The notes beneath the pieces are model-generated. The model saw nothing but the letters and a program-made list of their open reading frames with translations. It was not told the DNA's origin and did not search any database. The position numbers and the translations under genes were made by a program. This document shows positions 1-64,000 of a stretch of 64,000 nt of DNA, piece by piece. Each line of letters starts with the position of its first letter. Within the stretch, counting starts at the first letter, position 1. The stretch comes from a bacterium (GTDB lineage: Bacteria > UBA8248 > JACPRG01 > G963555815): contig CBDHDG010000004.1 of NCBI GenBank assembly GCA_965261595.1, positions 128,001 to 192,000 of the forward strand. Direction: 5' to 3'.

Positions 1-103
1 ACATTGCTCTCATGGGTTTCTCAACGGCATGCCCTGTATTCGACAGCGAAGCGGATAGGGCTGTGCGAAATTCACGATTCACCCGCCCGACCCGGAGCCC
101 CGC

Positions 104-1900
104 GTGCGTTACTCCCGCATGTTTCTTCCCACCCTGAAAGAAGACCCCGCCGAAGCCGAGGTGGTGAGCCACACGCTGATGGTGCGGGCGGGCCTGATCC
201 GGCGCGTGGCGGCCGGGGTGTACAACCTCCTTCCCCTGGGCCTCCGCGTTCAGCGGAAGGTCGAGCGGATCGTCCGGGAGGAAATGACCCGGGCAGGCGC
301 CCAGGAGGTCCTGCTGCCCGTCCTGCTCCCGGCCGAGCTTTGGCGGGAGACCGGCCGGTGGGAGGCGTACGGCAAGGAGTTGATGCGCATCAAGGATCGC
401 CATGACCGCGAGTTTTGTCTGGGCCCCACGCACGAGGAGATCATCACCGACATGGTCCGGCGCGACGTCCGGTCCTATCGGGACCTGCCCCTCAACCTCT
501 ATCAGATTCAAACCAAGTTCCGGGACGAGATCCGTCCTCGGTTCGGCGTGATGCGGGGGCGGGAATTCACGATGAAGGACGCCTACAGCTTCGACCGGGA
601 TGAGGCGGGAGCGGAGGAGAGCTACCGGGCCATGTTCGACGCGTACCAGCGGATTTTCACCCGGTGCGGCTTGAGCTTCTCGGCGGTGGAGGCGGATTCG
701 GGGCTGATCGGGGGGTCGTTTTCGCACGAGTTCATGGTCCACGCCGAAACGGGTGAAGAGGCCGTCACCGTCTGCGACGCCTGCGGATACGCCGCGAACG
801 CCGAGCGGACGCCGCTGGATGAAGAGGCCGGCGGGGTTTCACCCGACGCGCCGTCTCAAGAGGGGGAGAGGGGGGGAGGCGAAGGCGACGCGCTTGCGGA
901 GATCGAGCCTCGCAAGGTCCACACCCCCGACGTGACGACGGCCGACGACGTGGCGCGGTTTTTCGGCCGCGGCCTTGACCGGCTTGCGAAAACACTCGTT
1001 TATGAAGCCGACGGCGCACCGCTCGCCGTGATGATACGCGGAGACTTTCAGGTCAATGAGACCAAGCTGAGCCGCCACCTCGGGGCCGCCGAGCTCGTCC
1101 TTGCGGGAGAAGAGGCGACTGTTCGGGTGACGGGGGCGCCGGTGGGATTCGCCGGACCCCTCGGGTTGAAGGAAGAAGTTCCCATTCTTTGCGATTTCAG
1201 CATCAAGGGACAAGAGGACCTTGTCGTCGGCGCCAATGAAAACGACCACCACTTTGAAGGCGTGCGGCCGGGGCGTGATTTCGAGGTGAAGGAATATGCC
1301 GACCTGCGCCAAGCCCAGGAAGGGGATCCTTGTCCCCGATGCCGCGCGCCGTTGCGCATCCTGCGGGGAATCGAAGTGGGGCACGTTTTCAAGCTGGGGA
1401 CCAAGTACAGCGAGGCCATGGACGCGACGTTTCTGGATGAAAAAGGGGAGGCGCGGCCGCCCATCATGGGCTGCTACGGAATCGGCATCGGGCGGACCGT
1501 GGCCGCCGCGATTGAGCAGAATCACGATGAAAACGGAATCATCTGGCCCGGCCCCATCGCCCCCTTCCACGTCATCCTGATCCCGATCAGCGTCAAAGAC
1601 GAATCGGCCGCGAGGGCGGTGGAAGGAATCTACGCCGCATTGTGCGAAGCTTCCGTCGAAGTTCTGTTGGACGACCGGGACGAACGGCCCGGCGTGAAAT
1701 TCAAGGACGCGGACCTGATGGGCGTCCCCTTTCAGTTGATTATCGGTCCCAAGGGGCTGGCCGAAGGCAAGGTCGAGCTGAAAATCCGAAGGGGGGGCGC
1801 GAAAGAGTTCATCGAGTTAGACCGGGCGGCGGAGACGGTTCGCCTGCGGGTGGCTGAGGCCCTTACCCCGGCGGGCGCTGAGGAAGGGGCTATTTCATAG
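104..1900 (+). CDS. proS: Proline--tRNA ligase (bacterial type, with editing insertion domain)
   Basis: 598 aa; motifs LGPTHEE, QIQTKFRDEIRPRFGVMRGREF, GIEVGHVFKLG, GCYGIG, C-terminal anticodon-binding domain. Confidence 0.98.
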   Translation: MRYSRMFLPTLKEDPAEAEVVSHTLMVRAGLIRRVAAGVYNLLPLGLRVQRKVERIVREEMTRAGAQEVLLPVLLPAELWRETGRWEAYGKELMRIKDRHDREFCLGPTHEEIITDMVRRDVRSYRDLPLNLYQIQTKFRDEIRPRFGVMRGREFTMKDAYSFDRDEAGAEESYRAMFDAYQRIFTRCGLSFSAVEADSGLIGGSFSHEFMVHAETGEEAVTVCDACGYAANAERTPLDEEAGGVSPDAPSQEGERGGGEGDALAEIEPRKVHTPDVTTADDVARFFGRGLDRLAKTLVYEADGAPLAVMIRGDFQVNETKLSRHLGAAELVLAGEEATVRVTGAPVGFAGPLGLKEEVPILCDFSIKGQEDLVVGANENDHHFEGVRPGRDFEVKEYADLRQAQEGDPCPRCRAPLRILRGIEVGHVFKLGTKYSEAMDATFLDEKGEARPPIMGCYGIGIGRTVAAAIEQNHDENGIIWPGPIAPFHVILIPISVKDESAARAVEGIYAALCEASVEVLLDDRDERPGVKFKDADLMGVPFQLIIGPKGLAEGKVELKIRRGGAKEFIELDRAAETVRLRVAEALTPAGAEEGAIS

Positions 1901-1944
1901 GCGCGTCCGGTCTTTTTTCCGTCGAGTCCCCGTTTAAATTTCCT

Positions 1945-1973
1945 TTGAATTTCTACGCCGGCGGTGCTACATT
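1945..1973 (+). promoter_or_regulatory. Putative sigma70 promoter of the rimP-nusA-infB operon
   Basis: TTGAAT (1945-1950), 17-bp spacer ending TGC, TACATT (1968-1973). Confidence 0.55.
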
Positions 1974-1999
1974 AAGCCTAACTTTGGTATCTTGTGCCG

Positions 2000-2031
2000 G
2001 AGTGGGTCGATGTCGCCCACTCTTTTTTTTT
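2000..2031 (+). promoter_or_regulatory. rimP leader terminator-like hairpin
   Basis: GAGTGGG...CCCACTC stem followed by a T9 run between the promoter and rimP; fits the widespread rimP-leader arrangement. Confidence 0.75.
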
Positions 2032-2116
2032 GACCTGACCCTCGTCGATGCGGGCTGGGGAAGTCCCGGCCCTGTAAGAAAGTGGACCCTGCCGGGGCGG
2101 GAACGGGGGAGTTCGA

Positions 2117-2590
2117 TTGCTTGCCGGGGAAATGAGAGGCCGGCTCTGGCCCGTCGTGGAACCCATCGTGGAAGAAGAGGGGTTGGAGCTGGTCGAGGTG
2201 GAGTTTATTCACCACAGCGGCTCTTGGGTCTTGCGGATTTACATGGACAGACCCGGCGGGGTGCGGATCGAGGATTGCGCGCGCGTCAGCCGCAGATTGA
2301 ATCCGGTGCTCGACGTGGAAGACCTGATCCCCCACAACTATACGTTGGAGGTGTCGTCTCCCGGCGTTCCGAGGCCGATTCGAAAAGCGCGCGACTTCGA
2401 GCGCCTGTCCGGAGAACGGGCCCGAATCGAGATGGCCCTTCCGATGGATGGCCGAAAGCGGTTCACGGGAGAGTTGGCGGGTGTAAGCGGCGGTTCGGAA
2501 CCCGCCGTGGCCTTGGCGTTGGATGACGGAGAAGTGGTTCATCTTCCCCTGACCCGGATCAAGCGGGCGCACCAGGAAATCGAGATTTAG
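2117..2590 (+). CDS. rimP: Ribosome maturation factor RimP
   Basis: LRIYMD, YTLEVSSPG motifs; upstream of nusA; start could be ATG 2132. Confidence 0.95.
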   Translation: MLAGEMRGRLWPVVEPIVEEEGLELVEVEFIHHSGSWVLRIYMDRPGGVRIEDCARVSRRLNPVLDVEDLIPHNYTLEVSSPGVPRPIRKARDFERLSGERARIEMALPMDGRKRFTGELAGVSGGSEPAVALALDDGEVVHLPLTRIKRAHQEIEI

Positions 2591-2646
2591 GCGGTGGTTG
2601 CGCGATGCCCTGAGGCATCCGAAAGCCTTTGCAGGAGAGAAACACC

Positions 2647-4233
2647 GTGAACCAGGAGCTCATGCTCGTATTGGGTCAAATCCAGCGCGAAAAAGGCATC
2701 GACCAGGAGGTGCTCATCGAAGCCATCAAATCCGCCGTCGTGTCGGCTTCCCGCAAATGCTACGGTCCGACGGCCGAGATCGACGCCACCTTCGATTCGG
2801 AGACCGGCTCGATGGACGTGTTTTGTCATAAAACAGTCGTCGACGAGGTGATCGACCCGGACTTGGAAATCTCTCCGGAAGAAGCCGGCGACTACCTTGA
2901 AACCCCCGCGCTCGGGGATGTGGTCGATATCCCGATTCCCTATGCGAGCTTCGGCCGTATCGCCGCCCAGACGGCCAAGCAGGTTATTTTGCAGCGCGTC
3001 CGCGAGGGCGAGCGGGAAATGATCTACGAGGAGTACAAGGACCGTGAGGGAGAGTTGATCAACGGGACCGTCTCCCGTGTTGAAAAGGGGACGATCTACG
3101 TGGACATGGGAAAGGGGGAGGGCGTGCTTCCCCGGAGGGAGCAGGTGTTCCGCGAGGTTTACCGGCGGAGCGATCGGATCCGGACGTACCTGTTGGAAGT
3201 CCGCCAGGCGACCCGAGGCCCGCAGATCATTCTCTCCCGCACCCACCCCGGTCTGGTCCTGCGGCTATTCGAAATCGAAGTCCCCGAAATTTATGAAGGG
3301 ATTGTGGAAATCAAGATCGCGGTCCGAGAGCCCAGCGGCCGGACGAAGCTCGCGGTGGTCTCCCATGACCGGGACGTAGACCCGGTTGGGGCCTGTGTCG
3401 GCATGAGGGGTTCCCGCGTCCAGGCCATCGTGCAGGAGCTTCGGGGGGAGAAGATCGACATCATCCTCTGGTCGGAGGATATCCAAACCCTCGCTGCCAG
3501 CTCTTTGAGCCCCGCGAAGATTTCACGAATTATCCTGGAAGAGGCTGATAACACGATGACCGTCGTAGCGCCGGACGATCAATTGTCGCTGGCCATCGGC
3601 AAGGGAGGCCAAAACGTCCGGCTGGCCGCGAAGCTGCTCAAGCGGCGAATCGACATCAAAGGCGAGACCGAATACCAGGCCGAGCAACTGGAAAGGGCGG
3701 ATTTGCTTCTCTCCGGGGGCCGGTCGACCACCCCGTTGACGGAATTAGAGGGTCTCGGGCCTCGAACGGCCAGTCTTCTCGAAGAGCATGGAATCAAGAA
3801 TATCGAGCAGCTCAAGGAGGCTTCGCCGGAGACGATGGTCGAGATTCCGGGAATCGGCCAAAAAATCGCGGAGGCCCTCATCGCCCGCGCACATGCGTAC
3901 ATCGAGGAGCACGCCCCGCCCGAGCCGGAAGAGCCGGAGGCTGGAGAGGATGAGGCCGCCGAAGAGGCGTCCGTCGATGAGCAGGCGACACCGGAGGACC
4001 TTGCGCCGGAAACCGGGGAAGGGAATGCGGAGGCCTCGAGCGAGGTTTTGCCGTCTGAGACCGAGAATCCGGCATCCGGAGAGGAAGAAGAGAAGCCCGG
4101 ACAACCGGTGCCCGCGTCGGCCGCGCCTGAAGCTTCGGCCGGGGATGCCGAGGCTGAAGTCGCCCCGGAAGACGCTTCCCAGGGAGAAGATCAACCGGCG
4201 CAACCCGACTCGGAGGCGAAAGAAGAGGCGTAA
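2647..4233 (+). CDS. nusA: Transcription termination/antitermination factor NusA with long acidic C-terminal tail
   Basis: GRIAAQTAKQVI, DPVGACVGMRGSRV, SLAIGKGGQNVRLA, HhH repeats; GTG 2647 after AGGAG chosen as start. Confidence 0.97.
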   Translation: MNQELMLVLGQIQREKGIDQEVLIEAIKSAVVSASRKCYGPTAEIDATFDSETGSMDVFCHKTVVDEVIDPDLEISPEEAGDYLETPALGDVVDIPIPYASFGRIAAQTAKQVILQRVREGEREMIYEEYKDREGELINGTVSRVEKGTIYVDMGKGEGVLPRREQVFREVYRRSDRIRTYLLEVRQATRGPQIILSRTHPGLVLRLFEIEVPEIYEGIVEIKIAVREPSGRTKLAVVSHDRDVDPVGACVGMRGSRVQAIVQELRGEKIDIILWSEDIQTLAASSLSPAKISRIILEEADNTMTVVAPDDQLSLAIGKGGQNVRLAAKLLKRRIDIKGETEYQAEQLERADLLLSGGRSTTPLTELEGLGPRTASLLEEHGIKNIEQLKEASPETMVEIPGIGQKIAEALIARAHAYIEEHAPPEPEEPEAGEDEAAEEASVDEQATPEDLAPETGEGNAEASSEVLPSETENPASGEEEEKPGQPVPASAAPEASAGDAEAEVAPEDASQGEDQPAQPDSEAKEEA

Positions 4234-4301
4234 TCAGTCTCAAGGGTTCGGAACACGTTTTTTTTCAGGAGGTTATCAGGACGGGCCAACGGTCCCGCCT
4301 G

Positions 4302-4310
4302 TGATATAAT
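4302..4310 (+). promoter_or_regulatory. Extended -10 element upstream of infB (possible internal promoter)
   Basis: TGATATAAT matches TGnTATAAT, ~45 bp before the infB start. Confidence 0.45.
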
Positions 4311-4353
4311 TCGGAGCGAGAAGCCGAAGATCCCGGAGTCGATGGAGCGTTTG

Positions 4354-6822
4354 ATGGCTGGAATCAAGATTTATGAATTGGCCCGAGAGATCGGGATGCC
4401 GAGTAAGGATTTGGCGGCCTGGGCGCGGGAAGCGGGTTTCTCCGTCAAGACGCACATGAGCTCGGTGGATGAAAAGACCGAGAAAGAGATTCGTGCGGGT
4501 TTGAAAAAAGCCGGGCTTGTCACCGGACCCAAAGCGGGCGCGGCTAAGAAGACTCCGACAAAAAAGCCGAAATCGACAAAGAAGGCCGATCAAAAGAAGC
4601 CCGCCGGCGCGGCCAAGACCCAAGCGAAGACCCCCGCCAAAAAAACCAAGACCAAAGTCAAACCGGCGGATGAAAAGGTCGAAGCCGGCGGCGAGGACGG
4701 GATCGACGAGCTGGAGGCGTTGGAACGCCAGTTGGAGACCTTGGCTGAGCAGGAAGCGGCGCAGGCCCCGCCGAAGGTCGAAACTCCCCTTGAGGAGGCT
4801 TCGTCCAAGCCTCCCCAGCCCGAGGAGCCCGCCGTCGAGGAGCCGGCGGCGGAGCCTGTGATCGCCGAGGTGGCGCCCGTGGTTGCCGAGGCGGAACCCG
4901 AGGTTGTCGAAGAGGCGCCCGTGGTTCTCGAGGCCGAGGCCGAGGCTGAGCCAGAGCCAGAGCCAGAGCCTCCCGCCCCGGTCGAGGAGGAAGCCCCTCC
5001 GGCGCCCCCCGAATCCCCGGCGGGGGAGACCCCTTCACCCGAGGATTCCCCGGAAGCGTCCCCCGTCGAAGCGACAAAGATTAGTCTCCCTGAAGCTCGG
5101 ACCGTCAAGGAGCTTGCCGATCTGCTCGGTAAAACGACCGGCGACCTCCTGATGAAGTTGATGGGCAAGGGGCTCGTCTCCAATGTGAACACATTGGTGG
5201 ACAACCAGACGGCGATGGAATTGGCTCGGGAGTTTGGTTTTGACCCGGAGCTCGCCGAAGCGGAGGTTGACGCCGACATTGAAGAGGACGAAGAGGAGAA
5301 AGAAGAAGACCTCGTTCCGCGTCCCCCGGTCGTCACCGTTATGGGCCACGTCGATCACGGAAAGACTTCCCTGCTCGACGCGATTCGGCAAACCAACGTG
5401 ACGCAAAGCGAAGCCGGAAACATCACCCAGCACATCGGGGCCTATCACGTAACCGTGGACAAAGGAACCATCGTCTTTCTCGATACGCCGGGCCACGAGG
5501 CGTTCTCCGCCATGCGAGCCCGAGGCGCCGAGGTGACCGATATCGTAGTTCTCACCGTCGCGGCCAATGATGGCGTGATGCCTCAAACCCGTGAAGCTGT
5601 TGACCACGCCAAGGCGGCGGGCGTTCCGATTGTTGTCGCCGTCAACAAGATCGACCTCGACAACGCTGACCCGGAGAAGGTCCGGCGGGAGTTGAGCGAG
5701 CTTGGCTTGGCGCCGGAAGAATGGGGCGGTGACACGATTTACGTGAATGTGTCGGCCAAGCAGCGGACGAACATCAGCGGCCTGCTGGAGATGCTCATTC
5801 TTCAGGCGGAGATCATGGAGCTGAAGGCGAATCCCAACCGGAGGGCGAAATGCATCGTCCTGGAAGCCGAGTTGGACCGGGGCCGCGGCCCGGTGGCCAG
5901 GATTCTGGTGCAGCAGGGCTCCCTCAAGCTGGGCGACCCCTTCGTTACCGGCCTGCATCATGGGCGCGTCCGGGCGCTGGTCAACGATGAAGGCCAGAAG
6001 GTGAAGTCCGCCGGCCCCTCCATGCCGGTGGAGGTCTTGGGGTTGTCCGGCCTCCCGCAGGCCGGGGACAGCTTCACGGTCGTGGAGAACGAGCGCCAAG
6101 CCCGCCAGCTCGCCAGCCAGCGGATGCAGCGCCGGCGCCAGGAAGACCGGGGCGCGACGGTTCGGGTCACCCTGGAAGACATCTACCGGGGGGTCCAGGA
6201 GGGTGTGGTCAAGGAGCTTCCCATTGTGCTGAAGGCCGATGCCCAGGGGTCCATCGGGGCCCTTCAAGACGCCCTCGCGGGCCTGGGGGGGGGCGAGGTA
6301 CGCGTGCGCGTGATCCACAGCGCGGTTGGCGGGATCACCGAGTCGGATGTCATGTTGGCCGCGGCCTCCAACGCCCTCATCGTCGGGTTCCACGTCCGTC
6401 CCACCCCGCAGGCGGCCGTGTCCGCCGAACGGGAAAAAATAGAGATCAGGCTCTACAACATCATCTATGAGGCCATCCAGGAGGTTAAGGATGCCCTGAG
6501 CGGACTGCTTGATCCGACCATCAAGGAGACCGTTCTTGGCCGGGTCGAGGTTCGGGAGGTGTTCCACATCCCGCGCGTCGGCTCGGTGGCGGGTTGTTAC
6601 GTGACCGACGGGACCGTTCAGCGCAATGTGTTGGCGCGAATCATCCGTGATAACGTCGTGGTCTATGAAGGGAAGGTCGGTTCTTTGCGCCGCTTCAAAG
6701 AAGATGTGGCCGAAGTCAACAACGGCTACGAATGCGGCATCGGGATCGAAAACTTCCAAGATGTCAAGCAGGGCGACATCATCGAGCCTTATGCCGTGGA
6801 GGAATTGGCACGGACCCTGTAG
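4354..6822 (+). CDS. infB: Translation initiation factor IF-2
   Basis: [30 protein letters not shown]; Lys-rich then Pro/Glu-rich N-terminal linker; start 4342 or 4354. Confidence 0.98.
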
Positions 6823-6827
6823 ATCAT

Positions 6828-7109
6828 ATGGTGATCGGCGTGTGCACCATCGAGTTGAGGATTCACGGGGGCCGGTCGCTGAAAGAGAAAAGACGGGTGC
6901 TTCGAAGCGTGAAGGATCGGATCCGCAACCGGTTCAACGTTTCTATTGCCGAGGTGGGTTACCAGGACAAATGGCAGCGGGCGCTTCTTGGATTCGTCGC
7001 TGTCAGCAACGACCGGAACCACGTCACCGGCTTACTGGAATCGGTCGTCTCCGCGGTCGAGTCCATGGGGGTGGCGGAGATTGTCGATGACGAGATCGAG
7101 ATCCTCTGA
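6828..7109 (+). CDS. DUF503 family protein (YlxP-like)
   Basis: MVIGVCTIELRI..SLKEKRRV..NRFNVSIAEV; usual position between infB and rbfA. Confidence 0.9.
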   Translation: MVIGVCTIELRIHGGRSLKEKRRVLRSVKDRIRNRFNVSIAEVGYQDKWQRALLGFVAVSNDRNHVTGLLESVVSAVESMGVAEIVDDEIEIL

Positions 7110-7463
7110 ATGCTGAACCGACGCCCTTTCCGACGCACGGACCGCGTGGCCGACCTGATACGCCGGGAGCTCGCCAATCTGGTTCAGACGGGCCTGAAGG
7201 ATCCCCGGATCGGTTTCGTTTCCATCACGGGGGTGGAGGTCAGTCCGGACCTGAAGCAGGCGAAGGTCTACGTCAGTGTTTATGGCCCCCCCGAGGAGGA
7301 GGCGTCCTCCCTCGAGGGTCTACGGAGCGCGACCGGCTATGTGCGGTCGGTATTGAAGCGCTCGCTTCACTTGAAGCGGATTCCCGAACTGGTTTTTACC
7401 CTGGATGATTCCATCGCACAAGGCGCCCGAATCAATGCCGCTATTGCAAGCCTCAAAGATTAA
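7110..7463 (+). CDS. rbfA: Ribosome-binding factor A
   Basis: RTDRVADLIRREL, KDPRIGFVSITGVEVSPDL, IPELVF. Confidence 0.96.
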   Translation: MLNRRPFRRTDRVADLIRRELANLVQTGLKDPRIGFVSITGVEVSPDLKQAKVYVSVYGPPEEEASSLEGLRSATGYVRSVLKRSLHLKRIPELVFTLDDSIAQGARINAAIASLKD

Positions 7464-8406
7464 GAACGCCGCGGCCAGCCGCGTTCAGGGATTCCTGAAT
7501 ATTGACAAGGCGGCGGGGCCCACGTCCCATGACATCGTAGCCCGGCTGCGAAAGGTCCTTCCGGGGGTCCGCGTGGGTCATGGGGGAACCCTCGACCCGG
7601 CGGCGGAGGGGGTCCTGCCCATCTTCCTGGGCGCGGCCACCAAATATTTCGATTTCCTGCTCGAATCCCGGAAGACGTATCTCGCCACCGTCCGCCTCGG
7701 GATCATCACGTCCACCCAGGACCGCGACGGAGAGGTGATCGAGGAGCGGCCGGTGGGAGACCTGGACCGTGATGCCTTCTTCGCTCTCCTGAAGAAGTTT
7801 GAAGGGGAGATCGAACAGGTGCCGCCCATGTTCTCGGCGCGCCGGCATCAGGGAAAGCGGCTCTACGAGCTGGCCCGCGCCGGCATCGAAGTGGAACGGA
7901 AGCCCCATAAGGGCAAGGTCTATTGGATCCGGATCTTGTCGGTTGAGGAACCCGAGGTCACCTTCGAGGTCCAGTGCGGCAGCGGCACCTACGTCCGAAC
8001 CCTCTGCCATGACATCGGTCTGGCCTGGGGGACCGGGGGACATCTCTGCCGGCTGACCCGCAAGGCGGTGGGGGCTTTCGCGGTGGAGGACGCCGTCTCG
8101 CTGGAGATCGCCGAAGAACGAATTCGCGAGGGACGGCTGAGCGATGTCCTGAAGTCCGTGGAGGAAGGGTTGTCCTTCCTTCCCGGTGTCAACCTGATGC
8201 GGTCGCCGACCGGAGGCTTGCGGCGGGGCCTGTGGATCCTGGAGGGAATTTTCATCCGAAACATCCCGGAGTGCCCTCCGGGAAATCACGTTCGACTGGT
8301 CGACAACTCCGGCCGGACGCTGGGCATCGCCCGTGTCGTGCCCGGCGAGCCGGTGCGGCTCCAAGTCCGCAAGGTGATCGATCCGCCCGCGGAATTCTCC
8401 GCGTGA
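7435..8406 (+). CDS. truB: tRNA pseudouridine(55) synthase
   Basis: GHGGTLDPAAEGVL, QVPPMFSA, GTYVRTLCHD; start uncertain. Confidence 0.95.
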   Translation: MPLLQASKIKNAAASRVQGFLNIDKAAGPTSHDIVARLRKVLPGVRVGHGGTLDPAAEGVLPIFLGAATKYFDFLLESRKTYLATVRLGIITSTQDRDGEVIEERPVGDLDRDAFFALLKKFEGEIEQVPPMFSARRHQGKRLYELARAGIEVERKPHKGKVYWIRILSVEEPEVTFEVQCGSGTYVRTLCHDIGLAWGTGGHLCRLTRKAVGAFAVEDAVSLEIAEERIREGRLSDVLKSVEEGLSFLPGVNLMRSPTGGLRRGLWILEGIFIRNIPECPPGNHVRLVDNSGRTLGIARVVPGEPVRLQVRKVIDPPAEFSA

Positions 8407-8440
8407 ATCCGCGGCGCTCACGCGTTGAAGGAAAATCCAG

Positions 8441-8707
8441 ATGATTACGAAGGAGCAGAAAGAAGGGCTGATCGAGGAATATCGGCATCACGACAGCGAC
8501 ACGGGGTCGCCCGAAGTCCAGATTGCGATCCTGAGCAACCGAATCGGTTACCTGACCGAGCATATGAAAGTTCACAAAAAAGATTTCAACACCCGTCGGG
8601 GTCTGTTGAAGCTCGTCGGCCAACGAAGGCGGCTTCTTGATTATCTCAAGGAGAAAAACATCGACCGGTACCGCACCGTCATCCAAAGACTCAATATTCG
8701 TCGGTGA
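8441..8707 (+). CDS. rpsO: 30S ribosomal protein S15
   Basis: [34 protein letters not shown]. Confidence 0.98.
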
Positions 8708-8728
8708 CCGGAAGAGAGGAGTAACTGA

Positions 8729-10822
8729 ATGCATCACAAGTTAGAACTGGAAATTGCCGGAAGAACCCTGACCATCGAAACCGGGGAAATGGCGAAGCAG
8801 GCGGACGGCGCGGTCGTCGTCAGCTACGGGGAATCGATGATCCTCGCGGCCGTTGTCGCCGATGGCGTCCGGCCGGGACTCGATTTTTTCCCCCTCACCG
8901 TGGATTACCGCGAGAAATTCTTCTCGGCGGGCAAGATTCCCGGCGGGTTTTTCAAGCGGGAGGGGCGCCCGACGGAAAAAGAGATCCTCACGTGCCGCCT
9001 GATCGACCGGCCCGTCCGGCCCCTGTTTCCCGATGGGTTCAAAGAAGATACGCAGATCATCGTCGGCACCTTGTCGCACGACGCGACGAACGACCCCGAT
9101 ATTCTGGCCCTGATCGGCGCGTCCGCGGCGTTGAGCATTTCCGACATCCCGTTCCACGGCCCCATCGGCACGGTTCGGATCGGACGGCTGGACGGCCGGC
9201 TGATCATCAATCCCACCTACGAGGAGTTGGAGGGTGGAGACCTGAACGTGGTCCTGGCCGGGACGGCGGACTCTATCGTTATGGTCGAAGGAGGGGCGGA
9301 CGGGGTCTCCGAAGAGGTGATGGTCGAAGCCTTTGAAGAAGGTCACCCGGTCATCCGGGACATCGTCGCTTTGCAGGTGGAGCTCCAGTCCCTGGCGGGC
9401 CGCCCGGACCGGGCCTTCGAGGTCCCGGTGAAGGATGAGGAGCTCGTGCGTCAGTTGCGCGAGCGCCTCGGAAACCGTCTGCGCGAAACCACGCTCATCC
9501 CGGAAAAGCACAAACGTGAGGAGACCCTGCATGCTCTCCGGGATGAAATGGTCGAAGCGCTCGGCGGAGAGGATCAGGACGTCCGGAAGCGGGTGGGCGG
9601 CGAGTTTCACGATCTGGAGTCCGAGGAAGTTCGCCGCTCGATCATTGAGAACGGGGTCCGAACCGACGGCCGGGATCTGTCCACGGTCCGTCCCATCTCG
9701 GGCCGGGTGAAGGTGATGCCGCGCACGCACGGCTCCTGCCTGTTCACGCGCGGCGAGACGCAGGCCCTGGTGGTCGCGACGCTGGGCACCGGGGACGACG
9801 AACAGCCCTTGGACAACCTCGAGGGCCGGGGCCGCAAGTCGTTCATGCTTCATTACAACTTCCCGGCCTTCTGCACGGGCGAAACCAAGCCCATCCGGGG
9901 ACCCGCCCGCAGGGAGATTGGGCACGGCGCTCTGGCCGAGCGGGCCGTGCGGCCCGTCCTGCCCGACCACGAATCCTTTCCCTACACGATTCGGATTGTC
10001 TCGGACATCCTGGAGTCGAACGGCTCTTCCTCTATGGCGACGGTGTGCGGAAGCAGCCTCTCGCTGATGGACGCGGGCGTGCCCATCCTCGCGCCCGTGG
10101 CCGGGATCGCCATGGGTCTCATCATGGAGGGAGACCGCCCGTACATCCTGACGGACATTTTAGGGCTGGAAGACCACTTGGGCGATATGGATTTCAAGGT
10201 CGCCGGCACCCGGGAAGGGATCACCGCGATCCAGATGGACATCAAGATCGAGGGTCTGTCGATGGACATCATGAAAACCGCCCTCGCCCGGGCCAAGGAG
10301 GCGAGGCTGCACGTCCTCGACCGGATGGAGACCATCCTTTCCGAGCGCCGTGCGGAGCTCTCTCCCTATGCGCCGCGCATCTTTACGGTCAAAGTTCGGC
10401 CGGAGAAGGTGCGTGATGTCATCGGCCCCGGCGGCAAGGTCGTGCGGGGGATCATCGAGAAGACCGGCGTCACCATCGACATCGAAGACGACGGCACCAT
10501 CCTGGTCGCCTCGATTGATGAGCCTTCGGCCAGGGCGGCCATCGCCATGATCGACGACCTGACGCAAGAGGCCGAAATCGGAAAGATTTACCGCGGCATC
10601 GTGAAGAAGATCATGGACTTCGGCGCGTTCGTCGAAATTTTCCCGGGCACCGACGGGTTGGTCCACATCTCCCAGCTCGACCACACCCGGGTCAAGACCG
10701 TGACGGATATCGTCAAGGAAGGGGACGAGGTCATGGTCAAGGTGCTGGAAATCGACGGCCAGGGAAGAATCCGCCTGAGTCGGAAGGAAGCCTTGAAGAA
10801 GACCGAATCGAACGGGTCGTAA
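8729..10822 (+). CDS. pnp: Polyribonucleotide nucleotidyltransferase
   Basis: FFPLTVDYRE, RREIGHGALAER, SNGSSSMA, GDMDFKVAGT, KH and S1 domains. Confidence 0.98.
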   Translation: MHHKLELEIAGRTLTIETGEMAKQADGAVVVSYGESMILAAVVADGVRPGLDFFPLTVDYREKFFSAGKIPGGFFKREGRPTEKEILTCRLIDRPVRPLFPDGFKEDTQIIVGTLSHDATNDPDILALIGASAALSISDIPFHGPIGTVRIGRLDGRLIINPTYEELEGGDLNVVLAGTADSIVMVEGGADGVSEEVMVEAFEEGHPVIRDIVALQVELQSLAGRPDRAFEVPVKDEELVRQLRERLGNRLRETTLIPEKHKREETLHALRDEMVEALGGEDQDVRKRVGGEFHDLESEEVRRSIIENGVRTDGRDLSTVRPISGRVKVMPRTHGSCLFTRGETQALVVATLGTGDDEQPLDNLEGRGRKSFMLHYNFPAFCTGETKPIRGPARREIGHGALAERAVRPVLPDHESFPYTIRIVSDILESNGSSSMATVCGSSLSLMDAGVPILAPVAGIAMGLIMEGDRPYILTDILGLEDHLGDMDFKVAGTREGITAIQMDIKIEGLSMDIMKTALARAKEARLHVLDRMETILSERRAELSPYAPRIFTVKVRPEKVRDVIGPGGKVVRGIIEKTGVTIDIEDDGTILVASIDEPSARAAIAMIDDLTQEAEIGKIYRGIVKKIMDFGAFVEIFPGTDGLVHISQLDHTRVKTVTDIVKEGDEVMVKVLEIDGQGRIRLSRKEALKKTESNGS

Positions 10823-10862
10823 TACGCGCGCGAGGAAAGACCGGTCGCTGTCGCGACGAAGG

Positions 10863-10899
10863 AAAGTGGACCGGGCTTGTCCCATGTCCACTTTTTTTT
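10863..10899 (+). terminator. Intrinsic terminator after pnp
   Basis: AAAGTGGAC...GTCCAC stem followed by T8. Confidence 0.7.
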
Positions 10900-11128
10900 C
10901 GCCCCCCTGTCGGGTTGCCGCCGCGCTGGAGACCAGAAGGCCGGTCCGGCGCCTTCGCACGAGAACTTCCGCGCCCTCCCGGTTGTCATAATCCGAGAGC
11001 GATCCCGTCCCGGGACGGGTCCGGGGCGGGCTGTCCATCGGCCCTTGAAAGTCCGGCTTGATGGGTTTGATAATGACGGTGTGGGGAAGCGGATGTGGAA
11101 GACGCGATTCGGGAGGGCCGGAAGGCCG

Positions 11129-12330
11129 ATGATTGATCCGCAAACCCTGATTTCTTCCGGGCGTCGCGATCGCGGACGCCCCCCGGCGCGCCGATCGGGA
11201 TTGTTCGCCCCGGCGCTGGCGGCGTTTCTGGCGCTGGCCGTGTGGGTGGGCGCGGCGGCGCCGGCCCGAAGCGACGAGTCTCCTTTGCTGCTCATGTTCA
11301 AAGGGCAGGCCCTCAATAATCAAGGGCGCTACGAAGAGGCGGGAAAAATCCTCCGGCGCGCCGTGACGCTCAGCCCCGCTGAGACCTTCGGACGGAACCA
11401 GCTTGGTCTTTCGATGGCCAAGTTGGACCAGCGGGCGGAGGCTGTCGCGCAATTCCGGCAAGTCCTGCGGCTGGACCCGGATAACTTTTTCGCGCGCGCC
11501 TGGCTCGGGGTGCTCAAGCAAAACCCCATCGACCGGCTCCTCCCCTCCAAGCCGAAGGCCCTATCGCTGCAGGAGCGCTTGGCGCTGAGCGAGGAGAAGC
11601 GCATGCTCTCGCGTCTTTCGGGAGGAGGAGGATTGAACCTGCGCATCGGACGGGTCGTCATCGATCCCGGCCACGGAGGCTGGGATTCAGGGGCCAAAGG
11701 CCCGACCGGATACATGGAAAAGCAGGCCACCCTCGATATCTCCAGGACCTTGAACCGCTTGCTGACGCGGCGGGGCGGGGGCGGGGGAGGGAAGGTGAAG
11801 TCGTTTCTGACCCGGTGCGGGGATTATTACCTTCCGCTAGCCGAGCGGACGACCATCCCAACCAATACCGCGCGGACATCTTCGTCAGTATCCACATCAA
11901 CTCCAACAACAACCGCGGGGCCAACGGAACGCAAACGTTCTTTTCCTCTGAAAAGGCCTCCAGCAAAGAGGCCGCCCGCGTGGCGAGCCGGGAGAACGCG
12001 GTGGCGCGTGAAGAAGGGGTGTTTCCCGCCAGACCCGGTTTTGTGGACATCGAAGACATCCTCTTCCGGTTCGAGCGAAAGCTCTACTGGTCGGACAGCG
12101 AGAGGCTGGCCTCACGGTTTCAACGCGGCACGGGCGGCGCCCTGGGCCTGAAAAACCGGGGGATCGCGTCGGCCAATTTCTTCGTCCTGCGAAACGCGCG
12201 GATGCCCGCGGTGCTGGTCGAAGTGGCGTTCATCTCAAACCCGCGGGAAGAAGCCCTGCTGAAGACCCGGTCGTTTCGCACGAAGGTGGCCGAGACGATC
12301 TTCACGCAAATCATGAGCTACCGGCGATGA
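11129..12330 (+). pseudogene. TPR-containing N-acetylmuramoyl-L-alanine amidase (Amidase_3), frameshifted near 11858
   Basis: Signal-like segment, TPRs and VVIDPGHGG in one frame; ADIFVSIHIN, PAVLVEVAFISN in another; junction at LAERTTI/(A)NQYRAD. The shift may be a sequencing error. Confidence 0.8.
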
Positions 12331-13199
12331 GACCTTCCGCGCGAAAATCGGTCATTTGGCTGGGGTGGATCCTGCTCGCCGTCGCGTCCGCGTGGGCTTT
12401 TCCCCCCGAGGCGTCTCCGCAAACGCAAGGGCTGGTTTTCGAGGCGGTTCGTGAACGTGAGAAAGGAAACCTGGATCAGGCCCTCGACCTGTTTCGGCGC
12501 GCCGTCGCCGCCAATCCCAGGCACCGGTTCAGCACGTTCGCCCGAAACCAGATGGCGCTCATCCTGGCGAAACAGGGGAAGATCCCCGAGGCCCTGCGCG
12601 TGTTCGAGGAAGTCCAGGGGATCGATTCGAAGAACACGTTCGCGCGGCTTTGGGCGGGCATCCTCCGGCTGAAGCGGGGAGAGATGGACCGGGCCTTCGC
12701 GGCATTTCAGAAAGTCGCCCGCATCGATCCGCAAAACGCGGACGCCTACTACTACATGGGCGCCATCTACAGCTTTCGGCGCAACCGCCGGACGGCCATC
12801 GAGTTTTTGAAAAAGGCGCGCGACGCGAACTCCGATGAGGCCGACACCCATTTTCGGCTGGCCCAGGCCTTTCACAACGCCGATATGGTGGAAAACGCCC
12901 TGCTTGAGTATCAGAGGACCCTGGACCTCAACCCCCGATACACGAAGGCGATGAATTCGATGGGCTGGATATACTACAATCGAAATCAATTCGATCGGGC
13001 CGTCGGGCTCTGGGGAAAGGCCCTGCGCCTGAACCCCAAAGACCGGGAGGCCCGGTTCAACCTGGCCAAGGCGTACAATGATGCTGCTTGGAGGCGCCAC
13101 CAGGCCGGAAAGCGAGACGAAGCCCGGCGGTTTTGGAGAAAGACGTTGGGTGTTCATCCCCGAAACAAGGCCGCCAAATGGAACCTGAAAAACCTCTAG
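12327..13199 (+). CDS. Exported TPR-repeat protein
   Basis: Signal peptide (ASA-WA) then ~7 TPR-like repeats; ATGA overlap with the amidase stop. Confidence 0.85.
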   Translation: MRPSARKSVIWLGWILLAVASAWAFPPEASPQTQGLVFEAVREREKGNLDQALDLFRRAVAANPRHRFSTFARNQMALILAKQGKIPEALRVFEEVQGIDSKNTFARLWAGILRLKRGEMDRAFAAFQKVARIDPQNADAYYYMGAIYSFRRNRRTAIEFLKKARDANSDEADTHFRLAQAFHNADMVENALLEYQRTLDLNPRYTKAMNSMGWIYYNRNQFDRAVGLWGKALRLNPKDREARFNLAKAYNDAAWRRHQAGKRDEARRFWRKTLGVHPRNKAAKWNLKNL

Positions 13200-13281
13200 A
13201 CGGCCCGGGGCCGCCTCGGCGGAGTCATTCGGGTCACCCGGCATTCAGCGGAAGAATCAAAATCGGAAGAGGAGGCGAGGA

Positions 13282-14305
13282 ATGAAGCCAAGATGGATTT
13301 CCCGGATGATCAGCGCGCCTTTGGGGGTCATGCTTTTTCTCGCGGGGCCGGCCTGGGCGCAACCCGACTGGGTGAAACAGGAGCGCCAATCCACCCTTCG
13401 CCGGGCCGAGCCGATCCGCGTCGGGGGCAGACAGCGCGGCCGCTCCATCGTGGACTGGCAACAGGGCTACATCCAGGTCACGACGCGGGCCACCGCCGAC
13501 CCGAAGATGTGCGTCAACATCTTCCAGTGCGCAGTCTCGCCGATCGGGCCGCGCGGACGCTGGCCTATGTCGAGCTTACCCGGATTATCAAGGGCGTGAG
13601 CGTGACCGCCTCGACCATCCTCCGGGATGAATTGGTCAAGGTGTCGGCGGCCCGGACGTTTGTGCGGGGTTTCATTCGGGGCGCCCGGCAGATCGGCGAG
13701 ACGCGGTTCAGAGAGATTCAGGGGACGAAACACGTCGAGGCCGAGGTGAGCATGGGCGTTCTGATCAATGGGGGCCTGACGCGCGGGATCCTGAAGCTCG
13801 AGTATAAGAAGCCGCCGATTCCGCCCCAACAAACCTACCGGCCCAAGACCTTCACCGTGAAGCTGGCGCCGCCTCCGCCCCGCCGGTCCGGCCGCCTTCG
13901 CAGGCGCCCGCGCCGAAGAAGGAGAGCGCCGCGTCTCCACCCGTCGCGCCCGGGGCCGTCTACACCGGGGTGATCATCGACGCCTCCGGCCTGGGGGCGC
14001 GGCCCGCCCTGGTCGCGAAGCTGCGGACACCGGACCTGAAGGTGTTTTAGGGGACGCACCTGGTCCCCCGTGAGCTGGCCATGAACTTCGGACTGGCCGG
14101 ATACGCGGGGACCGCGAAACAGGCCCGAGCCACGCACAAGTCGCGGATCGGCGAAAGTCCGCTCATCGTCAAAGGGCTGAGAGCGCACGGCACGAGGAAA
14201 GCCGACATCGTGTTGAGCGAAGAGGATAGTCAAAGGGTCGTCCTGGCGGATCTCAAAGGAAAATTCCTCCAGAAGGCCAAGGTCGTCATTGTGATCGACA
14301 AGTAG
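13282..14305 (+). pseudogene. LPP20-like exported protein, disrupted (frameshifts near 13530 and 13880, in-frame TAG at 14048)
   Basis: Pieces VDWQQGYIQV, RAARTLAYVEL..IKGVSV, YTGVIIDASGLGARPAL..KGLRA..ADIVLS..KVVIVID form one architecture across three frames. Confidence 0.6.
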
Positions 14306-14312
14306 GGGAGCC

Positions 14313-15464
14313 ATGAGACACTCGATCCGCGGGGCGCGCCGCGCTTTCCCGCACCGGATCCTGACACTCCTCGCCGTCGCGGCGGGCTTGCTGCTGGGGC
14401 TGAGCGGGATCGTTTCCGCCCAGGGCGGCAAGACCCTCTCCGTTCGGGCGGAGGGGTTCGGAACCATCATCGACGGCGATGTGGCGCAGGCGAAAAGCCG
14501 CGCGGAAGCGGACGCCCGCGTTTGCGCCCTGGAGAAGGCCGTCGGGGTCTACGTAGAGGCGGAGACCCTCGTCCAGAACGAGATCCTTCTCGACACGGCC
14601 GTACGCGACAAGACGGCCGGGTTCATCCAGAACTACCGCGTGCTCTCGGAAGGGAAGGCCAACGCGGGGACGTACCGGGTCGAGATCGAAGCCTGGATTG
14701 TCCCGAAGGCATTCCAGGGAAAACTGAAGCGTTTGCTCAGCAACGCCTCGGTCATCGTCCGGATCCCCGAGCGGCTCTGCGGCGAGCGGGTGGATGGCCC
14801 GACCATTGAAAATGAGGTCATCTCCGCTTTGACCGACCAGGGGTTCCGGGTCCTGGATCCCGAACAGGCCCGGAAAATCAAGCGCCGGGACGTTGCGCTC
14901 CTGACGCAAAAGCGGGACCGGAGCGCCCTGACCCGGACGGCCCTGAGGTTTCTATCCAACATCATCGTGGGCGGAGTCATCGAGGCGAAGCACGGTCAGA
15001 AGAACTTCGGTATTTACACCGCCCGCATGACCGGAAACATCCGAGTGGTGGAGGCCGACACGGCCAACATCCTGGCCAATAAGCGGATTCCCCGGAAGGT
15101 CCGGGGCGCGGCGGGTCTGAACTGCCGGGACGCGGCGGGCAAGGCCATCGACATGTTGGCCCCCGAACTGACGAAGTTCGTGACCGAGGCCTTGAGCGCG
15201 CACCCGAAGCAGAACCGCCGAAAAATCACCGTTGAAGCGCACGGACTCAAGACCGCCGGCGATTTTCAACGACTCCAGTTTCTCTTGAAGGAGATGGCCT
15301 GGGTCACGAACGTCCAGCCCCAGAGCTACACGAGGCGGACCGGCCGACTGACGCTTTCCTATCCCGAAAAGGTCGTCTATCTCGCGACCAGCCTGAACCG
15401 TCGCGCGGAGTATGAAGTGGCGTCGTTCGATTACAGCACGATCCTGTTGAAGACGAAGCCGTGA
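14313..15464 (+). CDS. Exported protein with FlgT N-terminal-like domain
   Basis: Signal peptide; AKSRAEADARVCALEKAVGVYVEAETLVQN...GFIQNYRVLSE resembles FlgT-N/LPP20-type domains. Confidence 0.6.
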   Translation: MRHSIRGARRAFPHRILTLLAVAAGLLLGLSGIVSAQGGKTLSVRAEGFGTIIDGDVAQAKSRAEADARVCALEKAVGVYVEAETLVQNEILLDTAVRDKTAGFIQNYRVLSEGKANAGTYRVEIEAWIVPKAFQGKLKRLLSNASVIVRIPERLCGERVDGPTIENEVISALTDQGFRVLDPEQARKIKRRDVALLTQKRDRSALTRTALRFLSNIIVGGVIEAKHGQKNFGIYTARMTGNIRVVEADTANILANKRIPRKVRGAAGLNCRDAAGKAIDMLAPELTKFVTEALSAHPKQNRRKITVEAHGLKTAGDFQRLQFLLKEMAWVTNVQPQSYTRRTGRLTLSYPEKVVYLATSLNRRAEYEVASFDYSTILLKTKP

Positions 15465-17063
15465 GCGCCTTCCGCCCGTTCCGCCGGCCCGCGGCGCCGG
15501 CCGCCGCCGTCCTCTTGGCCGCGGTCCTCTTTCTGGCCGCCGCCCCGCCCGTCCGGTCTCAGGGGATCACCGAGTCGTCGGGAATCGAAGCCCTCCGCGA
15601 GGCCCGGGAGTTCGTCGAGAGCGGACGGTTCCTCGAGGCCGCCGGGTTCCTGCAAGAGCTGGCCGAGTTGACGCCCTCGGACGAAATCAGGGCCCGCGCG
15701 CGGAAACTCGCCGGAGACGTCCTGAGCTACTGGCTTGAGAAGAGCAGGGCGGACCTGTCGGCTTACCTGGAGGCCCTCAAGGGGCCCCTGGATGGCACCG
15801 GGCGCTCGGCCGCGCTCTTCAACGTCGGGATGCTCTATTACGAGGAGCGGGATTTCGCCGATGCCGCGCAGGCCATGGAGACGTACCTCCGCGAGTTCCC
15901 GGCCGGCCTGCGGGCGCCCACGGCCCGGTTCATCCTTGAGCTGGCGAAAGGGAAGGCCGGAGAAAAAGAGGCCCCGCCGCCCGAAGTCGAGCGTGAGAAG
16001 CCCTCCGTCGCCCTGGAGACGGATCCGGAGATCCGTGTGAGGGTCTTGAAGGGAACGCGTAGCGCGGAGCTGGCCTCGGACAAGCCGATGAAGATTCGGA
16101 TTCTCAAACAGGCGAGCGAATTCCGCCTCGGGGCCGCTGTCCGTGTGGAGGTCCGCTCGGGCCGCCTTCACGTTCTGGGCCGGGCGGTCGGGGGCGACGC
16201 CGCGGAGATCCGCCCGACGCAAGGGACGATCAGGCTCAACGGAAGGGCGTATCGGGGCCGGTTGACGGTACGCGTTGAAGACGGGCGTCTCCTCGTCGTG
16301 AACACGCTCAAGCTGGAGAATTATCTCCGGGCGGTCGTCCCGAAGGAGATGATCGCGAGTTGGCCCATCGAGGCGCTCAAGGCCCAGGCGGTCGCGGCCC
16401 GGACGTACGCCCTCTACCAGCGCCGCAAACGCATGGATTACCTCTACGACGTGGACGCGACGATCCTCTCGCAGGTTTACGGCGGGGAAAAGACCGAGCG
16501 GCCGAAGACCGACCGGGCCGTCTCCGAGACCCGGGGAAAGGTCCTCCTGAAAGGAGGCCGTCTCGTCCTGGCCTATTTCCACGCCAACAGCGGGGGTTTC
16601 ACCGAGGATTCGGGAAACGTGTGGCGGGTCAGCTTTCCGTACCTGCAATCCAAGGCGGACCCCTACAGCCGCCGGAAGAAGAGCGCCTGGGCGTACGGTC
16701 TGTCGCTGGCCGAGCTCTCCCGCCGCCTGAAGAGGCGGGGCATCCGGGTGGGACGGGTATCCCGGGTCATCCCGCTGGAGCGGACCGCCTCGGGACGCAT
16801 CAAGGCGTTTCGCGTGGTGGGCAGCCGGGGAAGCCGGAAGCTTTCGGGCAACACGTTCCGCATCGGCGTCGGGTCCACCCGGATGCGGAGCACCCTCGTC
16901 CAGTTCCGGGGGGGGGGATAGCCGTTTGAAAATGGAAGGCCGGGGTCTCGGCCACGGCGTCGGGATGAGTCAGTGGGGCGCCAACGAGATGGCCCGGCGC
17001 GGGATGAGTCATCGGAAGATCCTGTCCTTTTATTATCCGGGAACGCGGTTGACGGGCCGTTGA
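15461..17063 (+). CDS. SpoIID/LytB-domain lytic transglycosylase with N-terminal TPR; frameshift in G run ~16908-16917
   Basis: LENYLRAVVPKEM, EALKAQAVAARTYA, SQVYGG; conserved C-terminus GRGLGHGVGMSQWGA..ILSFYYPG lies in another frame after a G homopolymer. Confidence 0.85.
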
Positions 17064-17134
17064 GCGGAACGGCTCACCGAGAAGAGATGGTTCAACACCA
17101 AAATAATCTGGTTCCCTTCAGGGAGGTGACAACC

Positions 17135-18610
17135 ATGCGGCGCCTCAGCCAAACTTTGTTCTTCGGCCTCGCGGTCCTGTTTCTTCTCGCGCCTGTTTCG
17201 GCGCGCGCCCAGTGGGGAGCGGGGCAATGCCTGGTGCCAGGTCTCAGCCCCTCCGCTGTGATCGCGTCGTGCGAGGACGCCCTCAACATCGACCCGACGC
17301 ATCCCGAGGTTCTCTATAAGATCGGCTGGGCGTTGTCCGAAATGGGGGATCACCTTGAGGCCGTCTTGTCCTACCGGGAGGCGATCCGGAACCAGCCGAA
17401 CTACCCCCAGGCTTACTTCGGCCTGGGGAAGTCGCTGGAAAAGCTCGATCGTTTCGATGAAGCCATCGCCGCTTACCGGAAGGCCCTCCGGCCGAATCCG
17501 GAGAACGCCGCCGCGGAGAAGCTGGACACCGCCGCGAAGAAGCGGATCGATTCGCTCTCGGCGGGGATGCAAAGCCCGAAAAAGGAAGAGCCGCCTCGCG
17601 CCCTGGCGGCCAAAAAAACAGATCGAAAGACTGAGAAGCGGCGGAAAAAGGCCGCGCCCCTCGCCAAACGCAAGGTCGAGCGGAAAGAAGGATCCGTTTC
17701 GAAGCGCCCCAAGGCGGGAGAAAACCGTCCGGAGAAGCGGGCGCGGCTCGACGCCCCGAAATCACCGAAAAAGAGGACAGGGAAGGGGGGTGAGGAAGGG
17801 AAATTTCGCTTCGCGAAGGGGAAGGTCAACAAATACGCCGTCATCATCGGCAACCGGAATTACAACAAAAATTCCAAGGACATCCCCAACGTGAAGTTCG
17901 CCCATAACGACGCCGACGCCGTTTACGCCTACGTGAGGCGGGCGCTGGGTTACCGGGAAGGAAACATCATCCGTCTCCGGGACGCGACGCAGGCCCAGCT
18001 TGTCAGCACGTTCGGGACAAAGGCTGATCACCGGGGGAAGCTGAACAACTGGGTGCGGCCCGGAAAGTCGGACGTCTTCATTTTCTACTCGGGTCACGGG
18101 GTTCCGGGTCTTTCCGACGGACGCAGTTACCTGCTCCCCGTGGACGCCGATCCGGCGACGCCTCAACTGAACGGCTACCCCCTGGCAACGCTTTATGCCA
18201 ACCTCGGCAAGCTGCAGGCGCGGAGCATCACTGTGATGCTCGACGCCTGCTTCTCGGGAGGCTCGGCCGGCGGCGTAGTGGTCCGGAGCACGTCTTCGAT
18301 CGGCGTTGTTCCGAGAAAGCCCCCCCGGACGCCCGCCGGGGCCGTTGTTCCGACCGCCGCCGGAACGGACCAGGTGGCCTCTTGGGACCATGAAGCCCGG
18401 TTGGGACTTTTCACCCGTTACGTTCTTGAGGGACTCGCCGGGGCCGCCGATCGGGATGAGTTCGGCGACGGCAACGGAAAGGTGACGCTGGCCGAGCTGG
18501 GGAATTTCCTCAAGGACGAGATGACCTACCAGGCCCGGCGCCGGTTCGGCCGGCGGCAGACGCCCGAATTGAAGGGAAACCCCGGACGGGTGTTGAGTAC
18601 GGTGCGGTAG
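17135..18610 (+). CDS. Exported TPR + caspase-like (peptidase C14) protein
   Basis: GGAGG RBS, signal peptide, 3 TPRs, Lys/Arg-rich linker, YAVIIGN, FYSGHG and LDACFSG (His-Cys dyad intact). Confidence 0.85.
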   Translation: MRRLSQTLFFGLAVLFLLAPVSARAQWGAGQCLVPGLSPSAVIASCEDALNIDPTHPEVLYKIGWALSEMGDHLEAVLSYREAIRNQPNYPQAYFGLGKSLEKLDRFDEAIAAYRKALRPNPENAAAEKLDTAAKKRIDSLSAGMQSPKKEEPPRALAAKKTDRKTEKRRKKAAPLAKRKVERKEGSVSKRPKAGENRPEKRARLDAPKSPKKRTGKGGEEGKFRFAKGKVNKYAVIIGNRNYNKNSKDIPNVKFAHNDADAVYAYVRRALGYREGNIIRLRDATQAQLVSTFGTKADHRGKLNNWVRPGKSDVFIFYSGHGVPGLSDGRSYLLPVDADPATPQLNGYPLATLYANLGKLQARSITVMLDACFSGGSAGGVVVRSTSSIGVVPRKPPRTPAGAVVPTAAGTDQVASWDHEARLGLFTRYVLEGLAGAADRDEFGDGNGKVTLAELGNFLKDEMTYQARRRFGRRQTPELKGNPGRVLSTVR

Positions 18611-18700
18611 GCCTCAGGCGCTTATCGGGTGAAACATGCACCGACAAAGAGCGGGGGAAAGAGGGGAGGGGGGGCTGTCCTGCGACAGCGCGCTCTTCGC

Positions 18701-19670
18701 TCAGAGCCACTTCTTTCGCTTGAAGAAAAAAATCGATCCGAGCGTCACCGCCCCCATCAACCCCAGGGCGTAAAAGTATCCATATCGGTACCCGAGCTCC
18801 GGGATCCATTCAAAGTTCATCCCGTAGATCCCCACAACCAGTGTGAGGGGCATCATGATCGTCGCGATGATGGTCAGGACCTTCATGACCTCGTTCATGC
18901 GATTCGACATGGTGGAGAGGTAGCTGTCGGTCAGGCTCGATAAGGTGTCACGGTAGCTTTCCGCCAGATAGGAAGTCCGGACGAGGTGGTCGTAAATATC
19001 GCGGTATTCGACCGTCAGGTTCTCGGGGATGAGGGGATGGTCGGTGTGGCCTAAACGATAGAGGATTTCCTGCTGGGGCTGTGCCAGGCGGCGAAGCCGC
19101 GCGACGGCGCGTTTGAGGTTGAAGATCCGCCGCAGGGAGTTTTCGCCCGGTTGATCGAACACCTCATTCTCCAGTTCATCGATCCGGTGGTCGAACTGAT
19201 CCAGAATGGGCGTGTAATTGTCCACAAGGCCGTTGAGCAGGCTGTGCATCACCGCCGCGGGACCGCGCTTCGAGCATCCGCGTTCCCATCTCGAACCGCC
19301 GGGCCGTGTTCTCCACCGTCTGAAGCGGTTTCCCGTGGTAGCTGATGACGAAATTCTTTCCCAGGAACAGGCCGAGCTGGGTCGTCCTGAAATCCTCATC
19401 GGAGGCGTCGAAATCCACCGCATGGGCGACGACGAAGATGTGGTCTTTGTATTCATCCATCTTCGGCACCAGGCTTTCCCGCTTGGCGTTCTCCAACTCG
19501 AGGGGATGGTAATTCAGAAATTCTCCCACCCGGTCCAGGATCTCTTCGTTCCCCGTCGTCAGGTCCACCCAGATCGAGACATCTTGCCTCTCCGTATACC
19601 GGATGAGGTCCTGGACCCGGTCCACCTGGACGCCGGGCTCCTCGGGATCAAAGACATAGATGCTGGGCAC
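18701..19670 (-). pseudogene. corA: Magnesium/cobalt transporter CorA, frameshifted near 19265
   Basis: N half (WVDL, HPLELE, PKMDEY) and C half (MNEVMKVLT, GIYGMNF, PEL, YGY) in different frames; GTG start after GAAGGA. Confidence 0.85.
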
Positions 19671-19854
19671 AATCCTTCTCCAACGCGATGGATCGGTGGA
19701 TGAAACGCTGCCCGGCCGGGGGAGGAGGGGAGGGAGGGAGGCCGAAATTGTCGCCGACCTCCCCGCATTCCGTATCTTAAGGACCCTCTCCCCCGCTCTA
19801 GGGTTTTGTTGGACACTCGATTGATCCATGATTCATGGAGAAAGGGGTGTCGCG

Positions 19855-20241
19855 ATGAACGAACAAAAGCAAGAGGGGGCTTTGGCGGAGGGCGCCCGTA
19901 GGGCGAACGGAGCCAAGGCCCCAGGGCATCGCAGTGAGCGGGGTCGGTTCTCCTGCCAGCGCAAGCGGGAGGCGGTCCTGCGTCTTTTGCGGGGCGAGAG
20001 CCTGGAGACGCTCTGCCGCGAGTTGGGCACGACAGCGGCTCGGCTTTCCGCCTGGCGCGAGGCGTTCCTTCGCGGGGGCGAGGCGGCGCTCAAAGCCCGC
20101 CCGGCGGATGAGCGGGACGAGGAGAACGCCCGGCTCAAGGCCAAGGTGGGCGAACTCACGATGGAGGGCGAGGTCCTGCGGGAGAAGATCGACCGCCTGG
20201 AGGCCGGCCGCCCTTTAGCCGGCAGGAGGTGGAGGCGATGA
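19855..20241 (+). CDS. IS3-family OrfA (HTH), copy 1
   Basis: RKREAVLRLLRGE, RLKAKVGELTME coiled coil. Confidence 0.85.
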   Translation: MNEQKQEGALAEGARRANGAKAPGHRSERGRFSCQRKREAVLRLLRGESLETLCRELGTTAARLSAWREAFLRGGEAALKARPADERDEENARLKAKVGELTMEGEVLREKIDRLEAGRPLAGRRWRR

Positions 20242-21146
20242 GTCAGGCCCGCTTCACCTCCACGGGCAGAGCCTACGGCCTGAAGCGGGTGTGCGCCCTT
20301 TGGGGCTTGGCGCGCTCCACGGTCTACGCGCAACGGCGGCGAGAGGCGGTCCCCGTTCATGAACGCCCCACGCCCAATAAGCGCGGCCCTGTGGGCCCGT
20401 GCACCGATGCGGAACTCCTCGGCCACATCCGGCAGGTCCTGGAGGACTCTCCCTTCCATGGCGAGGGCTACCGCAAGGTGTGGGCGAGGCTGCGCTTCGC
20501 GGGCATCCGCACCAGCAAGGAGCGGATGCGTCGCCTGATGTGGGAGGCGGGGCTTCAGGCCCCCCACCGGGTGGGCAAACCCCGAGGTCCCAAGGCCCAC
20601 AACGGGACCATCCGCACCGAGCGGCCCGACCGAATGTGGGGCACGGACATGACGACGACGGTGACCACCGAGGAGGGGGTGGCCTCGGTGTTCGTGCCGG
20701 TGGATCACTGCTCGGTGGACTGCGTGGGGATCCATGCGGCCAAGAGCGGCAACCGCTTCGAGGCCCTGGAGCCGATCCGGCAGGGGGTCGCCGAGCGCTT
20801 CGCCGGCTTGGAGGCGGACGTCGCCGAGGGGCTTAAAGTTCGTCACGACCACGGCCCCGCCTATCTGTCCGATGACTTTCAGCGGGAGATCGCCTACCTG
20901 GGCATGACCAGTTCGCCCAGCTTCGTGCGGGCGCCCGAGGGAAATGGCTACTGTGAGTGGTTCATCCGCATCTTGAAGGAGAATCTCCTGTGGGTGCGCT
21001 CTTTCGCCACCGTAGAGGAACTGCGGTGGGCGCTGCTTGAGTTCAAGAACCTGTACAACCATCATTGGATTCTCGAGGGCTACGGCTACCGAACGCCGGC
21101 CCAGGCAAGGCAGGAAAAACTCGCTCAAGTTGCGGAGGCCGCATGA
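20238..21146 (+). CDS. IS3-family OrfB (DDE integrase core), copy 1
   Basis: GYRKVWARL, WGTDMT, HDHGPAY, EGNG.CE; ATG overlaps the orfA TGA. Confidence 0.9.
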   Translation: MSQARFTSTGRAYGLKRVCALWGLARSTVYAQRRREAVPVHERPTPNKRGPVGPCTDAELLGHIRQVLEDSPFHGEGYRKVWARLRFAGIRTSKERMRRLMWEAGLQAPHRVGKPRGPKAHNGTIRTERPDRMWGTDMTTTVTTEEGVASVFVPVDHCSVDCVGIHAAKSGNRFEALEPIRQGVAERFAGLEADVAEGLKVRHDHGPAYLSDDFQREIAYLGMTSSPSFVRAPEGNGYCEWFIRILKENLLWVRSFATVEELRWALLEFKNLYNHHWILEGYGYRTPAQARQEKLAQVAEAA

Positions 21147-21367
21147 GGTCGAATACCCTCACCCGAGTGTCCAATAACCCAGGGGCGGTCCACCTCCCCG
21201 CCGAATGGCAAGCCCAAAACAATCGGCGCGGGCGGACCCCTTTCCCATTTCAGTGGTATATAATCCGGCGTTGGCTGTCCGCGGATAGATTGGCGGCGTC
21301 TTCTGAGGGTTGCGGATGATGCCGGTCCGGGCGACCCCCGGCCGATGCGCCGCGTTTGGGAAATCCA

Positions 21368-22033
21368 TTGATCGATTTGCATACGCATTCATTCTTGAGC
21401 GACGGCTCGCTCATCCCCTCGGAGCTTCTCCGGCGGGCCGAGCACAAGGGGATCGAGGCCCTCGCCATTACGGACCATGTTGACGCCTCGAACGTTGATT
21501 TCGTGGTTCCCCGTCTGGTCGAGGTCTGCCGGGCCTGCGCCCGCCACATGGAGATCCGGCCGATTCCGGGGGCGGAGATCACCCACGCTCCGCCCGAAAC
21601 CATCCCCGGACTGGCGGAACAGGCCCGGGCGCTGGGCGCGGCCATCGTCATCGTCCACGGGGAGACCCCGGCGGAGCCCGTAAAGCCGGGGACCAACCGG
21701 GCGGCGCTGGACGCCCCCATCAATTTTCTGGCCCACCCGGGCCTCATCACGCCCGCTGAGGTCCAGCTGGCGAAAGAGCGGGGGATCGCCCTCGAAATTA
21801 CGGCCCGAAAAGGACACAACATCGCGAACGGACACGTTGCCCGTCTGGCGCTGGCGGTGGGCGCGGAGCTTGTTCTGAACACGGACGCCCATGACCCGGG
21901 CGACCTGATCGGCGACGAGATGGCGCGGACGATCCTCCTGGGCGCCGGGATTCCCGAGGATCGGCTGGACTCGATCTTCACGAAGATGCAGATACTCGCA
22001 AACGAGGCCGGCGCCGGCTTGGGCCCGGCTTAA
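21368..22033 (+). CDS. PHP-family phosphoesterase
   Basis: IDLHTHS, AITDH, GAEITH, LAHPG, NTDAH metal-binding motifs. Confidence 0.88.
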   Translation: MIDLHTHSFLSDGSLIPSELLRRAEHKGIEALAITDHVDASNVDFVVPRLVEVCRACARHMEIRPIPGAEITHAPPETIPGLAEQARALGAAIVIVHGETPAEPVKPGTNRAALDAPINFLAHPGLITPAEVQLAKERGIALEITARKGHNIANGHVARLALAVGAELVLNTDAHDPGDLIGDEMARTILLGAGIPEDRLDSIFTKMQILANEAGAGLGPA

Positions 22034-22049
22034 CGAGGGAAAAGGTTCT

Positions 22050-22721
22050 ATGGCCAGGGGTGCGGGAAAAATAGATCGCCGCAAGCTGAGGGCGCCCGAC
22101 GAGTTCACCACCCGGTCGGCCCAGGTTATCCAGTACGTCCAGGCCCACCGGAAAAAGGTCTCCTTCATCGCGGGAGGCGTCCTCCTCGTCATCATCGCGA
22201 TCTTCGCCTATCGCATGTATCAAGACGGGCAGGAGGCCCGGGCCTCCTCTTTGGTTTCCATGGCCATGGAAGGCTTCGGAAAAGACCCGAAAAACGGCGC
22301 GCCGTTCGAGCGGATCGCCCGGGACTATCCCGGCACGAAAGGCGGGCGTCTCGCCGCGTTGTACCTGGCCCATTCCCTGTACAGGCAAGGCCGAAACGAA
22401 GAAGCCGCGAAGGCTTATCAGAAGCTCGCCGAGGATTCCGCGGCCCCGGAGCTGCTTCGCACCGAGGCCATCCTCGGCCGGGGATACGCGCTTGTTACGC
22501 TCAAGCGGTGCGAAGAAGCGGAGAGCGCGTTCAAACAGACGCCGGCAAAGGCGAGTTTCGCCCAACAGCAGGCGCAGTTAGCCATCGGGCAATGCTACGA
22601 GCTCAAGGGAGACTCCCGCGAGGCCCTCAAGCATTTTCAGGAGTTCGCCGGACGGTTTCCTGAATCTCCGTTTTTGACCGAAATGCTTCGGCAGAAAATC
22701 GGTATGGCCGAAAAGAAATAA
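22050..22721 (+). CDS. Membrane-anchored TPR protein (YfgM-like)
   Basis: Single N-terminal TM followed by TPR helices. Confidence 0.75.
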   Translation: MARGAGKIDRRKLRAPDEFTTRSAQVIQYVQAHRKKVSFIAGGVLLVIIAIFAYRMYQDGQEARASSLVSMAMEGFGKDPKNGAPFERIARDYPGTKGGRLAALYLAHSLYRQGRNEEAAKAYQKLAEDSAAPELLRTEAILGRGYALVTLKRCEEAESAFKQTPAKASFAQQQAQLAIGQCYELKGDSREALKHFQEFAGRFPESPFLTEMLRQKIGMAEKK

Positions 22722-22898
22722 TCCTGATAATTAGTGTATTTCCAAAGTGTCATTCGTGTTTATTAATGTTACACATCAGTGGTATAGTCCTCCACTAAAG
22801 CCGTATGGCGCGGGTCGGTTGACCCTCCGCCTCCGCTCGATCATCGCACGGAATCGAAGAAAACCAGTGCAAATCATCCCCAAACCAGAGGAAATCAG

Positions 22899-23117
22899 AT
22901 GGTTGAAGAGAAGCTCCAGATTGGAAACCACCAGATCAAGATCGCCGTCGATGATTCCAAGCCGGGCGTTTTTACGTGGGATTTGAGCATCATGAAGCTC
23001 GACGGCCGAAAAATGTTCTCGAAGGATTTCCATTCCGCCCAGCCGTTTTCGACGATGGGAGAGTGTGTCGAGAACGCGAAGTACGTCGCCACCAACTGGA
23101 TTGAGAGGAATCCGTAG
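22899..23117 (+). CDS. Small hypothetical protein (72 aa)
   Basis: GAGGA RBS, protein-like composition, AT-rich promoter-like region upstream. Confidence 0.55.
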   Translation: MVEEKLQIGNHQIKIAVDDSKPGVFTWDLSIMKLDGRKMFSKDFHSAQPFSTMGECVENAKYVATNWIERNP

Positions 23118-23135
23118 GCCAAGAGACCGGAGATT

Positions 23136-24578
23136 GAGGGTGTCCCGAATTCAGTTGAAGGTTTGAGGCGGCGGTCCGTGTGTGGTTCACCTTATGCGAC
23201 CTCCTCTCGGGTGTCAAAGCGGGGCTCGTCCAGAACGGCCTTCAGGATCCACAGGTCCCGGTAGCCGTCCAGGCGACGGAAGTTCTTCTCGGTGGCGAGG
23301 AAGGCGGAAGCGGCCCACCTTTTCACCATCGCCCCGTCCCGCCAGCGGCCGACGCGCCGGGTGCGCATCCGCACCCCCGAACAGGGACTCTCGATCAGGT
23401 TCGTGCTCACCAGGCAGCGCCGAAGGCCGGGCGGAAGAGCCAAGCGGTTGACGGTGAAGATCTCCTCCAGACCCTCCAAAAGGCTGGCGGCCGCGTCCGG
23501 ATGCTCGATCTGAAGCCACCGGGCCTGCTTGCGCAGACGGGCAATCCCCTCCTTCGGCGCCAGCCGCCAGGCCGCCTTCATCGTCGCCTTCACCGGATCC
23601 TTCAACTCCTCGGGCAGGTGGTCCATCACGTTCTTCACCTTGTGGTTGCGGCACCGCTGCACCGGATTGTCGTCCCCGTACACCCGGTCAATCGCCGCAC
23701 GAAGCGCCCTCGAGCCGTCGATGACAAAAAGCCGACGCCGCCCGGGCCGCACGCCGCGCTCCACCAACTCCTCAAGAAGCGCCGTCACGACCGTGGCGTT
23801 CTCGGTGGCGCCCGACCTCAGGCCCAGAACGTGCTTTTGGCCCCGTGTGTCCACCCCAACGGCCACGATGACGTGATGCGCGCCGAAGCGCAGACCGTCC
23901 AGGTAGAGGATGAGGAGGTCGATGTCGTCAAAACGCCGCTCACAAAGACGCCGCAGCTTCGCCTCGGCCGCCTCGATGCTCTCCCGGCTCACGGCCGACT
24001 TCGACACCCCCACCGTCTCGGCCAGCTCGGGAAGAACGGCCGCGTAGTTCCGCGTCGAGACCCCTCGCATCAGCAAATCCAGCATCCGCTCCCCCAGCCC
24101 GGGGTCGGCCTGCATGGCCGCATACGCCGGCACCTCCACCTCCCCGCCCCGACCCTGGCCCCGGCGGCGAAGCCGCGGCTTTCTCACCTTCAGCTTGCGC
24201 CCCTTCAGGGTCACCCGGCCCCCCTGGCTGCCGTGCCGGCGGACCTCGCCACCCCGCTTGCCTGGATGCGGCGCGCCCGTCAAGCCCTTGGCCGACAGCA
24301 AAAGCACGGCCTCCAGGCCCGCCCGGCCCATGACGTCCATCAGGTCCTCCACCGCCAGTTGGGACTGCTCCACCAGCGACACCAGAGGAAAAAACGCCTG
24401 CCCGTGCTCCGCCACAAAGGCGGCCAACCTTTGGGTCTCTTTCTTCTCGATGATCTGGTAAGCTTCACTCATGGCGGTTCCTCCTCTTTGAATGTTTGCC
24501 AACCCGATTCTAACCGAGTCGGCAGGAGTGAACCGCCACCTCTTTTTCTCAACCTTCAACTATGAATGGGACAGGCTC
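23136..24578 (-). mobile_element. IS256-family element
   Basis: IRs GAGGGTGTCCCGAATTCAGTTGAAGG / (rc) GAGCCTGTCCCATTCATAGTTGAAGG; 8-bp TSD CGGAGATT (23128-35, 24579-86). Confidence 0.92.
23192..24472 (-). CDS. IS256-family transposase
   Basis: GVSTR, LYLDG, FVIDG, QRCRNHK, STNLIES motifs; ATG after AGAGGAGG. Confidence 0.92.
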   Translation of the reverse strand: MSEAYQIIEKKETQRLAAFVAEHGQAFFPLVSLVEQSQLAVEDLMDVMGRAGLEAVLLLSAKGLTGAPHPGKRGGEVRRHGSQGGRVTLKGRKLKVRKPRLRRRGQGRGGEVEVPAYAAMQADPGLGERMLDLLMRGVSTRNYAAVLPELAETVGVSKSAVSRESIEAAEAKLRRLCERRFDDIDLLILYLDGLRFGAHHVIVAVGVDTRGQKHVLGLRSGATENATVVTALLEELVERGVRPGRRRLFVIDGSRALRAAIDRVYGDDNPVQRCRNHKVKNVMDHLPEELKDPVKATMKAAWRLAPKEGIARLRKQARWLQIEHPDAAASLLEGLEEIFTVNRLALPPGLRRCLVSTNLIESPCSGVRMRTRRVGRWRDGAMVKRWAASAFLATEKNFRRLDGYRDLWILKAVLDEPRFDTREEVA

Positions 24579-24601
24579 CGGAGATTTGTCGCAGAAATTA
24601 T

Positions 24602-24629
24602 ACTTATGATAAGGTATATTATGTTAACC
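24602..24629 (+). other. dif-like XerC/XerD recombination site
   Basis: ACTTATGATAA-GGTATA-TTATGTTAACC versus E. coli dif GGTGCGCATAA-TGTATA-TTATGTTAAAT; in an AT-rich non-coding patch. Confidence 0.7.
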
Positions 24630-24699
24630 TATAGGTGTGATTAGAATTGATGTGTTACATTCAAGGATAATATATATCTAATTCTATTATTGGATGTTA

Positions 24700-25488
24700 T
24701 TAGATAATATCAACGAATTCACGAACACAATTTACATCCACCTGGTTCTCGGTGCGCCCTTCCCGCTTGATCCCTGTCCCGATGATCGCCCCGTCGGCCG
24801 AGGAGAGCAACGCTTCGGCGTTGGCGGGCGTGACTCCGCTCCCAATCAGGACAGGCAGAGCTGGGGCCTTCTCTTTGACCAGGGCCAAATCTGTGGTCGA
24901 GACAGCCGTCCCGGTTTCGCCTCCCGAGACGATGAGGGCGTCGGCAAAGCCGCGCGACGCCGCGTCCGAGGCCTCGTTTGCAAGGCTCGATGTCCCGATG
25001 GGCGAGGAATGCTTGACGGCCACGTCGGCGAAGATGGCGAGGTTCGGCAGATAACGCCTGCGCTCGCGCTGGACCTCATAGGCCGTGGCCTGGATCAGCC
25101 CCTGGTCGGTGAGCCTCGCGCCCACGAAGACGTTGATCCGGATGAATGCCGCCTCGGCGGCGTATGCGACGGCGAGAGCGGCCCGGGCGTCGTTCCGGAG
25201 GACGTTGATGCCAAGGGGAAGAGTGACCGCCCCGCGAATGCGCCGTCCGGCCTCCGTCATCGCCGCAACGGTTGCGGCCGGGACCCGGCCTGGAAAATAC
25301 GGCACGTCATTGAAATTCTCGATGATGAGGCCGTGCATTCCGCCCTCTGAAATTGCTTTTGCGTCGGCGAGGGCGATCTCCAGCGTCTCTTCCCAGTCCC
25401 CTTGAAATTGGGGACTTCCGGGCAGGGGGCCCAGATGAACCATCCCGATGAGGGGCCGGTTGGCGTGAAAGAGCGCTTTCAGGTCCAA
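24700..25488 (-). CDS. BtpA/SgcQ family protein
   Basis: IGMVHLGPLPGSP, IIENFND, GINVLRND, ADVAVKH, LIGSGVT. Confidence 0.92.
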   Translation of the reverse strand: MDLKALFHANRPLIGMVHLGPLPGSPQFQGDWEETLEIALADAKAISEGGMHGLIIENFNDVPYFPGRVPAATVAAMTEAGRRIRGAVTLPLGINVLRNDARAALAVAYAAEAAFIRINVFVGARLTDQGLIQATAYEVQRERRRYLPNLAIFADVAVKHSSPIGTSSLANEASDAASRGFADALIVSGGETGTAVSTTDLALVKEKAPALPVLIGSGVTPANAEALLSSADGAIIGTGIKREGRTENQVDVNCVREFVDII

Positions 25489-25634
25489 GGTTCATCCTCA
25501 CGGGGAAGATCGGGATGGGTAGGCCGGGCATCCTGCCCGGCCGGAAAGCCGTGCAGCCCGCCCAAGCGCCGTGCTGAATCGAAATGCGGCGGCGGAGACG
25601 GCCCCCCTTTCTCCCCCCTCCCCTGCCCTCCCTG

Positions 25635-26390
25635 TCAGTCCTCGATAAACGCCACCAGCCGGCACATGGCGCCTTCGCCGCCATCGAACCGCCAGGGGAA
25701 GCAGCCCACCTTGCAGCGCCGGTTCAACACCTCGTCGATGTTTCCGCCCATGTTCTCGACGTGGACGCACCCCGCCGCGAAGGGGGTTTTGTGCATGACG
25801 TACCAGTTGTCGCGGGGAAACACCTCTTCGAGCTTCTTGCCCACTTTGTCCTCGTACTCGGCGGCAAGATGGGGGACGCGCTCGGCGATGTGGGTGTTCA
25901 TGGGATGATCCCCGGACCCGCAATCGAAGGCCGTCCAGCGGATCTCCATATCCACCAGCCATTCGGCCAGCTCGGTGTGCCCGCCCGGGTGTTTGCACAT
26001 GTACTTGAAGTCGTCGGGCTTGTCACCGCCCACGTAGTGGTGATGGTAGCCGGTGTGGTAGATGAGGATGTCGCCCTTCTTGATCTCCACCCCCTGGCTG
26101 GTGAGCATCTCGGGCGTGATCAGCCCCCATTCCTCGACTTCGCCGCTGATGTCCACGATGGCCGCGTCGCCGTAGAGCCAGTTGACGTCGTAATCGCCGA
26201 TGCTCCGGCCGCCCGGAATGGCGTGCATCTGCGAGTCCAGGTGCGTGCCGATGTGGAGCGTGGTTTCGATGGCCTGGGCGTTGATCCCGGACGAGCTGAT
26301 GGTCTGCCAGTAATAGATCTTCGGCGGGACGTATCCGACCCAGGCCGGCGTGTGCATGTTCCAGGGGTGGCTGAGATCGACCAGACGCAT
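25635..26390 (-). CDS. Cyclase family metal-dependent hydrolase (kynurenine formamidase-like)
   Basis: DLSHP, HIGTHLD (HxGTHxD), VEN, R-x-VA C-terminus. Confidence 0.88.
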   Translation of the reverse strand: MRLVDLSHPWNMHTPAWVGYVPPKIYYWQTISSSGINAQAIETTLHIGTHLDSQMHAIPGGRSIGDYDVNWLYGDAAIVDISGEVEEWGLITPEMLTSQGVEIKKGDILIYHTGYHHHYVGGDKPDDFKYMCKHPGGHTELAEWLVDMEIRWTAFDCGSGDHPMNTHIAERVPHLAAEYEDKVGKKLEEVFPRDNWYVMHKTPFAAGCVHVENMGGNIDEVLNRRCKVGCFPWRFDGGEGAMCRLVAFIED

Positions 26391-26610
26391 GTTCTTTTCT
26401 CCTTAACAGGCAAAAATGGGCCAGACGCTCGACCCAGGATAACCAGGACGGATGCAATCCGGAATGATAGCCGCCCTTGCCCGCCAATTCAAATGCAACG
26501 CGCCTTCCGCGGTTCGCCTTGGCGGGCCGGCGCCGCGGGCGATTCCCCTGATTATGGTAATCTGAATGGGGCGGGAAATCGCTTTCAGCTTTTGAGGAGA
26601 AGGGTTCAAC

Positions 26611-27822
26611 ATGCCGAAGACTGAGCGCCGCGAGGCGAAGCCGCCCGAGCTTTCCCCGGACGTGGCGAAAATCACGGACGAGGCCGTCGAGATTCGCAGG
26701 GACCTCCACGCCCATCCCGAGCTCGGCTTCCAGGAGGAGCGCACCGCCTCGGTCGTCGCCGACCGGCTGAACGCCATCGGTCTCCAGGTCGCCACCGGCG
26801 TCGCCAAGACGGGCGTCGTCGGCCTGCTCCGGGGAGGCCGGCCCGGCAAGACCGTCATGGTCCGCGCCGACATGGACGCCCTCCCCATCCAGGAGGCGAA
26901 CGACGTCCCGTATCGCTCGCAAAACGACGGGGCCATGCACGCCTGCGGCCATGACGGCCACACCGCCATGGCCCTGATGGCCGCCCGGGTCCTCAAGGAC
27001 CGGGGGGATCGGCTGCGGGGAAACGTGAAGTTCATCTTCCAGCCCGCCGAGGAGGGGCCCGGGGGAGCGGCCCCGATGATTGAGGCGGGCGCCCTGAAGG
27101 ACCCCGACGTGGACGCGGCCATCGGAATCCACCTCTGGAACGACCTGCCGGTGGGGCGCATCGGCGTCCAGTCGGGAGCGATCATGGCGAGCATGGACGC
27201 CCTGGAGATCACCATCCGGGGAAAGGGGTCGCACGCCGCGAAGCCCAACGACGGCGTGGACCCGATCGTCGCGTCGGCGCACGTCATCACCGCCCTCCAG
27301 ACCCTCATCAGCCGGGAGCGGAATCCCCTGGACCCCGCCATCCTGACCATCGGCTCGATCCACGGGGGAACGACATTCAACGTCATTCCGGATGAGGTGA
27401 AGCTCCTCGGGACGGTCCGGACCCTCTCGGACGAGCTTTGGGAGGCGATGCCCGGCCGCGTGAAGCGGATGGCCGATGGCGTTGCCGCGGGGTTCGGCGC
27501 GACGGCCGAGGTGGATTACCGGAAGATGTACCCGGTGACACGGAACGATCCCGCCCTCGCCGACCGGGTGGAGGCGCTGGCGCAGGACCTCGTCGGCCCC
27601 GAGTCCGTCATCCGGCACCAGACGACCCTGGGGGGCGAGGACATGTCCTTCTTCCTCCGCGAAGTGCCGGGGTGCTTCTTCTTCATCGGCTCGGCCAACG
27701 CCGAGCGGGGCCTCGACCATCCCCACCATAACCCCCGGTTCGATTTCGACGAGGACGCGCTGGGGATCGGGATCGAGATGCTCGTGCGGTCGGTGGAGTC
27801 GCTGCTTTCAACCGGGGATTGA
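26611..27822 (+). CDS. M20D family amidohydrolase
   Basis: HAHPELGFQE, RADMDALP, MHACGHDGH, FQPAEE, GEDM, HHNPRF. Confidence 0.93.
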   Translation: MPKTERREAKPPELSPDVAKITDEAVEIRRDLHAHPELGFQEERTASVVADRLNAIGLQVATGVAKTGVVGLLRGGRPGKTVMVRADMDALPIQEANDVPYRSQNDGAMHACGHDGHTAMALMAARVLKDRGDRLRGNVKFIFQPAEEGPGGAAPMIEAGALKDPDVDAAIGIHLWNDLPVGRIGVQSGAIMASMDALEITIRGKGSHAAKPNDGVDPIVASAHVITALQTLISRERNPLDPAILTIGSIHGGTTFNVIPDEVKLLGTVRTLSDELWEAMPGRVKRMADGVAAGFGATAEVDYRKMYPVTRNDPALADRVEALAQDLVGPESVIRHQTTLGGEDMSFFLREVPGCFFFIGSANAERGLDHPHHNPRFDFDEDALGIGIEMLVRSVESLLSTGD

Positions 27823-27863
27823 GCGGCGGGGTTGCGCCTGGGGGGGGGAAGGGTTGAAATCCT

Positions 27864-28886
27864 TCAGGGAATCAACACCGGCCGGCCGACATACTCCCCC
27901 TTTGCCATTCGTTCGAGGACCGACTCCGCCTCCTCCAGGGGATAGGTTTCCGAGTAGATCGGTTTGATCTTGCCGCTCTCGACCAGCCCGACCACGTCAC
28001 GCAGGTCCTGTTTCGAGCAGTTTCTCGATCCCATAACGGTCAGCTCGCGGCGCATGATGAGAAGCGGATCGGTCTCGAACGTCCGTCCCGTGTGGGACCC
28101 GATGATGGCCATGCGGCCCCGGATGGCCAGCGACCGGATGGTGTCGGCCAGCGTGGCCGTTCCGACCAGCTCGATGACCACATCGACGCCGCGGCCGTCC
28201 GTCCAGTCCAGAACGGCCTCCAGCAACGAGTCCGCCAGGGGGTCCACGGCCCTTTCGGCCCCCATTTCCAGGATTCCCGCGAGCTTTTCGCCGGAAACGT
28301 CCGCTCCCATCACCCGCCCGCCGGCGAGGCGGGCCAACTGAACGGCGTGCAGCCCGACGCCGCCGCCCGCGCCGGTGATCAGGACCGTTTCCCCGGGCCG
28401 GACGCCCGCCCGCTTCACGATCCCGTGGTAGGGGGTCCCGATAGCGTTGGCCAGAACGGACCCCGCCTCGAAGGAGATCGACTCGCCGATGCGGACGAGG
28501 TTCGCCGCGGGAGATTTCATCAACTCCGCGTACCCGCCGTCGAACTGCGCGCCGAGGTAGCCGTAAAAGTTCTCGCATACCGTCTCCGCGCCGCTTCGGC
28601 AGGGACGGCAGCGGCCGCACGTGAAATAAAGCGTGGACGCCACCCGGTCGCCCACTTCGAGGTCTCCGGCCCCGTCGCCCAGGGCGGCGATCTCGCCCGC
28701 GACTTCATGGCCCAGGATCAAGGGAAGCTTTGTCTCTTCGACGAGACCTTTGCGGATGGTGAGGTCGAACTGATCGACCGCGCACGCCCGGACCCGGACG
28801 ACCGCTTCTCCGTAACCCGGGTCCGGGTCGGGGACGTTCTCCGCTTTCAGATGACCCGAGAACTCATGAAGGACCATCGCACGCAT
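27864..28886 (-). CDS. Zinc-binding (MDR) alcohol dehydrogenase
   Basis: GHE, CGRCRPC..C structural Zn site, GAGGGVG. Confidence 0.9.
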   Translation of the reverse strand: MRAMVLHEFSGHLKAENVPDPDPGYGEAVVRVRACAVDQFDLTIRKGLVEETKLPLILGHEVAGEIAALGDGAGDLEVGDRVASTLYFTCGRCRPCRSGAETVCENFYGYLGAQFDGGYAELMKSPAANLVRIGESISFEAGSVLANAIGTPYHGIVKRAGVRPGETVLITGAGGGVGLHAVQLARLAGGRVMGADVSGEKLAGILEMGAERAVDPLADSLLEAVLDWTDGRGVDVVIELVGTATLADTIRSLAIRGRMAIIGSHTGRTFETDPLLIMRRELTVMGSRNCSKQDLRDVVGLVESGKIKPIYSETYPLEEAESVLERMAKGEYVGRPVLIP

Positions 28887-29276
28887 TGGATGTTGCCTCC
28901 TTACGAAATCCAAGCAAGAAATCCGGCTGGAGGAATCGGACGATCAGCGCATGAAACGTCCTCGCGGCTTGGCCGGAAAATGTTTCGATGGGCGTCCACA
29001 CCCCTGGAAGGGTTTCTCGATGATGTTGTCCCCCCCTCTTCCCCCCCAATATGACCTTTGTGGAAATCCGGCACAAGCGCGAGGTTTTCCGGGCGATTGG
29101 GGTTCCCGGAACGGACCTTGACTTCATACACGGTGTTTGTTATCTTTAATTTCCGGCTTCGGCGAAAAAAGTGGTCCTGTTCGTCCCTGCCGATTTGCGT
29201 TTATTTCCACATTGTTTCATGACCACCATGGTGGAGGTCATGAGCCGCGTTTCCTTGATGAAGAGCGGATTGAGCG

Positions 29277-30140
29277 ATGAAGAATTTTGATTACACGGCG
29301 CCTCGGAGCTTGGAGGAGGCGTTGGAGGTGATGAAGGACGCTGGAGAGGGCTGGCACGTTCTTTCCGGCGGCACGAACCTGGTGGTGGAGATACGGGACC
29401 GGAAGAAGCTTCCGGAAGTGGTGGTGGACGTGAGTTACATCGACTCCCTTCGCTACATTCGCGAGGAGGGGGGCAAGATCAAGCTGGGCGCACGTGCGAG
29501 CGTCGAGGACCTGCTCCGCTCGGACTTGATCGGTGAGAAGGCGGGGCTTCTTCGTGAGTGTGCGTTGAGCTTTGCGGGTCCACCGATCCGGAACCGCGCG
29601 ACGGTTGCGGGGAACCTGATGGACGGCTCGCCTGCGGCGGATTGCATTCCGCCGCTTCAGGCGCTGGACGCGGTGGCGGTTCTTCAGAGCGCATCGGGTG
29701 AGCGCCGTGTGGCGGTGAACGAATTTGTGACGGGGGTGCGGCAGACGGTACGTCGTCCGGACGAGTTGTTGACGGAGATCGAGTTCGAGGGTTTGGGCTC
29801 GGGCTCGGGTTACGGGTACTACAAGCTTGGCCGCCGCAAGGCGATGGCGATCTCCGTGGTGAGCGCGGCGGTGGTTCTCCGGATGTCGAACGGGAGTTGC
29901 GAGGGCGCGGCGATATCTCTTGGTGCGGTGGCGCCGGTTCCGATACGGATATCTGCGGCGGAGGGATTGCTGACCGGTTCCGGTCCTCCGGAGGAATCGG
30001 TGATAGAGGAGTGCGGCCGTTTGGCGTCTGGAGCGGCGACGCCGATCGACGACATTCGGGCGTCGGCGGAGTACCGTACGCTGATGTGCGACGTGCTGAC
30101 GAAGCGTCTGATTCGCCGGGCCTCGGGCCAAGAGGCCTGA
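29277..30140 (+). CDS. Xanthine dehydrogenase/CoxM-family FAD-binding subunit
   Basis: GGTNL, IRNRATVAGN, SPAAD, PIDDIRASAEYR. Confidence 0.92.
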   Translation: MKNFDYTAPRSLEEALEVMKDAGEGWHVLSGGTNLVVEIRDRKKLPEVVVDVSYIDSLRYIREEGGKIKLGARASVEDLLRSDLIGEKAGLLRECALSFAGPPIRNRATVAGNLMDGSPAADCIPPLQALDAVAVLQSASGERRVAVNEFVTGVRQTVRRPDELLTEIEFEGLGSGSGYGYYKLGRRKAMAISVVSAAVVLRMSNGSCEGAAISLGAVAPVPIRISAAEGLLTGSGPPEESVIEECGRLASGAATPIDDIRASAEYRTLMCDVLTKRLIRRASGQEA

Positions 30141-30184
30141 CCCGCATTTTTTGTGCAAAGCGCCAGCCCGAAAGAAAAGGGATC

Positions 30185-30658
30185 ATGGACAAAGAGCGGA
30201 CGGTGAAATTCACGTTGAACGGCGAGGAGATGGAGCGTAGTTTTCCGACGAACCTGTCTCTTCTGAACGCGCTTCGTTACGAGCTGGGCGCGACGGAGGT
30301 GAAGAACGGTTGCGAGAAGGGGGACTGCGGGGCTTGCGTGGTGGTGGTGGACGGCCAGGCGGAGAACACGTGCTGCATGCTCGCGGTCCAGGCGGACGGG
30401 AAGGCCCTGCGCACGGTGAAGGGGATGGGGAGCGTGGATTCCCTTCATCCGCTTCAGGAGGCGTTCATCGAGTTGGGCGCGATCCAGTGCGGATTTTGCA
30501 CGCCCGGGATGCTTTGCGCGGCGGAGGCTTTTTTGGAGGAATACCCGAAGCCTACGCGCCAGGAGATCAAGGTGGGGATCTCGGGCAACCTGTGCCGGTG
30601 CACCGGATACGTGAAGATCATCGACGCCATCGAGGCCGTCGCGGAAGGAAAGTATTGA
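30185..30658 (+). CDS. Xanthine dehydrogenase/CoxS-family 2Fe-2S subunit
   Basis: GCEKGDCGAC, QCGFCTPGM, GNLCRCTGY. Confidence 0.94.
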   Translation: MDKERTVKFTLNGEEMERSFPTNLSLLNALRYELGATEVKNGCEKGDCGACVVVVDGQAENTCCMLAVQADGKALRTVKGMGSVDSLHPLQEAFIELGAIQCGFCTPGMLCAAEAFLEEYPKPTRQEIKVGISGNLCRCTGYVKIIDAIEAVAEGKY

Positions 30659-30858
30659 CGGCGGCGCCGTATAGAGATATGAAGATTTAATCGAACGCCC
30701 GCGCTTTTCAGCGACCGGGCGTTTGCTTCGTCAAGGGACGATCCGGGGCCATTCCGGCTGAGCGGGCCCGCAACGGGTTGTTCAATTCAAGCCCGGTCCG
30801 AAACGCGGCCGCCGCGGTGGCCGCGAAAGACCGCCATCATCAACGAGGATCCCCTCGA

Positions 30859-31746
30859 ATGTTCGACTCTATCGAGCACCTTCAGGAAGAGCTCCGAAAA
30901 CAAAACTACATCGCCGATCGGACGCTTGCGACGACGCTGTATCTTTCCACAGAGATGAAGAAGCCCATCTTTCTGGAGGGCGAGGCGGGCGTCGGGAAGA
31001 CCGACGTAGCCAAGGTGCTTGCCCAGATCACCGGCTCCAAGCTGATCCGGCTTCAGTGCTACGAAGGGCTGGACGTCAACACCTCTTTGTACGAATGGAA
31101 CTATGCCAAGCAGCTTCTTCGAATCAAGATGGAAGAGGGCGCGAAGGGCGCGCGCGAAGCCCTGGAAGAAACCATTTTCAGCCCGGAGTTTCTTATCGCC
31201 CGGCCGTTGTTGGAGGCCATCCAGGATGGCAATGAGAAGTCGCCGGTTCTGCTCATCGACGAGGTCGACCGAAGCGACGAGGAATTCGAGGCCTTCCTTC
31301 TCGAGGTCCTGGCGGATTTCCAGATCTCCATCCCCGAGATCGGAACCATCACCGCCAAGCACAAGCCGTACGTGATCCTCACCTCGAACCGGACGCGGGA
31401 CGTACACGACGCCCTGAAGCGGCGCTGCCTGTATCTGTGGATTGATTATCCGACCTTCGAGAAAGAGCTCGAGATCGTGACCGTCAAGATGCCGGGCATC
31501 GGAGAATCGTTGGCCCGGCAGATCTGCAACTTTATGCAGGGATTCCGCGAGGTTGATTTTTACAAGAAACCCGGCATCGCCGAAACCCTGGATTGGGCCA
31601 CCGCCCTGGTGACCCTGCATAGGAAGGACCTCGACAGCGACGCGGTCAACGACACCCTGGGTGCCATCTTCAAGTACCAGGAAGATGTGATCCGGGCGAA
31701 GGATGAGGCCGTTCCGATGCTCATGAGCCGGTACGCGGGAGAATAG
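30859..31746 (+). CDS. MoxR-type AAA+ ATPase (CoxD-like)
   Basis: GEAGVGKT, RLQCYEGLD, LLIDEVDR, DALKRRCLY, PGIAETLDW. Confidence 0.92.
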   Translation: MFDSIEHLQEELRKQNYIADRTLATTLYLSTEMKKPIFLEGEAGVGKTDVAKVLAQITGSKLIRLQCYEGLDVNTSLYEWNYAKQLLRIKMEEGAKGAREALEETIFSPEFLIARPLLEAIQDGNEKSPVLLIDEVDRSDEEFEAFLLEVLADFQISIPEIGTITAKHKPYVILTSNRTRDVHDALKRRCLYLWIDYPTFEKELEIVTVKMPGIGESLARQICNFMQGFREVDFYKKPGIAETLDWATALVTLHRKDLDSDAVNDTLGAIFKYQEDVIRAKDEAVPMLMSRYAGE

Positions 31747-31750
31747 CGCC

Positions 31751-33049
31751 GTGCTGGAAGGCCAGACGACCCCCGCAACCGACGAAAGACAGAAAACCCC
31801 GATCCCCCGGGGGGCAAGCCGCCGGGATTTTACGCAGGACATGCTCGGGTTCTGCCGGGCGTTGCGGGAGAAAAAGGTCAAGGTCACCACCGGGCGGATC
31901 CTCGACCTGTACAACAGCCTTCAGATCATCGACGTGACCCAGAAAGACGATTTCCGCACGGCCGCCCGCTCCAATCTGGTCTCGAACTACGATGAGCTGA
32001 AAATCTTCGATGAGCTTTTCGACGAGTACTGGGCTATCGAGGACGGGGATGTCCTGCCCGAGGGTGCGGATGGGTGCGGCCCGGAGGGGGAGCCGCCGCC
32101 GATGGACCCGGAATCCTGCGGACCGGAAGGCGAGGATCCCGGCCAGGAAGGCGAGCAGGAAGGCGATGAGCAGGAGGGAGAGGGTCAGGGCGAGGGAGAG
32201 GAAGAAGAGCAGTTCATGCTGGATGACGAGGATGGACAGGAGGGAGAGGAAGGCGACCCTTCGGGCGATGAAGACAACCTCCCCAGCTACAGCCCCTTTG
32301 AGGTGCTCTCGGTCAAGGACTTTGGAAACATCAAAGGCGAGGAGGTGGAAGAAATCCGCAAGCTGATCGCCGAACTGGCCCCCAAGCTGGCCACGCGAAT
32401 CAGCCGGCGAAAGACATCCACCCCACGGAAGAAATTCGTGGACATGCGGCGCACCATCCGCAAGAACCTGCGCTACGGCGGGGAAATCGTCAGGCTTTTC
32501 CACCGAAAATTGAAGATCAAGAAGAACGACATCGTTCTCCTGTGCGATGTCAGCGGCTCGATGGACGCCTATAGCCAGTTCCTGGTCCAGTTCATCTACG
32601 GCCTCCAGAGTGAGATCAAGAACATTCAGACCGCCGTGTTCAGCACGCGCCTGACGATCGCGACCCCCTATCTTCGGGATCGAGACCTTCACAAAGCGCT
32701 CAAGCGCTTGGCCGAAAAGGTGCACGACTGGTCCGGCGGAACCAACATCGGCGGCTGTTTGAAGACTTTCAACGAGCGCTGGGGAAGCATGATGGTCTCG
32801 AAGCGGACCATCGTCATCATCATCAGCGACGGATGGGACCGGGGCGAGATCGATGTCCTGGATCGGGAGATGAGGCGGCTCAAAAGCCGCGCGCGCCGCG
32901 TGATCTGGCTCAACCCGCTTCTGGGAAGTCCCGGGTATAAACCCATCGACCGGGGGATGCGAACCGCCCTGCCCTACCTGGACCAGTTCCTGCCGGCCCA
33001 CAATCTGGGCGTACTGACCGATTTGGCGGAGGCCATCAGTCTCGACTGA
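31751..33049 (+). CDS. VWA-domain protein (CoxE-like)
   Basis: CDVSGSM MIDAS, FSTRLT, WSGGTNIG, IISDGWD, WLNPL; acidic linker. Confidence 0.9.
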   Translation: MLEGQTTPATDERQKTPIPRGASRRDFTQDMLGFCRALREKKVKVTTGRILDLYNSLQIIDVTQKDDFRTAARSNLVSNYDELKIFDELFDEYWAIEDGDVLPEGADGCGPEGEPPPMDPESCGPEGEDPGQEGEQEGDEQEGEGQGEGEEEEQFMLDDEDGQEGEEGDPSGDEDNLPSYSPFEVLSVKDFGNIKGEEVEEIRKLIAELAPKLATRISRRKTSTPRKKFVDMRRTIRKNLRYGGEIVRLFHRKLKIKKNDIVLLCDVSGSMDAYSQFLVQFIYGLQSEIKNIQTAVFSTRLTIATPYLRDRDLHKALKRLAEKVHDWSGGTNIGGCLKTFNERWGSMMVSKRTIVIIISDGWDRGEIDVLDREMRRLKSRARRVIWLNPLLGSPGYKPIDRGMRTALPYLDQFLPAHNLGVLTDLAEAISLD

Positions 33050-33114
33050 TCCCCCGACGGAGCGGACGCCGGTCTCGAAGACACCCTCATTGCGGCGCCC
33101 GCCGGCGGTGCCGG

Positions 33115-34410
33115 TTGTTCCCTGACCCGGCGGCAATCCTTCACCCGAAGGGACCCCCCGCGGTGGTCGCAACGCTCCTCGATTCAGGACGGGTCGAGAC
33201 TTTGGCCGCGGTGACGTTGAACGCCCTTCTCTGTCTCGCCCTGCTCATCCAGCTTTACCTGTTCCTGCACGCCCGCCGGTTTATTCGGCGCCGGAGACAT
33301 CTCTCGCCCGGACAAAGACGCGCCGCGGTCATGGCCCTGGCCGTTTTCTTCGGCTTGATGTCGCTTCCTTACGTGATTCGTCTCCTGTCGGGCAGACCGT
33401 CGGCCATTTCCTCCCCGTGGTTTACGTATGGGGTGCTCTACCCGTTCGGTGTTTGGAGCGTCGGGGCGATGATCCTGTTTTTTTTCCTCGGCTGCGCTTC
33501 TTCGCTTCGATGGATAGCCTCCCGGGTTGCGGGCGGATTCAAGCTCCCCTCCCCTTCCCCGGCGCGGACCAGCCCCGCGATGAGCCGCAGGTCGTTTCTC
33601 CTAGGAGCCGCCGGCGCGACAGCGGCCGCCCCTCTGGTGTTGTCCGCCTATGGGACCGTGTTTGCCCGCACGGATTATGAAACGGTCGAAATGGATATGC
33701 CCATCCGGAACCTTCCGCCCGCGCTCGTCGGCCTCCGCCTCGTTCAGATATCCGACCTCCATGCGGGGCCTTTCACCACCGGGCGGCAGATCGCGGGAAT
33801 CGTCGGCCGGACGAATCTCCTGAGTCCTGACTTGGTGATGATCACCGGGGACGTTGTCCACGCCGCCCGGGATGAGATCGCGCCGTGCATGCGGGCCCTC
33901 TCGCTTCTTCGGGCAAGCTGCGGGGTTTTCGCGTGTCAGGGAAATCACGAGTACTGGGTCGGTCCCGAAGCGGTTCGGCGAGGCGCGGAGGGGGCGGGGA
34001 TCAGGATGCTGGTCAACGAGGGCCGGGTTCTCTCCATCGATGGCGCGAGGCTGAATATCGCCGCCGTGGACGACCTTGGCCTGGGAAAACCGGATCTGCG
34101 CCGTGCCTTGGCGAGGCTGGACCCGGCGGCCCCTACACTCCTTCTCTCCCACCGGCCTGATTTATTTCCCGCCGCCGCCCGGCGCGGCGTGGACCTCACG
34201 CTGGCCGGCCACTACCACGGAGGACAAGTCAAGATCAGGATCCTGGGCGTCCCGCTCTCGCCGTTTCGTCTCGTGACGAAATACCTCGAAGGGCCCTTTC
34301 GGCGGGGGCGCAGCCGGATGTACGTGAGCCGGGGGCTGGGCACGACCGGACCGCCCGTCCGCATCGGCTCGCGTCCGGAGCTGACGCTTTTTCGGCTTAT
34401 CCGCGGTTGA
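33115..34410 (+). CDS. Membrane-bound metallophosphoesterase (YkuE-like)
   Basis: 3 TM helices, SDLH, TGD, GNHE, LSHRP, AGHYHGGQ; start uncertain. Confidence 0.88.
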   Translation: MFPDPAAILHPKGPPAVVATLLDSGRVETLAAVTLNALLCLALLIQLYLFLHARRFIRRRRHLSPGQRRAAVMALAVFFGLMSLPYVIRLLSGRPSAISSPWFTYGVLYPFGVWSVGAMILFFFLGCASSLRWIASRVAGGFKLPSPSPARTSPAMSRRSFLLGAAGATAAAPLVLSAYGTVFARTDYETVEMDMPIRNLPPALVGLRLVQISDLHAGPFTTGRQIAGIVGRTNLLSPDLVMITGDVVHAARDEIAPCMRALSLLRASCGVFACQGNHEYWVGPEAVRRGAEGAGIRMLVNEGRVLSIDGARLNIAAVDDLGLGKPDLRRALARLDPAAPTLLLSHRPDLFPAAARRGVDLTLAGHYHGGQVKIRILGVPLSPFRLVTKYLEGPFRRGRSRMYVSRGLGTTGPPVRIGSRPELTLFRLIRG

Positions 34411-34435
34411 GAGAAATCGACGGCTCGACGCCCCT

Positions 34436-35104
34436 TCAAACGGGCCACGTCTCCCGACGGAAAGACATCTCCCAGAAAAAATATTCATAGCGGCTGCTGA
34501 GGAGGAAGATCTCGACGCACCGGCGTCTGGAAGACGGCGACGCCTCTTCGCCCAGCCGATTCAGGAGGGAGCAGAGCCAGTCGGCGATGGCCCGGAATTC
34601 TTCCGACGCATACGTTTGGATCCACTCGACGTAGGGGTTGGCCTCCGAGACGTCCCCCTCGCGCGCAAGGCGGCTTCCGATCTCCGCGTAACCCCATTGG
34701 CAGGGCATCAGTCCGGCGGCGATCTCGACAAGGCCTCCCGCATGGGCGATTTCCAACAAGTGCCGCGTATAGGCCCTGGCCGCGGGCGCCAACTCGACGG
34801 CCTCCAGGTCTTCGTTCGTGATTCCGAAACGCGCGGCATACGACCGATGAAGCTCCATTTCCTGATTCAGCGTGGCGTCCAGCAGGCCCGCGAACCTCCC
34901 CATCGCCGTCAGGCCGCCGCCCTTGGAAACGGCCAGCGCCAGAACCCGCGCATATTCGATCAAGAACACATAGTCCTGCCCCATGTAGAACCGGAAGGCC
35001 TCCACGGGCAAGGACCCGTCGGCGATCCCCCGGACAAAGGGGTGCGTGTGGATCTCCCGCCAGATTTCCTCCCCGCTCTTTTTCAGCTCCTCCGAAAATT
35101 TCAC
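34436..35104 (-). CDS. tenA: Thiaminase II / aminopyrimidine aminohydrolase
   Basis: HPFV, QDYVFL, PCQWGY catalytic Cys, WIQTY, EYFFWEM. Confidence 0.9.
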   Translation of the reverse strand: MKFSEELKKSGEEIWREIHTHPFVRGIADGSLPVEAFRFYMGQDYVFLIEYARVLALAVSKGGGLTAMGRFAGLLDATLNQEMELHRSYAARFGITNEDLEAVELAPAARAYTRHLLEIAHAGGLVEIAAGLMPCQWGYAEIGSRLAREGDVSEANPYVEWIQTYASEEFRAIADWLCSLLNRLGEEASPSSRRRCVEIFLLSSRYEYFFWEMSFRRETWPV

Positions 35105-35201
35105 GCCCCCCCCTTCCTCCCCCCGTTCAAGGTCAGCTTGGATTCGTGGTGGCTTCACGCCGCTTGGTCATCCGCTTTTCCTGAATGGAACCCACTCTCC
35201 T

Positions 35202-35942
35202 TTAATAAAAGACCTCCACCAGAAACAATCCATGCGGCGGCGCCGTCGGTCCGGCCTGTTTCCGGTCCCTGGACTCCAGGATCTCCTTCACCCGCCGGGG
35301 CGTGATTTTCATCCTTCCGACGTCCGCCAGCGTCCCCGTGATGTTCCGCACCATGTAACGCAGGAAGCCGTCGGCCCGGACGCGAATCTCCACCGATTCG
35401 CCCGCCTGGGAGATGGTCAGTTGAGCGACGGTCCGAACGGCGTCTCGGGGGTCGTCGCCGTCTCCGCCCCAAAACGCGCTGAAGTCGTGCCTTCCCACGA
35501 GATGTCGGGCCCCTTCCCGCATGGCCGGAACATCAAGCGGAAATCGGACGTGCCAAGTGTAATGCCGGAGAAGGGCGGATGGGAATTCCCGGTTCAGGAT
35601 GACGTATTTGTACTGTTTCCCCACTGTCGAATGCTGGGCGTGAAAATCCGGCGGGACCTTCTTCGCCCGCTTCACGACGATGTCTCGGGGCAAATTGGAA
35701 TTCAGGGCGCGCTGGAGATCATCGGAATCCAAGCGGGTGTCCAGCTCGAAATTAACCACCTGTCCCAGCGCGTGGACGCGGGCGTCCGTACGACCGGAGG
35801 CATAGATCGTGGGTCGGGTCTCGGTCACTCGCTCAATCGCATCCAGGAGGACGCCCTGAACCGTCGATGCGTTCTCCTGGAGCTGCCAGCCGTGATAAGC
35901 GGTCCCGTCATATTCCAGCGTCAGGGCGAAATTGATTGGCAT
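35202..35942 (-). CDS. truA: tRNA pseudouridine(38-40) synthase
   Basis: YDGTAYHGWQ, GRTDARVHA, FLRYMVR, TAPPHGLFL. Confidence 0.96.
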   Translation of the reverse strand: MPINFALTLEYDGTAYHGWQLQENASTVQGVLLDAIERVTETRPTIYASGRTDARVHALGQVVNFELDTRLDSDDLQRALNSNLPRDIVVKRAKKVPPDFHAQHSTVGKQYKYVILNREFPSALLRHYTWHVRFPLDVPAMREGARHLVGRHDFSAFWGGDGDDPRDAVRTVAQLTISQAGESVEIRVRADGFLRYMVRNITGTLADVGRMKITPRRVKEILESRDRKQAGPTAPPHGLFLVEVFY

Positions 35943-36475
35943 GACACCAGCTCATTGCGTGATTGCACATCGGAAATTCCCGGCGGATGGCAGTATCCCA
36001 GCGCCCCGGGAAATTGTAAAGCGCCGGGGTTCATGAAAGACCTTCTCGGCGGCCGCCCGGTGTTCCAAACCCGAGTGATGCGGGCGGACTCTTCCTCCCT
36101 CCCCCCGACCTTTTCGGCGAGTTCGCGAATTGCGGCGGCCAAGAATTATCCGACGGACAGAATGCTGAGGCATCCCCCATTTCTCCGCGTGAATAAACGA
36201 AGCTCGAAGGATCTTTTGTGACACCGGCCTTGAGGAATGATTTTCTTCACCCGCACAGCCGATGAAAATTGAGGATCACCGGCAAAGAAAGGCTTTGACG
36301 CCGCGTCAAGATTTGATTAGTATTTTTTTTTTGGAATCGTGGCAGATCTCGACAGCCCGGAATGCGTGGGATGGAGGCGGTCCGCCGCGGGGGAGAGCCG
36401 TGCTTCGGAAGGTTCGCCGGAGGCGGTGCGTCAGTAACACGGGGAAGATGGAACAGGGGGAGGTTGAAGGTCGGT

Positions 36476-36682
36476 ATGGGAACGGGGACTGTCAAATGGT
36501 TCAATGAGGCCAAGGGGTTCGGGTTTATCAGTCAAGAAGATGGACCCGATGTGTTTGTCCACTATTCCTCCATCTCGGGGGATGGCTTCAAGACGTTGAA
36601 TGAAGGGGACGCGGTCAATTTCGAGATCGAAGAAGGTCCGAAGGGGTTGAAAGCGATCAACGTTTCCCGCGCAGAGGACTGA
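36476..36682 (+). CDS. Cold-shock domain protein
   Basis: GTVKWFN, KGFGFI (RNP1), VFVHY (RNP2). Confidence 0.96.
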
Positions 36683-36770
36683 AAGGACATTAAGGAACAG
36701 GCCGCCTCTTTTGTCTTGGGCCCTGGCCTCCCGACGCCGCCCCGGGGAGGAGAGGAGGGGCAACGCTGGT

Positions 36771-38039
36771 TCAATCCAACACCATCCCGGGTGTTATGGT
36801 GAACCGTAGCGCCCGGTGAGCCTTGCGGAGGGATTCCTCCGTCCGCTCGGGGGAAGATCCCCGCGCGAAGATGAAACCGAGATAACTGGACCCTTCGGGC
36901 GGCGGGACGAGGATTTCTCTTGTTTTCGCGGTCAGGGTCACCTCCTCCACGCCGTCGATCCCGCGCGCTTCTTCCAATCCCTCTGCACGATGCAAGATCC
37001 CCCCTTCCGGGATGGGGATCATCATGACGCCCGACGCCCCGTCTTCAAGCGCGTCCGATTCGATCTTGAGCCCGAGTGAATGACGGAGGATGACCTCCTC
37101 CAGCGCGAGACCGCCGGCGAATCTCAAGGCCCGCGAGCAAAGCCCCCCAATGGACCGGGAAGCGACCTCAAGGATCCAAACCCCTTCCGCGTTGACGCGC
37201 ATTTCCGCGTGGACGGGGCCGTGAAGCAGCCCGACGCCGCGGGCCGCTGCTTCCGCCGTTCGAACAATCTCATCCTGAACGGTTTTATCCAACCGCGAGG
37301 GCGTCACATAGAGGGTCTCCTCGAAGAATGGTCCGTCCAGCGGGTCGGGCTTGTCGAACAAGGCCAGCGGCCGCAACCGGCCGCGCTCCATCAGACCCTC
37401 CAGGGCCGCCTCGCGGCCTTCGATGAATCCTTCCACGAGGATCCATTCGTTGGCTTCGTCCCGCATGGCCCGAATCTCGGGCTTGGTCAACAGGGCCGCC
37501 ACCCGGCGGAACGCGGCCTCGAACTCTTCCGGGTCGTTCGCCCGAATCACGCCCCGGCTCGCGCCCAGCGCCAGGGGTTTCAGGACACACGGGTATGGCG
37601 CGCCCCCTCCCGCCTTTTGGGGGTCGGCCGTGATGGGGTGGGAGGAGAACGCCGGCCCCCGGAGACCCGCCGCTTGAAAGGCCCGCCGGGAGCGCAGCTT
37701 GTTTCGGCTTGAGGCTACAGCCCCGGGCGGGTTGTGAACCAGTCCCAGCGCCTGGGCGGCGAGCGCGGCGACCCACGTTGGACGATCCCCGATGGGAACG
37801 ATGGCGTCCAGCGGCGTTTGCTCGGCCGCTTCGATGATTGAGCGGACAGCGGCCTCCGGGTCCTCGAACCGCAGGGGAATCGCGCCGTCCGCCCAGGGAT
37901 CTTCCAGGACGTGGCACCGATCCGTTCCGATCAGGGTTTCAATCTCAAGGCGGCGGGCCGCTTTCAGGAAGTCTTCCGCCTGATAGCCCGTGGTCGTGTA
38001 GAGGAGGAGAACGCGGGGGGGCCGCGTGGATGGGCTCAT
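36771..38039 (-). CDS. ATP-grasp domain ligase
   Basis: PCVLKP..GASRGV, VEGFIEG, HAEMR, LEVASRSIGG. Confidence 0.9.
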   Translation of the reverse strand: MSPSTRPPRVLLLYTTTGYQAEDFLKAARRLEIETLIGTDRCHVLEDPWADGAIPLRFEDPEAAVRSIIEAAEQTPLDAIVPIGDRPTWVAALAAQALGLVHNPPGAVASSRNKLRSRRAFQAAGLRGPAFSSHPITADPQKAGGGAPYPCVLKPLALGASRGVIRANDPEEFEAAFRRVAALLTKPEIRAMRDEANEWILVEGFIEGREAALEGLMERGRLRPLALFDKPDPLDGPFFEETLYVTPSRLDKTVQDEIVRTAEAAARGVGLLHGPVHAEMRVNAEGVWILEVASRSIGGLCSRALRFAGGLALEEVILRHSLGLKIESDALEDGASGVMMIPIPEGGILHRAEGLEEARGIDGVEEVTLTAKTREILVPPPEGSSYLGFIFARGSSPERTEESLRKAHRALRFTITPGMVLD

Positions 38040-38054
38040 GGATCCTTGCGATGT

Positions 38055-39452
38055 TCAGATGGGAGCCAACTGCTCCTCGAGGGGCTCCGCTCAGCAGTAC
38101 CACGGTTCGGTCAGGAACGGGATGGCCGCTGGGGAGGGCAGGACCGGGAGCGCGGGGACATCTTCATCCGCCATCCCCTCGGCCACATGGACGGCGCGCC
38201 AGACCCGCGCGAAGATTTGCCGGCGGGTTTCCCCCCGGGCTTCGCCGCGTTTCACCAGGTCCAGGACCACGCGCTGGAGCTCGTCGACCCTGGGGTCTTC
38301 ATTCCGCCAGGTGTAGCTCAACGCCTCCTCCTCGAAGCCGTCCACGATTTGCGCCACTTCCGGCAACTCCAACAACCGGGAGCCCGCGGGAATCAGAAGC
38401 CGAATGGCCAGTTGAACCGGCGAGACCCGGTCCACGAGTTCGAGGTCGATGAGAGAAGACAAAAGCGCCCGATACCCTTCTAAAGACGTCCAGGGTGTAA
38501 ACGTCACAAACGTCGGATTGAGATGGAGACCGATTTCCCGGAACAAGCGGACGACCCGAATGAAATCCTCGCGGGTGTGTCCCTTATCGAAAATCCTCAG
38601 CACCCGGTCGTCAATGGACTCCACGGCGCTGGTGACGAACAGGCAGCCCGTCTCGCGGAGCGTGGCCAGGTGCGCGGCGTGTTTCAGCAGGTGCTCCACT
38701 TTGATGGTCACGTCATAGGTCAGGTCCGGATGCTCGGCGTGGAAGGCTTTGACCAGGCGGATGGCATGGCCCACTCCGTTGAAGAAGTCCGGGTCGCCGA
38801 ACGTGATGTGGCGGGCCCCCGCGGCCGTCTGCCGTCGGATGTCCTCCAGGACCACATCGGGTTGAACAACGCGAAACGCGCCCCGATAGACCGGCACGAT
38901 CGGGCAATGGCGGCACAGGTGTTTGCAACCCCGGCTCGCCTCGGTGTACCCGACGGTCCGGACGGGCCCGTTTCCAGGATTCAGTCCGGCGTAACGGGTC
39001 AAGTCCGGAAGCCCCCGCCGGTCCGGCACGACGAATCGCAGTTTCTCCAACGACACGCAGGACTCTTGTCGCGGTGTTTTGTCCCCATTTTCCAGGCCGC
39101 GAACCAAATCGACGAGCCCCTTCTCGAACTCGCCTCCCAGGATGGAGTGAACGCCCAGCCCCCTGAGATACGCCTCGTTGACCGGCGCGTAGAGTCCGTA
39201 AAAGCAGAGGCGGGCGGCCGGGTTGAGGGCTTTCACCCGACCGAGGACGCCCACGGAAATGCGGGTGGCGGTGTGCATCGGAACGTGGAACGCGACCAGG
39301 TCGGCGGCGCGAACGCGCGCCTCGTCCAGTTTATCAACGGCCAAATCCAGGCAGGAGACCTCCGCCCCCGCGCGGCGAAGCCACGCGGCGGGCGAAGCCA
39401 GGCCAAAGGGCTGCCGGCCCAGATCGTATGTTGAAAGGAGGACGACTCTCAT
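38055..39452 (-). CDS. CUAEP-tail radical SAM protein, probable selenoprotein (Sec UGA at 38091-38093)
   Basis: CKHLCRHC radical SAM motif; reading through TGA gives ..LTEPWYC-U-AEPLEEQLAPI*, the CUAEP/CCAEP tail. Confidence 0.85.
38062..38088 (-). promoter_or_regulatory. Candidate bacterial SECIS hairpin
   Basis: mRNA UGA-GC-GGAGCC-CCUCGAGGAGCAGUU-GGCUCC: 6-bp GC stem directly 3' of the UGA. Confidence 0.55.
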
Positions 39453-39514
39453 GGCGGATCTTCCGGACGGGCCTTTGGAAAGCGGAGGCGCGATTCGCAC
39501 GTTCCCGGGAAAGC

Positions 39515-39796
39515 TCAACCCTTGGTTTGGGGCGGAACAAAGCCTTCCGGCATGGCGCCCCCGTCTCCGAAAAAGAAATCCTCAACGGATTTTGTGAAGA
39601 TCTCATCAGTTGAATCATCCATCAGATTGAGGCGATATTCATTGACGACCATCTTGAAGTACTCGAGAAACATGTTCCAGCCTTCCTCGGAAACGTTCTT
39701 GTAAACCTTTTGGCCGAGCTCTCCCGGGATAGGCGCCTCGGATAGACCCGGCGCCTCCCGTCCCAATTTGACACACTGGACCTGTTGTTCCGCCAT
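39515..39796 (-). CDS. yggX: Oxidative damage protection / Fe(II)-trafficking protein
   Basis: VQCVKLGREAPGL..PGELG..VS..W..NEYRLNL..FF..GFVPP. Confidence 0.9.
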   Translation of the reverse strand: MAEQQVQCVKLGREAPGLSEAPIPGELGQKVYKNVSEEGWNMFLEYFKMVVNEYRLNLMDDSTDEIFTKSVEDFFFGDGGAMPEGFVPPQTKG

Positions 39797-39946
39797 CTTG
39801 ATTCCCCCGGTTCGGCGTTCGGCCGCGTTTGGCTGACTCTATTCAATATATGGACTTCGTGAACCCGCCTTGTCCAGCGGGTCCAGCCGATCCCGCGGCT
39901 TTTTTCAAAGTCGAAGCCGCGCGTGAGAGATTGCCATTCGGGTGTT

Positions 39947-39976
39947 TTGACCCCCACACGTGAAAAATTATACCAT
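39947..39976 (+). promoter_or_regulatory. Putative sigma70 promoter upstream of the structured element and 40.2-kb operon
   Basis: TTGACC (39947-52), 18 bp, TACCAT (39971-76). Confidence 0.4.
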
Positions 39977-39999
39977 TGGATCCCGATCCGCCGGAACGC

Positions 40000-40179
40000 G
40001 GTCATCCAACGCGGCCCCTGAGACCCCGGAACCGGACCCTCCGATTGGGTGCGCGCCCTCGTACATGATATTCTCTAGAGAGCGAGAATCGAAAGGTTGG
40101 GGACCCGAAGTCGCTCGGAGGCAGAGACACAGATTCGTACGATGACGTTCTCCCTCATCCGACGCAGGCGTGGATGACC
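40000..40179. ncRNA. Unassigned candidate structured RNA / leader (~180 nt)
   Basis: Nested complementary segments GGTCATCCA/TGGATGACC, CCTCCGA/TCGGAGG, TTGGGT/ACCCGA, ATTCTC/GAGAAT in an intergenic region. Confidence 0.35.
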
Positions 40180-40208
40180 CTGGAACACCCTTCCGGAGAA
40201 AAGATACC

Positions 40209-41225
40209 ATGGCGAAGGATTCGGCGTCACCTGAATCATCCGATTCTTCTGTGATCGGCCGGACGATCCATGTCCGGGGAAGTATTGAGGGGCACGAAGA
40301 CCTGACCTTCTTGGGCTCACTCGAAGGCGAGTTGAACCTCTACGGGCATCATCTGACGATCAGCGAAGGCGCCCGGGTCAACGCCGACGTCCGGGCGCGC
40401 GTGGTCAGCGTTTCGGGCGCCGCAACCGGAAAGATTGAACCGGGCGAGCTCCTTGAGATCCGGGCGCCGGGAAAGGTCTCCGGCGAGGTCTTGACCCCGC
40501 GACTTTCCTGCGAGGCGGGCGCATCGTTGACCGGCCGGTTTTCCGTGGGGCGGACCGGGGAGGGCGGCGCCGCCATCCCCGACTTCGAAAAGCTGCGCCT
40601 GTGGTTGGATCAGGAGCTGAAAGGCCTGACCGACGCCCAGTTGGATTATTCAGCGGAATCCCCGAATTGGGCCCGGTGGAGCATTCGGCGGCAGGTGAGT
40701 CATATGGCCAACAGCGTCATTCTTTGGCTGGTCGGAAGATGGGCGGACATCCTCTGGAAAGACCGCGGCCCCGATCCCGAGTTTCTGGAGATCAGCAAAG
40801 TGGAGCACGGCCACGACCGGATGCTGGACCCGGAAAAATATCGGGACATCAAATCCCTGGCTCAGATCCTTCAACGCGCTTACGACATGATCCGGCAGGT
40901 TGCGGGCCGGGAGAGCATGGAATCCCTGCGCGCGAAGACGCTTGTCCTGAAGCTTCCGGCCGACGCGAAGCTGGGGACTTCGAATGAGGGCGTCCACGAG
41001 ATCTGGGAGCGGTACGGCGCCGCCCACAAAGGCGACATCGTCCGGGACCCCTCGAACGCATACACCTGGAGCTTTACGCTGGAGGCCATGTTGCGCCATC
41101 TGTATTTCGAACACCTGGCGCACATTCGAACGGTGCAGCGCCTCAAGGAGAAGCAGGCCCTGAAGGCGGTCGTCGAATTGCCCCGGGAAGGTTATCTGAA
41201 GTTTGAGGATCACTGGGCGAGCTGA
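40209..41225 (+). CDS. Bactofilin (polymer-forming cytoskeletal) domain fused to a DinB-like domain
   Basis: N-term SVIGRTIHVRGSIEG.EDL..G..EG beta-solenoid; C-term GLTDAQLD, WSIRRQVSHM, H..EHLAH. Confidence 0.75.
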   Translation: MAKDSASPESSDSSVIGRTIHVRGSIEGHEDLTFLGSLEGELNLYGHHLTISEGARVNADVRARVVSVSGAATGKIEPGELLEIRAPGKVSGEVLTPRLSCEAGASLTGRFSVGRTGEGGAAIPDFEKLRLWLDQELKGLTDAQLDYSAESPNWARWSIRRQVSHMANSVILWLVGRWADILWKDRGPDPEFLEISKVEHGHDRMLDPEKYRDIKSLAQILQRAYDMIRQVAGRESMESLRAKTLVLKLPADAKLGTSNEGVHEIWERYGAAHKGDIVRDPSNAYTWSFTLEAMLRHLYFEHLAHIRTVQRLKEKQALKAVVELPREGYLKFEDHWAS

Positions 41226-41294
41226 AACCGCGCGGGATCAAAGCCGCCGGCCCCGCCGGCCGCCAATTCGCCCCTGAGAGGAGAGTTCAATCGC

Positions 41295-41684
41295 ATGGCG
41301 AAATTCCATTGTGACCACATCCATTTCCGGGCAACCGATATTCCGCCGGTTATCGAGTTTTTCAAGAAGATGTTCGACGCCGAGGTTTTTTCAGAAGGCG
41401 AGATGCACGGCTATCCCTTCATCCGCATGAAGCTGGGCGATGTCGATCTCACAGTCTCCGGCCCCCCCCAAGGGGTCACGGACCTTCATCCGACGGCGGG
41501 AAAGCTCATGAGCGGGCTCGATCACATCGCCCTTGGCGTGGATGACCTGGATGCGGTCGCGGTGGACTTGAAAGCCAAAGGCGCCAAATTCATCACGGAG
41601 CCCACACAGTCCAATCCAAATCTGAAAATCTCGTTTATCGAAGGACCCGTCGGAATCCGCGTCGAAATCCTCCAACGGATGTAA
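41295..41684 (+). CDS. VOC/glyoxalase family protein
   Basis: DHIH, GLDHIALGVDDL, FIEGP.G.RVEI. Confidence 0.88.
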   Translation: MAKFHCDHIHFRATDIPPVIEFFKKMFDAEVFSEGEMHGYPFIRMKLGDVDLTVSGPPQGVTDLHPTAGKLMSGLDHIALGVDDLDAVAVDLKAKGAKFITEPTQSNPNLKISFIEGPVGIRVEILQRM

Positions 41685-41726
41685 TCGATCTCCGCCGGGG
41701 CGGGGGCGAGGGGGGGGGGAGCCGGT

Positions 41727-42587
41727 TTGGAACAGATCAGTCCGCACGTTTTCATCTCTTCCGATCACGGCGCGTGCACTGTCGGGGCTGTCCGGACATC
41801 CGAGGGGGTGGTCCTCGTCGATGCACCCAACCGGGCCACGGGGGCGGTGCGCTGGCGCGAGGAGGTCAAGTCTCTCGGCGAGGCCCGCTATCTCATCAAC
41901 ACCGAACACCACGTCGACCACGTCTTCGGAAACCATTTCCTTCCCGGCGTCATCATCGCGAACCACTACACGAAAGAAAACTTCTATCAAGAGGGCTTTC
42001 ACGGGAAAGGCAACGCCGCCGGGCCGAGCCGTCTCCTGGACCCTGTTGGATACACGAAAGATGAGGATCCCGAAGGGATCGGCCTGGTCGCGGACTACCG
42101 GCCCCGGGAGCCGGAAATTGTTTTTCGGGGCGGCCTGACGATTGGGCTTGGCGACTTCGAGATCGAAGTGTTCGAAGCGGCGGGACATATGCCGGCGAAC
42201 ACCGTCGTCTACGTCCGCGAGGATCGCGTCCTGTTCACCGGAGACAACATTTTCAACCGGGTGATGACGTGGTTCCACGAGTGTCTTCCGCGCGAGTGGC
42301 TGAAAACACTGGACCGGCTCAAACAATTTGAAATCGCGGTCGTCGTGCCGGGTCACGGGAAGCCCGGGGGAATGGAAATCATCGATGAGATGCGCCAAGT
42401 GGTCGAGGATGCCATCGGCCGCGTCCAGTCCGCCATCGATTCCGGAATGAGCCGCGAGGAAGCGGCAGGGCGGGTCACGTTCGAAGACCTCCAACCCGTT
42501 CTCGACCGGCTCCGACACCGGCTGCCCGGCCTCCAACGGGTCTTCGTGGGGCGGGTGTACGATCAACTTCAGGGGGAACAGCCGTGA
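41727..42587 (+). CDS. MBL-fold metallo-hydrolase
   Basis: TEHHVDHVFGN, AGH, FTGD, VVPGHG. Confidence 0.88.
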   Translation: MEQISPHVFISSDHGACTVGAVRTSEGVVLVDAPNRATGAVRWREEVKSLGEARYLINTEHHVDHVFGNHFLPGVIIANHYTKENFYQEGFHGKGNAAGPSRLLDPVGYTKDEDPEGIGLVADYRPREPEIVFRGGLTIGLGDFEIEVFEAAGHMPANTVVYVREDRVLFTGDNIFNRVMTWFHECLPREWLKTLDRLKQFEIAVVVPGHGKPGGMEIIDEMRQVVEDAIGRVQSAIDSGMSREEAAGRVTFEDLQPVLDRLRHRLPGLQRVFVGRVYDQLQGEQP

Positions 42588-42594
42588 GGAGATT

Positions 42595-43227
42595 TTGAAG
42601 CGGGCCGAAAAGAGCGCGCTGGACGAGTTCGTGACGGAGGTGTCCAAGGGCCTGGAGAAAGTCAGCGACGCTGACGAGGCCACCCGGGTGGTGCAGAAGG
42701 CCATCCCGAGACTCTTGGGGGATCGCGCGTGGCTTGCGGCCGAGCACCGGAACCCCTCCGCGCGGGAGTTCACCCGCAGCCTCATCTATCGACATCCCGA
42801 CCTGGGCTTCGCGGTCGTGGCGACCGTCTGGAAACCCGGCCAGGGGACCCCCGTTCACGACCACGGAGGCGTCTGGGGCGTCGAGGGGGTGCTCGAAGGC
42901 ACTGTCCGGGTGATCCAATATGACGTAGTGGGAACGGAGCATTCAGATGAGGAGATTCGCATCCGTCAGGGGCGCCGAATCGAGGCGCGGCCGGGGGACA
43001 TCGAGCGTCTGGTCCCGCCGTTCGGACATCACCGAATGGTGAACGTCAGCGATACACCCGCCACCACCATTCACGTATTCGGCGATTACCCGCTCAAACC
43101 GCGAATTTACGAGGACAAGGGCGACGGCACATTCGGACTCGAGATCCAAGGCGAACATTGGGAGGAGATCGAAGCCGCGCGCGAGAAGAGAAAGGCGAAG
43201 CCTTCGCCCGATCAACGGCCGAATTGA
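42595..43227 (+). CDS. Cysteine dioxygenase-family cupin
   Basis: WKPGQGTPVHDH, HRMVN, TIHVFG. Confidence 0.82.
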   Translation: MKRAEKSALDEFVTEVSKGLEKVSDADEATRVVQKAIPRLLGDRAWLAAEHRNPSAREFTRSLIYRHPDLGFAVVATVWKPGQGTPVHDHGGVWGVEGVLEGTVRVIQYDVVGTEHSDEEIRIRQGRRIEARPGDIERLVPPFGHHRMVNVSDTPATTIHVFGDYPLKPRIYEDKGDGTFGLEIQGEHWEEIEAAREKRKAKPSPDQRPN

Positions 43228-43331
43228 GCCAAAAGAATCTCGGGGGGTGTGTGTGGAAGGAGGCGTAATCCGAACGCGGAAGAAGGTCCGGATAATCCGC
43301 GAGGGCCGATCGATCAGGATGACCCGGAATC

Positions 43332-43535
43332 TCAGAGATTGCCCGTGAAGTAGAGGCCGGCGAATGCCACCACCACAATCAAACCCAGCATGAGCCACAG
43401 AAACTGGTCCATCTCGCCCGCGGAGAAGTATCGGCTATGATGGATATCCATCTGCTGTCGTTCGATTCCGGAAAGCTTCTTCTTGTGCTCTTTGAATCTC
43501 GGCCGCTCCGGAGAGGGGCGCCGCCTGGTCGCCAA
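43332..43535 (-). CDS. Small membrane protein (67 aa, C-terminal TM helix)
   Basis: Basic N-terminus, FLWLMLGLIVVVAFAGLYF; start uncertain. Confidence 0.5.
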   Translation of the reverse strand: MATRRRPSPERPRFKEHKKKLSGIERQQMDIHHSRYFSAGEMDQFLWLMLGLIVVVAFAGLYFTGNL

Positions 43536-43545
43536 GTATTTCGAC

Positions 43546-43622
43546 CGCGATTATATACTTGACCCCTCGACCCACTCATGTAGTAAAACGGACCCAAAAG
43601 GCCGAACCACAAGATGTAGGGG
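43546..43622 (+). repeat. Orphan, diverged copy of the cassette terminal repeat
   Basis: CGCGATTATATACTTGAC...CATGTAG...ACCACAAGATGTAGGGG matches the ends at 46445 and 47352. Confidence 0.65.
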
Positions 43623-43703
43623 TTGACATTCTCCCTATTTCTGCTCGAAACTGAAGCTCCTTAGATCACTAGACTTTGATAGCAGAGATTGCACACAGGT
43701 TCT

Positions 43704-46321
43704 TGGAGTTACCCCGGTTTCGTGGAGAGTTAAGCACTTGGGTTTTCAGGGTGTGCGTTGTTGTCTCCTTTCGTAGTTAACGGGTGACAGGTTGTCGATG
43801 GAGGAGTGCCGACGACGCGGGTTGTAGAAGCCCTCGATGAACCCGAACACCTCCGTGCGCGCCTCGGCCCGGGTGCGGAAACTGTGGCGAGCGAGGAGCT
43901 CGCACTCCAGCGTGGCGAAAAAGCTCTCACACAGCGCGTTGTCGTAGCAGTCCCCGACCGAACCCATGGAGGGACGCACGCCTGGACCGCCCCTGGGTTA
44001 TTGGACACTCGGGTGAGGGTATTCGACCTCATGCGGCCTCCGCAACTTGAGCGAGTTTTTCCTGCCTTGCCTGGGCCGGCGTTCGGTAGCCGTAGCCCTC
44101 GAGAATCCAATGATGGTTGTACAGGTTCTTGAACTCAAGCAGCGCCCACCGCAGTTCCTCTACGGTGGCGAAAGAGCGCACCCACAGGAGATTCTCCTTC
44201 AAGATGCGGATAAACCACTCACAGTAGCCATTTCCCTCGGGCGCCCGCACGAAGCTGGGCGAACTGGTCATGCCCAGGTAGGCGATCTCCCGCTGAAAGT
44301 CATCGGACAGATAGGCGGGGCCGTGGTCGTGACGAACTTTAAGCCCCTCGGCGACGTCCGCCTCCAAGCCGGCGAAGCGCTCGGCGACCCCCTGCCGGAT
44401 CGGCTCCAGGGCCTCGAAGCGGTTGCCGCTCTTGGCCGCATGGATCCCCACGCAGTCCACCGAGCAGTGATCCACCGCCACGAACACCGAGGCCACCCCC
44501 TCCTCGGTGGTCACCGTCGTCGTCATGTGCGTGCCCCACATTCGGTCGGGCCGCTCGGTGCGGATGGTCCCGTTGTGGGCCTTGGGACCTCGGGGTTTGC
44601 CCACCCGGTGGGGGGCCTGAAGCCCCGCCTCCCGCATCAGGCGACGCACCCGCTCCTTGCTGGTGCGGATGCCCGCGAAGCGTAGCCTCGCCCACACCTT
44701 GCGGTAGCCCTCGCCATGGAAGGGAGAGTCCTCCAGGACCTGCCGGATGTGGCCGAGGAGTTCCGCATCGGTGCACGGGCCCACAGGGCCGCGCTTATTG
44801 GGCGTGGGGCGTTCATGAACGGGGACCGCCTCTCGCCGCCGTTGCGCGTAGACCGTGGAGCGCGCCAAGCCCCAAAGGGCGCACACCCGCTTCAGGCCGT
44901 AGGCTCTGCCCGTGGAGGTGAAGCGGGCCTGACTCATCGCCTCCACCTCCTGCCGGCTAAAGGGCGGCCGGCCTCCAGGCGGTCGATCTTCTCCCGCAGG
45001 ACCTCGCCCTCCATCGTGAGTTCGCCCACCTTGGCCTTGAGCCGGGCGTTCTCCTCGGCCCGCTCATCCGCCGGGCGGGCTTTGAGCGCCGCCTCGCCCC
45101 CGCGAAGGAACGCCTCGCGCCAGGCGGAAAGCCGAGCCGCTGTCGTGCCCAACTCGCGGCAGAGCGTCTCCAGGCTCTCGCCCCGCAAAAGACGCAGGAC
45201 CGCCTCCCGCTTGCGCCTGGCAGGAGAACCGACCCCGCTCACTGCGATGCCATGGGGCCTTGGCTCCGTTCGCCCTGCGGGCGCCCTCCGCCAAAGCCCC
45301 CTCTTGCTTTTGTTCGTTCATCGCGACACCCCTTTCTCCATGAATCATGGATCAATCGAGTGTCCAACAAAACCCTAGAGCGGGGGACGCCCGCCTGCCG
45401 GCAGCGCTGCCCAAAGGCGACCGAGGTGTACTGCGTGCCCTGGTCGGAGTGGTGGATGACGGCCCGGGGACGGCGCTTATACAGCGCCATGTCGAGCGCG
45501 TCGAGCACCAACTCGGCCCGCAGGTGTGTGGCCATCGACCACCCCACGATGCGCCGGCTGAACGCATCGGGCGCCACGGCCAGATACAAAAACCCCGCCC
45601 ATGTCGGAACGTAGGTGATGTCGGCCACCCACAGCCGGTCGGGGGCCTCGGCCGTGAAGTTGCGGTCCACCAGATCAGGGGCCGGCCGCGCCTCCTGCCG
45701 GCGCTGCGTCGTGCGCACTCCCTTGCGCCGACTGACGCCCGCAAGTCCCGCCCCACGTATCAGCCTGGCGACGCGCTTGCGGCCCACACGCACTCCCTCA
45801 GCCTCCAGCTCGGCATGGACGCGCGGCACGCCGTAAGTCCCCCGAGAACGCTCGTGGATCGCCTGAATGCGTTTGGTGAGCGCCCGATCGGCACACGAGC
45901 GGGCACACGGCGCGCGCCTGCACCACGCGTAGTAGCCGCTGGAGGAGACGCCCAGCACCCGGCACATGGTGGCGGTCCGATACATGGCCTGGTTCGCCCT
46001 CACGAACCCGTAGATCCGGACGGGATCGAATCGGTATCCCGAGCAAACCAGGCCGCGGCTTTTGCCAGGATCTCCCACTCATCGCTCGTGAGCCCGTCTT
46101 TGCGACGCCCCTCGTCGACGTCGGCTTGATGGGCCCAGGTGCGGATCGTCTGCACCGAGGGCTCGAACTCGCGCGCCAGCGCCTCGGGCGTGCGTCCCGC
46201 CCAGACCAACTCTACCATCTGGCGGCGGAACTCCATTGGATAGCGTGGGTGAGTCTGTGGCATCGTGAACACCTCCTTTACCCCCAAATCATCAGGTGTC
46301 CACCAAACCGGGTCAACTCCA
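43704..46321 (-). mobile_element. Second IS3-family element, interrupted by copy 2 of the 1.4-kb IS
   Basis: IRs TGGAGTTACCCCGGTTTCGTGGA / (rc) TGGAGTTGACCCGGTTTGGTGGA; orfA 46000-46263, orfB split into 45388-~46030 (WVADITY, HHSDQGTQY) and 43746-43982 (YDNALCESFF); no TSD visible. Confidence 0.88.
43983..45387 (-). mobile_element. IS3-family element, copy 2 (1405 bp, defective)
   Basis: Same IRs; TSD CGCC (43979-82, 45388-91); +1 nt in orfA near 45217; orfB WGTDMT changed to WGTHMT. Confidence 0.92.
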
Positions 46322-46444
46322 ACCAGAGCCAAAACTCGCGGGTTGCGTAATACCATAGGTGACCAAGATAACAGGTGCTTACACGAGCATTTCAAGAGCA
46401 AAATTCAAACCAAAAGTTGATTATCACGAACCAGAAGAAAAAAA

Positions 46445-47352
46445 CGGAATTATGTACTTGACGCAGACGACCACAACATGTAGATCGTCCCCGCGTCTCG
46501 GCTGACCACAAGATGTAGGGGCATGCTTCAACTCAAGTCATGGTGGAGTTGGATTCGCAATTATGCGCTTGACTCAACCGAAGAGGGATCATACAATGAC
46601 TGAATCATGCTCAATTGGCTTCGCAAAGTCGCCCTCTTTTTGGCGGGTGAATTACTGCGGAGCTGGATATGGCCCATTGCGGTCACGGCGGCTGGCGTCA
46701 TGATCGGTTTTGCGCAACATATCCAGTTGTTCAACCTATATGTTGGAGCGGTCATTCTGTTTTCAGTTTCCTCTATGGGATTGTTGCGATTCAGCGAATG
46801 GCGGTATCGTAATAGAGTTGCGGATATGCTTAACTTTCATAGTGTGAGAACTGACAGAATAATCGACAAAGCTGGTGTAGTAAAATCACTGCGGATTGGT
46901 GCTACGTTTAACAACAAAGCTCTTTTCCCGGTGACATTTGAGGTTGTAAATGTCGTCTCAACATTTGATAAGTTGTACCCGACAAAAGAGCCATATGCCA
47001 AGAATAGCTATACCATCCCTGCAGGAGGGATGGGGTGGTTTGACGATCACTACATATCCTATAGAGCAGAAGAGAAGCGGCGTTTTTGAGGGCGGTCTTG
47101 AATTTGAGTTTAAGTACGGAAGAAAAGGAAAAACCAACAACACATTGCATATAAACAAAAAGTTGTTTTTACACTTCAATGAAAAGGGCGATATTCAGCG
47201 CGTGGATTTTATCGATCAATGAAACCGAACGATCTGATAGAGCGCATCTTCTGGAAACGGATCGATGGAAGCATGCCCCTACATCTTGTGGTCAGCCGAG
47301 ACGCGGGCGCGACCTACATGTTGTGGTCGTCTGTGTCAAGTATATAAATACG
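46445..47352. mobile_element. Non-autonomous cassette (908 bp) with long TIRs and a passenger gene, IS1595-like ends
   Basis: ~85-bp inverted repeats (46445-~46530, ~47267-47352), 8-bp TSD GAAAAAAA (46437-44, 47353-60), no transposase, low-GC interior. Confidence 0.85.
46607..47222 (+). pseudogene. Passenger hypothetical membrane protein, probably one gene frameshifted near 47055
   Basis: Two N-terminal hydrophobic helices; overlapping ORFs 46607-47089 and 46950-47222; AT-rich codon usage. Confidence 0.5.
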
Positions 47353-47362
47353 GAAAAAAATG

Positions 47363-47767
47363 ATGGCGGATAAGCCGAAAAGCACGTCCCTTTCCCAACC
47401 CGTTCATCACAAAGACGCGGAATTTCCCGCGATTGAATGCGTCCCCAATCAATATGCGGGGCGAGATTATACTGTTGACCTATCGATCCCCGAGTTTACC
47501 TGTATCTGCCCGGTCACCGGTCAGCCGGATTTCGCAGAGATCCGCGTGAAGTATGTCCCGGGAAAGACGCTGATCGAATTAAAATCCTTGAAGTTCTATA
47601 TCCAGGCCTACCGGAGCGTCGGCATTCACCACGAATCGGGCGTCAACAGGATCCTCGACGATTTGGTCAATGCTTGCGCGCCCCGAAAGATGGAGGTTGT
47701 TGGAGATTTCTCGGTCCGGGGGGGCATCAAGACCGTTGTGCGGACGGCCTACGAAAGCCGGGAATAG
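47363..47767 (+). CDS. queF: NADPH-dependent 7-cyano-7-deazaguanine (preQ0) reductase
   Basis: PEFTCICPVTGQPDFA, ELKSLKFY, HE, VRGGI. Confidence 0.95.
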   Translation: MADKPKSTSLSQPVHHKDAEFPAIECVPNQYAGRDYTVDLSIPEFTCICPVTGQPDFAEIRVKYVPGKTLIELKSLKFYIQAYRSVGIHHESGVNRILDDLVNACAPRKMEVVGDFSVRGGIKTVVRTAYESRE

Positions 47768-47775
47768 CTACGATC

Positions 47776-48444
47776 TCACGGGGTGGACCGCGCATGAAGA
47801 CCCGCGAGAATCGCCCGGGCGCTGAGAACATTGGTGAAACCCGACAGGCCCTTCAGAACCCCCGTGTGGACCTCGGCGTCCCAGGTGGTCATCATGTCGT
47901 GGGCCATCACCACCCGGAAATTCCGTTGGTAGGCGTCGAACGCCGTGGCTTGCACGCAGTAATTCGTATAGACCCCGGTCAGGATCAGCGTTTCGATGTT
48001 CAGCGCGCGCAGTTGCTCTTCCAGATCGGTTCCGAAAAAGCTGCTGAACCGGACCTTGACGATCTCCAGGTCGAAGCCGGAAAACCCCTCCCCTTCCACC
48101 GTCCGCGCGCCCCAGGACCCGGGTCGCAGACCGTCCTCTTTCAGAAAAGGCCGGCTCTCGATGTGCAGCCCCGCCTCGACGGGCGCGCCGTCCGGGCCGC
48201 AGGCGTATTCCGTCCGAACGTTGATGAGCCGCGCGCCGCTCTGTTTGGATGCGGCCAGGAATTCGGCCAACGGACCCATCAGGGCCGAGATGCCGGGACA
48301 TTCCAGCCCGTTGCGGGCATAAATCCCCTCCGGCGCGCAGAAGTCGTTCTGGACGTCGATGAGAAGAACCGCCGTGGATTCGGGCCGAAGCGTGAGGGGA
48401 ATCCGCGGGAAGTCGCCCACCGCCTGACGAAATGAATCGTTCAT
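47776..48444 (-). CDS. Isochorismatase-family cysteine hydrolase
   Basis: LLIDVQNDF, K.RFSSFFGT, GVYTNYCV. Confidence 0.9.
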   Translation of the reverse strand: MNDSFRQAVGDFPRIPLTLRPESTAVLLIDVQNDFCAPEGIYARNGLECPGISALMGPLAEFLAASKQSGARLINVRTEYACGPDGAPVEAGLHIESRPFLKEDGLRPGSWGARTVEGEGFSGFDLEIVKVRFSSFFGTDLEEQLRALNIETLILTGVYTNYCVQATAFDAYQRNFRVVMAHDMMTTWDAEVHTGVLKGLSGFTNVLSARAILAGLHARSTP

Positions 48445-49376
48445 GTCGCGCCTCCTTTCGCGGCCTCCGCCGGGTTGGGCCGGAGCGCCTGCTCCAGAAT
48501 GTCCATCCCCACCCGTTTGCTGAAGCCCTCGATCAGTTTCATGGTGACCTTCCCGGGGACGGCGCCCCGGAGGGATTGGCCGTTGATGAGTCCGGCGGGC
48601 AGGATGGCGAAACTCGTGGTGCACAAGAAGGCCTCGTCCGCGTTGACCGCTTCGAAGATCGTCATGTCCCCTTCCCGGACAGGAATTCCCGCTTCCCCGG
48701 CGATCTCGAGAATCTCCATCCTCGTAATCCCTTCGAGGACATTCAGCAAACTGGGCGTCAGCAATGTTTCTCCGGACACCACAAAGAAATTGGCGAAACT
48801 GCTCTCTGTGATGAAACCGCGCAAGTCCAGCATCAGGGGATAACAGCGCGATTCCACGAGACGGGCCTGAAGGTTCGCCTGGATGTGGTTGGATTTGTTC
48901 GTGATCTTGGCCCGCGAATCCAGGGCCTCCGGCGGGGTGCGCCGGATCGCGGGCGTCACCAAGTGCGCGCCGCGGTGGAAGTCGCTGGCATAGGCCGTGA
49001 AATCCAGCGGGACGCAGTAAATCGCGACCGTCGCCGGCCCGGATACGCCGTGGGTGGATCGAAGGCTCACGCCCCGGCTGATATTGTGCCAGATTTGATA
49101 ATCCTCTCCCGCGCCCAGAAGATGCCGGTTCCGATTAAGGACCTCGTGGGTCAGCTTCTCCAACTCGTCCAGTGACAGGCCGGGGTCAATCTGCATATAC
49201 CTCATGGAGCTTTCAAGCCGCCGCAGGTGGCGGTCCAGCCGGAAGGGCGCCCCTCCGTACGTCCGGGTCATCTCGTAGACGCCGTCTCCGGCCCTGAACC
49301 CGGCGTCGAAAATCGAGACCTTCGCCTCGGATTCCGGGACGTATTCACCGTTGAGAAAAACCGTTCTCTCGCTCAT
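48441..49376 (-). CDS. Class IV aminotransferase (branched-chain/D-amino acid type)
   Basis: FLNGEYV, D.GFRAGDGVYE, HLRRL, AKIT, LEGITR, ADEAFL. Confidence 0.9.
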   Translation of the reverse strand: MSERTVFLNGEYVPESEAKVSIFDAGFRAGDGVYEMTRTYGGAPFRLDRHLRRLESSMRYMQIDPGLSLDELEKLTHEVLNRNRHLLGAGEDYQIWHNISRGVSLRSTHGVSGPATVAIYCVPLDFTAYASDFHRGAHLVTPAIRRTPPEALDSRAKITNKSNHIQANLQARLVESRCYPLMLDLRGFITESSFANFFVVSGETLLTPSLLNVLEGITRMEILEIAGEAGIPVREGDMTIFEAVNADEAFLCTTSFAILPAGLINGQSLRGAVPGKVTMKLIEGFSKRVGMDILEQALRPNPAEAAKGGAT

Positions 49377-49918
49377 CGCTGCCTCCTCGCCGGACATCCG
49401 AATCACCCTGAAGATGGAATTCAATCGGATTCCGGCGGGTGAACTTGGACTTTTTCTATGAACGGAAACCCGATTCTGTCCACGCGTCTATCGAACAGCC
49501 GGTTCCGACTTAACACTGTCGCCCCGATGGACGACGACCAAGGTCCATGTGGCGCTTTGCCCATCCGGCGTCAGTGGGGGACCTCCCCCAGAACAAAAAG
49601 TATCTTATAATACGCTTTATGGGCCGGGAACACGCTCTCCGGCGAGCAAACGCACCCATGTAACACGAAGCGTCCTGAATCAGGGCGATGCGGCGTTGCA
49701 TTGCTTCAACATCTTGCTCGACAGAAGGCCGCACGTTGCGAACCAGACGAACGGGTAGCGGAACGTCTTCCAAAATGCGGAGGCCGATCATGGTTTTCCT
49801 ATCGTTCTGACAGGGGTGAGAAACCGACCGTCCCAAAGACAACACCTTCCGGACCTTTCCGGAAACGGTTCCGGGGGGGGCAATCGGCGCACCCGAAAAT
49901 CCTGAAGGCGAAAAAACC

Positions 49919-52570
49919 ATGCTGAAAATACTCAAAAAGGCCTCGTGGTTGGCGATGGGCATCGCTGTGACGCTTCTTGTCGCGGCGGGGTCAAGCAGTG
50001 CCCAGGTGAAAGGCAACACCATCATTTTCGGGGCGGCCGTTTCGTTCACCGGAAAATACTCGACGGCCGGCAGGCACACCAAGAACGGCTACGAGCTCGC
50101 CGTCAAGCGCATCAACGAGATGGGCGGCGTCAGCGTCGGGGGCAAAAAATATCAAATCAAGTCCCCCGCTCTAGGGTTTTGTTGGACACTCGATTGATCC
50201 ATGATTCATGGAGAAAGGGGTGTCGCGATGAACGAACAAAAGCAAGAGGGGGCTTTGGCGGAGGGCGCCCGTAGGGCGAACGGAGCCAAGGCCCCAGGGC
50301 ATCGCAGTGAGCGGGGTCGGTTCTCCTGCCAGCGCAAGCGGGAGGCGGTCCTGCGTCTTTTGCGGGGCGAGAGCCTGGAGACGCTCTGCCGCGAGTTGGG
50401 CACGACAGCGGCTCGGCTTTCCGCCTGGCGCGAGGCGTTCCTTCGCGGGGGCGAGGCGGCGCTCAAAGCTCGCCCGGCGGATGAGCGGGCCGAGGAGAAC
50501 GCCCGGCTCAAGGCCAAGGTGGGCGAACTCACGATGGAGGGCGAGGTCCTGCGGGAGAAGATCGACCGCCTGGAGGCCGGCCGCCCTTTAGCCGGCAGGA
50601 GGTGGAGGCGATGAGTCAGGCCCGCTTCACCTCCACGGGCAGAGCCTACGGCCTGAAGCGGGTGTGCGCCCTTTGGGGCTTGGCGCGCTCCACGGTCTAC
50701 GCGCAACGGCGGCGAGAGGCGGTCCCCGTTCATGAACGCCCCACGCCCAATAAGCGCGGCCCTGTGGGCCCGTGCACCGATGCGGAACTCCTCGGTCACA
50801 TCCGGCAGGTCCTGGAGGACTCTCCCTTCCATGGCGAGGGCTACCGCAAGGTGTGGGCGAGGCTGCGCTTCGCGGGCATCCGCACCAGCAAGGAGCGGGT
50901 GCGTCGCCTGATGCGGGAGGCGGGGCTTCAGGCCCCCCACCGGGTGGGCAAACCCCGAGGTCCCAAGGCCCACAACGGGACCATCCGCACCGAGCGGCCC
51001 GACCGAATGTGGGGCACGGACATGACGACGACGGTGACCACCGAGGAGGGGATGGCCTCGGTGTTCGTGGCGGTGGATCACTGTTCGGTGGACTGCGTGG
51101 GGATCCATGCGGCCAAGAGCGGCAACCGCTTCGAGGCCCTGGAGCCGATCCGGCAGGGGGTCGCCGAGCGCTTCGCCGGCTTGGAGGCGGACGTCGCCGA
51201 GGGGCTTAAAGTTCGTCACGACCACGGCCCCGCCTATCTGTCCGATGACTTTCAGCGGGAGATCGCCTACCTGGGCATGACCAGTTCGCCCAGCTTCGTG
51301 CGGGCGCCCGAGGGAAATGGCTACTGTGAGTGGTTCATCCGCATCTTGAAGGAGAATCTCCTGTGGGTGCGCTCTTTCGCCACCGTAGAGGAACTGCGGT
51401 GGGCGCTGCTTGAGTTCAAGAACCTGTACAACCATCATTGGATTCTCGAGGGCTACGGCTACCGAACGCCGGCCCAGGCAAGGCAGGAAAAACTCGCTCA
51501 AGTTGCGGAGGCCGCATGAGGTCGAATACCCTCACCCGAGTGTCCAATAACCCAGGGGCGGTCCACAAGGTCAAATATTATGACGATGAATCCACCCCCG
51601 CGCGGGGCGCCCAGCTTGCGGAGCGCCTGATCAAACAAGACGGCGTCAAGTTCATGCTGGGCCCGTACAGCTCGGGTTTGACCAAGGCCATCACGCCGGT
51701 GACCGAGAAATACAAAATCCCGATGGTGGAGGGGAACGGGGCGTCTCGCAGCTTGTTCAACAAGGGCTACAAGTACATCTTCGCCGTGCTCTCGACCTCG
51801 GACTACTACCTGCGGGCGGCGATCAACCTGGCGGCCGAGATGGCGCAGAAGGCCGGCAAGAACCCCAAGACCCTGAAGGTGGCCATCGCCGTTGAGAACG
51901 ATCCGTTCTCCCTGGACGTCCGCGCCAGCGTGCTCGAGGACGCCAAGCGCTGGGGCATGAAGATCGTCATCGACGACAAGCTGCCGCCCGATCTCAACGA
52001 CATGTCGGCGACGCTGACCAAGGCGAGGGTCCTGAAACCGGACGTTTTGGTGGTCTCGGGGCATTCCAAAGGCGCGACCCTGGTCGTCCGCCAGATGTCT
52101 TCCATGAAGGTGGATGTGCCGCTGCTCGCCATCACCCACTGCGAGTCGGCGTCGGTGATCAAGAAATTCGGCGCGGCGGCGGATTACACCCTCTGCGCGG
52201 CCCAGTGGGCGCCTCCCTTGACGTACAAGGACCACTGGTTCGGCTCCGCCACCGACTATGCCAACCGGTTCAAGAAGGAGTACGGCTACGTGCCGCCGTA
52301 TCAGGCCGCGGAGTCGACGGCCTCCGTTCTGGTCTACGTCGACGCCCTGGCGCGGGCGGGTTCCTTCGACACGGAGAAGGTCCGCGACGCCATCGCCGCC
52401 ACAATATTCAGACCTTTTACGGCAACGTAAAATTCGACAAGACGGGTAAGAACATCGCCAAGCCCATGGTCCTCCGCCAAATCCAGAAAGGGAAGTACAA
52501 GGTGGTGGCCCCGACGAAGTGGGCGACATCGAAGCTGATCCACCCGCGGCCCAAGTGGAGCCGGCGCTAA
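49919..52570 (+). pseudogene. Branched-chain amino acid-type ABC substrate-binding protein, interrupted by IS copy 3 and frameshifted near 52402
   Basis: Signal peptide + ..GGKKYQIK before the IS resumes as VKYYDDES after the CAAG TSD; C-terminus NIQTFYGNVKFD in another frame. Confidence 0.88.
50162..51565 (+). mobile_element. IS3-family element, copy 3 (1404 bp, both ORFs intact)
   Basis: Same IRs; TSD CAAG (50158-61, 51566-69); orfA ~50228-50614, orfB 50611-51519. Confidence 0.94.
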
Positions 52571-52583
52571 TCCTTTCACGCAG

Positions 52584-52618
52584 GCGCCCGCTCCCGCGCG
52601 AACCGCGGGGGCGGGCGC
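52584..52618 (+). terminator. GC-rich intercistronic hairpin after the substrate-binding gene
   Basis: GCGCCCGCTCCCGCG-CGAAC-CGCGGGGGCGGGCGC; weak U tract, likely mRNA stabiliser or partial terminator. Confidence 0.55.
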
Positions 52619-52631
52619 GGTCTTTACGCCC

Positions 52632-53534
52632 ATGCTGAACAACTTTTTCCTGTTGGTGAATGCGCCGATTCTGTCGGTGCAGGTGCTGATAGACGGAATT
52701 CTGATCGGCGCCATTTTCGCCCTGGCGGCGTATGGCATGGCCCTGGTGTGGGGGGTGATGAACGTCATCAACATCTCCCAGGGCGAATTCGTCATGCTGG
52801 GCGGCTATATGACCTATTCCCTCGCCTCCGTCGGCATGCACCCGCTCCTCACCGTGCCCGCGGCGGCGGCGGCGCTTTTCCTGCTCGGCTGGCTCATTTA
52901 CCGGCTGGTCGTGTTCCGCGTTGTCTACAAGGACCTGTTCCTGTCGATCCTGGCCACGTTCGGCATCCGCATTCTGTTGCAGCAGCTGGCCAACGAGGTG
53001 TTCGGCTCGGATGTGCAGACGGCGGAACCCGGACTCGGCACGTTGTTCTTCGCCGACGGCATGTTGGTGGTGCCCGCCATCAAGCTGGTCGCCTTCGCCT
53101 TCGCGCTCATTCTCGGGTCGGTTCTGTTTCTGTTTCTGAAGAAGTCGCGTCTCGGGCAGGCGATCCGGGCCACGGCGCAAAACGCGCGCGCCGCCCGCAT
53201 CATGGGCATCAACACCGACCGGGTTTATTCGACCACCTTTGCACTGAACGCGGCGATCTGCGGCGCCGCCGGCAGCCTGGTGGTGATGACTTGGCTCATC
53301 CACCCGTACCTGGGGCTGTCCTATATGATTCGCTCCTTCATGATCGTCATCCTCGCCGGTCTCGGCAACCTGGTCGGCGTGGTCCTCGCCGGCTTCGGCC
53401 TGGGCGCGGCCGAAAGTTTTGCGGGTTTTTTGTTGGGAACGGAATATCAGGCCGCCTTCGTCTACTCACTTCTGTCGGTGATCCTCGTGTGGCGGAGGTT
53501 TCGTTTGGGCCGCCAACGAAAGTACCTGAAATGA
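52632..53534 (+). CDS. livH: Branched-chain amino acid ABC permease (LivH-like)
   Basis: GVMNVINISQGE, GQAIRATAQN..AARIMGIN, ILAGLG. Confidence 0.88.
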   Translation: MLNNFFLLVNAPILSVQVLIDGILIGAIFALAAYGMALVWGVMNVINISQGEFVMLGGYMTYSLASVGMHPLLTVPAAAAALFLLGWLIYRLVVFRVVYKDLFLSILATFGIRILLQQLANEVFGSDVQTAEPGLGTLFFADGMLVVPAIKLVAFAFALILGSVLFLFLKKSRLGQAIRATAQNARAARIMGINTDRVYSTTFALNAAICGAAGSLVVMTWLIHPYLGLSYMIRSFMIVILAGLGNLVGVVLAGFGLGAAESFAGFLLGTEYQAAFVYSLLSVILVWRRFRLGRQRKYLK

Positions 53535-54589
53535 CAGACACCGCCCGGAAAGCCGCGCCTTATGCGCTGATCGGTCTGGCCGGTCTGTTCGCCCCCTACA
53601 TCGCCCCTTCGATCCTCATCCAGCTTTCGTTGCTCTGGTTGATGGTGCTCTTCGCCCTGACTTGGGATCTCGGGGGCGGACAAATGGGCTACAACTCCTT
53701 CGGCAACATCCTGTTCTTCGGCATCGGCTGCTACGTGACCGTGGTGGTGAAGCGGGAGTTGTTTTTCAACATCGAGGAATATAAGAACGTCACCGGCGAA
53801 GGAGCGAGGTCGTTGACGGTGTTGGAATATTTCATGGGATTCTCCCTGGGATCGGCGCTTTCGGCCGTGATCGGTCTCGCCGTGGCGGCAGTGCTGGGCT
53901 CGGGGATCCTGGGTCTGCGGGGGCACTACTTCGCCATCTGCACCCTGGGGATCGGCGTGGCCGCGGGCGAGATCGCCAGCGGATGGGAATACGTCGGGGC
54001 AGGCTCGGGCCTGGTCGCGCCCATCTACCCGGGGGATCCGGATGAACGCGGGATCTTCTTCTACTACCTGTTTTTTGTTCTGGCTGTCATCTGCTTCTTC
54101 ACGCTCAAGCGTCTCTATGCGGGCCGTTTCGGCCTCGCCATCAACGCCATCCGCGACGACGAAGACAAGGCCGAGGCCATGGGCATTCGCACCACCCGCT
54201 ACAAAACCGCCGCCTGGTGCATCTCGGCGTTCTTTCTGTCCCTTGCCGGCGCCGCCTTCGGACATCTGAACAATTTCATCGATCGGGAGGTGGCCTTCCC
54301 CGGCGCCACTTTCGGCGTGTGGATGGTGCTCATGGCGATCCTCGGGGGCAAGGGCACCCTTTGGGGGCCGGTGATCGGCGCGGCCCTTTTTCATGTCGCC
54401 CAGGAGTTGTTCTGGACCTTTTTTCTGGGATGGCAGCGGATCGCCCTGGGACTTCTCATCGTGATCATCGTCGTGTTTTTCCCCCTCGGAATTATGGGGT
54501 GGCTGCGCGTGAGGTGGCCCGAGAAATTCGGCGAAACGGTGGACCTGGAGGTCCGCATCGCGTCCGGGTCCGCCGGGGAACGCCCATGA
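53531..54589 (+). CDS. livM: Branched-chain amino acid ABC permease (LivM-like)
   Basis: GYNSFGN, LRGHYFAI, AIRDDEDKAEAMGI, ILGGKGTLWGP. Confidence 0.88.
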   Translation: MTDTARKAAPYALIGLAGLFAPYIAPSILIQLSLLWLMVLFALTWDLGGGQMGYNSFGNILFFGIGCYVTVVVKRELFFNIEEYKNVTGEGARSLTVLEYFMGFSLGSALSAVIGLAVAAVLGSGILGLRGHYFAICTLGIGVAAGEIASGWEYVGAGSGLVAPIYPGDPDERGIFFYYLFFVLAVICFFTLKRLYAGRFGLAINAIRDDEDKAEAMGIRTTRYKTAAWCISAFFLSLAGAAFGHLNNFIDREVAFPGATFGVWMVLMAILGGKGTLWGPVIGAALFHVAQELFWTFFLGWQRIALGLLIVIIVVFFPLGIMGWLRVRWPEKFGETVDLEVRIASGSAGERP

Positions 54590-55329
54590 CGCCCATCCTT
54601 GAAGTGAGCGACGCAACCAAGTCGTTCGGCGGCGTCATCGCCAACCAACGAATCAGTTTGAGCGTCCCCAAGGGCCGCATCATCGGTCTCATCGGTCCCA
54701 ACGGGTCGGGGAAAACAACCCTCTTCAACTCGATTGTCGGCTTTCATCCCGTCGAAAGCGGCTCCATCCGGTTCGAGGGCGCCGAGATTACGCGCCTGCG
54801 CGTGCCGGAGATCGCGCGCCTGGGCCTGTTGCGCACCTTTCAGCAGACCCGCGTCTACTCACGGATGAGCTGCGTAAAGAACATGCAGATCAGCGCGCCC
54901 CACATCCAGGAAGGCCTGCGCGCCATGTTTTCCGAAAACCCGCCGGCGGCGGCGGAGCGGGCGGAAGACCTCCTGGAGTTCGTCGGGCTCTATCCCAAAC
55001 GTCATCTGCTTGCGGGCGAGCTCTCCTTCGGCCAGCAAAAACTCCTGGAATTCGCCATGGCCCTGATGAACGAGCCGAAGTTGCTGCTCCTCGACGAGCC
55101 GACGGCAGGCATCAATCCCACCTTGATTAACAGCTTGATAGAGCGCCTCCAGCGCGTAAACGCCGAGATCGGAATCACCCTGTTCGTCATCGAGCACAAC
55201 ATGCGCGTCATCATGAACCTGGCCGAGCACATCTACTGCCTGGCCCACGGTGAGTTGCTGGCCGACGGTCCGCCCGAGAAGATCCGTTCCGACCCGCGCG
55301 TGATCGACGCCTATCTGGGGGCTAGGTGA
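54586..55329 (+). CDS. livG: ABC ATP-binding protein (LivG-like)
   Basis: GPNGSGKTT, RTFQ, LSFGQQK, LLDEP, IEHNM, AYLG. Confidence 0.9.
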   Translation: MTPILEVSDATKSFGGVIANQRISLSVPKGRIIGLIGPNGSGKTTLFNSIVGFHPVESGSIRFEGAEITRLRVPEIARLGLLRTFQQTRVYSRMSCVKNMQISAPHIQEGLRAMFSENPPAAAERAEDLLEFVGLYPKRHLLAGELSFGQQKLLEFAMALMNEPKLLLLDEPTAGINPTLINSLIERLQRVNAEIGITLFVIEHNMRVIMNLAEHIYCLAHGELLADGPPEKIRSDPRVIDAYLGAR

Positions 55330-56186
55330 TGGCGGAGCATGCCTCTGGCGAGACGGGGAACACAGGGGCCTTTCCTTCCCTCGAAGGCGAAGCGGGACTG
55401 ACCGTCAACAGGGGTCCCTCGCGTGAGCGCGTCGCCGAGCTGGCCGGGCGGGAACCCTTGATCCAAATCGACGGCCTGGTCGCCGGCTACGGCAAGATGG
55501 AAATCCTTCACGGGGTCGACCTGCAAGTCGGCGCCGGCCAGTCGCTGTGCCTCATCGGCCCCAACGGCGCGGGCAAATCCACAGTGCTGCATTCGATCTA
55601 CGGATTCACCAACATCATGGACGGGGCCATCACGGTTCAGGGAAGCGACATCACCCGGCTCAGTCCTGATGAGAAGCTCAAGACGGCGGGCATCGCCTAT
55701 GTGCTTCAGGATAATTCCATTTTCCCCGACATGTCGGTCGAGGAGAATTTGTGGATGGGCGGCTTTCTGATGGACACCCCAGGGGAGGCCAAAGAGGCGG
55801 CGGAAAGGATTTTCCGGGAATATCCCCGTCTGGCCGAGCGGCGGCGCCTGCGGGCGGGCATCCTGTCGGGCGGCGAGCGGCGGTTGCTTGAAATCGCCCG
55901 GGCCCTGGTCATGGAGCCGCGTATCTTGTTGATCGATGAGCCTTCCCTCGGCCTCGAGCCCCGCTTCATCGACATGGTTTTCGAGATCCTCACCGACCTC
56001 CAGGAGACACACGGCAAGACCATCGTGATGGTCGAGCAAAACGCGAAGAAGGGTCTGGAGTTCGCGGACATCGGGTATGTCCTCGTCTCGGGCGAGATCG
56101 CGATGGCCGAGAGAGGCGACGCCCTCCTCCGAGACCCCGAGGTGGGCCGTCTTTTCCTGGGCGGCGAGCATGCGCCGGCGTCATAG
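55329..56186 (+). CDS. livF: ABC ATP-binding protein (LivF-like)
   Basis: GPNGAGKST, LSGGE, DEPSLGL, VEQN. Confidence 0.9.
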   Translation: MAEHASGETGNTGAFPSLEGEAGLTVNRGPSRERVAELAGREPLIQIDGLVAGYGKMEILHGVDLQVGAGQSLCLIGPNGAGKSTVLHSIYGFTNIMDGAITVQGSDITRLSPDEKLKTAGIAYVLQDNSIFPDMSVEENLWMGGFLMDTPGEAKEAAERIFREYPRLAERRRLRAGILSGGERRLLEIARALVMEPRILLIDEPSLGLEPRFIDMVFEILTDLQETHGKTIVMVEQNAKKGLEFADIGYVLVSGEIAMAERGDALLRDPEVGRLFLGGEHAPAS

Positions 56187-56456
56187 CGGGCCAGCCCCCA
56201 CCCTCGACACGAAGTTTCCCCTCCCGCCATGAGAAGGGAGTAAACTGCCGGGAAAGCGGTCCGTCCGCCCGGACAGGCTGATGCACCTCTCCATTCAATC
56301 CTTTCTGAAATCCCTCCCCTTCGGGCGCGTTTCCGGATTCGGAAAGAACCTTGTTCTGTTTGAAAGGATTTCACGGATGATACACGATAGAGATTCTGCC
56401 GCCCGACGTCCCGGGCCGCCGGCCTCGGGTCCGCCACCGGCCCGCTGGGACTCTCC

Positions 56457-57353
56457 GTGAGCGCCATCGCGCTCGCCCAGATATTCGCCCTTCTCACCGC
56501 GTTCGGTTTTGCGGCGGGCGATACGGCCGTTCTTTTCGCGCTGCGAACCTCGACCCCCATCACGGGGATTTTGACGCTATCGGCGATCACCCTCCTGATT
56601 TACGGGCCGATTGCGCTCGCCACCTATCCGGTCTCGGAAATCGGGCTTCAGGGTTTCTTTATTTTTCTGGCCGCGGGCATTGCGTCGCCGGGTCTGGCCG
56701 GGACGTTTCTGTACATGAGTTTTCGTCGCATCGGCCTCTCCCGCTCCATCACGATCTCATCCTCCGCGCCGCTGTTCACGATCCTGTTCGCCGTCATCAC
56801 CCTGGGCGAGCGGCCCACGGCCGGGGTTTATCTCGGAACCCTCTTGATCGTGGCCGGCGTGATGGTCTTGGCGCAGGAGCAGCGGTCACATTCCAAAAGC
56901 CTAGCGGAAGGGAAATCCGTGTGGCACGCCTTTATTTTCGTGATCCTGGCCACGATCATGTTTGTGTTGGCCGCGATTTTTCGGAAGATCGGGGTTGCGT
57001 TGATCCCCAGCCTGAGCGTCGGCCTATCCATCTCGGCCATGGGCGGCCTCCTGGTCGTCGCCCTGTGGCATCCCTTTTTACCAAAAGCGGACCGCGTCAG
57101 GATCGCCCGGCCGGCCCTGGGGTTTTTCATCATCAGCGGCATTCTCTCCAGCTCGGGACACCTGGCGTTCTTCGCCGCGCTCCAAAGAGGACCCCTGTCC
57201 ATCGTGGCCCCCCTGGTCTACACGTCGCCCCTTTTCGCCTTGGTTCTGGCCTGGTTGTTGATACGCGAAGAGGAACGCCTGAACGCCCGCGTGGTGTTCG
57301 GCGCGATCCTTATCTGCGCCGGGGCGGCCCTGGTGACGATGTCGCGCGCCTGA
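56457..57353 (+). CDS. EamA/DMT family transporter
   Basis: ~10 TM helices in two repeats; LGE and SPLF motifs. Confidence 0.85.
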   Translation: MSAIALAQIFALLTAFGFAAGDTAVLFALRTSTPITGILTLSAITLLIYGPIALATYPVSEIGLQGFFIFLAAGIASPGLAGTFLYMSFRRIGLSRSITISSSAPLFTILFAVITLGERPTAGVYLGTLLIVAGVMVLAQEQRSHSKSLAEGKSVWHAFIFVILATIMFVLAAIFRKIGVALIPSLSVGLSISAMGGLLVVALWHPFLPKADRVRIARPALGFFIISGILSSSGHLAFFAALQRGPLSIVAPLVYTSPLFALVLAWLLIREEERLNARVVFGAILICAGAALVTMSRA

Positions 57354-57410
57354 GAAAACTCACCCCCTGCGGCGCCGGCGCGCCTCGGTGGGCCCGGAAT
57401 GGAACACGCG

Positions 57411-58661
57411 ATGAAGTATTTCTCATTCGTCAAAACGAACGGCCGGTTCCTCGCGTTCGGGCTGATCATGGCCCTGTTTTCGGGTTTCGGACAGACGTAT
57501 TTCATCGCCCTGTTCAGCGCCGAGCTCCGCGCCGCCTTCGGTCTGACCCACGGCGGTTTCGGCTCCATCTACGCCGCCGCCACGCTGGCCAGCGGGCTTT
57601 GCGTAATCTGGCTGGGCAGAAAGATCGACCAGGTGGACCTGCGGCTTTACGCTGTGCTGGTCTGCGTGGGGTTGATCCTCGGCTGTTTCTTGATGTCGGT
57701 GGTTCCGTCCGTCGCCCTGCTCTATTTCTCGATCTTCGCGATGCGTCTCACGGGCCAGGGGCTCATGAGCCATACGTCCGTCACGAGCATGGTGCGTTAC
57801 TTCGAAGGAGAGCGAGGCAAGGCGGTCAGCATCGCGGCCCTTGGTTTTCCCACGGGGGCGGCCGTGTTTCCGCTGATCGGCGTGGCCTTGAATCGGACCC
57901 TCGGCTGGCGGGGCGCCTGGAGCGCGATTGGCGTTGTTCTGGCCGTGACGCTCATTCCCCTCATCCTCTGGCTGCTTAAAGGGCACGGCGAGCGCCACCG
58001 AAGGTTTTTGAAGCGGGCCATCGGTGCGGGGACCGCCGCCGGCTTGTCGATACGACAATGGACCCGCCGGGAGGTTTTTCGGGATTTACGCTTCTATCTC
58101 ATCCTGCCCTCGGTGGTCGCGCCCTCTTTCATCATGACGGGGTTCTTCTTTCATCAGGTCCACCTCGTAGAGGCCAAGGCCTGGAGCATGACTTGGTTCG
58201 CCGCCTGCTACGTGGCCTTTTCCGCCGCAACGATTGCGACCTCGCTCCTCTCGGGTCCGCTCATCGACCGCGTGGGGGCGTGGCGCCTGATGCCTTTCGT
58301 CTGCCCGCCTATGGGGGTGGCCCTGTGGATTCTCGCGGCCGCCGATTCGCCGATTGTCGCGCTCCTGTTCCTGACGGTTTCCGGCGTCACCTCGGGCGCG
58401 AACTTTACCATCGTCGGCGCGGTCTGGGCGGAGCTTTACGGGGTCGCGCACGTGGGAGCAATCCGAGCTACGGTCGCGGCCTTGATGGTGTTCGCCAGCG
58501 CGCTATCCCCGGTGTCGATGGGCCGGCTGATTGACGGCGGCGTTACGATGGAGACGATCTCCGTCTTGTGTCTCGTCTACGTGGTTGTCGCGACGGCTCT
58601 TGTTTGGGTCGCCGGCCGAGGGGGGCCGAACCCCGCCTCCGTCGAAGTGGGAGGGGAATGA
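57411..58661 (+). CDS. MFS transporter
   Basis: ~12 TM; GQTYFI, GRKID, RGKA, GPLIDRVG. Confidence 0.88.
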   Translation: MKYFSFVKTNGRFLAFGLIMALFSGFGQTYFIALFSAELRAAFGLTHGGFGSIYAAATLASGLCVIWLGRKIDQVDLRLYAVLVCVGLILGCFLMSVVPSVALLYFSIFAMRLTGQGLMSHTSVTSMVRYFEGERGKAVSIAALGFPTGAAVFPLIGVALNRTLGWRGAWSAIGVVLAVTLIPLILWLLKGHGERHRRFLKRAIGAGTAAGLSIRQWTRREVFRDLRFYLILPSVVAPSFIMTGFFFHQVHLVEAKAWSMTWFAACYVAFSAATIATSLLSGPLIDRVGAWRLMPFVCPPMGVALWILAAADSPIVALLFLTVSGVTSGANFTIVGAVWAELYGVAHVGAIRATVAALMVFASALSPVSMGRLIDGGVTMETISVLCLVYVVVATALVWVAGRGGPNPASVEVGGE

Positions 58662-58668
58662 AAGCCTC

Positions 58669-59872
58669 TCAATACGCACCGCCGCCCGGTTCCAGCCCCA
58701 GGGCGAAGCGCCCGTACAAAATTCCCGCGGCGTCCCAGTTGTTGGTGATGTGCATCGCCCCCGCGTGGACGTTGCGCCACTCGCGCTGAACGGGGTTATC
58801 GTTGAACATCCCTTTGGCGCCGACGGATTCATACAATCGGTCCACGGCCCGCACGAGAAGCCTGACGGCGAAGGCGTGGTCGCGCCGGTTCCGAAGTCGA
58901 AGATCCAGCCCGAGCCCCGCGCCGCCCGGAGCCATCGCGTCTTGGATGTCCGTGCAGACGCGCAACAGCAGCAAGCGGGCGGCGTCGATGGAATCCGCCG
59001 CTTCGGCGACACGAAGCTGAATCGTCGGAAGCTCCGAGAGGTGCAGGCGGGGGCCGCTGAACGCACCCTGCGTAGTCCGAGCGCGCAGGGCCTCGACGTA
59101 ATGATCCAGCGCGCCCTGGGCCATCCCCAGCAGGGGCGAGCAGAGACAGATCGGGATCGCGGCGAGAAACGGGATCCGGAAGAGCGGCCCCGGATGGACC
59201 GCCGCGCCGGGGGGATTTCTCGAGCCCGCTTGCGCGACGGTCAGGACGCGATGCGCGGGAACGAACGCCTCATCAAGCACTGCCCGTGCCTGAAAGTCCC
59301 AGGACGTGCCAGTTGTCCTCGATCCGGTAGTCCGCCCTCGGGACGAGAAAAAAGCATTGTTGGGGAGAGGCGTCCCCGCTTCCGGGATCGGTCTTTCCGC
59401 CGATGATCGTCCATTGGGTGTTGTCGCACCCGCTCGCAAATCCCCATGCGCCGCTCAGCCTGTATCCCCCTTCGACGGCTTCGACCCCGCCCGATGGCGG
59501 ATAGGACGAGGACGCCAGGGTGTCGGGATCGGATTTCCAAACGTCGTCCTGCGCCTGCTCCGGAAACATGCCGATGTGCCATTGATGCATGGCCGCCACG
59601 CTGTAAACCCACGCGGTCGCCCCACAACCGCGGCCAATCTCATCGATGATACGGACGAAGGCGTCCAGGCCGTATTCGAACCCCCCGTACCGGACGGGCT
59701 GAAGGACGCGAAACAGTCCGGCCTCGCGCAGGTCCTTCATGGTTTCCTCCGACACGCGGCGGTCGCGCTCGGCGGTCTCCGCCCTTTCGCGCAGGACCGG
59801 GATCAATGCCCGGGCGCGGTGGACCAGGTCGTCAGGTTTCAAGTCTCGTTCTCCGAATGCGAGATCGACCAC
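58669..59872 (-). pseudogene. Flavin-dependent monooxygenase oxygenase subunit (acyl-CoA dehydrogenase fold, HsaA-like), frameshifted near 59283
   Basis: GLFRVLQP..YGG, W.FASGCD, W.VLGLSGTGS in one frame; FVPAHR, LGMAQGAL, QREWRNVHAG in another. Confidence 0.82.
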
Positions 59873-60150
59873 CCTAGCCGGGAGCTTCCGTGAAACCGCA
59901 GTTTACCAACTCGCGACCGGCGAAGCGGATTTCTCTCGGTCCGATCCGGTCCTTCCGCGCTTCACAAGCCGTGATGGATTTTCTGTTATTTCTCTTGGGG
60001 AAGAACGCGGACCTTGTCCTGCCGATCTTGATGGTTGCGGGCGCGGGTATGCGCGCATGGTGTGATGGAAAAATGGGTGTCCGCGGGGGGGAAGTGAATC
60101 AAACATTCAGCGTCGCGGACAGGCCCTTGGGCCTGCCCGGCGGAAGCATC

Positions 60151-60594
60151 TTATCCTTCCGCCTCCCCCTTCCACCCCTCCGTCGGCCGGGAAGCGGGCC
60201 ACCGGGGGCCTTCCTGTCTCATCCGGACGAGACGGCCCATCCAGTTGATGACCGCCTTCTTGTACATCCACTTCTCGACCAGGACGAGACGGCCCATATC
60301 GGGCGCGGAAGGGATCATGGCGTCCGTCCAGCGGATCTCCCCGGCCACGAGGCGGCGGACGGTTTCGCGGTCGGTCTCGAAGTGGGTGAAGTCCGGATGA
60401 TTCCGGGTCTCGGGACCGCCGGCCCCTTCGGCGAATGTCAGCGCCCCGCCGGACACCTCGATTCGGAAGGACTCGCCGTCGGCGACGAGGAACCGGACGG
60501 TCTGGTCCAGATCGGACAGGACCGCCCGCGTGTCTTCCCTTTGGTTGAGCCCTTCGAAGAAGGACCGGGCTGACTCCATTGCTTCATCCCTCAT
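60151..60594 (-). CDS. Hypothetical protein, SCP2 sterol-carrier-like
   Basis: 147 aa; pattern TVRF....F.IEV.GG..F..G / FETD.ET..L..GE resembles the SCP2 fold. Confidence 0.5.
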   Translation of the reverse strand: MRDEAMESARSFFEGLNQREDTRAVLSDLDQTVRFLVADGESFRIEVSGGALTFAEGAGGPETRNHPDFTHFETDRETVRRLVAGEIRWTDAMIPSAPDMGRLVLVEKWMYKKAVINWMGRLVRMRQEGPRWPASRPTEGWKGEAEG

Positions 60595-60607
60595 TTCAGG
60601 CGCGCGC

Positions 60608-61690
60608 TCAAGGAACCTCCGCCAGAAGCGCGTCCGGATCTCCGTACTTGGCCGCGACCTCCCGGACCTCCGGGTCGTCCAGGATCAGGAGCCTCCCGGC
60701 GTCGATCACCCTTTGGCCCGCGTGATCCAGCGTGGGCTTCAACCCCCCGCCGTCCCAATGAAAGTCGCTCCAGATCCCCTCGAAGGGCCATAGGCCGAAC
60801 CCGATGTGGTAGACGCCGGCGCGCCGGTAGAGCAGGGTGTCGCAGGCCCGTTGTTTGAGACCTTCCCGGAGGCTGACGACGGGGCTGATCCCCCACGTGA
60901 TCTCGCAGCAATAATCGGCGTTGGGATAGCGCTTCATCATCTCGTTGAACCAGCGGGCCTCTTCGCCTCCCGAGCATTGCACGACCCGCTGTTCTTTGAT
61001 GAGCAGGTCCACCGGCTCGCTCAGGATGCCCGCCGTCCCCTCCCACGTCTCGAAGACGATCCGCCCGTTCACCGGCGGCGCCGGGTAGAGGGCGACGTTT
61101 CCGAAGGGAAAAAAAATCCAGGCCCCGCCCCGCAGCTTCCCGCCGCCCGAAAAGCCCGCCCCGTCCGGCCAGGCCTTGAGCCTCCCGCGGATATCCGTCC
61201 CGGTGGGTTCAGTCATGTGAAACTCGGCGTCCTGAACGAGGCCCGCGGACTTGCGCATGATGGTCCGGGCGATCTCAATCGGGTACCGCGCCCAATCCGA
61301 CGCGAGGAGGGCGCGCGTCGGCGTCATGCAGGCAGTGATTCGCAGGTCGTACTCGAACAGGCATCGCAGGATATGAATGTTGTCGATGGACGCAACGTTC
61401 AGGAGGGGAAGAAGCTGGATGACGCTGTGGCTCGCCTGGAGGGCCGCTTCGGTCGCCGCGCTCATCCGCTCGCCGAGGCGAAACTCGGGCGCCCGGTCCT
61501 GAAGGAGCGTCACTGTGGCACCGGCCTCTTCGGCGGCCTCGATCATCGCCTCCGCGACGCCGGGCTCGGGCGGCTCGTCGCGGTCGATCCAGACGAGGAC
61601 GGTCTCGCCCGGACCGACGCCTGAGTAGTTCAGGACGCAGTTGCGCGCACCTTCCTTTAGATCGGTCTCGTTCACGGTTGGATCGGGCAT
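60608..61690 (-). CDS. M29 aminopeptidase-like / NicX-like protein
   Basis: GV.PGETVLV, GTDI, NGRIV, PVDL.I...RVV, EITWGI, HIGFG, HWD pattern. Confidence 0.55.
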   Translation of the reverse strand: MPDPTVNETDLKEGARNCVLNYSGVGPGETVLVWIDRDEPPEPGVAEAMIEAAEEAGATVTLLQDRAPEFRLGERMSAATEAALQASHSVIQLLPLLNVASIDNIHILRCLFEYDLRITACMTPTRALLASDWARYPIEIARTIMRKSAGLVQDAEFHMTEPTGTDIRGRLKAWPDGAGFSGGGKLRGGAWIFFPFGNVALYPAPPVNGRIVFETWEGTAGILSEPVDLLIKEQRVVQCSGGEEARWFNEMMKRYPNADYCCEITWGISPVVSLREGLKQRACDTLLYRRAGVYHIGFGLWPFEGIWSDFHWDGGGLKPTLDHAGQRVIDAGRLLILDDPEVREVAAKYGDPDALLAEVP

Positions 61691-61777
61691 TTCACGAATT
61701 CCTCGTCAAGACGTCCGGGACGGCGCGCCTTCCGCGCCGCCCCGGACAACCAAAGACCTTTCGCTGGAACATGGGAC

Positions 61778-62816
61778 TTAATACTGGACGTTCATTTTCC
61801 GTTTTGGCACATACTTCACGTGGTACTTCGTGGTGTAGATGGAGCTCAAAGGCGCCTTCCTGGGTAGCTTGAAGTACTTGACCAGGGTGTCCCGCGTGTA
61901 TTCCATCTTTTTTGCGTCCTGAAAACCGATGCCGTTTTTCGTGGCGGTCGGGGTCAGAAGGTGGTCCATGGTCATTTCCCACATGTCCGCGGCGATGCCC
62001 CGGTTGGATTGGGGGTACTTCTTCATGAAGGCGGCGATGGCCGCTTTCGGGTTCTCAACGGCCCAGTTGTGGCCCTTGAGAATCGCCTGCGTCACTTTGC
62101 GGACCATGTTCTCGTTCGACTTGATCACGCTGTGGGTCGCGAAAATGCCGTTGGAGTAAATGTCCACGCCGAAGTCGCTGTAGAGAACCGAGCCGATCCG
62201 CTTGCCGATCTTGGCCGCCCCGCGGGCGAGGATGGGGTAGCTCGCGTTATAGCAGGCCCACACCGTCGATGCTGCCCTTGAGCACGGCCGGGATGCTGAC
62301 GCCGGGACCCATATCCACCCACTTCACCTTACCCAGGTCCACATTGTTGATCGCGGCCAGGGCGGGAAAAATCACGCGCGACCCGTCGCCCGGCGTCGCC
62401 GCGATTGACCGCCCCTCCAAGTCCTTGGGCGTCTTGATGCCTTTGCTCTTCAACGAGAAAATCACGTACATGGATTTGTCGTGAATGACGGCCGTCGACA
62501 TGAGCGGCCTTTCCTGGTTCCGGTCCGCATAGATGATCTGCGCGGCGATGTCGGCGAACCCAATCGGGGCCACGCCCGAGGCGACGTCTTTCACCGTGCG
62601 GCCCGAGCCGAACCCCCGCACAAAGTTGATGTCAATTCCGGACGCCTTGAAGTAGCCCTCACTCAAAGCCCCCGTAAAACCGGCGTGTTTACCGATTGGA
62701 ACCCAATCCAACGGAAACGTGACCTTCTCGGCGGCTTTGGCGGGGCCCAGGTTGAAACAGAACAAGACGGCGGCGATGGCGATCCCAACCGTCAGAAACC
62801 GGTGGATTCTTTTCAT
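61778..62816 (-). pseudogene. NMT1/THI5-like ABC substrate-binding protein, frameshifted near 62250
   Basis: Signal peptide, LDW.P.GKH, G.GS, TPKDLEGR in one frame; YSNGI..NPKAA continuation in another. Confidence 0.82.
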
Positions 62817-62991
62817 TTCACTCTTCTCCTTTGAACCGATGTCCCGAAAGGCCGCGGAAAGACACAACCTGCCCTTCCTGTCTGAATTTAAAACGGAATT
62901 TCCTATATTAAGACCTTGGCAAACTCTCCCGCTTGGATTATATTTGATCTCGTGAATGAAGATTGGATAACCCAAGCAAGGAGAGAATGTC

Positions 62992-63870
62992 ATGGACATC
63001 ATACAGGTTTTCGAGCAGTTTCCAACCCAAAAATCATGCATCGAACATCTTGAGGCGGCGCGGTGGAGGGGTACGCCGTGCTGTATGTACTGCGGATCCA
63101 TCAAGGTGGCCCGACACATTAAACGGTGGCGGTGCTATGACTGCCGGACCTCCTTCAGCGTTATGGTTGGCACGATCTTTCATCACACGCACCTTCCCCT
63201 TCAGAAATGGTTCCTGGCGATCTCCCTCATCCTGAACGCCAAGAAGGGGCTGTCCGCCCTTCAGCTTTCGCGCGATCTCAAGGTGAACAAGAACACGGCT
63301 TGGCGCATTGCCATGCAGATCCGAAAGTCCATGACGCAGGCCGGGCAACGAGAAATGCTCACCGGGATCGTGGAGATGGACGAAACCTATGTGGGCGGAA
63401 AACCACGGAAGGGAACCGGCAAGAAGGGTGACACATCGAAGCGCGGGCGCGGAACGGACAAGGCCCCCGTGGTCGGCGCTGTGGAGCGAGGCGGCCGGGT
63501 GACGGCCAAGGCCGTGAAGAAGGGGAGCATGAAGGCTAAGCACCTGAGAGCCTTTGTCCGGGAGCGAATCAAGACACATGAATCCGAGTTGATCACGGAT
63601 GAATACAAGGGCTATCTCGGAATGTCGAAAGTTCTCCCCCACAGGGTCATCCGTCACGACAAATGGTATGTGGACGGTGACATCCACACGAATACGATTG
63701 ACGGCTTCTGGGCCTTGCTGAAACGCGGGATGTTCGGCCAGTTCCACAGTGTGAGCCGGAAGCACCTGCAACGTTACGTGGACGAGTTCTGCTTCCGATT
63801 CAACCTGCGCGAGTCCGATCCCATTATGGCGTTCGAGTTTACCATCAACAGGGGTATGGGGGTGGCATGA
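62992..63870 (+). mobile_element. IS1595-family transposase; element probably extends past the window end
   Basis: Zn ribbon (CMYC, CYDC), GTIF..T.LPL.KW, EMDETYVGG, ITDEY, HTNTIDGFW, YVDEF.FRFN. Confidence 0.93.
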
Positions 63871-64000
63871 TGAGGGATAAACCACTGGAAGTCATTGCAG
63901 GCGCGCCGGATAGACCGTTGAGCATCGGGGATATCGAGATTCAATGCTACGTCCTGGAAGACGAGACAAGAGTTTTGTCACAATCCGGGATGTTCGCTGG
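63870..64000 (+). CDS. 5' part of a probable P63C-domain passenger gene (truncated by window)
   Basis: MRDKPLEVIAGAPDRPLSIGDIEIQCYVLEDETRVLSQ; the IG..EI.CYVLED..RVLSQ pattern is typical of P63C-protein N-termini; start overlaps the transposase stop. Confidence 0.6.
   Translation, partial: MRDKPLEVIAGAPDRPLSIGDIEIQCYVLEDETRVLSQSGMFA

Follow-up and report, generated by a model that had tools for sequence, protein, structure and literature searches.

A probable mobile insertion cassette of IS1595 type with box-bearing ends in front of queF

In a stretch of bacterial DNA of 64,000 nucleotides, referred to below as the window, the segment 46445-47352 is probably a mobile insertion cassette that derives from an IS1595-family element and is non-autonomous. 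As judged from their sequence, its termini clearly belong with that family, and the A-rich 8-bp duplication around it is consistent with this. We propose that the cassette would have kept both ends on which a transposase acts and that its insertion would have duplicated an 8-bp A-rich target one base before the queF start codon. Since the cassette has no transposase gene, the enzyme would have been supplied from elsewhere in the cell, an IS1595-family transposase acting in trans. The cargo would be a single gene with a strong promoter of its own, inactivated in this copy by a frameshift. What sets this otherwise fairly ordinary element apart is its long ends with their boxes. Its parts and surroundings are the following:

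46445..47352: non-autonomous mobile cassette (probable), 908 bp, transposase-less, directly in front of queF
46437..46444, no strand: left copy of the target-site duplication, GAAAAAAA, identical to 47353-47360
46445..46529, plus strand: left terminal inverted repeat, with terminus CGGAATTATGTACTTGAC, box 1, a 19-bp linker and box 2
46471..46486, plus strand: box 1, CCACAACATGTAGATC, between the TTGACG of the end and TAGATC 17 nt downstream
46506..46521, plus strand: box 2, CCACAAGATGTAGGGG, 35 nt after box 1
46556..46575, plus strand: internal IS1595-end-like sequence CGCAATTATGCGCTTGACTC, which holds the -35 of the passenger promoter and resembles CGCAATCATCCCTTGAC of the Ca. Megaera element
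46569..46597, plus strand: promoter-like site TTGACT-17-TACAAT, 10/12, 10 nt before the passenger ATG
46607..47222, plus strand: passenger gene, encoding two membrane helices and a beta-sandwich, frameshifted by one extra base near 47058-47062
47268..47352, minus strand: right terminal inverted repeat, carrying both boxes of the left arm
47353..47360, no strand: right copy of the target-site duplication, GAAAAAAA, ending in the A of the queF ATG
47360..47767, plus strand: queF (preQ1 synthase), PF14489 at 1.7e-29, TIGR03139 at 149 bits (cut-off 86.9)

The arms, delimited with a repeat finder and by alignment, are 85 nt each, 92% complementary and 738 nt apart, and they form the sole long local inverted pair within 45500-48500. 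The preliminary description had read here terminal inverted repeats of ~85 bp with few mismatches, an 8-bp target duplication at both ends and an AT-rich interior, and all three hold. The interior has a GC content of ~0.40-0.45 (~42-45% against ~60-70% nearby), compared with 0.64-0.72 in the insertion sequence DNA to the left of the cassette and 0.58-0.70 to the right of ~47700. The duplication GAAAAAAA is a low-complexity run of A, so that the 8/8 match between its copies is weaker evidence than it appears. Identity between the arms is uneven: it amounts to 15/19 in the terminal segment, 16/16 in each 16-nt box, 16/19 in the spacer and 11/11 in the inner segment. The terminal 19 nt, where a transposase would be expected to act, are thus the least alike part of the arms, which counts against the cassette reading.

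Of the open reading frames listed in this region with a minimum length of 40 aa, only the passenger and short overlapping frames lie between the arms. A DDE_Tnp_IS1595 transposase with an N-terminal zinc ribbon was found neither among those frames nor in the Pfam scan of the passenger pieces, and this absence is expected of a non-autonomous derivative. That same scan, which covered those pieces of the interior alone, matched no Pfam family.

IS1595-family relatives and mobile insertion cassettes

An IS1595-family element lies at the far end of the window, and its transposase was used to search plasmids for relatives. The search returned 184 matching records, all below 60% identity, of which six were fetched; their ends were sought with a script that looks for inverted ends with flanking 8-mers. 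Clean inverted ends with 8/8 AT-rich duplications were found in four of the six, while the script gave no clean ends for L014 and L017.

62894..64000, plus strand: left part of the IS1595-family element of the window, with the putative end CGGAATTTCCTATATT, the transposase gene and a downstream open reading frame
62992..63870 (transposase encoded at 62992-63867), plus strand: IS1595-family transposase gene, PF12762 at 5e-37 plus a zinc ribbon, NF033547 at 216 bits
ISPepr2: 1081 bp, terminus CGGAACTATCACC, duplication AAAATAAT
Ca. Megaera element: 1665 bp, terminus CGCAATCATCCCTTGACATTCAATA (motif CGCAATCATCCCTTGAC), duplication TACTTTTT
Treponema element: 1969 bp, terminus CGGAATTATCCC..., duplication TTCCAAAA
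Roseomonas element: 2604 bp, terminus GGGGATTATGTATTTGACAAACAC (motif GGGGATTATGTATTTGAC), duplication TATCTTTA

The two cassette ends (CGGAATTATGTACTTGAC and CGTATTTATATACTTGAC) and a third, solo end in the window (CGCGATTATATACTTGAC, described below) share CGGAATTAT and ATTATGTAyTTGAC with the four plasmid elements, a similarity that spans ~18 nt only. A target duplication of 8 bp is usual for IS1595 according to PMC8101967. The relatives' termini, together with their 8/8 AT-rich duplications, bear out the earlier proposal of a non-autonomous element of IS1595 type. So does the window itself, with its IS1595 transposase gene and, ~100 nt upstream of that gene and following ATTTAAAA, the putative left end CGGAATTTCCTATATT; only the first 7 nt of this end (CGGAATT) are common to the cassette end, however, and it is without boxes, which counts against the cassette reading. 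One subgroup of IS1595 has the end consensus CGGnnTT, which had also been ascribed to the cassette. The left end (CGGAATT) fits it exactly and the right end (CGTATTT) only in part.

Extra genes lie inside the ends of three of these four relatives, those of Megaera, Treponema and Roseomonas, which indicates that this IS1595 clade transports passengers; ISNha5 is a named example of a passenger-carrying element of the family (PMC11891212). The Roseomonas element (L019 3885-6488) has three passenger open reading frames, one of them encoding a PIN-domain protein, and the left end of the Treponema succinifaciens element (L018 3334-3395) is tandemly duplicated, with two CGGAATTATCCC... copies 36 nt apart. 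In the IS1595 element of the window, the open reading frame from 63867 overlaps the transposase stop through ATGA and extends past the window end at 64000. This frame probably encodes a passenger of the element; over its first 44 aa no Pfam family is matched.

The cassette thus resembles these IS1595 'transporter' elements in its 8-bp AT-rich duplication, in its CGGAATTAT-type terminus and in an inward promoter with the -35 TTGAC inside the end, and it shares with three of the four relatives whose ends were found the presence of passengers inside the ends. It differs from them in having no transposase gene and in its inverted repeats, which at 85 nt are three to four times longer than those of the four relatives (~14-26 nt). 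The difference in repeat length weighs against the cassette reading, as do two negative results. An element that combines both 85-nt ends with a transposase was not found in the window, among the plasmid relatives or in the representative genomes. Searches of plasmids with the whole cassette (blastn) gave no match, and neither did tblastn searches with the passenger protein P0002 against plasmids and phages or with P0059 against plasmids.

Mobile insertion cassettes (MICs) are defined in PMC4337579 as a passenger between inverted repeats related to those of an insertion sequence, with no transposase, mobilised in trans by the cognate transposase. Under this definition, as worded there, the segment is a MIC with IS1595 as the parent family: one passenger lies between IS-related inverted repeats, no transposase gene is present, and mobilisation in trans is what we infer. 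As in MICs, the target duplication is typical of the parent family. An example of the class is MIC231 of Bacillus cereus, which is moved by the IS231 transposase. Compared with known MICs, the parent family here would be IS1595 instead of IS231 (IS4 family) or Tn3, and the arms are 85 nt long with paired internal boxes. Titles and abstracts retrieved on ISNha5, IS1595 passenger genes and ISPna2/ISNwi1 mention no IS1595-derived cassette, although we do not claim its absence from print; the cassette would add a clear IS1595-derived example to a small class of transposase-less single-gene cassettes.

A third end and copies in other contexts

A fifth match to the box pattern described in the next section led to a third copy of the end, 2.8 kb from the cassette, and the DNA between the two is occupied by nested IS3-family elements:

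43546..43631, plus strand: solo diverged end CGCGATTATATACTTGAC...AACCACAAGATGTAGGGG, with a 20-bp linker, nhmmer E 9.6e-23
19789-21192, 43983-45388 and 50161-51565: IS3-family element of ~1405 bp in three copies, 99% identical
~43703-46322: second IS3-type element, with inverted repeats at 43703-43726 and 46299-46322

The layout of the third end is that of the arms, except that its outer box is weaker and its boxes are spaced by 36 nt; the inner box is identical. This end has no partner in the window, where an nhmmer profile built from the three ends matches those three sites alone at good E-values. A larger element made of the third end and the right arm was considered and ruled out, the flanks ATTTCGAC and GAAAAAAA being different. 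The middle copy of the ~1405-bp element is inserted in the transposase gene of the second IS3-type element, for which no matching target duplication was seen at ~43703-46322.

In order to look beyond the window, a protein collection was searched with translations of the arm. The protein P0158 (102 aa) contains an arm-encoded stretch 88-96% identical to that of the window and continues into a flank, VIFLNTRQSW..., unlike the window's; in P0159 (65 aa) an arm-encoded stretch of 76% identity is joined to yet another flank. The end is therefore present in at least two further contexts, seen as translated peptides, in support of the earlier reading of a mobile element; a second complete copy of the cassette was not seen. 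The preliminary description had also suggested, as a possibility, a family with variable cargo, but no different cargo was found. P0159 is the one relative that is legible on its inner side, and its terminus peptide aligns with the internal site of the cassette (E 0.018, one weak alignment), which hints that this protein derives from a diverged version of the cassette itself.

These copies bear on a reading in which nothing has moved: a resident gene would be surrounded by an inverted duplication of local origin or by a regulatory palindrome, and the A-runs at both sides would be due to chance. Such a reading would account for the low complexity of the duplication, for the lack of a second full cassette copy in the window and for the lack of a match in the plasmid collection or the representative genomes. 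It does not sit with IS1595-type ends combined with a foreign base composition, with the third end 2.8 kb away, with the same end on two other flanks in other contigs (P0158, P0159) or with a passenger found on other contigs at 57-96% identity, and we regard it as very improbable.

Paired boxes in the arms and NrdR operators

Each arm contains two direct copies of GACCACAA[C/G]ATGTAG, 35 nt apart. Allowing up to two mismatches, this pattern has five matches in the window against 0.05 expected. Between the boxes, both arms of the cassette have a 19-bp linker and the third end a 20-bp one. The boxes are, to judge by two patterns of change, under constraint: they are identical between the arms (16/16) where the spacer is not (16/19), and P0159 keeps the codons over both boxes and the terminus while four of its six spacer codons differ. 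We consider it most likely that the 16-bp boxes are binding sites for the cognate transposase or for a regulator.

The arms could also double as promoters controlled by the host repressor NrdR. The layout of each arm resembles that of a ribonucleotide reductase promoter: box 1 occupies the spacer between a -35 TTGAC and a -10-like TAGATC, and box 2 follows further downstream. NrdR, a sensor of dATP and ATP, would then gate inward transcription or access to the ends. The conserved positions of the NrdR box are C4, A6, A8, T9, T11 and G13 (PMC13584703); boxes 1 and 2 of the arms agree at 6/6 of these, and their C4-to-G13 stretch is 75% AT, in line with the criteria set out in that source. NrdR operators likewise have two such 16-bp boxes over a promoter-like layout. 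A scan of genomes for the two-box pattern returned 13 loci, six of which (L001, L006, L008, L010, L011 and L013) lie beside ribonucleotide reductase (RNR) or nrdR genes and are thus tandem NrdR operators. The operator boxes are nearly identical to the arm boxes beyond the searched pattern (TGACCACAACATGTAGGGGTTG against TGACCACAAGATGTAGGGGCAT, and CGACCACAAGATGTAGATTGTC against CGACCACAACATGTAGATCGTC).

The spacing argues against NrdR. Table 5 of PMC12051234 gives a linker of 15-16 bp for NrdR, with 14-18 or 24-27 bp tolerated and 19-20 bp as the worst phase; a 19-bp spacer binds ~13- to 280-fold more weakly than the best, and a 20-bp spacer more weakly still. The 19- and 20-bp linkers of the cassette ends depart from this 15-16 bp length, and all 13 genome loci have linkers of 16-17 bp. 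Moreover, the outer box of the third end agrees at 4/6 of the conserved positions, no nrdR or RNR gene is present in the window, and the boxes lie in transposon ends and not before an RNR gene. Given that a linker of 19-20 bp is the worst binding phase, we treat NrdR control as a minority reading and an unlikely one; binding of the boxes by the cognate transposase or a regulator is the more likely explanation. Against the cassette reading itself, the scan of representative genomes from 185,579 species gave no match to the exact box pair at the arm spacing, and the 13 loci have another spacing in every case and no extended similarity to the end.

A bolder version, to which we give slightly less weight still, is that the transposon ends would carry a working NrdR-type box pair, recognised either by the host NrdR or by a transposase whose zinc ribbon would have come, by convergence, to bind the same boxes. 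If this were true, expression of the element or recognition of its ends would be tied to the dNTP and replication state of the cell. Between the zinc ribbon of NrdR and the ribbon model of IS1595 the match is no better than E 0.37, and none of the transposases matches the NrdR model, so that these comparisons give no support for a shared DNA-binding ancestry of NrdR and IS1595 transposases.

One of the 13 loci, on a Chloroflexia contig (L009 9850-10039), has a box pair of the same sequence placed after a tRNA-like 3' end and before two phage-integrase genes, a context that is not that of RNR.

The passenger gene, its promoter and queF

The passenger reading frame runs from 46607 to 47089 and continues in another frame to 47222. 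At the frameshift, where relatives have HYIPIEQKRSG, the window has HYISYRAEEKRRF and then a stop. An intact protein, P0002 (204 aa), is otherwise identical to the passenger of the window, and P0003 and P0005 are 80% and 60% identical. Breaks at other positions are present in P0007 and P0010, and P0009 is a truncated protein whose tail is garbled. The preliminary description had called the gene an orphan, which proved too strong: phmmer at E<=1e-3 finds 289 cluster representatives, most of them 200-220 aa in length, and 141 at E<=1e-10, although they belong to no named family. Its other statement, that the product is a protein with two transmembrane helices and no assignable family, agrees with our predictions (helices H2-36 and H41-69) and with fold searches that return generic matches.

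An AlphaFold model built on a 60-sequence alignment (pLDDT 95) begins with two long helices and continues into a sandwich of eight strands. The distribution of positive charges next to the helices suggests that the beta-sandwich domain would be cytoplasmic. No significant Pfam family was found for 60 members, the commonest weak match being PhoR (5 members, best E 0.026), and PADLOC, NCBIfam and PHROGs gave no family. In fold comparisons the PDB returned generic sandwiches only (ApaG, TRAP-beta and TMEM106B, TM 0.3-0.38), BFVD uncharacterised proteins and the Atlas clusters of 'hypothetical protein' only. This unnamed and widespread two-helix, beta-sandwich family would be mobile cargo that is repeatedly found broken.

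Upstream of the passenger, the internal site at 46556 reads CGCAATTATGCGCTTGACT, 17 nt, TACAAT and then the ATG at 46607. The left end of the Megaera element has the same layout, with CGCAATCATCCCTTGACA, 17 nt and TATACT, and P0007, read through upstream of its start, preserves the internal end-like stretch. By its sequence this stretch is the passenger promoter; it may be a relic end.

The second option leads to a nested arrangement, in which an older cassette, running from the end at 46556 to a decayed partner at ~47230-47254, would lie inside a short MITE-type element that supplied the 85-nt arms. The internal CGCAATTATGCGCTTGAC does have the look of a genuine IS1595 end that bears a promoter, a layout shared by the left end of the Megaera element (TTGACA-17-TATACT). 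The alignment of the P0159 terminus peptide with the internal site and the tandemly duplicated left end of the Treponema element also speak for nesting, as does a 14/25 match between the reverse complement of 47230-47254 and the internal end. That match, however, is marginal after allowing for the choice of offset, and the 8-mers flanking the putative inner cassette agree at no more than 5/8. Alignment shows no relation between the stretches that lie directly inwards of the two arms, and the internal site can be explained simply as the passenger promoter. We regard nesting as improbable.

Passenger and queF are encoded on one strand, with no terminator-like site found on it in the interval, so that the cassette promoter may now read through into queF. 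In that position the cassette could bring a tRNA-modification gene under a promoter of its own. A scan with Rfam over 43000-48000 gave nothing relevant, including no preQ1 riboswitch. Within queF, at 47466-47479, ATTATACTGTTGAC repeats the terminal motif of the cassette with one mismatch (nhmmer E 9), which is probably chance within coding sequence.
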